From an uncultured Cellvibrionales bacterium (GTDB lineage Bacteria; Pseudomonadota; Gammaproteobacteria; Pseudomonadales; JAHEGP01): a stretch of DNA of 29,537 nucleotides. The stretch spans positions 1 through 29,537 of the forward strand of contig CBDUUA010000001.1 in the NCBI GenBank assembly GCA_965370135.1, written 5' to 3'. Made by a program: the position numbers and the translations under genes. Below are positions 1 through 29,537 of this stretch, piece after piece; position 1 is the stretch's first letter, and each line of letters starts with the position of its first letter. The notes under the pieces were generated by a model that made no database searches, had not been told where the DNA came from, and worked only from the letters and a program-made list of their open reading frames with translations.

Positions 1-2
1 AG

Positions 3-425
3 CTACTGCAGGGTAAAGCCAGCTATGTCCACCTGTCGGCGATTAGCTGCGTGGATTGGATTGAAGATGACGAGTTCGAGCTGGTCTACCACGTCGTCTC
101 CTATGAGACCCATTCGCTGGTTTCGGCGCACACCCGTATCGCGCGGGACCCCGGCAGGTATCTCTCGGTGTATGACCTCTACACCCCCGCCGCTTTTTTT
201 GAGCGCGATATTCATGAGATGTTCGGTGTCTTTTTCGAGGGTAGCCCGGACATGGAGAAGTTCATTCTTACCGAGTGGGACGGCCCGCCACCGATGCGCA
301 AGGATTTCGATTCCGAAGCGTTCGTAAACCAGACCTTCCAGTGGGAGGAATACCATCCCCAGTGGCTCAGGGATATTGAGGCAGAAGGCGGTGGCATTAC
401 CACCCGGCCGGAGGACGTGCGCTGA
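3..425 (+). CDS. NuoC-like subunit (complex I 30 kDa family; MbxK/MbsK-like), 5'-truncated by the window edge
   Basis: The frame is open from base 3 (LLQGKASYVHLSAISCVDWIEDDEFELVYHV), so the gene starts before the window. It has NuoC-family motifs 'FERDIHEMFGVFFEG' and 'PPMRKDF'. The stop overlaps the next ATG (TGATG, 423-427). Confidence 0.88.
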   Translation, partial: LLQGKASYVHLSAISCVDWIEDDEFELVYHVVSYETHSLVSAHTRIARDPGRYLSVYDLYTPAAFFERDIHEMFGVFFEGSPDMEKFILTEWDGPPPMRKDFDSEAFVNQTFQWEEYHPQWLRDIEAEGGGITTRPEDVR

Positions 426-1567
426 TGCGACCCGAAAACTACGAGGCAACCCGGCAGCCGCCCAGCAATGAGTACGAGCTGAATTTTGGCCCCAACCATC
501 CCGGCATCGAGGGCAACTATGCCTTTAAGGTCAAACTCAACGGCGATATAGTCACCGAGGCCAGGGCGGACGCCGGTTATCTGCACCGGGGTTTCGAGAA
601 GTTGATGGAGGGGCGGCTGTGGATCCAGAATATCGCCTTGGTACCTCGCATCTGTGTGCCGGATCCGGTACCGATGGAGGTCTGTTACTCCCTGGCCATC
701 GAGGAGCTTTGCGGCCTAGAAGTGCCCAAGCGCGCACAGTGGCTTCGCGTCATGCAACTGGAGATGTCGCGGCTGGCGGCCCATTTATTTGCCTTCGGCG
801 GGCACGCGGCCACTACCGGTATGTATACGCCGAGCTTCTGGGGTGTTGCCGATAGAGACCTCATCCTGGATCGCTTTGAAGAGCTTACCGGAGGGCGGGT
901 TTACAGTATCTACAATATTCCGGGGGGCGTGCGCCGGGATATGCCTGCGGGTTTTCTGGATCGGCTGGGCAGCCTGCTCGATTACCTGGATTCGCGGCTG
1001 CCGGATTACGACAATCTGTTTTTTCGCAATCAGGTCTTTATCAAGCGTGCCCGGGATGTGGGCACCCTGAGCCAGGAGCAGGCCCTGAAGTGGGGTGTCA
1101 CCGGCCCCAATCTCCGGGCCACCGGATTGGAATTTGATGTGCGCCGGGATGATCCCTATCTGGTCTATGACGAGATCGAATTTGATATTGCCACCCAAAG
1201 CGCCGGCGATGCGCTGGCGCGAAACCTGGTGCGCCGCAGCGAGTTACAGCAGAGCATTCGCATCCTGCGCCAGGTGATTGAGCAACTGCCATCCGTGAAG
1301 GGGCCGGTGCGCTGCCCGATTCCCAACCCGCTGGCCTGGAATGTTCCCACCGGCGAGGCGTATACGCGGGTGGAATCATCCAAGGGTGAATTGGCCTATT
1401 ACGTGGTCTCCACCGGCGGCGACAAGCCCTACCGGGTTCATGTCAGGGGGCCGTCGAGTATGCATGCGGTACAAGTATTGGAGAAGCTGGCAGTTGGCTG
1501 CCGCTTGGAGGATGTCGCGCAAATCATGTTTTCTCTCGATGCCTGTCCGCCGGAGGTCGATCGCTGA
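425..1567 (+). CDS. NuoD-like / hydrogenase large-subunit-fold protein (complex I 49 kDa family), MbxL/MbsL-like
   Basis: Motifs 'LNFGPNHP', 'GYLHRGFEKL', 'FEELTGGR', 'GPNLRATG', 'RVESSKGEL' and 'RGPS'. It retains C77 (RICVPD) and C374 (SLDACPPEVDR). TGATG coupling at both ends. Confidence 0.92.
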   Translation: MRPENYEATRQPPSNEYELNFGPNHPGIEGNYAFKVKLNGDIVTEARADAGYLHRGFEKLMEGRLWIQNIALVPRICVPDPVPMEVCYSLAIEELCGLEVPKRAQWLRVMQLEMSRLAAHLFAFGGHAATTGMYTPSFWGVADRDLILDRFEELTGGRVYSIYNIPGGVRRDMPAGFLDRLGSLLDYLDSRLPDYDNLFFRNQVFIKRARDVGTLSQEQALKWGVTGPNLRATGLEFDVRRDDPYLVYDEIEFDIATQSAGDALARNLVRRSELQQSIRILRQVIEQLPSVKGPVRCPIPNPLAWNVPTGEAYTRVESSKGELAYYVVSTGGDKPYRVHVRGPSSMHAVQVLEKLAVGCRLEDVAQIMFSLDACPPEVDR

Positions 1568-3405
1568 TGTCGGATATTACCCACGAGGATAAAGGCAGTA
1601 TCCTGGGGCCTCTCAAGAGCCTGCGTTTTTTTTCTCGCAAGCCTGTTACCGAGCCATTGGAGCCGCGGGTTGCGGCTGATAACTACCGGGGCTTCCACGT
1701 CAACGATTGGGATGCCTGTATTGGCTGCAGTACCTGCCAGAAGGTGTGTGACAATGCCGCCATCACCATGGTCAAGATTCCCGAATTGCCCGAGGATCCG
1801 CTCGCAGGTATCCGCAACGAGCGCCCGGCGATAGATTATGGCCGCTGCTGCTGGTGTGGGCTGTGTGTGGATATTTGTCCTACCGGCTCGATCTCGCTAA
1901 CCCAGGAGTATGTGCACACCTGCCGCGAGGATGAACTCGACAGCTATTTTATCCTGCCCGACTCCAAAGGCATGCACAATACGCCATTTCCCAAGGGCTG
2001 GGCCAAGACCGAGGATGCCGATCTTATCGACCTCGAGCGCCAGCCCATGGCCGAGATGGATCCGGTCAGCCGCAGTGACAATTTTGATGAGATCGTCGAT
2101 GGCTTTACCCCGCAGGAGGCCATTATCGAGGCGTCGCGCTGTGTGCAGTGCGGTATGTGTTACGACGCCTGCCCGACCCATATGCATGCGCCGGAGTATA
2201 TCCGCGCCATCTGGGAGGGTGATGCCGAGGAAGCCGTGCGCCAGATGTACCGCAGCAATCCTTTCTCCCATGTGTGTGGTCGCGTCTGCACCCACCGCTG
2301 TGAGACCGCCTGCTCGATTGGTACTCGGGGCGAGCCTGTCGCCATACGCTGGTTGAAGCGCTATGCCATGGATGCCGTGCCCGATGAGCGGGTCAGGGAG
2401 ATCGCCGCCGAGGGCAAAGCCGATTTTATCAGCGGTAAAAAAATTGCCATCATCGGCGCCGGCCCCGCCGGTCTCACCGCCGCCTTTGATCTGGTAAAAA
2501 AAGGGCATGAGGTAACGGTCTACGAGGCGCTGGACAAACCCGGGGGCATGACCCGCTACGGTATTCCCGAATATCGAATGCCCTACGATCGCCTGGATGC
2601 CGATGTTGGCGTGATTGTCTCACTGGGAGTGGATATCCGTTACAACGTTCGTATTGGCACCGATGTCAGTATGGACGAGCTTGAAAATGAGTTCGATGCC
2701 GTACTGGTGGCCATTGGCATGCAGGTGGGTCGCTCCACTCGCATTCCCGGTTCTGATCACGAGCAGGTTCGATCATCGGTGGAACTGTTGCGCATGATTA
2801 CGGCGGGTGAGGCTTTCGATGTGCCTGAATCCGTGGTGGTGATCGGCGGTGGCAATGTGGCCATGGATATTGGGCGCAGTCTGGCGCGCATGCAGAAAAT
2901 TCGCTATGGCAAGGTCGGCATGACGCTGGCGGCACTGGAAGATTTCGATCACTTTTTAGCCGACCCGGAAGAACTCAAAGAGGCGCGGGAGGAGGGGATC
3001 GAAATCTACGACAGCCGCGGCCCCAGGGAGTGTGTCATCGATGAAAACGGCGGTTTGAAGGGGCTGACAACACTGGGGGTGAAGTCTATCTTTGATGAGG
3101 ATGGCCGCTTTGCACCGAGTTACGATGACAGCGACGAGCAGATGCATCATGCCGATATGGTGGTTGAGTCCATCGGCCAGATGAGCGATATCTCGCTCTT
3201 TGGTGAAGCCCTTACCGAAATGCTTGAATGGAACCGTGGCCGTTTGCAGGTCGATGACGAGGGGCGCAGCTCAGTGTCCTGGTTGTGGTCCGCAGGGGAT
3301 ATGGTGAATGGCCCGGATGTGGTAACAGCGGTGGCCGATGGGCATCGCGTCGCGGACAGCATCGAGGCCTATTTGAACAATGCCGGGAGTGACCGTCATG
3401 TCTGA
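1567..3405 (+). CDS. Fusion of a NuoI-like 2x[4Fe-4S] domain and a GltD/SudA-like FAD/NAD(P)H oxidoreductase
   Basis: N-terminal 'KPVTEP...NYRGFH' plus CIGCSTCQKVC and CCWCGLCVDICP. Then the GltD Fe-S domain (RCVQCGMCYDACP, CGRVCTHRCETAC), the FAD motif IIGAGPAG, the NAD(P) motif VIGGGNVAMD, and C-terminal 'SAGDMVNGP..V..AVADG'. Confidence 0.9.
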   Translation: MSDITHEDKGSILGPLKSLRFFSRKPVTEPLEPRVAADNYRGFHVNDWDACIGCSTCQKVCDNAAITMVKIPELPEDPLAGIRNERPAIDYGRCCWCGLCVDICPTGSISLTQEYVHTCREDELDSYFILPDSKGMHNTPFPKGWAKTEDADLIDLERQPMAEMDPVSRSDNFDEIVDGFTPQEAIIEASRCVQCGMCYDACPTHMHAPEYIRAIWEGDAEEAVRQMYRSNPFSHVCGRVCTHRCETACSIGTRGEPVAIRWLKRYAMDAVPDERVREIAAEGKADFISGKKIAIIGAGPAGLTAAFDLVKKGHEVTVYEALDKPGGMTRYGIPEYRMPYDRLDADVGVIVSLGVDIRYNVRIGTDVSMDELENEFDAVLVAIGMQVGRSTRIPGSDHEQVRSSVELLRMITAGEAFDVPESVVVIGGGNVAMDIGRSLARMQKIRYGKVGMTLAALEDFDHFLADPEELKEAREEGIEIYDSRGPRECVIDENGGLKGLTTLGVKSIFDEDGRFAPSYDDSDEQMHHADMVVESIGQMSDISLFGEALTEMLEWNRGRLQVDDEGRSSVSWLWSAGDMVNGPDVVTAVADGHRVADSIEAYLNNAGSDRHV

Positions 3406-3961
3406 TCCAGTTGAAGGCAAAGTAGTTAAAGGCAAAGTAGCTGAAGGCCAGGCAGTTGAAGGCCATAGTGATTCCTACAAACGTATCAAATCGAAAAAGA
3501 GCCTCGGGGAGATACTTGAAGTCGCTACCAGCTTCGAGCAAAAGGCCTTTGAGTTTTACACCGACTTGATACCGAAAGTCAGCAAGAATCTGCGCTGGCT
3601 GGCGGAGGAATTGGCCGAGGAGGAGAAGGAACATTACGATTTATTCCGCCGACTCGCGGAAGATCCCTCCATTGAAGACCAGATTACGCAGCAGATTCAA
3701 ATACCGGTAGAGGATCGCCGCTTTTCGGACTATATTCAGCTGCCTGACCTGGGTGAAAAGCCCGACGATCAAACCATTTTACAGTACGCCATGGGCCGTG
3801 AAGATGCCGCGATGAAACAATACCGCGAGCTTGCCAATTCAACCCAGCCGGGAGCGATTCACGACCTGTTCGAGTTTCTTGCCAACGAGGAAACCAAACA
3901 CAAGCAGGAACTTGAAAAGCTCTACTATGAGCTTATTCACAGCGGTGGCCCGGGGAATTAA
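3398..3961 (+). CDS. Ferritin-like di-iron protein (rubrerythrin/erythrin family, no rubredoxin domain)
   Basis: Two E...EExxH helix pairs (SFEQKA...EEEKEH; GREDAA...NEETKH). The ATG at 3398 is preferred over 3380 because GGGAG lies at 3385-3389 and it overlaps the upstream stop by 8 nt. Confidence 0.85.
   Translation: MSDPVEGKVVKGKVAEGQAVEGHSDSYKRIKSKKSLGEILEVATSFEQKAFEFYTDLIPKVSKNLRWLAEELAEEEKEHYDLFRRLAEDPSIEDQITQQIQIPVEDRRFSDYIQLPDLGEKPDDQTILQYAMGREDAAMKQYRELANSTQPGAIHDLFEFLANEETKHKQELEKLYYELIHSGGPGN
3410..3466 (+). repeat. Imperfect 15-nt tandem repeat (~4 units) in the 5' end of the ferritin-like gene
   Basis: GTTGAAGGCAAAGTA / GTTAAAGGCAAAGTA / GCTGAAGGCCAGGCA / GTTGAAGGCCAT, encoding VEGKV VKGKV AEGQA VEGH. 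Confidence 0.85.
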
Positions 3962-4094
3962 AGCGGCTTTTTGATCGATTGAAAAAGTTAGTACAGCGAT
4001 GCTGGCCAATAAGCTTACTGTCTGAGATGCCGATAAAAAAAGAGGGGGCGGTATGGCATTTGCTGATTACCCACAAACCTCAGCCAAGCAAAGT

Positions 4095-4156
4095 GGCCGA
4101 ATAAATTCGGCCCTACAGCAGGGTGGGCGGAGTTGTAGGGTCGAATTTATTCGACC
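4095..4156. repeat. REP doublet (REPIN-like): inverted pair of 23-nt GTAG-type palindromes
   Basis: GGCCGAATAAATTCGGCCCTACA (4095-4117) and TGTAGGGTCGAATTTATTCGACC (4134-4156) are reverse complements except at 2 compensatory positions. The spacer is 16 nt. Confidence 0.8.
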
Positions 4157-4218
4157 AAAGTCATCTCTGGGAAGAACTCCGTCGATACCGTATCGGTTGC
4201 TTACATTGGCTGAGCTTT

Positions 4219-4911
4219 ATGGGTAATCAGCTGGTATTTTACTACGGTTACCCCATGGGAGAATCGCTCTCTCTAAACGTCAAGAAAACGATCAAATCGG
4301 TCAAGGAAAATCCACCTTCAACGCAACATATAGGGCTCATCAAAGAGACTCTGGCAGGAGTTGCGAACATATCCATTGAATACAATTTACTCGAACTCGG
4401 AAGCCACCTGTATTCCCCTCGGTCTTTAACGATGCGTATCGTCAAGTTGACCGCAACGACGAGCATAGGGGCGAGTCATAGGATGATCAACAAGTTGGTC
4501 AAAACTCTCTCGGACGAGCAATTGACCCGTCTTGTTGAATACCTGGAGACTTTATATTTTGAACGAGACGGCGTTGGTTATATGGTTACGCCTATCAATG
4601 CCGCGCTGGATGCTGATTTTCACCGGGTCATTGACGGCATTCGCCATCACCCGCCTGCAACTGCGCATATTCCCGATTGCACCGCTGTCCAGCTCAAGCT
4701 CATTCACACCGTTTTGATGCATTGTGTTGTGGACTATGCCGACTATATCCAGATTGGCAGTTGGGGAACGAAAATAATAAACGGTGGTATGAATATCCTG
4801 AACAGCGGGCTGAATGCGTTGTTTCGCAAGAACATACAGAGTATGAACAGGAAGCAGTTGCTGACCCTGGCAGATTTTTATGAGGTTGCCCTGATGGCCG
4901 ATAGTGTTTAA
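4219..4911 (+). CDS. Hypothetical all-helical protein made of two tandem homologous domains
   Basis: The ORF is open from 4123, but that start lies inside the REP doublet, so ATG 4219 is preferred. The two halves align without gaps (YYGYPMGESL..ENPPSTQHI vs YMVTPINAAL..HHPPATAHI). Confidence 0.7.
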   Translation: MGNQLVFYYGYPMGESLSLNVKKTIKSVKENPPSTQHIGLIKETLAGVANISIEYNLLELGSHLYSPRSLTMRIVKLTATTSIGASHRMINKLVKTLSDEQLTRLVEYLETLYFERDGVGYMVTPINAALDADFHRVIDGIRHHPPATAHIPDCTAVQLKLIHTVLMHCVVDYADYIQIGSWGTKIINGGMNILNSGLNALFRKNIQSMNRKQLLTLADFYEVALMADSV

Positions 4912-5179
4912 AAGCGCTGGATGCCAGAGCCCAATTTACGCGGGAGGTCGGCATCGGGGCGATATATTTGTGCAGGTATTTTCGGGTGGTAAGGGGCATA
5001 CGGGTTTTGTCGTTGACGTGTATAAAGATGGCAAGTCAATTTATACGGGGGAGGGCAATTGTGCTAACCGCCTGAAAATTGGACTACGAAAAATAAGTTC
5101 TATTAGCCATTTTATTGGCATTGGCTGCTTCAGAGACGATCAAACCAGGGGTTTCAGTCGCAGTAAATTTGATGTGTAG
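4904..5179 (+). pseudogene. Possible C-terminal fragment of a CHAP-like (cysteine/histidine-dependent peptidoglycan hydrolase) domain
   Basis: 'GDIFVQVFSGGKGHTGFVVDVYKDGKSIYTGEGNC' resembles the CHAP GD...GHTGxV...TxEGN pattern. No recognisable N-terminal catalytic Cys segment at the expected distance. Confidence 0.4.
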
Positions 5180-5299
5180 GTCGTCGATGCGCAGGGGGGC
5201 ACACTGAGGGCCAAGAGGCGCGCTCGGAGAATGGGCGGGTGTCGAAATGGCAAACATGCGGCACACTAGAGAGTCTATGGGATATCTATAGGGTAGTGA

Positions 5300-6370
5300 A
5301 TGAACGTTAGGATCGATAAAATCAGGCTAAAAGCCAGTCACCAAACGCCTTTATTGTTGCTCGACCTGTTGATGATGGCGCTTATCCTGATCAATCTCGG
5401 CTGGTTGGCGTTTGATGCCTTATTTTCCAGCGAGTTGCTGCGGCAGGGCTTGTATCGGGTGTTTCCCCGTTTCACAACCTACTATGGGGCTCAGATACAC
5501 CCGAACTTCATTTATTACGATCTATATTTTGTGTACATATTTTTAACGGAACTTTCTGTCCGGTGGCTGATAGCGTTAAAGCGGCACACCTATCATCGTT
5601 GGTGGTTTTATCCATTTATTCATTGGTACGACGTACTGGGTTGTATTCCTGTCGGCTCTTTCCGGTGGTTGCGCCTGCTGCGTGTTTTCTCTATTTTTTA
5701 TCGGCTGGAAAGAAATAATATCATCGACATCTCGGGTACTCCGCCCGTGCGCTTTGTGATCAAGTATGTGAACGTGGTGATGGAAGAAATATCCAATCGT
5801 GTCGTGGTCAACGTGCTCACCAGTGTCCAGGATGAAATCAGCGAAGGCACTCCGGTTGTCAACAATATCATTGATCAGGTTGTCAGGCCCAGAATACCCG
5901 AAGTCACAGACTGGCTCATTGCTCGGCTTAGTGAACTGTCGGGTAAAGCCTACGAGAGCAAAAAGGAGGAATTGCGGGTTTATATCGATAAGGCCGTGTT
6001 GGATGCCTTCGCGCGCAATGACGGGGTAGCAGACTTGCAGCGGCTACCTCTGGTGGGCGATTCCGTCTCGAAGATTGTGGAGGAAGCTGTCGGTCAGTTG
6101 ATTTATGACCTTACCGAATATATTGTCGGTGACGTCACTGAACATATGGTCGGCGACGTTACTAACGTGGATGCCGATGCGCTGATCAGGGATTTAACAG
6201 AAACACTATCCGAGAAAATGATGGCGCCACCGCATAAGTTCAGGGAGGCCAGCCGGGATATGGCGATTGAGACGCTGGAGGTTGTTAAAGACCAGGCAAA
6301 AGTCCAAAAATGGAAGCTGGCGGAGGAGGCGGAACGCATTGAACGGCGGTCAGAAGTCCCTTCCGGGTAA
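5300..6370 (+). CDS. Ion-transporter-family membrane protein: voltage-sensor-like S1-S4 domain plus soluble helical C-terminal domain
   Basis: Hydrophobic helices with an S2 'IFLTE', an S3 'HWYDVLGCIP' and an S4 'FRWLRLLRVFSIFYRL'. No pore-loop signature seen. Confidence 0.75.
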   Translation: MNVRIDKIRLKASHQTPLLLLDLLMMALILINLGWLAFDALFSSELLRQGLYRVFPRFTTYYGAQIHPNFIYYDLYFVYIFLTELSVRWLIALKRHTYHRWWFYPFIHWYDVLGCIPVGSFRWLRLLRVFSIFYRLERNNIIDISGTPPVRFVIKYVNVVMEEISNRVVVNVLTSVQDEISEGTPVVNNIIDQVVRPRIPEVTDWLIARLSELSGKAYESKKEELRVYIDKAVLDAFARNDGVADLQRLPLVGDSVSKIVEEAVGQLIYDLTEYIVGDVTEHMVGDVTNVDADALIRDLTETLSEKMMAPPHKFREASRDMAIETLEVVKDQAKVQKWKLAEEAERIERRSEVPSG

Positions 6371-7390
6371 TGCTCTTGTGCCGCGAATGCGTGTTTTTTT
6401 GAGTACTCTCAGAAATGGGGAGGAGGGTCGCAATTGCGCCACCGCGGGTAAGTTGTCGGTAATGTCTACTTTTACCTTGTCGCTAGTCGATATGTTGTCG
6501 CTATAGGTGAACCGCCAGTCTACTTGTCCAATCTGTGTGGTGCCCTCCGGGTTTGCACCAATTTCAATTCTCAGGGCGACACCGTAAAGAAACTGTTCCA
6601 TATTGGCTGCGATACAAAAATCACCCAGACTATAGGCGAGCAGTTTGTTCGCGTGGGCAGTGGCGAAGCTTGTCACCGGCTGGGGGCAATGACTGTGATG
6701 GCCTACAAGTGCATCAAATTGCGCTGACAGCCGAGCTCCCTCACTAATCGTTTCCGGCCTTGGGTAGAGTTCATATTCGTAGCCCCAATGGGTGAAAAGA
6801 ATATTGAACCGATTTCGGTCGATATGGGCTGCTGCATCCTTATTGTAGGAAATGTAGTTACAGGGGTGATTGGACCAGTGAGAGCTGGCTATGATTCGAA
6901 TATCCTCGCCAATATCGCAGTAAGGATTTACTGCGGTTCCGAAGGTGTGAAATCCGCGCTCTTCGAGTAGATTGTTGGATTGCGTCCAAATCTCGTAACC
7001 AAAATCCCCCGCATGGTTGTTCGCCAGCCCGAGGTAGGTTCTATCCGGCGGAAAAAGATCGGCCAGGGCGTCGAGAACCTGCAGGCGATGCCGTTGACCC
7101 CTGGCAGGGCTGCGTGTGTCGGTGATTGTGCCCTCGAAGTTGCCTACCAGATAATCGCAACCCCGAACAAATTCTTTAACTCCAGGTCCTATTTCCAGGG
7201 TTTTATTTCCTGCGCTCATGATATCGTCGAGAAAGGCGATTCGAACCCTGGGGACGATTTTGATATTGAGCTGAAGGCACTTCGGGCTATGACTTACCAG
7301 CCCTTTGTGCTTTTCATTGAGCCCGAATTGCTTGCGTTTTAGGGAGCAGAGCGTTTCAACGAGTGGATAGGGGGAATGCTTGACTTTCAT
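6350..7390 (-). CDS. CapA family (PGA_cap) metallophosphoesterase-fold protein
   Basis: Motifs 'AFLDDIM', 'VGNFEG', 'LANNHAGDFG', 'THWGYEY', 'LVGHHSHCPQ' and 'AYSLGDF'. Confidence 0.82.
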   Translation of the reverse strand: MKVKHSPYPLVETLCSLKRKQFGLNEKHKGLVSHSPKCLQLNIKIVPRVRIAFLDDIMSAGNKTLEIGPGVKEFVRGCDYLVGNFEGTITDTRSPARGQRHRLQVLDALADLFPPDRTYLGLANNHAGDFGYEIWTQSNNLLEERGFHTFGTAVNPYCDIGEDIRIIASSHWSNHPCNYISYNKDAAAHIDRNRFNILFTHWGYEYELYPRPETISEGARLSAQFDALVGHHSHCPQPVTSFATAHANKLLAYSLGDFCIAANMEQFLYGVALRIEIGANPEGTTQIGQVDWRFTYSDNISTSDKVKVDITDNLPAVAQLRPSSPFLRVLKKTRIRGTRALPGRDF

Positions 7391-7514
7391 TATTGATCCA
7401 AAGTAAAACGGTACGGTGGGGAATGCGCAGTGCGAACCTTACATAACTGTAGCAATATCACTTTTCGATTTCATTTAATTTTACTGGAAACAATTACGTC
7501 ACGAGGAACTCCCA

Positions 7515-7880
7515 ATGATACTTATTCGCTTTATGTTGATGGCTTTGTTTTTTTCGAGCTTGCCGGTACACGCAGTTGTCGCTACTGATGACACCGTTAT
7601 CTGGATTGATGTGCGTTCAGTCGAGGAATACGATGCCGGTCATATAGAGGGCCACCCCAATATCCCGCATGAGCAGATTGGCCAGTCTATTAGTGAGATA
7701 ACAACGGATAAATCCGCGCCAATTCGAGTGTACTGTCGCTCGGGACGGCGCTCCGGGCTGGCGCAGCAGACATTGCAGGCTATGGGTTATACCAATGTCG
7801 TCAATATGGGTGGCTATGAAGCGGTAGCGGCAGAGCTTGAGGCTGAAGCCCCAGCTGAAACAGAAGCGCTAGCTCAATAG
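7515..7880 (+). CDS. pspE: Exported single-domain rhodanese (PspE-like sulfurtransferase)
   Basis: Signal-peptide-like N-terminus ending in VHA, 'WIDVRSVEEYDAGHIEG', active loop CRSGRRS and 'NMGG'. RBS GAGGA upstream. Confidence 0.85.
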   Translation: MILIRFMLMALFFSSLPVHAVVATDDTVIWIDVRSVEEYDAGHIEGHPNIPHEQIGQSISEITTDKSAPIRVYCRSGRRSGLAQQTLQAMGYTNVVNMGGYEAVAAELEAEAPAETEALAQ

Positions 7881-7910
7881 TGAACCTGTTGACACTATAA
7901 ACCGGGCAGA

Positions 7911-8693
7911 TCAGGCCTTACCAAGGCAGCGCTGGTAGGCTTTTACGGTCTCACGCAAGCCGCGCTCGATACAATCGACGGTAAAGGCATGGCCGATGCT
8001 GACCTCGAGTAAATTGGGGATTGCCTCGGCAAAGGGGCTCAGGTTGTGCAGGTTGAGGTCGTGGCCGGCATTGACACCCAGACCCACATCGCGCGCAATC
8101 ATGGCTGCCCCGCGAAAGCGCGCCAATGCCTGCTGCCATCCCTTGCCCTGGTCACAAGCCTCGGCATAAGGCCCGGTATACAGTTCGATGCGATCCGCAC
8201 CCAGTTGCCCTGCCAGTCGTATGTGCTTTTCTACGGGATCCATAAACAGGCTCACGCGAATGCCGCTGGCTTGCAGGCGCTCAATAAGGGGCGCCAGCCG
8301 CTCGCCATCGAGTTCCAGGTCGAAGCCATGATCCGAGGTGAGTTGGGTATTGCCGTCCGGTACCAGGGTGCATTGGGCCGGCTTGATATCCAGCACGATA
8401 TCCATAAATCCGGGGTAGTCGCAAACACCGCTGCGGCTGCTCGCCATGGCCGGGGCAAAGGGGTTGCCTTCGATATTAAATTCCACCGTGAGCATCGCCG
8501 CCAGTTCGAAGCAATCCTGCACCCTGATATGGCGTTGATCCGGTCGCGGGTGCACGGTAATGCCATCGGCTCCTGCATCAATGCACTGCTGTGCATGGTG
8601 GGATACCGAGGGGTACTCGGTGTCTCGTGAATTGCGGATAAGGGCAATTTTGTTCAGGTTGATGCTGAGCGCGGTCATGGTGCTGTCGGTCAT
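7911..8693 (-). CDS. pdxJ: Pyridoxine 5'-phosphate synthase
   Basis: 'LSINLNKIALIRNSR', 'GITVHPRPDQRHI', 'EFNIEGNP', 'IELYTGPY', 'VNAGHDLN' and 'EVSIGHA'. ATGA overlap with the upstream PPIase stop. Confidence 0.95.
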   Translation of the reverse strand: MTDSTMTALSINLNKIALIRNSRDTEYPSVSHHAQQCIDAGADGITVHPRPDQRHIRVQDCFELAAMLTVEFNIEGNPFAPAMASSRSGVCDYPGFMDIVLDIKPAQCTLVPDGNTQLTSDHGFDLELDGERLAPLIERLQASGIRVSLFMDPVEKHIRLAGQLGADRIELYTGPYAEACDQGKGWQQALARFRGAAMIARDVGLGVNAGHDLNLHNLSPFAEAIPNLLEVSIGHAFTVDCIERGLRETVKAYQRCLGKA

Positions 8694-9271
8694 GGATTTG
8701 GGGTTTTGCGGTAGGCCTTTTCAATGATGATCGGCTCGACCGGAACATCTTGATGGTCAGCCACTCGACCCGTGGGTTGCAATACCATGGTATCGACCAC
8801 ATTCATGCCGTCGGTTACTTTTCCGAACACGGTATAACCGGGATTGCTTGCCGACCAATCCAGTGACAGGTTCATCTTCAGGTTGATAAAGAACTGGGAG
8901 GTGGCGCTATCGGGGTCGCTGGTGCGGGCCATGGCGATGGTGCCGCGCTCATTGTGCAGGCGATTTTTTGCCTCATTGACAACGGGATCGGAGGTCGCTT
9001 GCTGCTGCATATCCTGGTTGAAGCCGCCGCCTTGCACCATAAAGCGGGGTATTACGCGGTGGAAAATGGTGCCGTCGTAATAGCCACTGTCGACATAGGC
9101 GAGAAAATTGCTAACGGTGTGGGGTGCGCTGTCGGGATAGAGCTCGAGGGTGACATCCCCCAGATTGGTTTCCAGTACTACCACCGGGTTTGCCGCTTGT
9201 GTCGCTGCGGCGCAAAGTGCCAGTAACAGGCTTGTGGTGAGTGCCGTCACCAGGGTTCTAAAAGTTTTCAT
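8690..9271 (-). CDS. ppiA: Periplasmic cyclophilin-type peptidyl-prolyl cis-trans isomerase
   Basis: Signal peptide, 'YDGTIFHRVIPRFMVQGGG', 'GTIAMART..PDSATSQFFIN' and 'GYTVFGKV'. Confidence 0.93.
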   Translation of the reverse strand: MKTFRTLVTALTTSLLLALCAAATQAANPVVVLETNLGDVTLELYPDSAPHTVSNFLAYVDSGYYDGTIFHRVIPRFMVQGGGFNQDMQQQATSDPVVNEAKNRLHNERGTIAMARTSDPDSATSQFFINLKMNLSLDWSASNPGYTVFGKVTDGMNVVDTMVLQPTGRVADHQDVPVEPIIIEKAYRKTPNP

Positions 9272-9272
9272 C

Positions 9273-9944
9273 TTATTGCCACTCTGTATTTTTGCGTTTG
9301 GGGGCTATGCGAGGAATGACCAGGGCCAGCAGTACGCCGAAGCCCACGGCGAAAACGCCGTTGACGAACCACTCGCGGCTCGATCCGTCTTTCAGTCGAT
9401 CATTTTCTCCTCTGAGCACGTCGATCTCGTGTTGCAGTAGCTGATTGGATTCCATCAGGTTTTTATTGTTGCGATCAAGACTGACGGCGTTGGCTGATAC
9501 TTCCGTGATATGGGTCAATTCCGATTCAAATTGATTTTTACCGCTAAGCGCCTCATCCAGTTGGCGACTCAGCAAGGCGTTCTGTCCCTGCATATCGGCA
9601 AGTTGTGCCTGGATTGGCTGGCTGTCACTGGTCAGCTTGGCGATTAACGCCTTTGCCTCGGACAGTTGTTCCCGCGCCGAGGGCTCAGTCATCAGATAAC
9701 TGTTGTTGACCCAGCCGCGGGTGCCCTCGGCTATCCTGATATGGGTAAAGCCGGCTTTTTTATCCACTCTGAGCACCGTCACCTTGGTGCCGGGGTCGAG
9801 CATTTTAATGACCCGGTAGCGATTGCTATTGCCCGAGCGCAGATCCAGCGGCATTTGATCTGAAATCCACTGGGTTTGCGCGGCGACTGCAGGCCAGCTC
9901 AACAGGGACAGCAGCCAGATACCGCATAGTACTAGTTTTTTCAA
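9273..9944 (-). CDS. SH3 domain protein, YgiM/TIGR04211 family
   Basis: Signal peptide, 'WISD....LRSG....YRVI' SH3b, 'GWV', a coiled coil, then a C-terminal TM helix ending 'KRKNTEWQ'. TTG start with GGAG RBS. Confidence 0.88.
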   Translation of the reverse strand: MKKLVLCGIWLLSLLSWPAVAAQTQWISDQMPLDLRSGNSNRYRVIKMLDPGTKVTVLRVDKKAGFTHIRIAEGTRGWVNNSYLMTEPSAREQLSEAKALIAKLTSDSQPIQAQLADMQGQNALLSRQLDEALSGKNQFESELTHITEVSANAVSLDRNNKNLMESNQLLQHEIDVLRGENDRLKDGSSREWFVNGVFAVGFGVLLALVIPRIAPKRKNTEWQ

Positions 9945-10024
9945 AGTGTTACTCCATCAATCAAGATTCTCTTATTAGAGCAAAGTATTGTACATAGTGA
10001 AGAAGAATCAAATAGTTATCGAAA

Positions 10025-10324
10025 CTATGGCAGCACTTTCTTGAAGGGTTTTACCCGCACTGACTGATACACCCCGGCTTCGACATAGGGGTCGCTGTCG
10101 GCCCAGCTTTGGGCCGCATCAAGGCTGTCGAATTCTGCGATGACCAAACTGCCGCTAAAGCCGGCTTCACCGGGATCCTCGCAATCAATAGCGGGATGGG
10201 GGCCTGCCAGTAGCAGGCGGCCATCGATTTTCAGCTGTTGCAGGCGCTCGAGGTGGCGGGGTCGTGCTTTGATACGCCGCTCCAGGCTATTGGCGATGTC
10301 TTCGCTGATTATTGCATAGTACAT
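10025..10324 (-). CDS. yciI: YciI family protein
   Basis: Start at ATG 10324 (MYYAIISED). Motifs 'ARPRHLERL', 'LLLAGPHP', '[11 protein letters not shown]' and 'DPY..AGVY'. Confidence 0.92.
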
Positions 10325-10343
10325 AAGAGGTCTGTTTCCTTGT

Positions 10344-10931
10344 TTAACCCTGGTCGGTGTTCTCTTCCTGAATGTGGGGCGCAAGTACGACCACAGTGAT
10401 GATAGACAGGGCGATGGTGAAGCCGATCGAGCTGTAGAGTTTGTAGCTGACCCAGAAGTCCTGGCTGAAACGGTAGGCAACAAACAGGTTTAAGCTGCCG
10501 ACCACCAAAAAATAGGCAGACCAGAGGTAGTTGAGTCGTGTCCATATCCCATAAGGCACTTCCAGTTGGCTTCCCAGTGTGCGAGCAATCAGATTCTTGT
10601 CGCCGATAAATTGGCTGCCGAGAAATACCAGACCCATGGCCCAGTTGAAGATAGTGGGCTTCCATTGGATGAAAAGCTCATTGCGCAGCACAATGGTTGC
10701 GCCGCCGAATACCAATACCGCAATTAGCAGCCACAGTTGGCGCTTTTCCAGCTTGCCGGTACTCAAGCGGGCAAACACGACCTGGGCGATAGTGGCGAGC
10801 ATCAGTACGGCTGTAGCGGTATAAATGCCGTCAAACTGATACTCAATGGGGCCCAATTGCAGTTGGTAACCATCCATCTTGTAAACTACAAAAAACAGCA
10901 GAATGGGAACCAGTTCGGTGAGTTGTTTCAT
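10344..10931 (-). CDS. yciB: Inner-membrane septation protein A (YciB/IspZ)
   Basis: 'P.LLFF..YK', 'IYTATAVL', '[11 protein letters not shown]' and 'WV.YKL'. Lies next to yciI. Confidence 0.92.
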
Positions 10932-10970
10932 GGTGCTCTCTTGCGGCGACGGGTGTCAAACCCGCAAGTG

Positions 10971-11006
10971 TACTGTAAATGGACCTGTAAATGGTACTGT
11001 AAATGG
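10971..11006. repeat. 12-nt tandem repeat x3 in the yciB/yciV divergent spacer
   Basis: TACTGTAAATGG ACCTGTAAATGG TACTGTAAATGG. Confidence 0.9.
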
Positions 11007-11220
11007 CTGGTGGTGAAGCGGTTTGCCCGTTTTTCCAGTAAAGAAGCTGGAGCCTGGTGACATCGTTGCGACGAATGCTGGGGCGCGCAAGGCTAAGGCT
11101 TGCGCCGGACGGCCTACTACGCGGATAATTGCGCCACTTGGACCAACGGGCCTCGAGAACGGGGGATTTGATCTCCGGGGCACGGCCCAAAGCGGTTCCC
11201 TGGATGAAGAGAGCGATTGC

Positions 11221-12054
11221 ATGATTGTCGATTTACACTGTCACAGTACGGCGTCCGATGGTGAACATTCACCCCGGGATCTGTATGCTCTTGCGGTCGC
11301 GTCCGGTGTCGAACTACTTGCCCTGACCGATCACGATACTGTCGATGGGGTGTTGGCGCTAGGGGTGGATTCGGATCAATTATCGGTTGCCGGCTGCCGG
11401 CTCGTTACCGGGGTGGAGGTGTCCTCAGTGTGGAGCAAACGCAGTGTGCACATAGTGGGTTTGAATATCGATCCCGGTGCCGCGGTTATGGTGCAGGCCC
11501 TCGCGAGCCAAAGCAAAATTCGCTATCAAAGAGCCCTGCGCATTGGCGAAAAGCTGGCGCGGCAGGGTATCCAGGGTGCCTACCAAGGCGCCCTGGCGCT
11601 GGCTGGCGACACCGCGCCCTGCCGCCCCCATTTTGCCCGGTGGCTGGTGGCTCAGGGAAAATGCAAGGACGGCAAACAGGCCTTTGACCGCTATCTCGGC
11701 AATAGTAAGATGACGGGGATCAACCATGCCTGGCCGTGCATCGAGGAGGTCGTGGCATGGATTGTCGAAGCCGGTGGTGTGGCGGTGCTGGCCCATCCCG
11801 AGGGCTATCGGCTGACGCGCACCAAGTTGCGCATGTTGCTCACCGATTTTGTTGCCGCCGGGGGCCAGGCTATGGAGCTGGCGGCACCGGGCCAGCCGGA
11901 GGCGGTGGCGCAATTGATAACAACGCTGTGCCGGGAATTTGACCTGGGAGCGTCAGTCGGCAGTGATTATCATGGTGGTAGCCAGGGCTGGCGCCGCCTG
12001 GGTAGAACCCGGGCTATTCCGGCAGACTTGACGCCGGTGTGGGAGTTATTTTGA
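11221..12054 (+). CDS. yciV: PHP-domain protein YciV/TrpH (RNase AM-like)
   Basis: Start at ATG 11221 (MIVDLHCHSTASDG). Motifs 'ALTDHDT', 'GVEVS', 'VHIVGL', 'RPHFAR', 'VLAHP' and 'GSDYHG'. Confidence 0.92.
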   Translation: MIVDLHCHSTASDGEHSPRDLYALAVASGVELLALTDHDTVDGVLALGVDSDQLSVAGCRLVTGVEVSSVWSKRSVHIVGLNIDPGAAVMVQALASQSKIRYQRALRIGEKLARQGIQGAYQGALALAGDTAPCRPHFARWLVAQGKCKDGKQAFDRYLGNSKMTGINHAWPCIEEVVAWIVEAGGVAVLAHPEGYRLTRTKLRMLLTDFVAAGGQAMELAAPGQPEAVAQLITTLCREFDLGASVGSDYHGGSQGWRRLGRTRAIPADLTPVWELF

Positions 12055-12142
12055 TGGTGTTTTGCACTCATCCAGGACCATGGCGTGACCACGTTATTGG
12101 CGCTTCCTGCTCGAAATTGTCGCTGACAGGATTCCATGTCTT

Positions 12143-12766
12143 ATGAGCCAGTTTTTCCAAATTCACCCGGATAATCCCCAGCACCGCCTGATAATCCAGG
12201 CGGTAGATATCCTGCGCAAGGGTGGCGTTATTGCCTACCCCACTGATTCGGCCTATGCCCTCGGTTGTCAACTCGGCGATAAATCGGCACTGGAGCGGAT
12301 ACGCTGCATTCGGCAGTTGGACGAAAAGCATCACTTCACCTTGATGTGTAAGGATTTGTCTGAGATAGCCACCTACGCCAGGGTGTCTAACCAGGGCTAT
12401 CGCTCGCTCAAGGCTCACACCCCGGGCCCCTATACGTTTATCCTGACCGCCAGCAAGGAAGTTCCCCGGTGGACTCTCCACAGTAAGCGTCGCTCGGTGG
12501 GCATTCGGATACCGGACAATGTTATCGCACTAGCCTTGCTACAGGAGCTCGATCAGCCACTTATGAGTGTGACCCTGCGATTGCCAGGGGATGAATACCC
12601 GCTGATGGATCCCTGGGAGATTCGTGATTTGTTGCAGGCCCAGGCCGACCTCGTTATTGATGGCGGCTACTGCGGAATTGAAGCGACCACGGTGGTGGAT
12701 TTGCTCGAGGATCAGCCCCGGGTGATTCGGGAGGGCAAGGGCAGTATCGAAGATTTTGTGGCATGA
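12143..12766 (+). CDS. yciO: YciO, Sua5/YciO/YrdC family protein
   Basis: 'MSQFFQIHPDNPQ', 'AYPTDSAYALGC', 'TPGPYTFIL' and 'LVIDGG'. Confidence 0.93.
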   Translation: MSQFFQIHPDNPQHRLIIQAVDILRKGGVIAYPTDSAYALGCQLGDKSALERIRCIRQLDEKHHFTLMCKDLSEIATYARVSNQGYRSLKAHTPGPYTFILTASKEVPRWTLHSKRRSVGIRIPDNVIALALLQELDQPLMSVTLRLPGDEYPLMDPWEIRDLLQAQADLVIDGGYCGIEATTVVDLLEDQPRVIREGKGSIEDFVA

Positions 12767-12791
12767 TGGCTATTTACACACAAGATGTGGT

Positions 12792-12797
12792 TATAAT
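12792..12797 (+). promoter_or_regulatory. Candidate sigma70 -10 box upstream of scpA
   Basis: Perfect TATAAT followed by GC-rich GCCGCCG. No convincing -35 at canonical spacing. Confidence 0.4.
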
Positions 12798-12904
12798 GCC
12801 GCCGAATAGATTAAGAGGCGGCTCTGAAAAATGCACGCCGGACGGCATTTTCTGCACTACTATTCAACACTACCCCTATAGCGTAATCGATTGAATCCCA
12901 CACC

Positions 12905-13837
12905 ATGACTGTAACAACGGCTGATAGCAAGCACGAGGCCAATGTGGCGTCTTTCCCTGAATCGCAGTTCGTCGCCACTGAGGCCTGCGCTGATGATGAT
13001 GATCTCAAGCTGTTGTCTCGATTGGCGAGTGCTCGACAAGCTATGGGCGCGCAGCAACAGGAGATGCCTTTTGCCATTGTCAAAGGTGAGGCGATTACCG
13101 AACTTCCCAAAGACCTCTATATCCCGCCAGCGGCCCTGGAGGTGTTTATTGCCGCCTTCGAGGGACCGCTGGACCTGCTGCTATACCTGATAAAACGCCA
13201 GAATATCGACATTCTGGAGGTCAACGTGGCCGAAATCACGCTGCAGTATATTTCCTACATCGAGTTGATGGACTCCATGCGCTTTGAACTGGCGGCGGAG
13301 TATTTGGTGATGGCGGCAATGCTGGCGGAAATCAAGTCCCGTATGTTGTTGCCCCGCACCGGTTTGGAAAACGGCGAGGATGAAGAGGACCCGCGGGCCG
13401 AGTTGATTCGCCGGTTGCAGGAGTACGAGCGTTTTAAAATGGCCGCCGAGGATATTGACCAGCTGCCACGCATCGAGCGAGAGCTGTTCCCGGCCAGTGC
13501 CGACCTTCCCGAAAAGGGAATACCCGCGCCGGAGCCGGATGTAGAGTTGCAAGACATCCTGTTGGCGCTGGGGGAAGTCATGCACCGGGCGGAGATGTTT
13601 ACCAGCCATCAAGTGGAGCGCGAGCAGTTATCTACCAGGGAGCGGATGTCTTCGGTGCTCAGTGCCTTGAGCGGCAAACAGTTCGTGCCGTTTGTGTCAC
13701 TGTTTCGCGTTGAAGAGGGCCGGCTCGGCGTGGTGGTGACGTTCCTGGCAATTATGGAGCTGATCAAGGAATCGCTGGTGGAAATTGTACAGACCGAGGC
13801 TTTTGGGCCTATTCACCTAAAAGCAAAAGTGACATGA
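12905..13837 (+). CDS. scpA: Segregation and condensation protein A (start uncertain)
   Basis: 'QQEMPFA', 'DLYIPP', 'FEGPLDLLLYLI', 'AAEYLVMAAMLAEIKSRMLLP' and 'VVVTFLAIMELIKE'. Confidence 0.93.
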   Translation: MTVTTADSKHEANVASFPESQFVATEACADDDDLKLLSRLASARQAMGAQQQEMPFAIVKGEAITELPKDLYIPPAALEVFIAAFEGPLDLLLYLIKRQNIDILEVNVAEITLQYISYIELMDSMRFELAAEYLVMAAMLAEIKSRMLLPRTGLENGEDEEDPRAELIRRLQEYERFKMAAEDIDQLPRIERELFPASADLPEKGIPAPEPDVELQDILLALGEVMHRAEMFTSHQVEREQLSTRERMSSVLSALSGKQFVPFVSLFRVEEGRLGVVVTFLAIMELIKESLVEIVQTEAFGPIHLKAKVT

Positions 13838-14640
13838 CATTCGACCCTGAAAAGCTCAAGAAAATAGTGGAAGGCGCCCTGTTGGCGGCGGGTAAACCCC
13901 TCACGCTGCAGCGTTTGGGGGACTTGTTCGAGGAGACTGAACCCCGGCCCGGTCGCGAGGAAATCAAGGCGGCGCTGGAAGATATAGCCAGTGAGTTAAA
14001 ACCCCGCGGCTTTGAGCTTGTGGAAGTGGCGAGCGGTTATCGTCTGCAGGTCAAAGAGGAGCTGGCGCCCTGGGTCAGTCGCCTGTGGGAGGAAAAGCCG
14101 CAACGCTATTCCCGGGCGCTACTGGAGACCTTGGCGCTGGTGGCTTATCGCCAGCCTATTACTCGCGGTGAGATCGAGGAGGTTCGCGGTGTCGCGGTGA
14201 GCACCAATATTGTCAGGACGTTGCTGGAGCGAGATTGGGTGCGCGTGGTTGGGCACCGGGAAGTGCCTGGCAAGCCGGCGATGTATGCGACTACCAAGAT
14301 CTTTCTCGACTACTTCAACCTGAAAAGCCTGGAAGAACTGCCCAGCCTGGCGGAAATTCGCGACCTGGATAATATCAACCCGGAGTTGGATTTTTCTGAC
14401 CCGGCGCCAGGGGCGAGCATTTTAGGCCTGGATCAAGTACCGAGTGAACCGCAGAGCGTGGACCCGGTAGAGGCTGGTTCTGAGGCGAAAAATGCGGCAG
14501 AAAAAGAGCCAGAAAAAGAGATAGAAAAAGAGACAGAAAAGAAATCTGAAGTGGTAGCGGCGGCTGCCAGGGACATGGCAGCCGACGACACAAACAAGCG
14601 CCCGCTGCCCTCGAATGTGTTCGAGTTACCGATCACATGA
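13834..14640 (+). CDS. scpB: Segregation and condensation protein B
   Basis: 'IVEGALLAAGKPL', 'YSRALLETLALVAYRQPITRGEIEEVRGV' and 'FLDYFNLKSLEELPSL'. ATGA overlap with scpA. Confidence 0.95.
   Translation: MTFDPEKLKKIVEGALLAAGKPLTLQRLGDLFEETEPRPGREEIKAALEDIASELKPRGFELVEVASGYRLQVKEELAPWVSRLWEEKPQRYSRALLETLALVAYRQPITRGEIEEVRGVAVSTNIVRTLLERDWVRVVGHREVPGKPAMYATTKIFLDYFNLKSLEELPSLAEIRDLDNINPELDFSDPAPGASILGLDQVPSEPQSVDPVEAGSEAKNAAEKEPEKEIEKETEKKSEVVAAAARDMAADDTNKRPLPSNVFELPIT
14497..14544 (+). repeat. In-frame 12-nt tandem repeat x4 in the scpB tail
   Basis: GCAGAAAAAGAG CCAGAAAAAGAG ATAGAAAAAGAG ACAGAAAAGAAA, encoding AEKE PEKE IEKE TEKK. Confidence 0.85.
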
Positions 14641-15491
14641 GTAAGCCGCAATTGGAGGACGAAAAGCTTCAAAAAGTGCTCGCTGCCCAGGGCCTGGGTT
14701 CACGTCGTGAAATGGAGCGCTGGATTGAGTCCGGCCGGATTAAAGTGAATGGCCGTCGGGCCACCATCGGCGACCGGGTCAGCTCAAAAGACAAAATCAT
14801 GGTCGACGGCAAAGCGCTGAACGTCAAGCGTGCCGCTGAACGTCGTCGCCGGGTGCTGGCCTATAACAAGCCCGAAGGTGAAGTCGCGACCCGCAGCGAC
14901 CCCGAGGGCCGCCCGACGGTATTCGATCACTTGCCTCGCTTACAGGGAGAGCGCTGGATCGCGGTAGGGCGCCTCGATCTCAATACCAGCGGCCTGTTGC
15001 TATTTACCAACGATGGTGACCTGGCCAATCGATTGATGCACCCTTCCGCCGAAATTGAGCGCGAATACGCTTGCCGTATTCTGGGGGTGGTGGACGACGC
15101 CATGCTGAAGCGGCTTCAGGAAGGCGTGCTGCTGGACGATGGCATCGGGCGGTTTGCCCAAATTCGGGTGCAGGGCGGGCGCGGTGCCAACCGCTGGTTT
15201 AGCGTCACCCTTCGCGAGGGGCGCAACCGCGAGGTGCGTCGCCTATGGGAATCCCAGCAGGTGACGGTCAGCCGGCTCAAGCGGGTTCGCTATGGCAATG
15301 TCGGTATCCCCAGCCTGCTGCGAACCGGGGATTGGCTGGAGCTGGCTAAGGCCGATGTCGATGCCCTGTGTCGCCAGGTCGATATTAAACCGCAGCGGGA
15401 GAAGCCGCTGACCGTCCAGGAGCGCCAGGACTATCGGCGCCAGCTCGAAAAGCTGAAGCAGCGCGGGCCGGGTGGACGGCGCTCGCGCTAG
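14637..15491 (+). CDS. rluB: 23S rRNA pseudouridine synthase B
   Basis: S4 domain 'EKLQKVLA..GLGSRRE', 'YNKPEGE', catalytic 'GRLDLNTSGLLL' and 'EGRNREVRRLWESQ'. Follows scpAB. Confidence 0.93.
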   Translation: MSKPQLEDEKLQKVLAAQGLGSRREMERWIESGRIKVNGRRATIGDRVSSKDKIMVDGKALNVKRAAERRRRVLAYNKPEGEVATRSDPEGRPTVFDHLPRLQGERWIAVGRLDLNTSGLLLFTNDGDLANRLMHPSAEIEREYACRILGVVDDAMLKRLQEGVLLDDGIGRFAQIRVQGGRGANRWFSVTLREGRNREVRRLWESQQVTVSRLKRVRYGNVGIPSLLRTGDWLELAKADVDALCRQVDIKPQREKPLTVQERQDYRRQLEKLKQRGPGGRRSR

Positions 15492-15506
15492 GGCTGCAAT
15501 TCTGCC

Positions 15507-16259
15507 TCAGGTCTCCTGCGCATTCAGTGCCTGGCCGTGCACGCCGCGACTGTCCGGCCCCATCAAATAGAGATAAGCCGGCATTAACTGGCCTGGTTCA
15601 GGGTTGGTGGCCGGGTCCTCGGCCGGATAGGCTTGCCGTCGCATGGCGGTATCGGTGGCGCCGGGATTGAGGCTGTTCACGCGAATATTGGAGGTCGCTT
15701 CAAGCTCATCTGCCAGCACCTGCATCAAGCCCTCGATGCCAAATTTTGATACCGCATAAGGCCCCCAGTACGCCCGACCATGGCGACCGACTGCAGAGCT
15801 GGTAAATATAATTGAGGCATCGTTGGCGGCAGATAATAACGGCAGCAGGCACTTGCTCAGCATAAAAGGCGCGTTGAGGTTGACTTGCATGACATCCGTC
15901 CATTTCTCCGGATCGACGGATTCGATCGGGGTGCGTGGCCCCAGTATGGCCGCATTGTGCAGCAGGCCGTCGAGGCGCCCGAACTCTTCGTCGAGGCGCA
16001 TGGCCATATCCTCGTAATCCTTGTAGACGGCGCCGTTAAAATGAATCGGGTAAATGGCGGGTTGGGGGCCGCCGGTATTGACAATCTGGTCGTAGACCGA
16101 CTCCAGTTTCGTCGTTGTTTTGCCGGCCAATACCACGGTGGCGCCATGGCTGGCAAAGCTCAGGGACGCCGCTTTGCCGATGCCGTCCCCGGCGCCGGTG
16201 ACCAGGATAATGCGACCGTCCAGCAGGTTTTTTGGTGGGCTGTAGTCCAGTAGTGTCAT
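15507..16259 (-). CDS. yciK: YciK-family short-chain dehydrogenase/reductase
   Basis: 'ILVTGAGDGIG', 'LDGLLHNA', 'YAVSK' and 'NPGATDTAMR..AYP.E'. Confidence 0.92.
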   Translation of the reverse strand: MTLLDYSPPKNLLDGRIILVTGAGDGIGKAASLSFASHGATVVLAGKTTTKLESVYDQIVNTGGPQPAIYPIHFNGAVYKDYEDMAMRLDEEFGRLDGLLHNAAILGPRTPIESVDPEKWTDVMQVNLNAPFMLSKCLLPLLSAANDASIIFTSSAVGRHGRAYWGPYAVSKFGIEGLMQVLADELEATSNIRVNSLNPGATDTAMRRQAYPAEDPATNPEPGQLMPAYLYLMGPDSRGVHGQALNAQET

Positions 16260-16942
16260 AACAGAAGTCCCAATCTTTCTCGAATAAAAAACTGTAGTTC
16301 ATTCACGTTGTTCGCCACGCGATCGGCGCCCCATTGATGGGGTGGATCTGCAGCCGTGACATAACCGTAGGCCGCGGCAATGGTGGCCATGCCGGCATTG
16401 ATGCCGGCTTCGATATCGCGACGGTGATCACCCACGTAGATGGCATCGACAGGCTCACAGCCCACTTCCGCGCAAGCCAGGTAGATTGACTCCGGATGGG
16501 GTTTTCGATGTGTCACCTGGTCCGGGCAGATAGTGGTGGCGCAGCGCTGATCCAGCTCAAGGTCTTGCAAGATGGCACTGGTGTAAAGCGCCGGTTTGTT
16601 GGTGACGATGCCCCAGGGTATGCGTCGCTCCTCGATGAATTGCAGTAGTTCGGCCATGCCCTCGAACAGCTTGGTGCGCTCACTCAGGTGCGTCTGGTAT
16701 TGGTTCAGCAATTCATTGAGCAGATCCTCGAAGCCGGCATCACCTTCGCTGCTGCCAAACCCCAGTTGCACCAGGGCTCTGGCGCCATGGGATACGGTTT
16801 GGCGAATAGCGGGGTAGGGCACCGGTGCGCGATCGTGTCGCTGTAGCATGGAGTTGAGCACGGTGGCGAAATCTGGCGCGGTATCCAGCAATGTGCCGTC
16901 GAGGTCGAACAGCACCGCTTTGAGCTCGGGTGTCCTGTTCAT
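16256..16942 (-). CDS. gph: HAD-IA phosphatase, phosphoglycolate phosphatase-like (Gph/MupP)
   Basis: Start at ATG 16942 (ATGA overlap with the upstream stop). Motifs 'LFDLDGTLLD', 'IVTNKP', 'KPHP' and 'YVGDH.RDIEAG'. Confidence 0.88.
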   Translation of the reverse strand: MNRTPELKAVLFDLDGTLLDTAPDFATVLNSMLQRHDRAPVPYPAIRQTVSHGARALVQLGFGSSEGDAGFEDLLNELLNQYQTHLSERTKLFEGMAELLQFIEERRIPWGIVTNKPALYTSAILQDLELDQRCATTICPDQVTHRKPHPESIYLACAEVGCEPVDAIYVGDHRRDIEAGINAGMATIAAAYGYVTAADPPHQWGADRVANNVNELQFFIRERLGLLL

Positions 16943-18279
16943 GAGCGCTTGGCTGCGTGAATTTTGTTGGACCAGGATTGGACCCGCTGGCGTATTGAAT
17001 CTGGCGCCAGGGTCTGCAATTGGCGCTCCTTGAGCAGCAGCTTGCCACCCACCCAAACATGGCTGACATGGTCTGAGACCTGGTTGTATACCAATTGCGA
17101 CATCGGATTGTAAATGGGTTGCAGACGCAAATCGTCCAGCTTGACGGCAATCAGGTCAGCCAGCTTACCTGCCTCCAGGGATCCCAGCCGGTGTCCCTGG
17201 CCAAGGGCCCGGGCACCATTGATTGTGGCCATTTCCAGCGCTTCGAACGCGGGCAGGGCGGTGGCGTCACCCGCCAGGCCTTTGCCCAGTAATGCGGCAG
17301 TGCGCATTTCGCCGAACAGGTCGAGATCGTTGTTACTGGCGGCGCCATCGGTGCCGAGGGCCACGTTGATGCCTTTTTTATCGAGCTCTGTCACCGGGCA
17401 CATGCCGCTGGCCAACTTCAGGTTGGATCTGGGGCAGTGGATGACGTGACTTGAGGTGAGTGCCAGGTCATCGATATCGTCATCGTTGAGATGGCAGGCA
17501 TGCACGCATTGCATGCGAGGAGTGAGCAGGCCGAGGTCGCGCAGTTGGCGGATGGGTCGTTGCCCGGTCTCCCGGGTGGCGCGTTCGATTTCCAGGGATG
17601 TTTCATGCAGATGCATCTGCACGGTTGCCTGTAGTTCTTCAGACAGCATGGCTACGCGCTCCAGCAACTTGTCGGAAACGGTGTAGGGCGCATGGGGGCC
17701 AAAGGCGATTTGTATCAGGGAGTTATTTTTGTACTCGTCGAACAGTGCCGTGCCCATGCTGATGTAGTGATCCGGCCCCGTGCCCCATACGGTCGGAAAG
17801 TCCAGGATCGGGAAGGCGAGTTGGGTGCGGATACCCGCCATACGCGCAGCCTCAGCTACGGACTCGGGGAAAAAATACATATCGCTGAAGCAGGTGGTGC
17901 CGGATAGCAGCATCTCGGCGATGGCAAGCTCGGCGCCATCCCTGACAAATTCGGCACAGACCCACTGTTGTTCGGCGGGCCAGATATCCTGCTGCAGCCA
18001 TTCCTGCAAGGGTTTATCGTTGGCCATGCCCTTGAGCAGGCTCATAGCCGCATGGCCATGGACGTTGATCAGGCCCGGCATTAGCGCGTGCTGCGACAGT
18101 TCCAGCGTATGGCTGGCATCGAAGCGCTGCAGCGCCTCGGCTCGCGGACAGATGGCGATGATGCGATCGCCGTGGACGGCGACGCCGCAATCCTCGAGCA
18201 CAGTGTTGGCGGGAACTATGGGGATAATCCACCGGGCGAATAGCAACAGATCGACTGCCTGCCGGGGCTGATTGGGCAT
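16939..18279 (-). CDS. mtaD: TRZ/ATZ-family amidohydrolase (MtaD-like methylthioadenosine/SAH deaminase)
   Basis: 'MPGLINVHGHAAM', 'GTTCFSDMYF', 'GPHAPY', 'MHLHET', 'HCPRSNLKLASG' and 'LGTDGAASNN'. Confidence 0.85.
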   Translation of the reverse strand: MPNQPRQAVDLLLFARWIIPIVPANTVLEDCGVAVHGDRIIAICPRAEALQRFDASHTLELSQHALMPGLINVHGHAAMSLLKGMANDKPLQEWLQQDIWPAEQQWVCAEFVRDGAELAIAEMLLSGTTCFSDMYFFPESVAEAARMAGIRTQLAFPILDFPTVWGTGPDHYISMGTALFDEYKNNSLIQIAFGPHAPYTVSDKLLERVAMLSEELQATVQMHLHETSLEIERATRETGQRPIRQLRDLGLLTPRMQCVHACHLNDDDIDDLALTSSHVIHCPRSNLKLASGMCPVTELDKKGINVALGTDGAASNNDLDLFGEMRTAALLGKGLAGDATALPAFEALEMATINGARALGQGHRLGSLEAGKLADLIAVKLDDLRLQPIYNPMSQLVYNQVSDHVSHVWVGGKLLLKERQLQTLAPDSIRQRVQSWSNKIHAAKRS

Positions 18280-18424
18280 GGTGATTCCTTGGCTTGCGGT
18301 GCGATTCTACAAATCGGCTCAGTATACCGCTTATTGTTGCTGGAGGCACCGGCAATCAGTGTCTTGCTGGCACGGTTTATATATCGATTAAAGGACACTA
18401 AGTGTCGGCATTCGCTGGTGAATT

Positions 18425-18433
18425 TGCTATGAT
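18425..18433 (+). promoter_or_regulatory. Candidate extended -10 promoter of gyrA
   Basis: TG-C-TATGAT followed by the GC-rich discriminator TGCGCGC, about 105 nt upstream of the gyrA ATG. Confidence 0.5.
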
Positions 18434-18539
18434 TGCGCGCTTTATCGTGTGCATGGGTAGCTTGAAGAGTTTGCTGCTGGTTTGAGCACAGTCTGGAAGC
18501 AGTCTTGAATAAATAAGTCAAGGGGTATCAACGCCTAAC

Positions 18540-21113
18540 ATGGGTGAACTCGCCAAAGAAATCCTGCCGATAAGTATCGAAGAAGAACTTAAACAGTCGT
18601 ACCTCGACTACGCCATGAGCGTGATCGTCGGGCGCGCCTTGCCCGATGTTCGCGATGGCTTGAAGCCGGTGCATCGCCGTGTGCTTTTTGCCATGAGCGA
18701 ACTTAAAAACGACTGGAATAAACCCTATAAAAAATCCGCCAGGGTGGTGGGCGATGTGATCGGTAAATATCACCCCCACGGAGACTCCGCTGTCTACGAT
18801 ACTATCGTGCGCATGGCCCAGCCCTTTTCCCTGCGCTATATGCTGGTGGATGGCCAGGGCAATTTCGGCTCTGTCGATGGCGATCGCGCCGCTGCCATGC
18901 GCTATACCGAAATTCGCATGTCCAAGATTGCCCATGAGTTGCTGGCCGATCTCGAAAAGGAAACCGTCGACTTTGTGCCCAACTACGACGGCACCGAGCA
19001 TATTCCCGATGTGCTGCCGACGCGGGTGCCGAACCTGTTGGTCAACGGTTCCTCCGGCATCGCCGTGGGCATGGCGACCAATATTCCGCCCCACAATCTT
19101 GACGAGGTGGTTCAAGGCTGTCTGGCCTTGATCGCAGACCCGGACATCAGTATCGATCAGCTGATGGAATATATCCCGGGGCCGGACTTCCCCACCGCTG
19201 CCATTATCAATGGTAAAGCCGGTATTGTGCAGGCGTATCGCACCGGCCGTGGCCGTATCTATGTGCGCTCCCGCGCCGAAGTCGTGCCCGATGTGTCGGG
19301 TAAGCGTGAAACTATTATCATTACCGAATTGCCCTATCAGGTTAACAAAGCGCGCCTGATTGAGAAAATCGCCGAGTTGGTGAAAGAGAAAAAGATCGAG
19401 GGCATCACCGAGTTGCGCGATGAGAGTGACAAGGACGGCATGCGCGTTGTCATCGAGCTGCGCCGCGGTGAGGTAGGCGATGTCATTCTCAACAACCTCT
19501 ACGCCCAAACCCAGATGGAGAGCGTCTTCGGTATCAACGTCGTCGCCCTGGTCGATGGCCAGCCGAAAATTCTCAACCTGAAGCAGCTGCTCGAAGCCTT
19601 TGTGCGTCATCGTCGCGAGGTGGTGACCCGGCGTACGGTTTACCTGTTGCGCAAGGCGCGGGAGCGAGGCCATATCCTGGAGGGCCTGGCCATAGCGCTG
19701 GCCAATATTGACCCGGTCATCGAGATGATCAAAGCCTCGCCCAGCCCGGCGGAAGCCAAGCAGAGGCTGCTGCTGAAGGCCTGGCCCCCCGGGGATGTCA
19801 TGCTCATGCTGGAGCGCAGTGGCGAGTCTGCCTGCCGACCCGAAGATCTGCCGGCCGAATACGGGCTGCGTGACGGTAGCTATCACCTGTCCCCAACCCA
19901 GGCCCAGGCGATCCTGGATTTGCGCCTGCATCGGCTCACCGGTATGGAGCACGATAAGCTATTGGCCGAGTACTCCGAAAGGCTGCTTGAAATAGCCGAG
20001 TACCTCGAGATTCTTGGGGATCCGGACAGGCTAATGGCGGTGATTACGGAAGAATTGCAGGCGGTCAAGGACGAGTTTGGCGATCAGCGCCGCACCGAAA
20101 TTATCAGCTCGCGCCACGATCTTACGGTGGAGGATTTAATCACCGAAGAAGACCGGGTAGTGACCATTTCACGGGGGGGCTATGCCAAGAGTCAACCCTT
20201 GTCGGATTATCAGGCCCAGCGTCGCGGTGGCATGGGCCGGTCGGCGACGGCGGTAAAAGAAGAAGATTTTGTCGAACATTTGCTGGTCGCCAATACCCAC
20301 GACGTCATCCTGTGTTTTAGTGACGCGGGCAAAGTGTACTGGCTCAAGGTCTACCAGATTCCGGTGGCGAGCCGGGCGGCGCGAGGCCGGCCCCTGGTCA
20401 ACCTGTTACCGCTGGAGGGAGAGGAGCGCATCACGTCTATCCTGCCGGTAGGCGAATACGACGAAAATAAATTTGTGTTTATGGCGACCGCGAGAGGGAC
20501 GGTGAAGAAAACGCCGCTGATCGCTTTTTCCCGTCCCCGCAGCGCGGGTTTGATCGCGCTGGACCTGGATGAAGGCGACCATTTGGTGGGCACTGCGGTC
20601 ACCGATGGTAGCTGCGATATCATGATGTTCAGCTCCAACGGCAAGTGCATGCGCTTTAAAGAATCGAATGTCCGTGCGATGGGCCGCACCGCCAAAGGCG
20701 TAAGAGGTATTCGATTGGCGTCGGATTATCAGGTGATTGCGCTGATTATACCCCAGGCCAATATGCAGATACTCACCGCCAGTCGCAATGGTTTCGGCAA
20801 GCGCTGCGAGGTGACCGAATTTCCACTCAAGGGCCGCGGTGGCCAGGGCGTTATCGCGCAACAGTGCAGCGAGCGCAACGGCGATCTGGTCGGTGCAATC
20901 CAGGTCTGCAGTGGTGAAGAAATGATGCTTATCAGTGACCAGGGCAAGCTGGTGAGAACCCGGGTCGACGAGGTGTCACTCAGTGGCCGCAATACCCAGG
21001 GAGTTACCCTGATTCGGCTCAAGGACGGCGAACATCTGGTAGGCATCGAGCGGGTGGAGGAGTCGGATTCCGAAGACGAGCCGGATGCCGGGGATGCCTC
21101 CGAGCCTGAGTAG
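18540..21113 (+). CDS. gyrA: DNA gyrase subunit A
   Basis: '[28 protein letters not shown]', '[10 protein letters not shown]', catalytic 'AAMRYTE', GyrA-box variant QRRGGMG, beta-pinwheel repeats and an acidic tail. Confidence 0.99.
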
Positions 21114-21117
21114 TCAC

Positions 21118-21144
21118 TAGTCGTGCAAATAGTCGTGCAAATAG
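21118..21144. repeat. 12-nt tandem duplication just after the gyrA stop
   Basis: TAGTCGTGCAAA TAGTCGTGCAAA TAG. Confidence 0.88.
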
Positions 21145-21183
21145 CAGGTTTGTTCATTGTTTATAGTCCTGAGTTTACAGCCC

Positions 21184-21213
21184 AGAGGTAGTGAGAGATA
21201 GTGAGAGGTAGTG
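21184..21213 (+). repeat. 10-nt tandem repeat x3 containing the serC RBS
   Basis: AGAGGTAGTG AGAGATAGTG AGAGGTAGTG, then G-ATG. Confidence 0.88.
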
Positions 21214-21214
21214 G

Positions 21215-22294
21215 ATGACACGCAAATATAATTTTGGTGCAGGTCCGGCGGCGTTGCCGGAAGTGGTATTGGAGCGGGCACAGCAGGAGATCACCGACTG
21301 GCACGGGCGCGGCTTGTCGGTCATGGAGATGAGTCATCGCAGTGCCGATTTTGTCGGTGTCGCGGAGCAGGCCGAGGCGAATCTGCGCGAGCTGCTGGCG
21401 ATTGGCGATGACTATGCGGTGCTGTTTTTGCAGGGCGGCGCCAGTTCGCAGTTTGCGGCAGTGCCACTCAACCTCTCGACCGAGGATGCGGTAGTCGACT
21501 ACGTCAACACCGGGCAATGGTCGAAGAAGGCCATCAAAGAGGCGCAGCGTTACTGCAAGGTTAATGTTGTTGCCAGTGGCGAGTCGGACAATTTCAGCTC
21601 GATTCCCGATTTTGCCAGTTGGAGCCTCAGCGTTAACGCGTCTTACTTACATTACACGCCCAACGAAACTATCGGCGGGGTAGAGTTTTTCTGGACTCCC
21701 GAGGTGGATGTGCCGCTGGTGGCCGATATGTCATCAACCCTGTTGTCGCGGCCCCTCGATGTCAGCCAGTTTGGGCTTATCTATGCAGGGGCCCAGAAAA
21801 ACATCGGGCCGGCCGGCCTGACCCTGGTTATTGTACGGCGGGATCTGATTGGACGAGCTCGCGCCTTGACCCCTGCGATGATGGATTACCAGACCCAGGC
21901 GGAGTCCGGCTCCATGTACAATACGCCACCTACCTACGCCTGGTACCTGGCCGGCCTGGTATTCGAATGGCTGCAACAACAAGGCGGTCTGGCGGCGATG
22001 GAGCAGGTGAATCGGCGCAAGGCGGGCAAGCTGTACGGCGCCATCGATACCAGTGCTTTTTATGGCAACCCGGTCGCTATTGCCGATCGCTCCTTGATGA
22101 ATATTCCTTTTACCCTGGCGGATAGCAAGCTCGACAAGCTCTTTCTGGAGCAGGCGGCGGAAGCCGACTTGCTCAACCTGAAAGGCCACCGCGCAGTCGG
22201 TGGCATGCGCGCCAGCATTTACAATGCGGTGCCGGAGCAGGCCGTTGATAGCCTGATTGATTTTATGCGGGACTTCGAGCAACGAAACGCCTGA
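21215..22294 (+). CDS. serC: 3-phosphoserine/phosphohydroxythreonine transaminase
   Basis: 'YNFGAGPA.LP', 'MEMSHRS', 'FLQGGAS', 'NETIGG', 'DMSS', 'GAQKNIGPAG' and 'GHRAVGGMRASIYNA'. Confidence 0.98.
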   Translation: MTRKYNFGAGPAALPEVVLERAQQEITDWHGRGLSVMEMSHRSADFVGVAEQAEANLRELLAIGDDYAVLFLQGGASSQFAAVPLNLSTEDAVVDYVNTGQWSKKAIKEAQRYCKVNVVASGESDNFSSIPDFASWSLSVNASYLHYTPNETIGGVEFFWTPEVDVPLVADMSSTLLSRPLDVSQFGLIYAGAQKNIGPAGLTLVIVRRDLIGRARALTPAMMDYQTQAESGSMYNTPPTYAWYLAGLVFEWLQQQGGLAAMEQVNRRKAGKLYGAIDTSAFYGNPVAIADRSLMNIPFTLADSKLDKLFLEQAAEADLLNLKGHRAVGGMRASIYNAVPEQAVDSLIDFMRDFEQRNA

Positions 22295-22298
22295 CAAC

Positions 22299-23426
22299 AT
22301 GAGCGACTCACCCACTCTTGAAGCCCTGCGCGAGGACATCGATGCGCTGGATCGCCAGATTCAGCAATTGATCAACCAGCGAGCCCGCTGCGCGGTGCAG
22401 GTTGCAGAGGTTAAACAGGGCGCTTCCGAGAGTGCCCGTGCTGATAGCTCTGAGAGCGCCGCCCCCGGGGAGGTCATGTTTTATCGCCCGGAGCGGGAAG
22501 CCCAGGTGTTGCGGAATGTTATGGAGCGCAATACGGGGCCCCTCGATGATGCCGTTATGGCGACTATCTTTCGCGAGATCATGTCTGCCTGTCTGGCCCT
22601 GGAGCGCCCCCTTCGCGTCGCCTATCTTGGTCCGGAAGGGACATTTACCCAGGCCGCGGCATTGAAACACTTCGGTCACGCCGTCATCAATCGGCCCCAG
22701 CAGACGATAGCGAATGTTTTCTCACAGGTTGAGTCGGGAGAGTGCAGCTACGGTGTGGTGCCGGTAGAAAATTCCACCGAGGGTATGGTCAGTCACACCC
22801 TGGATCATTTTATCGACTCGCCACTCAAGATCTGTGGCGAGGTGGAGTTGCGCATTCAGTTGCACATGCTGGCCGCGCCAGCAGCTGAAGTAGAAGGTAT
22901 TCGCAGTATCTGTGCGCACCAGCAGGCGCTGGCCCAGTGCCGTCACTGGCTGGATCGCAATTGGCCGGGGGTAGATCGGGTCGCGGTCAGCAGCAACGGC
23001 GAAGCGGCCCGTATGGCGGCGGCCGATACCTCAGTCGTCGCCGTGGCAGGAGACATGGCGGCTGATCTGTACGGCCTGAAACGCCTGGCCACTAATATTG
23101 AAGATTATGCGGATAATACCACTCGCTTTTTGATTATTGGTCGCGAGGCGGTGCCGCCCAGTGGCAAGGATAAGACCTCGATTGTAGTATCGACCCGCAA
23201 TAAGCCGGGGGCCTTGTTCCACTTGCTGTCACCGTTTGAGCAAGAAGGTGTCGGGCTGACTCGTATCGATACCCGGCCCTCGCGCACTGAAACCTGGGCC
23301 TATGTATTTTTTATGGAATTTGAGGGCCATCTGCAAGATCCGCATATTCAGCGTATCGTGCAAGCGCTGGAGCAACAGTCGGTGTTATTGAAGGCGCTGG
23401 GTTCTTATCCCAAGGCCGTGATTTAA
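22299..23426 (+). CDS. pheA: Chorismate mutase/prephenate dehydratase (P-protein)
   Basis: Start at ATG 22299 (MSDSPTLEALREDID). Motifs 'YRPEREAQVL', 'YLGPEGTF', 'PVENSTEG', 'NTTRFLII' and the ACT domain 'NKPGAL'. Confidence 0.97.
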   Translation: MSDSPTLEALREDIDALDRQIQQLINQRARCAVQVAEVKQGASESARADSSESAAPGEVMFYRPEREAQVLRNVMERNTGPLDDAVMATIFREIMSACLALERPLRVAYLGPEGTFTQAAALKHFGHAVINRPQQTIANVFSQVESGECSYGVVPVENSTEGMVSHTLDHFIDSPLKICGEVELRIQLHMLAAPAAEVEGIRSICAHQQALAQCRHWLDRNWPGVDRVAVSSNGEAARMAAADTSVVAVAGDMAADLYGLKRLATNIEDYADNTTRFLIIGREAVPPSGKDKTSIVVSTRNKPGALFHLLSPFEQEGVGLTRIDTRPSRTETWAYVFFMEFEGHLQDPHIQRIVQALEQQSVLLKALGSYPKAVI

Positions 23427-23448
23427 TCGGGCGGTCGGCAATAAACCT

Positions 23449-24360
23449 ATGTCAAATCAAGTTGGTTTTAACAGGCTGGTAATCCTGGGGCTGGGACTGA
23501 TGGGCGGCTCGCTGGCTGCCGGTCTGCGTCAGCGAGGCCTGGTGCAGCATGTTGTCGGCTGGGGTCGGCGCGAGTCCTCCTTGCAGCGTGCGTGGGAGTT
23601 GGGTTACATCGATGAGTACACTCTCGATCTCGGGGCTGCGGTAGCGGCTGCGGATATAGTGGTGATCGCCACACCAACCCTTGTTGCCGAGGATGTACTG
23701 GGCCAATTAAAGGGTTTGATATCACCGACGACAGTGCTGACGGATGTCGCCAGTGTCAAAGGCAATCTGTTGCGGCGCGCCCGGTTACTCTGGGGTACGG
23801 AACCGCCGAACCTGGTGTTGGCTCACCCCATCGCCGGTTCGGAGGAGAGTGGCGTTGAGGCTGCCCGGGGCGATCTTTTTGAGCATCACCGGGTGATACT
23901 CACCCCCACAGAAAATACCGATGCAGACGCCCTGGCCCGGGTCGAATCCATGTGGCGTTCGGTGGGCGCAGAGGTGATGCAAATGGATGTCGAGCGACAC
24001 GACCAGGTGCTTGCCGCCACCAGTCATTTACCCCATATTCTCGCCTATAGCCTGGTCGATCTACTGGCCGGCCAGGACGAGCAGCAGGATATTTTCCGCT
24101 TTGCTGCCGGCGGCTTCAGGGATTTTACTCGCATCGCATCCAGCGACCCGAAGATGTGGCATGACATTACCCTGGCCAACGATCAAGCGCTGCTGACTAT
24201 GATTGACCAATACAGTGCCCAGTTACAACGATTGCGGGCTGCTATTGCCTCCCGTGACAGCGAGCAAATAATGGATTTGTATAGCAATGCCAAGGCGGCG
24301 CGGGATCGCTTTGGCGATATGCTGCAGGCTCGAATCAGCAGTTCTGATAGTCAGGAATAA
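23449..24360 (+). CDS. tyrA: Prephenate/cyclohexadienyl dehydrogenase
   Basis: 'LGLGLMGGS', 'TDVASVK', 'HPIAGSE', 'HDQVLAATSHLPH' and 'GGFRDFTRIASSDP.MW'. Confidence 0.93.
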   Translation: MSNQVGFNRLVILGLGLMGGSLAAGLRQRGLVQHVVGWGRRESSLQRAWELGYIDEYTLDLGAAVAAADIVVIATPTLVAEDVLGQLKGLISPTTVLTDVASVKGNLLRRARLLWGTEPPNLVLAHPIAGSEESGVEAARGDLFEHHRVILTPTENTDADALARVESMWRSVGAEVMQMDVERHDQVLAATSHLPHILAYSLVDLLAGQDEQQDIFRFAAGGFRDFTRIASSDPKMWHDITLANDQALLTMIDQYSAQLQRLRAAIASRDSEQIMDLYSNAKAARDRFGDMLQARISSSDSQE

Positions 24361-24366
24361 ATTATT

Positions 24367-25677
24367 GTGTTGAATTACCGGGTAAAACCAGGTGGCGCAG
24401 TCGGTGGTCGTTGCCGAGTGCCAGGAGATAAATCTATCTCCCACCGAGCTATCATGCTGGCTTCCCTGGCCGAGGGAACAACGCATATTTCAGGGTTTCT
24501 CGAGGGCGAGGATGCGCTGGCTACGCTCAATGCTTTTCGCGCCATGGGTGTTGATATCGATGGCCCTGATAAGGGGCGGGTGGTGGTTCACGGTGTCGGC
24601 CTGCATGGGCTGCGCGCACCACAGGCGCCGCTGTATCTGGGTAATTCCGGCACCTCGATGCGGCTGCTGGCGGGTCTACTGGCGGGCCAGGCCTTCGATG
24701 TGCAAATGGAGGGAGATGAATCCCTGTCGCGCCGGCCCATGGAGCGGGTAGCCAGGCCGCTGCGGCTGATGGGGGCGCAAGTAGACATGGAACCGGGGGG
24801 TGTGCCGCCGCTTACTATTCACGGCGGGCAAAATCTTGCCGGCATTCACTACCAACTGCCGATGGCCAGTGCCCAGGTGAAATCCTGTGTGTTGCTGGCC
24901 GGCTTGTACGCCAGCGGCCAGACCTCGGTTACCGAACCGGCGCCGACCCGGAATCACACCGAGCGCATGCTGGGCGGCTTTGGCTATCCGCTACAGGTCG
25001 ACGGCGCGACGGTGCGAATCCAGGGCGGCGACACGCTGACTGCCTGCGATATTGATGTGCCCACTGATATATCTTCTGCGGCATTTTTTATGGTTGCCGC
25101 CAGTATTGCACCGGGCTCGGATGTCACCCTGCAGCATGTCGGCATCAATCCCACCCGCACCGGTATCATCGATATCCTGCGGCTGATGGGCGCTGATATC
25201 TCACTCGCCAATGGCCGTGAAGCGGGGGGTGAGCCGGTGGCGGATATTCGCATTCGCTACGCCCCACTGCGAGGAATCGAGATTCCGCCGCAGCTGGTGC
25301 CCCTGGCTATTGACGAATTCCCGGTATTGTTTGTCGCCGCAGCCTGCGCCGATGGTCGCACGGTATTGCGCGGAGCGGAGGAGCTCAGGGTCAAGGAGAG
25401 CGATCGCATTCAGGTGATGGCGGATGGTCTGACTCAGCTGGGTATCGAGGCCAGCACCCGGGATGACGGTATAGAAATTACCGGTGGCGATATCGGCGGC
25501 GGACGAGTCGTCAGCCACGGTGATCACCGCATCGCGATGGCCTTTACCGTGGCCGGATTGCGAGCTGCCGATGACATCCTGGTCGAGGATTGCGCCAACG
25601 TGGCGACCTCTTTCCCCGGCTTTATCGAGCTGGCGAATGATTGTGGTTTACGCGTAGTAATAGAAGAAGAACAGTAA
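24367..25677 (+). CDS. aroA: 3-phosphoshikimate 1-carboxyvinyltransferase (EPSP synthase)
   Basis: 'VPGDKSISHRA', 'LGNSGTSMRL', 'SAQVKS', 'RNHTERML', 'RVKESDRI' and 'DHRIAMAF'. Confidence 0.97.
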   Translation: MLNYRVKPGGAVGGRCRVPGDKSISHRAIMLASLAEGTTHISGFLEGEDALATLNAFRAMGVDIDGPDKGRVVVHGVGLHGLRAPQAPLYLGNSGTSMRLLAGLLAGQAFDVQMEGDESLSRRPMERVARPLRLMGAQVDMEPGGVPPLTIHGGQNLAGIHYQLPMASAQVKSCVLLAGLYASGQTSVTEPAPTRNHTERMLGGFGYPLQVDGATVRIQGGDTLTACDIDVPTDISSAAFFMVAASIAPGSDVTLQHVGINPTRTGIIDILRLMGADISLANGREAGGEPVADIRIRYAPLRGIEIPPQLVPLAIDEFPVLFVAAACADGRTVLRGAEELRVKESDRIQVMADGLTQLGIEASTRDDGIEITGGDIGGGRVVSHGDHRIAMAFTVAGLRAADDILVEDCANVATSFPGFIELANDCGLRVVIEEEQ

Positions 25678-25724
25678 TAGAAGAACAGTAGTCGAAGAGT
25701 AGTCGTTGAAGATAGGAGTCGATA
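25654..25724 (+). repeat. Degenerate tandem duplications across the aroA stop and cmk leader
   Basis: GTAATAGAAGAAGAACA / GTAATAGAAGAACA / GTAGTCGAAGA / GTAGTCGTTGAAGA. Confidence 0.75.
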
Positions 25725-26414
25725 ATGGTTGTGCAACAACAAGCGCCGGTAATTACCATCGATGGCCCCAGTGGCTCGGGCAAGGGAACCATTAGCCAGT
25801 CGTTGGCAAACACATTGGGTTGGCATTTTCTGGATAGTGGTGCGCTCTATCGACTGGTTGCGCTGGTTGCGGTGCGCAGTGGCGTGGGCGGTGGGCAAGC
25901 ATCAGATTTGGCGGTATTGGCATCGGCGCTGGAGGTTGTATTCCAGCCCTCGGAAAAGCTTGAAGCGGTGGTGAGCTTATCCGGGGAGGATGTCAGTCTG
26001 CTCATTCGGGATGAAGCGATTGGTGTCATGGCATCTGAGGTGGCGGCCCACCCCGAGTTGCGCGAGGCGCTACTGGAGCGCCAGCGTGCATTTGCCGAAC
26101 TGCCGGGGCTGGTGGCGGATGGTCGCGATATGGGAACTGTTGTATTTCCCGCCGCCGGACTCAAGGTCTTCCTGACGGCCAGTGCCGAGGAGCGGGCGGC
26201 CAGGCGCTATAAGCAGTTGAAAGATAAGGGGCAAGATGTTAGTCTCCCGCGGCTTTTGGCCGACATCAAAAATCGAGATGAACGCGATAGTTGCAGGTCG
26301 GTGTCGCCGTTGGTCGCAGCGGAGGACGCCATGGTGCTGGACAGCACCGAATTGAGCATAGAAGAGGTACAGCAGCGCATCCTGGCGGAAGTGAAGAAGC
26401 GTGGATTGCGGTGA
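25725..26414 (+). CDS. cmk: Cytidylate kinase
   Basis: '[14 protein letters not shown]', 'LDSGALYR', '[13 protein letters not shown]', '[10 protein letters not shown]' and 'RDERD'. Confidence 0.97.
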
Positions 26415-26634
26415 TGTTTTTACCGGGTGAAGCTATGAACTGTCGTTAGTAACCAATAGTTAGTAAACCGGGTAATACACGTAGTCATTGTAGTCATTAA
26501 TAGGGCAACAGGCGGAGATTCTTGCATCAGGCCAGCTTTAGCAAGAGGCCTCCGGATACTCACTAACCCACACGGGCTGGTTGTGTGGAGCAAGAGCGTG
26601 TGCTCTTGTCATTAAACCAAAGGTAGCAGAACTT

Positions 26635-28314
26635 ATGAGCGAAAGCTTTGCTGAATTATTCGAAGAGAGTTTGAAGACCATTGATATGAAACCCGGTTCT
26701 ATCGTGACCGGTATCGTGGTTGATGTCGATGACGATTGGGTAACCGTGCATGCGGGCCTCAAGTCAGAGGGTGTCATACCCAAAAACCAGTTCTTCAATG
26801 ACAGTGGCGAGTGCAACATCAATGTTGGTGACGAAGTGCAGGTCGCTCTGGAGGCGGTGGAAGATGGTTTCGGTGAAACCCGCCTGTCACGAGAGAAAGC
26901 CAAGCGCGCCGAGTCCTGGATTGAATTGGAAAAAGCCCACGAAGCAGAAGATATCGTCAAGGGCGTGATCAGCGGCAAGGTCAAAGGTGGCTTTACCGTC
27001 GACGTCAATACTATCCGTGCATTCTTACCGGGATCCCTGGTTGATGTGCGGCCGGTGAGAGAGACAACTCATCTCGAAGGCAAAGAGCTCGAATTCAAGG
27101 TTATAAAGCTGGATCGAAAGCGCAATAACGTGGTCGTTAGTCGACGTGCGGTGCTGGAAAAAGCCAATAGTGCAGAGCGCGAGCAATTGCTGGCCAATTT
27201 GGCGGAAGGCGTGGTTGTTAAAGGTATTGTCAAGAACCTCACAGACTATGGCGCCTTTGTCGATTTGGGCGGTGTGGATGGTTTGTTGCACATCACCGAT
27301 ATGGCGTGGAAGCGGATCAAGCATCCAAGCGAAATCGTCAATGTAGGCGATGAAATTGATGTTCGTGTACTCAAGTTTGACCGGGAGCGCAATCGCGTTT
27401 CGCTGGGGCTCAAACAATTGGGCGAGGATCCATGGGTCGAAATCAAGAATCGCTACCCTGAGGGCAGTCGCATAAAAGCAGTTGTTACCAATCTCACCGA
27501 TTACGGTTGTTTCGCCGAAATTGAGGAGGGCGTCGAAGGGCTGGTGCACGTCTCGGAGATGGACTGGACCAACAAGAATATTCATCCTTCCAAGGTTATT
27601 CAGGTCGGGGAAGAAGTCGAGGTCATGGTGCTGGATATCGACGAAGAACGTCGCCGCATCTCGCTGGGTATCAAGCAATGCCAGGACAATCCCTGGGATA
27701 CCTTTGGCGAAGCCAACTCGAAGGGAGACAAGGTTAAAGGCGTCATCAAGTCAATCACTGACTTCGGCATCTTTATTGGCCTGGAGGGCAATATTGACGG
27801 CCTGGTGCACCTGTCTGATATCTCCTGGCAGGAGACCGGAGAAGAGGCTGTTCGCAGCTATAAGAAGGGCGACGAGATTGAGACCGTCATTCTGGCAATC
27901 GACCCCGAGCGCGAGCGCATATCGCTGGGTATTAAACAGTTGGATAGCGATCCCTTTACTGATTATATCCTGCAGCATGACAAGGGTTCTATTGTTAAGG
28001 GCACGGTCAAGGAGCTCGATGCGAAAGCTGCTATTATTACTTTGAGTGACGAAGTGGAAGGCGTGCTTAAGGCCTCTGAAATCAGTCGCGATAAGGTAGA
28101 AGATGCTCGCAACGTGCTCAAGGCAGGTGACGAGGTTGAGGTCAAAATTATTAATGTTGACCGTAAAAATCGCTCTATGAATCTTTCTATCAAAGCGAAA
28201 GACAGGGACGACGAGAAAGAAGCGGTGCAATCCTTGCGCGAGCGAGAGGAAAAAACGGCGCCGACTACTCTTGGGGATCTGATCAAGGCCGAGATGGAAA
28301 ACCGGGATCAGTAA
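26635..28314 (+). CDS. rpsA: 30S ribosomal protein S1
   Basis: Start at ATG 26635 ([12 protein letters not shown]). Six S1 repeats, including '[12 protein letters not shown]' and '[20 protein letters not shown]'. Confidence 0.99.
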
Positions 28315-28344
28315 TTGCGCTGATCAGGGCGTAGCCTTAGTACC

Positions 28345-28393
28345 GGTGGTAGTGGCTGTTTTGGCGGCTGCTACCACCCAGGTTTGTTTTTGC
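28345..28393 (+). terminator. Hairpin / terminator-like structure between rpsA and ihfB
   Basis: GGTGGTAG (28345-52) pairs with CTACCACC (28371-78), with a further G.U-rich inner stem. T-rich TTTGTTTTT follows a few nt downstream. Confidence 0.5.
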
Positions 28394-28440
28394 CTGGCTT
28401 GAAGCAGGGGATCCTGAGAGTGACGAAATAAGGAATAGCT

Positions 28441-28746
28441 ATGACTAAATCAGAGCTGATTGAGCGCATTGCTGCCAAGCAGACTCATCTGCCGTTGAAA
28501 GATGTGGAAGTGGCGGTCAAGAGCATTCTGGATTATATGTCACAGGCTCTGGCGTCGGGTGAGCGAATAGAAATACGAGGCTTTGGCAGCTTTTCACTGC
28601 ATTATCGAGCCCCCCGCAGGGGACGAAACCCCAAAACCGGGGAAACAGTGCAGCTAGACGGCAAATATGTGCCTCATTTCAAACCCGGCAAGGAAATGCG
28701 TGAGCGGGTGAATGAAAGCTCTCAGCAGGACAGTTACCTCGGTTGA
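28441..28746 (+). CDS. ihfB: Integration host factor subunit beta
   Basis: '[11 protein letters not shown]', '[25 protein letters not shown]' and '[14 protein letters not shown]'. Follows rpsA. Confidence 0.98.
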
Positions 28747-28779
28747 GCTTTTGAGGAAGAGGATTGAACATCGCAATCT

Positions 28780-28816
28780 AAAACGGTATGGTCGCAAGGG
28801 CATACCGTTTTTATTT
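28780..28816 (+). terminator. Intrinsic terminator after ihfB
   Basis: Perfect 11-bp stem AAAACGGTATG/CATACCGTTTT around a GCAA (GNRA)-type loop, followed by TTTTTATTT. Confidence 0.75.
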
Positions 28817-29025
28817 ACAGGATGTAATGTATGCCGCGGGTACATGGATGTACAAGAGCGGCGATTTACAGGATGTAATGGTGCGATTTTGTGCTCCTGC
28901 AAAATCGACACTTCCGCCGTCCATGGCGGTCGTATGCCGCGGGTACATGGCAGGATTTCGTTCCGGACGAATCCTAAGTGCCTGCGTCCATGCAGGCAAT
29001 GTACAGGAGCGGCGATTTACAGGAT
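28813..29025. repeat. Composite REP/BIME-like palindromic mosaic between ihfB and lapA
   Basis: Direct repeats: ATTTACAGGATGTAATG (28813, 28864), GTATGCCGCGGGTACATGG (28829, 28932), ATGTACARGAGCGGCGATTTACAGGAT (28848, 28999). Several short hairpins lie between them. Confidence 0.85.
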
Positions 29026-29037
29026 TTTGGGGGTATC

Positions 29038-29328
29038 ATGAAACTAATCAAACGATTGTTGACGGCTTTGTTGCTATTGGCGTTGGTAGCTTGCGCCGTA
29101 GTATTTGCGTTATCCAATCAGACGGCAGTAGAAGTCGATTTTCTGGCCTTTACGTTGACGGCAAGCACAGCCATCTGGATCGTCGGCGCCCTGGTAGTTG
29201 GCGGTCTTTTGGGACTGATGGCGGGTACAGGTGTATTCTTTCGCCTTAAAACCACCGAGGTTCGTAGTTCTCGTAAAATCAAACGCTACGAACAGGAAAT
29301 CAGTAAGATTCAGGCTGACAGCGCTTAA
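29038..29328 (+). CDS. lapA: Lipopolysaccharide assembly protein A domain protein (DUF1049)
   Basis: Start at ATG 29038. TM helix, 'FALSNQTAVEVDFL', a second TM helix 'W...ALVVGGLLG', then a coiled coil. Usual position after ihfB. Confidence 0.85.
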   Translation: MKLIKRLLTALLLLALVACAVVFALSNQTAVEVDFLAFTLTASTAIWIVGALVVGGLLGLMAGTGVFFRLKTTEVRSSRKIKRYEQEISKIQADSA

Positions 29329-29537
29329 GCAATGATTCTCAGAGCCGGGTTTGGGAGCGTGGTTCTGCGCCTGTCCTGAGTCGCCCATTCGATGCCGGGA
29401 TGGCGATTGAAGTTGTCAATCCGATCTGGTGAGCGCATTAGCGGCAATATTAACGCAAATGAAATATTGAGTCGGGGTGCCCGCTTCGATATATTGTCTC
29501 CGTGTGCAGGACGCACATGCTAACCAAAAAATGAAAA

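What the first reader, a model, noticed from the sequence alone, without database searches (positions are those of the whole stretch)
3..3405. MBS/MBX-type (sulfane-reductase-like) complex I homolog in a gammaproteobacterial chromosome
Seen in the sequence: three translationally coupled genes (TGATG overlaps) in the order NuoC-like, NuoD-like, NuoI-like. The NuoD-like subunit has RICVPD (C77, 653-655) and SLDACPPEVDR (C374, 1544-1546). So only the first Cys of each NiFe motif (RxCxxC, DPCxxC) is kept, and the second is replaced by D or E. It also lacks the complex I quinone-site residues: GPNHPGIEG instead of GPQHPSTHG, and no RLDY Tyr. Established: Pyrococcus MbsL (MbxL) keeps two of the four NiFe cysteines, has no NiFe centre and is part of a ferredoxin:polysulfide reductase. 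Its operon ends J-K-L-N, whereas in nuo operons D is followed by E-F-G. Inference: this is neither complex I nor a hydrogenase, but the tail of an ion-pumping MBS-like complex in a lineage where I do not know of one being characterised. This is my best candidate for an undescribed system in the window.
Basis: partly seen in the sequence, partly recalled or inferred. Interest (0 to 1): 0.88.

Follow-up and report, generated by a model that had tools for sequence, protein, structure and literature searches.

The report
Tail of bacterial Mbx/MBS-type complex
These genes are the last part of an operon for a membrane ion pump related to the archaeal sulfur-reducing MBS complex, carrying its own NADH-type flavoprotein; the type is widespread and was described from genomes in 2015, but its reaction has never been measured.

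Summary
Window 3-3405 carries three translationally coupled genes: NuoC-like, NuoD-like and NuoI-like. The NuoD-like protein keeps C77 and C374, has Asp/Glu at the other two NiFe-ligand positions, and lacks the complex I quinone His/Tyr.

All three match P. furiosus MBS (PDB 6u8y, chains K, L, N) far better than complex I or hydrogenases. In a tree the NuoD-like protein sits in a well supported 2-Cys clade with Thermotogota Mbx, apart from canonical NuoD, FpoD and 4-Cys hydrogenases.

The window starts at a contig end. Relatives 70-89% identical carry the full 14-gene operon: Mrp-like genes, two antiporter-like genes, then NuoH-B-C-D-I and a rubrerythrin-like gene. A second fragment (MbsH'-like) lies on another contig of this genome.

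- The third gene is an MbsN-like part fused to an NfnB/SudA-like FAD flavoprotein that is probably NADH-specific.
- The system is not undescribed. Degli Esposti 2015 describes this operon type, and a 2024 Endoriftia study names it Mrp-Mbx.
- It occurs in at least 128 species genomes, and this scan has reported it on several other genomes.

The most likely function is an ion-translocating NADH:sulfane-sulfur oxidoreductase, but the substrate is untested. It is a new member of a known kind. What is unusual here is that six congeners lack it.

The parts
3..425 (+). mbsK/NuoC-like gene. The contig end cuts its 5' end. The 140 residues present align to residues 44-183 of the 183-aa homologue in L006.
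   Evidence: Pfam Complex1_30kDa, E=2e-24. Best PDB match is 6u8y_K (MbsK) at 72.8 bits; the next is complex I NUGM at 47.7 bits. It is 76% identical to the L006 NuoC-like protein.
425..1567 (+). mbsL/NuoD-like gene, 380 aa. It keeps C77 and C374, has D80 and E377 in place of the other two NiFe ligands, and has E29 and V78 in place of the quinone His/Tyr.
   Evidence: PDB bit scores: 6u8y_L 390.6, Nqo4 265, MbhL 137, HycE 98.5. C77, C374, R75 and V78 are invariant in the 74-77 loci aligned at each position. It lies in the 2-Cys Mbx clade, support 99/99*.
1567..1962 (+). N-terminal MbsN/NuoI-like part of the fusion protein (about residues 1-131). It has two 4-Cys motifs for two [4Fe-4S] clusters: C51/54/57/61 and C94/97/100/104.
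   Evidence: Best PDB match is 6u8y_N at 82.5 bits; NuoI/NdhI score 46-48 bits and MbhN 40.6 bits. All eight Cys are invariant in 83-84 loci.
2014..3405 (+). C-terminal NfnB/SudA/GltD-type flavoprotein part (about residues 150-612). It has two more 4-Cys motifs (C192/195/198/202 and C237/241/245/249), an FAD Rossmann fold (GAGPAG) and a second nucleotide fold. At E458 it carries an acidic residue, and A456-L457 occupy the place of the Arg-Arg of NfnB.
   Evidence: Pfam Fer4_20 and Pyr_redox_2. NCBIfam PRK13984 matches over the full length at 806 bits, below its 946-bit cut-off. PDB matches to NfnB/NfnI-type chains score 231-255 bits, against 165 bits for GltD. All Cys are invariant, and position 458 is E in 75 and D in 6 of 84 loci.
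3398..3961 (+). Rubrerythrin/erythrin-like di-iron protein gene, the conserved last gene of the operon. It overlaps the fusion gene by 8 nt (ATGTCTGA).
   Evidence: Pfam Rubrerythrin, E=9e-13. The overlap is visible in the sequence. It follows the fusion gene in almost every locus whose sequence reaches that far, and also in Thermosipho.

Best explanation
Window 3-3961 is the 3' end of a 14-gene bacterial Mbx/MBS-type operon. The contig end cuts off the rest.

The encoded complex has a complex-I-like peripheral arm made of MbsK-, MbsL- and MbsJ-like subunits. This arm sits on an MbsM (NuoH-like) anchor and an Mrp-type membrane arm with two antiporter-like pumps.

Electrons enter or leave through an FAD/NADH site that is fused to the MbsN-like subunit. 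They pass four [4Fe-4S] clusters of the fusion protein and reach the proximal cluster of the MbsJ-like subunit. That cluster faces a chamber with neither a NiFe centre nor a quinone site.

The most likely reaction is the one shown for P. furiosus MBS: reduction of sulfane sulfur (polysulfide) at the open iron of the proximal cluster, coupled to H+/Na+ translocation. The donor here would be NADH instead of ferredoxin. The NADH and polysulfide couples lie only about 50-60 mV apart, so the enzyme should run close to equilibrium and may be reversible.

Shown here: subunit homologies, gene order, invariant cluster ligands, and loss of the NiFe and quinone residues. Inferred: the NADH preference, the sulfur substrate, the ion coupling and the direction.

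My odds: identity as an Mbx/MBS-type complex, about 0.95. NADH-linked sulfane-sulfur chemistry, about 0.45-0.5.
For: - All four peripheral subunits hit P. furiosus MBS (6u8y) first and by a wide margin: L 390 bits against 265, N 82 against 48, K 73 against 48, and J (from relative L006) 225 against 115.
- The J alignment is ungapped over 168 residues and keeps the CTGCG motif of MbsJ C25/C28. The counterparts of MbsJ C25, C28, C93 and C123 are invariant in 66-69 loci. In MBS this motif leaves the proximal cluster with three Cys ligands and makes it catalytic (PMC7684303).
- The full gene order MnhE-MrpF-MnhG-MbhD-MnhB-NuoK-M-M-NuoH-B-C-D-I::NfnB-Rbr is seen in L006-L008, in about 50 further loci, and identically in Thermosipho africanus.
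- Own-genome contig C515 encodes an MbsH'-like protein 73% identical to that of L006.
- The tree places the protein in the 2-Cys clade (99/99*) with Thermotogota, apart from NuoD, FpoD and the 4-Cys hydrogenases.
- T. maritima mbxA, from a 13-subunit MBX unit that the paper describes as an MBS homologue, rises 4.4-fold with S0 (PMC9431562).
- Carriers among Proteobacteria are mostly sulfur oxidisers that handle or store S0.
- Endoriftia's Mrp-Mbx is co-expressed with the rTCA cycle and hydrogenases, not with the CBB cycle (PMC11636981).
Against: - No enzyme of this fused bacterial type has been assayed in any paper I found.
- With NADH as donor the driving force is only about 10 kJ per 2 e-. 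With ferredoxin, MBS has 41 kJ (PMC8165549). That is little for a complex with two pumps.
- This genome (84% complete) shows no SoxB, DsrA or RuBisCO, so a sulfur link for this particular host is not evident.
- The MbsJ-, MbsM- and Mrp-like genes of this genome are not assembled. Their features are read from relatives.
- The conserved rubrerythrin-like gene has no role in this model.
- MbsL itself could not be placed in my tree.
Confidence: 0.55

Rival explanations
1. It is an ion-translocating ferredoxin:NAD(P)+ oxidoreductase, like Rnf. This is the older Mbx model and the one Degli Esposti proposed. It could run backwards, using NADH and the membrane potential to make reduced ferredoxin for rTCA enzymes or nitrogenase.
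For: PMC4758237 proposes exactly this for the gltD-containing mbx-like operon. In Endoriftia the complex is co-expressed with the ferredoxin-requiring rTCA cycle. The NfnB-type module normally connects a flavin to ferredoxin through its two [4Fe-4S] clusters (established knowledge of NfnAB; PDB matches). Many carriers are autotrophs or diazotrophs.
Against: A ferredoxin-to-FAD path inside the peripheral arm would bypass the MbsJ/L/M chamber, which is the energy-coupling site in MBH, MBS and complex I (PMC7684303). Yet the MbsJ catalytic motif and the L-subunit residues are strictly conserved. The archaeal enzyme once thought to be an FNOR turned out to be a sulfane reductase. No ferredoxin gene lies in the operon.
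Confidence: 0.2
2. The architecture is the same, but the terminal substrate in the chamber is something other than sulfane sulfur and not yet identified, for example an organic persulfide/disulfide or another hydrophobic acceptor. A related idea is that the rubrerythrin-like protein takes the electrons, giving NADH peroxidase or oxidase activity.
For: This host shows no obvious sulfur-oxidation genes. The family also occurs in Fe-oxidising Gallionellaceae, Magnetospira, Myxococcota and Clostridia. The rubrerythrin-like gene is conserved and translationally coupled.
Against: The MBS-type catalytic motif is conserved without gaps. T. maritima mbx responds to S0. A peroxidase role would not need twelve membrane and coupling subunits.
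Confidence: 0.15
3. It is a second, divergent complex I (an NADH:quinone oxidoreductase paralogue), as the automatic annotation 'NADH-quinone oxidoreductase subunit D' implies.
For: NCBIfam NF004739 (NuoD equivalog) scores 443 bits, above its 360-bit cut-off. Public records name the relatives NuoD.
Against: The quinone ligands are absent: E29 and V78 stand where Nqo4 has H38 and Y87, and both are near-invariant in the family. The protein is separated from the NuoD clade, which holds this genome's own NuoCD. The membrane arm in relatives is Mrp-type, not NuoA/J/L/M/N-type. The NuoB-like subunit has CTGC instead of the tandem CC of complex I.
Confidence: 0.03
4. It is a group 4 membrane-bound [NiFe] hydrogenase.
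For: There is distant homology to MbhL and HycE (137 and 98 bits), and the Mrp-linked architecture is shared with MBH.
Against: Two of the four NiFe cysteine ligands are Asp/Glu in every locus examined. A 100/100* branch separates all 4-Cys sequences from this clade.
Confidence: 0.01

Closest known systems
Pyrococcus furiosus MBS (formerly Mbx), membrane-bound sulfane sulfur reductase, PDB 6U8Y (Yu et al. 2020, PMC7684303)
   Same: The K, L, N and (in relatives) J subunits are each the best PDB match. The gene order is the same, with an Mrp-like module and two antiporter-like subunits. The L subunit keeps the counterparts of C85 and C385 and lacks the quinone His/Tyr. The J subunit has the same CTGCG motif and length.
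   Different: MbsN stands alone there and takes electrons from ferredoxin. Here it is fused to an NfnB/SudA-type FAD flavoprotein that is probably NADH-specific, and a rubrerythrin-like gene is appended. The host is bacterial and mesophilic. The activity has not been tested.
[quoted passage not shown]
   Same: The Thermosipho locus has the same 14-gene layout, including the NuoI::GltD/NfnB fusion and the terminal rubrerythrin-like gene. The 2015 paper describes the gltD-like flavoprotein and terminal rubrerythrin for this operon type. The NuoD-like proteins fall in the same clade. I file the window's genes under this kind.
   Different: The phylum and lifestyle differ. The Thermotogota L subunit has H instead of E at the Nqo4-H38 position and G instead of D at position 372. 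Only the last genes are assembled here.
'Putative Mrp-Mbx complex' of Candidatus Endoriftia persephone (Mitchell et al. 2024, PMC11636981)
   Same: It is a gammaproteobacterial carrier. Related tubeworm symbionts (Lamellibrachia, Escarpia) have NuoD-like proteins 81-82% identical to the window's, with the same operon.
   Different: That organism is a sulfur-oxidising autotroph with rTCA and CBB cycles. In this genome I found no SoxB, DsrA or RuBisCO.
Respiratory complex I (NuoC/D/I; T. thermophilus Nqo5/4/9)
   Same: The peripheral-arm subunits have the same fold family and share the 4Fe-4S chain in NuoI.
   Different: There are no quinone ligands, no NuoEFG, an Mrp-type membrane arm, and a separate clade. 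A canonical nuoCD-E-F is present elsewhere in this genome.
NfnB / SudA (large subunit of NADH-dependent ferredoxin:NADP+ oxidoreductase; PDB 4YLF_B, 5JCA_L, 5VJ7_A)
   Same: The C-terminal 460 residues align end to end at 231-240 bits. They share the two [4Fe-4S] motifs, the FAD fold and the second nucleotide fold.
   Different: There is no NfnA/SudB partner in the operon. The first cluster motif is a plain CxxCxxCxxxCP. The Arg-Arg that sits at the NADPH site in NfnB is Ala-Leu here, followed by Glu. The module is fused to MbsN.

Membership tests
MBS/Mbx-type respiratory complex (P. furiosus MBS as type) | Operon combining Mrp-like small subunits, two antiporter-like subunits (H, H'), and M-J-K-L-N in that order | tested here: met
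   The order is complete in relatives whose NuoD-like protein is 70-89% identical. In this genome only K-L-N (the window) and an H'-like fragment on C515 are assembled. The rest is lost to contig breaks.
MBS/Mbx-type respiratory complex (P. furiosus MBS as type) | L subunit keeps two of the four NiFe cysteines and lacks the complex I quinone His/Tyr | tested here: met
   C77 and C374 align with the Cys of the RICVPE and NCPPD motifs of MbsL, which PMC7684303 names C85 and C385. E29 and V78 stand at the Nqo4 H38 and Y87 positions. These residues are invariant across 74-77 loci.
MBS/Mbx-type respiratory complex (P. furiosus MBS as type) | J subunit with a shortened CxxC motif that leaves the proximal [4Fe-4S] cluster with three Cys ligands | tested here: inconclusive
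   By sequence this is met in relatives: the alignment to MbsJ is ungapped, with CTGCG, and the four Cys are invariant. The J gene of this genome is not assembled, and cluster coordination cannot be read from sequence alone.
MBS/Mbx-type respiratory complex (P. furiosus MBS as type) | Stand-alone MbsN that receives electrons from ferredoxin | tested here: not met
   The MbsN-like part (residues 1-131) is fused to an NfnB/SudA-like flavoprotein. This places the window in the bacterial variant, not the archaeal type.
MBS/Mbx-type respiratory complex (P. furiosus MBS as type) | Polysulfide/DMTS reductase activity coupled to ion translocation | not testable with these tools
   This needs biochemistry. 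I found no published assay of the fused bacterial form.
Bacterial mbx-like operon (Degli Esposti 2015) | A gltD-related flavoprotein at the NuoI position and a terminal rubrerythrin gene | tested here: met
   The window has the fusion gene at 1567-3405 and the rubrerythrin-like gene at 3398-3961. The description is in PMC4758237, and the same layout is seen in Thermosipho.
Respiratory complex I, subunit NuoD | Quinone-headgroup ligands (Nqo4 H38, Y87) and placement within the NuoD clade | tested here: not met
   E29 and V78 stand in their place. The protein lies outside the NuoD clade, which holds this genome's own NuoCD and that of E. coli.
Group 4 membrane-bound [NiFe] hydrogenase, large subunit | Four cysteine ligands (RxCGxC ... 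DPCxxC) | tested here: not met
   Only two Cys are present, and D80 and E377 replace the others. A 100/100* branch separates the 4-Cys sequences.

The most novel reading that the evidence does not exclude
In proteobacterial carriers the complex may not be a sulfur-reducing pump. It may work as a near-equilibrium, reversible coupling device. One option is that the membrane potential drives electrons from sulfide/polysulfide directly to NAD+, a short cut for reverse electron flow that bypasses the quinone pool. Another option is that the NfnB-type flavin splits NADH electrons between the iron-sulfur chain and the rubrerythrin-like protein. Nothing in my data excludes either option, and nothing specifically supports them. 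The points in their favour are the small NADH/polysulfide potential gap, the strict conservation of the rubrerythrin-like gene, and the enrichment in lithoautotrophs.
Probability: 0.15. Interest if true: 0.7.

Novelty: new member of a known kind. Interest (0 to 1): 0.3.

Why it matters
The complex belongs to the evolutionary series hydrogenase (MBH), then MBS, then complex I. The bacterial NADH-linked form is widespread in sulfur- and iron-oxidising Proteobacteria, tubeworm symbionts and Thermotogota. Public annotation usually calls its subunits 'NADH-quinone oxidoreductase', which overstates complex I content in genome-based metabolic models.

Its reaction has not been measured. Finding out what it does would fill a gap in models of energy conservation for sediment bacteria and symbionts. 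The candidates are sulfur respiration on stored S0, reverse electron flow, or ferredoxin/NADH balancing.

For this window the result is mainly a correct annotation. It also shows that the operon is an accessory trait in this genus.

Tried and rejected
- I searched this genome for the missing upstream genes. Pfam Oxidored_q6 found only the HoxY-like small subunit of a Hox-type hydrogenase on C406, not an MbsJ-like gene. A tblastn search with all 15 proteins of L006 found only the window itself, C515 (H'-like) and canonical nuo genes.
- I could not put MbsL, MbhL or EchE in the tree, because no tool gave their sequences as references and I did not type them in. PDB bit scores stand in for this. 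E. coli HycE, unnamed 4-Cys representatives, E. coli NuoCD and Methanosarcina FpoD served as anchors.
- Looking up the clusters of the top representatives gave almost no names.
- A literature search on 'Ehr' was swamped by unrelated uses of the word.
- The sequencing-run search listed only DNA runs from marine sediment and cold seep; I did not run a separate kind=rna search, so there is no expression evidence. Logan contigs are short (0.2-2 kb) and could not extend the contig.
- Rejected: a decayed or remnant operon. The ORFs are intact and coupled, and the truncation coincides with base 1 of the contig.
- Rejected: mis-binning as the reason congeners lack the operon. The operon sits on the same 29.5-kb contig as a PdxJ gene that is 70-81% identical in all six congeners.
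- No complex prediction or structure prediction was run. Sequence similarity to solved MBS chains already settles the fold.


Full report
**What is in the window.** The window is a whole contig (C1) of a 519-contig genome that is 84% complete. At its start lie three same-strand genes:
- 3-425, open at the 5' end;
- 425-1567;
- 1567-3405.

The stop and start codons overlap as TGATG at 423-427 and at 1565-1569. A fourth gene at 3398-3961 overlaps the third by 8 nt. Pfam assigns them Complex1_30kDa, Complex1_49kDa, a protein combining 4Fe-4S dicluster, Fer4_20 and Pyr_redox_2 domains, and Rubrerythrin.

**Which family.** Against all PDB chains, each protein matches the P. furiosus membrane-bound sulfane reductase MBS (6u8y) best.

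| Protein | Best MBS chain (bits) | Other matches (bits) |
|---|---|---|
| NuoD-like | 6u8y_L, 390.6, one full-length stretch | Nqo4 265; MbhL 137; HycE 98.5 |
| NuoC-like | 6u8y_K, 72.8 | next best 47.7 |
| First 131 residues of the third protein | 6u8y_N, 82.5 | NuoI/NdhI 46-48; MbhN 40.6 |

In the alignment to MbsL, C77 and C374 align with the Cys of the RICVPE and NCPPD motifs of MbsL, which the MBS paper names C85 and C385. MbsL reads RICVPE and NCPPD where the window reads RICVPD and ACPPE. Against Nqo4, the quinone ligands H38 and Y87 correspond to E29 and V78.

Residues 150-612 of the third protein align end to end with NfnB/NfnI-type flavoproteins (5vj7_A, 4ylf_B, 5jca_L) at 231-240 bits. 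The match to glutamate synthase small subunits is weaker, at 165 bits. NCBIfam PRK13984 covers the whole fusion at 806 bits, below its cut-off of 946. The fusion as such is therefore already a catalogued family.

**The missing upstream part.** The NuoC-like ORF lacks about 43 N-terminal residues because the contig ends there. Three relatives carry the full operon in front of the same three genes plus the rubrerythrin-like gene. They are one metagenome contig (86% identical NuoD-like protein) and two copies of the locus from Lamellibrachia tubeworm endosymbiont assemblies (81%). The order is MnhE, MrpF, MnhG, MbhD, MnhB, NuoK/MnhC-like, two Proton_antipo_M proteins (about 485 and 625 aa), NuoH-like, NuoB-like.

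A scan of one genome per species found 128 loci encoding a relative of the fusion protein. Among the 80 kept are:
- Sedimenticola, Thiogranum and Lamprocystis purpurea DSM 4197;
- Escarpia and Lamellibrachia symbionts;
- Thiolapillus, Thiobacillus and Parasulfuritortus cantonensis;
- Gallionellaceae, Thiomargarita, Ectothiorhodospiraceae, Magnetospira and Hyphomicrobiales.

Nearly all loci with enough upstream sequence show the same gene order. Thermosipho africanus has the identical 14-gene layout including the fusion and the rubrerythrin-like gene. A clostridial relative (Helicovermis) has an unfused 162-aa MbsN-like gene followed by rnf.

In the window's own genome, contig C515 (1714 bp) is filled by an MbsH'-like ORF 73% identical to that of L006. 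A canonical nuoCD-nuoE-nuoF, with GPNHPSVHG and RIDY, lies on C195. A Hox-type NiFe hydrogenase lies on C406.

**Phylogeny.** I aligned the window's protein with:
- ten named proteobacterial relatives;
- 136 cluster representatives from an exhaustive HMMER search;
- this genome's canonical NuoCD;
- E. coli NuoCD and HycE;
- Methanosarcina FpoD.

The quick tree of all 151 rows and a careful tree of 71 rows with eight named bacterial Mbx proteins added agree on these points:
- A 100/100* branch separates all 4-Cys sequences from the rest.
- Canonical NuoD forms its own clade (89/87). It holds this genome's NuoCD and that of E. coli.
- FpoD is separate.
- The window's protein sits in a 99/99* clade of 20 two-Cys sequences. 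This clade includes Thermosipho, Fervidobacterium, WOR-3, Myxococcota and Clostridia. Its nearest relative there is a Sedimenticola MAG at 89% identity.

MbsL itself is not in the tree because I had no reference id for it. The PDB scores stand in for this.

**Conserved features.** Across the fetched loci:
- NuoD-like: C77, C374, R75 and V78 are invariant. Positions 80 and 377 are always acidic.
- NuoB-like: the four Cys that align with MbsJ C25, C28, C93 and C123 are invariant. The alignment to MbsJ is ungapped and carries the same CTGCG.
- Fusion protein: all 16 Cys of its four 4-Cys motifs are invariant.
- Position 458 is E in 75 and D in 6 of 84 loci, with A456-L457 standing where NfnB has Arg-Arg. 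This suggests NADH rather than NADPH, by the usual Rossmann-fold rule. That is my inference.

The MBS paper states that catalysis occurs at the three-Cys proximal cluster of MbsJ. It also states that the MbsL C85A/C385A mutant stays active (PMC7684303).

**How it most likely works.** The electron path would run from NADH to FAD, then through two clusters of the NfnB-like part and two clusters of the MbsN-like part, to the proximal cluster of the J subunit. The substrate would sit in the L/J/M chamber, and turnover there would drive the two antiporter-like pumps and the Mrp-like module.

The substrate is most likely sulfane sulfur, for three reasons:
- The MBS catalytic motif is conserved.
- T. 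maritima mbxA rises 4.4-fold with S0 (PMC9431562).
- Proteobacterial carriers are mostly sulfur bacteria.

From textbook potentials, NAD+/NADH lies at about -320 mV and polysulfide/sulfide at about -260 to -270 mV. That leaves only about 10 kJ per electron pair. Ferredoxin-driven MBS has 41 kJ (PMC8165549). The enzyme should therefore be close to reversible, and the direction in vivo is open.

The main rival is a ferredoxin:NAD(P)+ oxidoreductase, as proposed in PMC4758237. It does not use the coupling site that is so well conserved, so I rank it lower. It would, however, fit the co-expression with the rTCA cycle in Endoriftia (PMC11636981).

[quoted passage not shown] It also notes the terminal rubrerythrin and the vestigial Cys in the NuoD homologue. 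PMC11636981 (2024) lists a 'putative Mrp-Mbx complex' of unknown direction in a gammaproteobacterial symbiont. I found no biochemical study of the fused form. Earlier follow-ups in this scan reached the same reading on other genomes. My own tests agree with them.

**What is particular here.** The six other species of this genus carry the PdxJ gene of this contig at 70-81% identity. None has the Mbx NuoD-like gene, and only one has any NuoD homologue. None of 40 relatives in the genus and order has the fusion protein at E<=1e-100. The operon is therefore an accessory trait here, probably acquired horizontally. Its closest relative in the tree is a Sedimenticola MAG, which belongs to the sulfur-oxidiser-rich carrier group.

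This genome shows no SoxB, DsrA or RuBisCO, though it is incomplete. The sequence is found in marine sediment and cold-seep metagenomes.

**Verdict.** This is a new member of a known, uncharacterised kind, and interest is low to moderate.

Noticed in passing
window 4094-4157: The short repeat (REP doublet) here has a summed contig depth of 60-276 in four metagenome runs, against about 1-10 for the sequence immediately around it. Many different flanks join onto it. Contigs in two runs join 4053 directly to 4232, skipping 178 bases, so a variant without the repeat exists.
   Followed up: partly
own genome contig C406 (locus L004 1-1989, minus strand): A Hox-type cytoplasmic NiFe hydrogenase is present: a small subunit, and a large subunit with RLCGICPVSH and DPCLSCATH. 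This genome therefore has a true hydrogenase besides the Mbx-like complex.
   Followed up: no
genus-level genomes G001-G006: Five of the six congeners, each at least 90% complete, have no NuoD homologue at all with this query. Complex I itself therefore appears to be accessory in this genus.
   Followed up: partly
loci L072, L078, L082, L085 (Thiotrichaceae, Ca. Venteria, Ca. Thiomargarita, a Guaymas MAG): The fusion gene and the rubrerythrin-like gene stand without the other Mbx genes in the 10 kb upstream. In these large sulfur bacteria the pair may be separated from the complex or used on its own.
   Followed up: no
locus L030 about 5400-8400 (Lamellibrachia barhami endosymbiont scaffold): About 2.4 kb lie between the NuoB-like and NuoC-like genes, which are adjacent in every other locus. 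This may be an insertion. In L008 an IS66 element lies just downstream of the rubrerythrin-like gene.
   Followed up: no
locus L092 12011-17062 (Helicovermis profundi): A complete rnf operon follows directly after an Mbx operon that has an unfused MbsN-like gene. Two ferredoxin-linked ion pumps sit side by side.
   Followed up: no
window 7515-7880: A small ORF (121 aa) looks like a single-domain rhodanese (motif CRSGRRS) with a hydrophobic N-terminus, 3.5 kb downstream of the operon. I read the domain by eye and did not scan this ORF. It is not conserved next to the operon in relatives.
   Followed up: no

What the first reader, a model, noticed from the sequence alone, without database searches (positions are those of the whole stretch)
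1567..3405. NuoI-GltD fusion gives the complex a built-in pyridine-nucleotide module, probably NADH-preferring
Seen: one 612-aa chain with four Fe-S-type Cys clusters (two NuoI-like, two GltD-like), a FAD GxGxxG (G297) and GGGNVAMD (G427). Where NADPH-using GltD/SudA proteins have a basic 'YRR' at the end of the strand, this protein has 'ALEDF' (E458, 2938-2940). Established: an acidic residue at this Rossmann position generally favours NAD(H) over NADP(H), and archaeal MBS takes electrons from ferredoxin through an unfused MbsN. As I recall, Thermotoga mbx clusters have a similar fusion, but this needs confirming. Inference: the module replaces NuoEFG or ferredoxin, making an NADH-coupled sulfane reductase or an ion-gradient-driven reverse electron route.
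Basis: partly seen in the sequence, partly recalled or inferred. Interest (0 to 1): 0.72.

Follow-up and report, generated by a model that had tools for sequence, protein, structure and literature searches.

The report
NADH-type flavoprotein fused to MbsN subunit
The gene is real: it fuses the iron-sulfur docking subunit of a sulfur-reductase-type, ion-pumping membrane complex (MBS/Mbx) to an NAD(H)-type flavoprotein. The same fusion is widespread, has been noted in print since 2015, and has never been tested biochemically.

Summary
ORF 1567-3405 (612 aa) has an MbsN/NuoI-like domain with two 4-Cys motifs. It also has a GltD/NfnB-type module with two more 4-Cys motifs, a FAD GxGxxG and GGGNVAMD.

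The upstream genes are MBS-type, not complex-I-type. The NuoD-like protein matches P. furiosus MbsL best, lacks the quinone ligands and keeps the two vestigial Cys. In 72 of 76 informative related loci a NuoD-like gene sits directly upstream. In 46 loci the whole Mrp-NuoH-B-C-D set does. A di-iron rubrerythrin-like gene follows in 78 of 78.

The NADH idea gains support. Family alignments put A456-L457-E458 under the YRR of NADPH enzymes. E458 is invariant in 121 close homologs. NAD+-dependent E. coli PreT has Glu in the same column. A nested YRR subclade of the fusion has NfnAB-like neighbours instead of rubrerythrin. No assay exists.

It is not new. Degli Esposti 2015 described the gltD-type replacement and the terminal rubrerythrin in Thermotoga and proteobacteria. 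NCBIfam has a full-length model, and this scan met the fusion in at least five other genomes.

New here: the host looks like a Cellvibrionales-type sediment heterotroph. Its six congeners lack the gene, and the cluster sits at a synteny break. Acceptor and direction remain inferred.

The parts
3..425 (+). MbsK/NuoC-like subunit, with its 5' end cut by the contig end
   Evidence: Pfam Complex1_30kDa, 2.3e-24. It is 91-94% identical to the gene at the same position in loci L009-L013.
425..1567 (+). MbsL/NuoD-like subunit of MBS type
   Evidence: The best solved relative is 6u8y_L (MbsL) at 390.6 bits over the full length, against 265 bits for Nqo4. Nqo4 H38 aligns with E29 and Y87 with Val. Both vestigial Cys of MbsL (C85, C385) are kept.
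1567..3405 (+). MbsN-GltD fusion gene (612 aa)
   Evidence: The AlphaFold2 model has pLDDT 89.8 and pTM 0.86.
1567..1959 (+). MbsN/NuoI-like domain (residues 1-131), comprising the N-terminal docking segment and a 2x[4Fe-4S] ferredoxin fold
   Evidence: Residues 8-131 align to residues 16-135 of 6u8y_N at 86.6 bits. The next-best NuoI-type subunits score 40-52 bits and an unrelated polyferredoxin (FwdF) scores 56.6. The Cys motifs lie at nt 1717-1749 and 1846-1881.
2074..2379 (+). Fer4_20 domain (residues 170-271) with two 4-Cys motifs (nt 2140-2175 and 2275-2313)
   Evidence: Pfam PF14691, 1.2e-29. The second motif is C-x3-C-x3-C-x3-C, two residues shorter than in GltD, PreT and NfnB.
2455..2472 (+). 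FAD dinucleotide motif GAGPAG (G297-G302)
   Evidence: G297 and G299 are invariant in alignments A1 and A4.
2845..2868 (+). NAD(P)H dinucleotide motif GGGNVAMD (G427-D434)
   Evidence: Invariant in 121 of 121 close homologs.
2932..2940 (+). A456-L457-E458, in the columns of the Y-R-R of NADPH-specific relatives
   Evidence: MAFFT alignments. E458 is present in 121 of 121 homologs. E. coli PreT (NAD+) reads A-R-E and GltD (NADPH) reads Y-R-R in the same columns.
3398..3961 (+). Rubrerythrin/ferritin-like di-iron protein without a rubredoxin domain. Its start overlaps the stop of the fusion gene by 8 nt.
   Evidence: Pfam Rubrerythrin, 8.7e-13, and the sequence at the junction. E47, E76, H79, E135, E165 and H168 are invariant in 34 orthologs, including Thermosipho. 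The gene is adjacent in 78 of 78 informative loci.

Best explanation
ORF 1567-3405 encodes the last redox subunit of a bacterial MBS/Mbx-type, Mrp-linked ion-translocating complex. Its N-terminal 130 residues are the MbsN (NuoI-like) two-cluster ferredoxin that docks on the MbsJ/K/L/M module. The rest is an NfnB/GltD-type flavoprotein with two further [4Fe-4S] sites, FAD and a nicotinamide-dinucleotide site.

The proposed electron path is NADH, then FAD, then two GltD-type clusters, then two MbsN clusters, then the proximal cluster on MbsJ. There a sulfane-sulfur compound (polysulfide or persulfide) would be reduced, as in P. furiosus MBS. The reaction would be coupled to Na+/H+ movement through the Mrp-like membrane arm. 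NADH would thus take the place that ferredoxin has in the archaeal enzyme.

NADH and sulfane sulfur differ by only about 50-60 mV (textbook values, from memory). The reaction is therefore near equilibrium and may run either way.

Shown here: the domain architecture, the MBS-type residues of the partner subunits, the conserved operon, and the loss of the Arg pair with an invariant Glu in its place.

Inferred: the preference for NADH, the acceptor, the direction of flow, and the physical attachment of the rubrerythrin-like protein.
For: Architecture
- The Pfam and NCBIfam scans give the domains.
- The GltD module superposes on the P. furiosus NfnI large subunit 5jca_L (TM 0.88 by target, rmsd 2.4 A).
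- The N-terminal domain, including its docking segment, matches MbsN 6u8y_N best.

MBS type rather than complex I
- The MbsL match is 390 bits against 265 for Nqo4.
- Both quinone ligands are absent and both vestigial Cys are kept (against PMC7684303).
- In relative L003 the NuoB-like protein matches MbsJ at 217 bits and carries the ungapped C-T-G-C motif.

Operon
- The gene order MnhE-MrpF-MrpG-MbhD-MnhB-NuoK-2x antiporter-NuoH-B-C-D-fusion-rubrerythrin is seen in L003 and L004.
- The same order occurs in 46 further loci, and a NuoD-like gene is adjacent in 72 of 76 informative loci.
- Thermosipho has it too.
- The own genome holds an MbsH' ortholog on the small contig C515.

NADH
- YRR aligns with A456-L457-E458.
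- E458 is invariant.
- PreT, annotated NAD(+)-dependent, has Glu in that column.
- In NfnI two conserved Arg bind the 2'-phosphate (PMC6405883).
- The fused family is one clade, and the YRR forms are one nested subclade. Two of three examined YRR loci have NfnA/NfnB-like genes downstream instead of rubrerythrin.

Physiology in other carriers
- T. maritima mbxA is induced by S0 (PMC9431562).
- The Endoriftia 'Mrp-Mbx' genes are co-expressed with rTCA and hydrogenase genes (PMC11636981).
Against: - No member of the fused family has been assayed.
- The pairwise HMMER alignment shifts the motif by two residues, and E458 lies three residues after the modelled strand.
- [C/S/A]-L-E is common across uncharacterised GltD-like proteins (about 95 of 130 representatives), so the Glu could be structural.
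- PreT keeps one Arg that this protein lacks.
- The proteobacterial clade also changes the conserved M-P-A to F-L-A, with unknown effect.
- The driving force from NADH to sulfane sulfur is too small under standard conditions to pump even one ion.
- In this genome MbsJ and MbsM were not found with relatives' proteins (84% complete assembly), so the complex is not shown to be complete here.
- dsrA, SoxB and RuBisCO were not found either, so this host gives no sulfur-oxidiser context.
Confidence: 0.55

Rival explanations
1. The complex has the same architecture but runs in reverse. The Na+/H+ gradient would drive electrons from sulfide, persulfide or another low-potential donor at the MbsJ/L site up to NAD+. 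This would give reducing power more cheaply than reversed complex I.
For: The NADH/sulfane-sulfur couple is near equilibrium (textbook potentials). Most carriers are sulfur-oxidising autotrophs: Sedimenticola, Thiogranum, tubeworm symbionts, Lamprocystis, Thiobacillus and Thiomargarita. The authors list the direction of MBX in Endoriftia as unknown.
Against: Thermotogales are fermenters and carry the same LE-type fusion, and T. maritima induces mbx with S0 as acceptor. In this host, dsrA, SoxB and RuBisCO were not found. No MBS has been shown to oxidise sulfide.
Confidence: 0.15
2. The complex is a ferredoxin:NAD(P)+ oxidoreductase, the older Mbx model. Ferredoxin would still donate at the MbsN clusters, and the GltD module would be the exit that reduces NAD(P)+, as Degli Esposti 2015 proposed. 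The MbsJ/L pocket would be only a coupling site.
For: PMC4758237 reads the gltD-type subunit as the reduction site for NAD(P)+. The Mesotoga preprint models Mbx in the same way.
Against: P. furiosus MBS reduces polysulfide at the proximal cluster (PMC7684303), and the MBS-specific features of MbsL and MbsJ are conserved here. An Rnf complex already fills this role in many carriers, according to the papers read.
Confidence: 0.12
3. The dinucleotide site is not NADH-specific. It would use NADPH or both nucleotides, or it would be a degenerate site serving mainly as the docking surface for the rubrerythrin-like protein.
For: LE-type motifs are common in uncharacterised relatives. The aligners disagree on the exact column. 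M-P-A is changed to F-L-A.
Against: GGGNVAMD is invariant and no basic residue remains near the 2'-phosphate position. The PreT parallel holds. The LE/YRR split follows one branch of the tree.
Confidence: 0.15

Closest known systems
[quoted passage not shown]
   Same: The gene order in relatives is the same 13-gene order A-B-C-D-E-G-H-H'-M-J-K-L-N. MbsL, MbsJ and MbsN are the best solved matches for the L, J and N parts. The quinone ligands are absent, two vestigial Cys are kept, and the MbsJ C-x-x-C motif has the same length.
   Different: MbsN is unfused in the archaeon and takes electrons from ferredoxin. Here it carries about 480 extra residues of NfnB/GltD-type flavoprotein and is followed by a di-iron protein. 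The host is a mesophilic gammaproteobacterium.
[quoted passage not shown]
   Same: The paper describes the same replacement of NuoI by a gltD-related flavoprotein and the same terminal rubrerythrin. Thermosipho shows the identical cluster. The full-length match to NF010590 covers residues 9-606.
   Different: The score of 806.6 bits is below the model's cut-off of 946. The proteobacterial clade has F-L-A-D where Thermotogae have M-P-A-D. The paper read the module as an NAD(P)+ reducing exit and did not address nucleotide specificity.
NfnB / NfnI large subunit (PDB 4YLF, 5JCA) and glutamate synthase small subunit GltD
   Same: They share the fold (TM 0.85-0.88 by target), the two [4Fe-4S] sites, the FAD site with the Arg that contacts N5 (R337 here), and the GxGxxA motif.
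   Different: The Arg pair YRR is replaced by ALE. The second cluster motif is two residues shorter and lacks the P-Q-E stretch. There is no NfnA or GltB partner next to the gene.
E. coli PreT, small subunit of NAD+-dependent dihydropyrimidine dehydrogenase
   Same: It is a GltD-type module with Ala and Glu in the first and third columns of the YRR triplet (A-R-E against A-L-E).
   Different: It has only 34% identity and a different partner (PreA). It keeps the middle Arg and the longer cluster motif.

Membership tests
MBS/Mbx-type respiratory complex (P. furiosus MBS) | A 13-gene cluster that joins an Mrp-like module (A-G, H, H') to M, J, K, L and N in that order | tested here: inconclusive
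   The feature is met in relatives of 60-84% identity. In this genome only K (partial), L and N lie on the window and H' lies on contig C515. J and M were not found in the 84%-complete assembly.
MBS/Mbx-type respiratory complex (P. furiosus MBS) | MbsL lacks the quinone ligands (Nqo4 H38, Y87) and two of the four NiFe Cys, but keeps C85 and C385 | tested here: met
   The alignment to 6u8y_L and 2fug_4 shows H38 aligned with E29 and Y87 with Val. The Cys in R-I-C-V-P and in A-C-P-P are present. The criteria come from PMC7684303.
MBS/Mbx-type respiratory complex (P. furiosus MBS) | MbsJ carries the shortened C-x-x-C motif that leaves one Fe of the proximal cluster without a Cys ligand | tested here: inconclusive
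   The feature is met in relative L003, where C-T-G-C aligns without a gap to MbsJ. The gene of the window's own genome is not assembled.
MBS/Mbx-type respiratory complex (P. furiosus MBS) | Ferredoxin-dependent polysulfide reduction coupled to ion translocation | not testable with these tools
   This needs biochemistry. The fused flavoprotein argues that the donor is not ferredoxin.
GltD/NfnB-type flavoprotein (Fer4_20 + Pyr_redox_2) | Two [4Fe-4S] motifs, a FAD GxGxxG, an NAD(P)H GxGxxA, and the NfnB-like fold | tested here: met
GltD/NfnB-type flavoprotein (Fer4_20 + Pyr_redox_2) | The Arg pair (YRR) that binds the 2'-phosphate of NADPH | tested here: not met
   A-L-E occupies those columns, and no basic residue occurs in residues 450-470.
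Glutamate synthase small subunit (functional GltD) | Passes the NCBIfam GltD models and is paired with GltB | tested here: not met
   TIGR01317 scores 221 bits against a cut-off of 447.7, and TIGR01318 scores 217 against 483. The neighbours are MbsL and a rubrerythrin-like gene, not gltB.
NCBIfam NF010590 (PRK13984) fused oxidoreductase | A whole-protein score above the curated cut-off | tested here: not met
   The score is 806.6 bits against a cut-off of 946. The match is nevertheless end to end (residues 9-606 on model positions 8-609 of 611).
Complex I subunit NuoI | Passes the NuoI models and sits in a nuo operon with a quinone-type NuoD | tested here: not met
   TIGR01971 scores 72 bits against a cut-off of 113. 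The partner NuoD-like protein lacks the quinone ligands.

The most novel reading that the evidence does not exclude
The rubrerythrin-like di-iron protein might sit on the NfnB-like flavin where NfnA sits in Nfn. It would then act as a second, high-potential electron exit. In that case the bacterial MBS would be a flavin-based electron-bifurcating respiratory complex. NADH oxidation would be split between the di-iron site and the low-potential Fe-S chain, which would supply the driving force for ion pumping that NADH-to-sulfur alone lacks.

Points compatible with this reading:
- The N5-contacting Arg (R337) is retained.
- The gene directly downstream of the fusion is either the rubrerythrin-like gene (many LE types) or an NfnA-like gene (two YRR types).
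- One triple fusion exists.

Points that weigh against it:
- The second cluster motif is all-Cys and shortened, and lacks the Nfn-type Glu ligand.
- No structural test could be run.
Probability: 0.07. Interest if true: 0.85.

Novelty: new member of a known kind. Interest (0 to 1): 0.3.

Why it matters
If the inference holds, bacteria turned an ancient ferredoxin-driven sulfur-reducing pump into an NADH-driven and probably reversible one by fusing on a flavoprotein. That would be a third solution beside the NuoEFG module of complex I and FpoF.

The complex is common in sulfur-oxidising symbionts and sediment bacteria, yet no one has assayed it. The E458/YRR switch gives a simple mutational test of nucleotide choice. 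Cultivable carriers make the biochemistry feasible: Thermosipho, Thermotoga, Lamprocystis purpurea and Parasulfuritortus cantonensis.

For this window specifically, the cluster seems to have reached a lineage whose relatives lack it. This bears on how such respiratory modules spread.

Tried and rejected
- **Complex prediction.** I submitted the GltD module (residues 150-612) with the rubrerythrin-like protein. 
- **Island junction in public reads.** I looked for independent support for the contiguity of the island. Only short, low-depth Logan contigs from marine-sediment runs were available.
  - One contig form joins 4053 to 4232 across the repeat.
  - Positions 7188-7536 are not bridged.
  - A chimeric join therefore cannot be excluded.
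- **False triple fusions.** My ORF script suggested triple fusions in L074 and L051. Listing the ORFs showed these were long open frames in another frame of GC-rich DNA, not fusions.
- **Further triple fusions.** A search with the C-terminal domain of P0122 found only P0122 itself, so that Rosetta-stone link rests on one MAG.
- **Candidate for the missing MbsJ.** I first took the NuoB on contig C406 for it. It is followed by a reading frame of more than 475 aa, and the MbsJ of a relative finds nothing in the genome. It most likely belongs to the canonical nuo operon.
- **Sulfur-oxidiser physiology as context for this host.** dsrA, SoxB and the RuBisCO large subunit were not found in the 84%-complete genome. 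GyrA's nearest named relatives are Halieaceae/Cellvibrionales-type. I dropped this argument.
- **NfnB alignment.** The pairwise HMMER alignment to NfnB was set aside in favour of the family alignments, and the disagreement is flagged above.
Full report
**1. Observation**

ORF 1567-3405 on the + strand is open and gives 612 residues.
- The four 4-Cys motifs start at C51, C94, C192 and C237.
- GAGPAG starts at G297.
- GGGNVAMD starts at G427.
- E458 is encoded by nt 2938-2940.

- Pfam finds a dicluster ferredoxin on residues 50-108, Fer4_20 on 170-271 and Pyr_redox_2 on 292-588.
- NCBIfam NuoI models hit residues 9-128.
- The full-length model NF010590 (PRK13984, 'putative oxidoreductase') matches residues 9-606 at 806.6 bits, below its cut-off of 946.

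An AlphaFold2 model built on a 50-sequence alignment is confident (pLDDT 89.8, pTM 0.86). Its C-terminal 460 residues superpose on the P. furiosus NfnI large subunit (TM 0.88 by target, rmsd 2.4 A).

**2. The complex it belongs to**

The window is a whole contig that begins inside a NuoC-like gene. The NuoD-like protein (425-1567) is MBS-type, not complex-I-type.
- Its best solved relative is MbsL of the P. furiosus MBS (6u8y_L) at 390.6 bits over the full length, against 265 bits for Nqo4.
- Nqo4 H38 aligns with a Glu, as in MbsL, and Y87 aligns with a Val.
- Both Cys that MBS retains from the NiFe site (MbsL C85 and C385) are present. The criteria come from Yu et al. 2020, PMC7684303.

The N-terminal domain of the fusion matches MbsN (6u8y_N) over residues 8-131. 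The match includes the segment before the ferredoxin fold, and it scores 86.6 bits. The next-best NuoI-type subunits score 40-52 bits, and an unrelated polyferredoxin (FwdF) scores 56.6.

Relatives on long contigs show the full gene order: MnhE, MrpF, MrpG, MbhD, MnhB, NuoK-like, two antiporter-like subunits, NuoH, NuoB, NuoC, NuoD, the fusion, and a rubrerythrin-like gene. This is the mbs/mbx order A-B-C-D-E-G-H-H'-M-J-K-L-N. The NuoB-like protein of relative L003 matches MbsJ at 217 bits. Its C-T-G-C motif aligns without a gap to the shortened MbsJ motif.

I examined 80 loci from species-representative genomes.
- 72 of the 76 with usable upstream DNA have the NuoD-like gene directly upstream.
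- 46 show the whole set from MnhE onwards.
- 78 of 78 with downstream DNA have the rubrerythrin-like gene next.

The four exceptions are Thiomargarita, Candidatus Venteria and Thiotrichaceae-type genomes. There the fusion-rubrerythrin pair is detached, and in Thiomargarita a NuoH-like gene lies 7 kb away. The data therefore do not refute the reading.

In the window's own genome an MbsH' ortholog (73% identity) sits on the 1.7-kb contig C515. MbsJ and MbsM were not found with relatives' proteins in this 84%-complete assembly.

**3. Already known**

- I confirmed this directly in Thermosipho melanesiensis, which has the same cluster, a 616-aa fusion and a 167-aa ferritin-like gene.
- T. maritima mbxA is induced by S0, although those authors assumed ferredoxin as the donor (PMC9431562).
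- In the Riftia symbiont a 'putative Mrp-Mbx complex' is co-expressed with the rTCA cycle and hydrogenases, and its direction is listed as unknown (PMC11636981).
- Earlier follow-ups in this scan reached the same verdict on at least five other genomes.

The architecture is therefore a known kind, although it has not been tested biochemically.

**4. The nucleotide site**

Family-level alignments put A456-L457-E458 in the columns of Y-R-R.
- E. coli GltD (NADPH) reads A-Y-R-R.
- E. coli PreT, annotated as the NAD(+)-dependent dihydropyrimidine dehydrogenase subunit, reads V-A-R-E.
- The window reads A-A-L-E.
- Thermosipho reads T-S-L-E.

In NfnI two conserved Arg bind the extra phosphate of NADP+ (PMC6405883). 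That these are the YRR pair is my inference.

Among 121 homologs of 69-99% identity, A456, E458, L464-A465-D466 and GGGNVAMD are invariant (F463 in 120 of 121). The site is therefore under selection and is not decaying.

A maximum-likelihood tree of the GltD modules gives two results.
- All fused proteins form one clade (support 100/99).
- The fused proteins that carry YRR form one nested subclade (100/99). These come from Hydrothermae, Spirochaetaceae and others.

Two of three examined YRR loci have NfnA-like and NfnB-like genes directly downstream instead of rubrerythrin. This pattern is what one would expect if the triplet sets the nucleotide.

The caveats are as follows.
- A pairwise HMMER alignment shifts the motif by two residues.
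- E458 lies three residues beyond the modelled strand 452-455.
- [C/S/A]-L-E is common among uncharacterised GltD-like proteins (about 95 of 130 representatives).
- The proteobacterial clade changes the conserved M-P-A to F-L-A.

I put NADH preference at about 65-70%.

**5. Other features of the module**

- The Arg that contacts flavin N5 in NfnB (R187 in T. maritima) corresponds to the invariant R337.
- All fused proteins have C-x3-C-x3-C-x3-C in the second cluster motif. This is two residues shorter than in GltD, PreT and NfnB, and it lacks the P-Q-E stretch. This argues weakly against an Nfn-like, very low-potential cluster.

**6. The rubrerythrin-like partner**

- The gene at 3398-3961 overlaps the stop codon of the fusion by 8 nt.
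- It has no rubredoxin domain.
- It keeps a complete E / ExxH / E / ExxH ligand set, invariant in 34 orthologs including Thermosipho.
- One MAG encodes a 764-aa triple fusion in the same cluster. A targeted search found no second case.
- Not all LE-type fusions have the gene. A WOR-3 genome lacks it.
- One LE-type gene stands outside any MBS cluster.

I regard the protein as a probable accessory subunit. Its role may be peroxide or oxygen protection, or a second electron exit, but neither is shown.

**7. The host and the island**

GyrA on the same contig has its nearest named relatives (about 77% identity) in Halieaceae, Porticoccaceae and Microbulbifer. dsrA, SoxB and the RuBisCO large subunit were not found in the genome.

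The fusion gene was not found in any of six same-genus genomes, five of which are at least 90% complete. It was also not found in one genome from each of 34 other families of the order.

Three congeners keep the gene order from the HAD hydrolase through ScpAB, YciB and PdxJ to the rhodanese, at 60-83% protein identity. Beyond the rhodanese they diverge. None of the window's genes before about position 7400 (MBS genes, rubrerythrin-like gene, three unknown ORFs, PGA_cap-like gene) is found in the regions fetched around that block.

The nearest MBS genes (MbsL about 91%, fusion 84%) lie in other genomic contexts in other MAGs. This points to horizontal acquisition.

A chimeric assembly cannot be excluded. 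Public runs gave only short contigs. One contig form bridges the high-copy repeat at 4094-4156, but none bridges 7188-7536.

**8. Mechanism and verdict**

The best-supported reading is an NADH-fed MBS-type complex. Electrons would pass from NADH through FAD and four clusters to the MbsJ proximal cluster, where sulfane sulfur would be reduced, with Na+/H+ coupling through the Mrp-like arm.

The NADH-to-sulfur span is only about 50-60 mV (textbook potentials, from memory). The reaction is therefore near equilibrium, and the direction in vivo is open.

The rivals are:
- gradient-driven NAD+ reduction;
- the older ferredoxin:NAD(P)+ model;
- a site that is not NADH-specific.

The finding is real and well placed, but it is a new member of a known kind, and I score it low to moderate.

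Noticed in passing
window 1-7400 compared with L097, L098 and L099: The MBS genes, the rubrerythrin-like gene, three unknown ORFs and a PGA_cap-like gene lie beyond a synteny break. Three same-genus genomes keep HAD...PdxJ-rhodanese and then diverge. The fusion gene was found in none of six congeners or 34 other families of the order. This suggests horizontal acquisition, although assembly chimerism is not excluded.
   Followed up: partly
window 3398-3961: A rubrerythrin-like di-iron gene is translationally coupled to the fusion by an 8-nt overlap. All six metal ligands are invariant in 34 orthologs, and there is no rubredoxin domain. It is adjacent in 78 of 78 informative loci.
   Followed up: partly
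window 4094-4156: A REP-like element is very high-copy in marine-sediment runs (summed contig depth 140-320, against about 5 for its flanks). Many different sequences are joined to it. A variant contig skips 4054-4231.
   Followed up: partly
window 4123-6370: A low-GC block (0.478 against 0.55-0.58 elsewhere) holds three ORFs of 262, 91 and 356 aa. They have no Pfam or NCBIfam family apart from a weak CHAP hit.
   Followed up: no
L091:12112-14540 and L096:5350-7601: In fused relatives that carry YRR, the genes directly downstream are NfnA-like (DHODB_Fe-S_bind) and NfnB-like (Fer4_20 + Pyr_redox_2) instead of rubrerythrin.
   Followed up: partly
L092:10001-12295 (P0122): A single 764-aa protein joins MbsN, GltD and the rubrerythrin-like domain within a complete MBS cluster. 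A targeted search found no second example, so it may be a true fusion or a sequencing error at the gene overlap.
   Followed up: partly
L072, L078, L082, L085 and L095: In Thiomargarita, Candidatus Venteria and Thiotrichaceae-type genomes the fusion-rubrerythrin pair is detached from the other MBS genes. One LE-type fusion (P0279) lies next to formate-tetrahydrofolate ligase with no MBS genes nearby.
   Followed up: partly
G000 contigs C406 and C82: The genome also appears to hold a canonical nuo operon. NuoB on C406 is followed by a frame of more than 475 aa, and three antiporter-like genes sit on C82. The MBS-type complex would therefore be additional to complex I.
   Followed up: no
L003:14687-21714 and L004:12546-19008: In two relatives the cluster is flanked by glycogen and fermentation genes: glycogen phosphorylase, PPDK, a debranching enzyme, Pta and AckA. 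These would fit NADH disposal during anaerobic breakdown of storage compounds.
   Followed up: no
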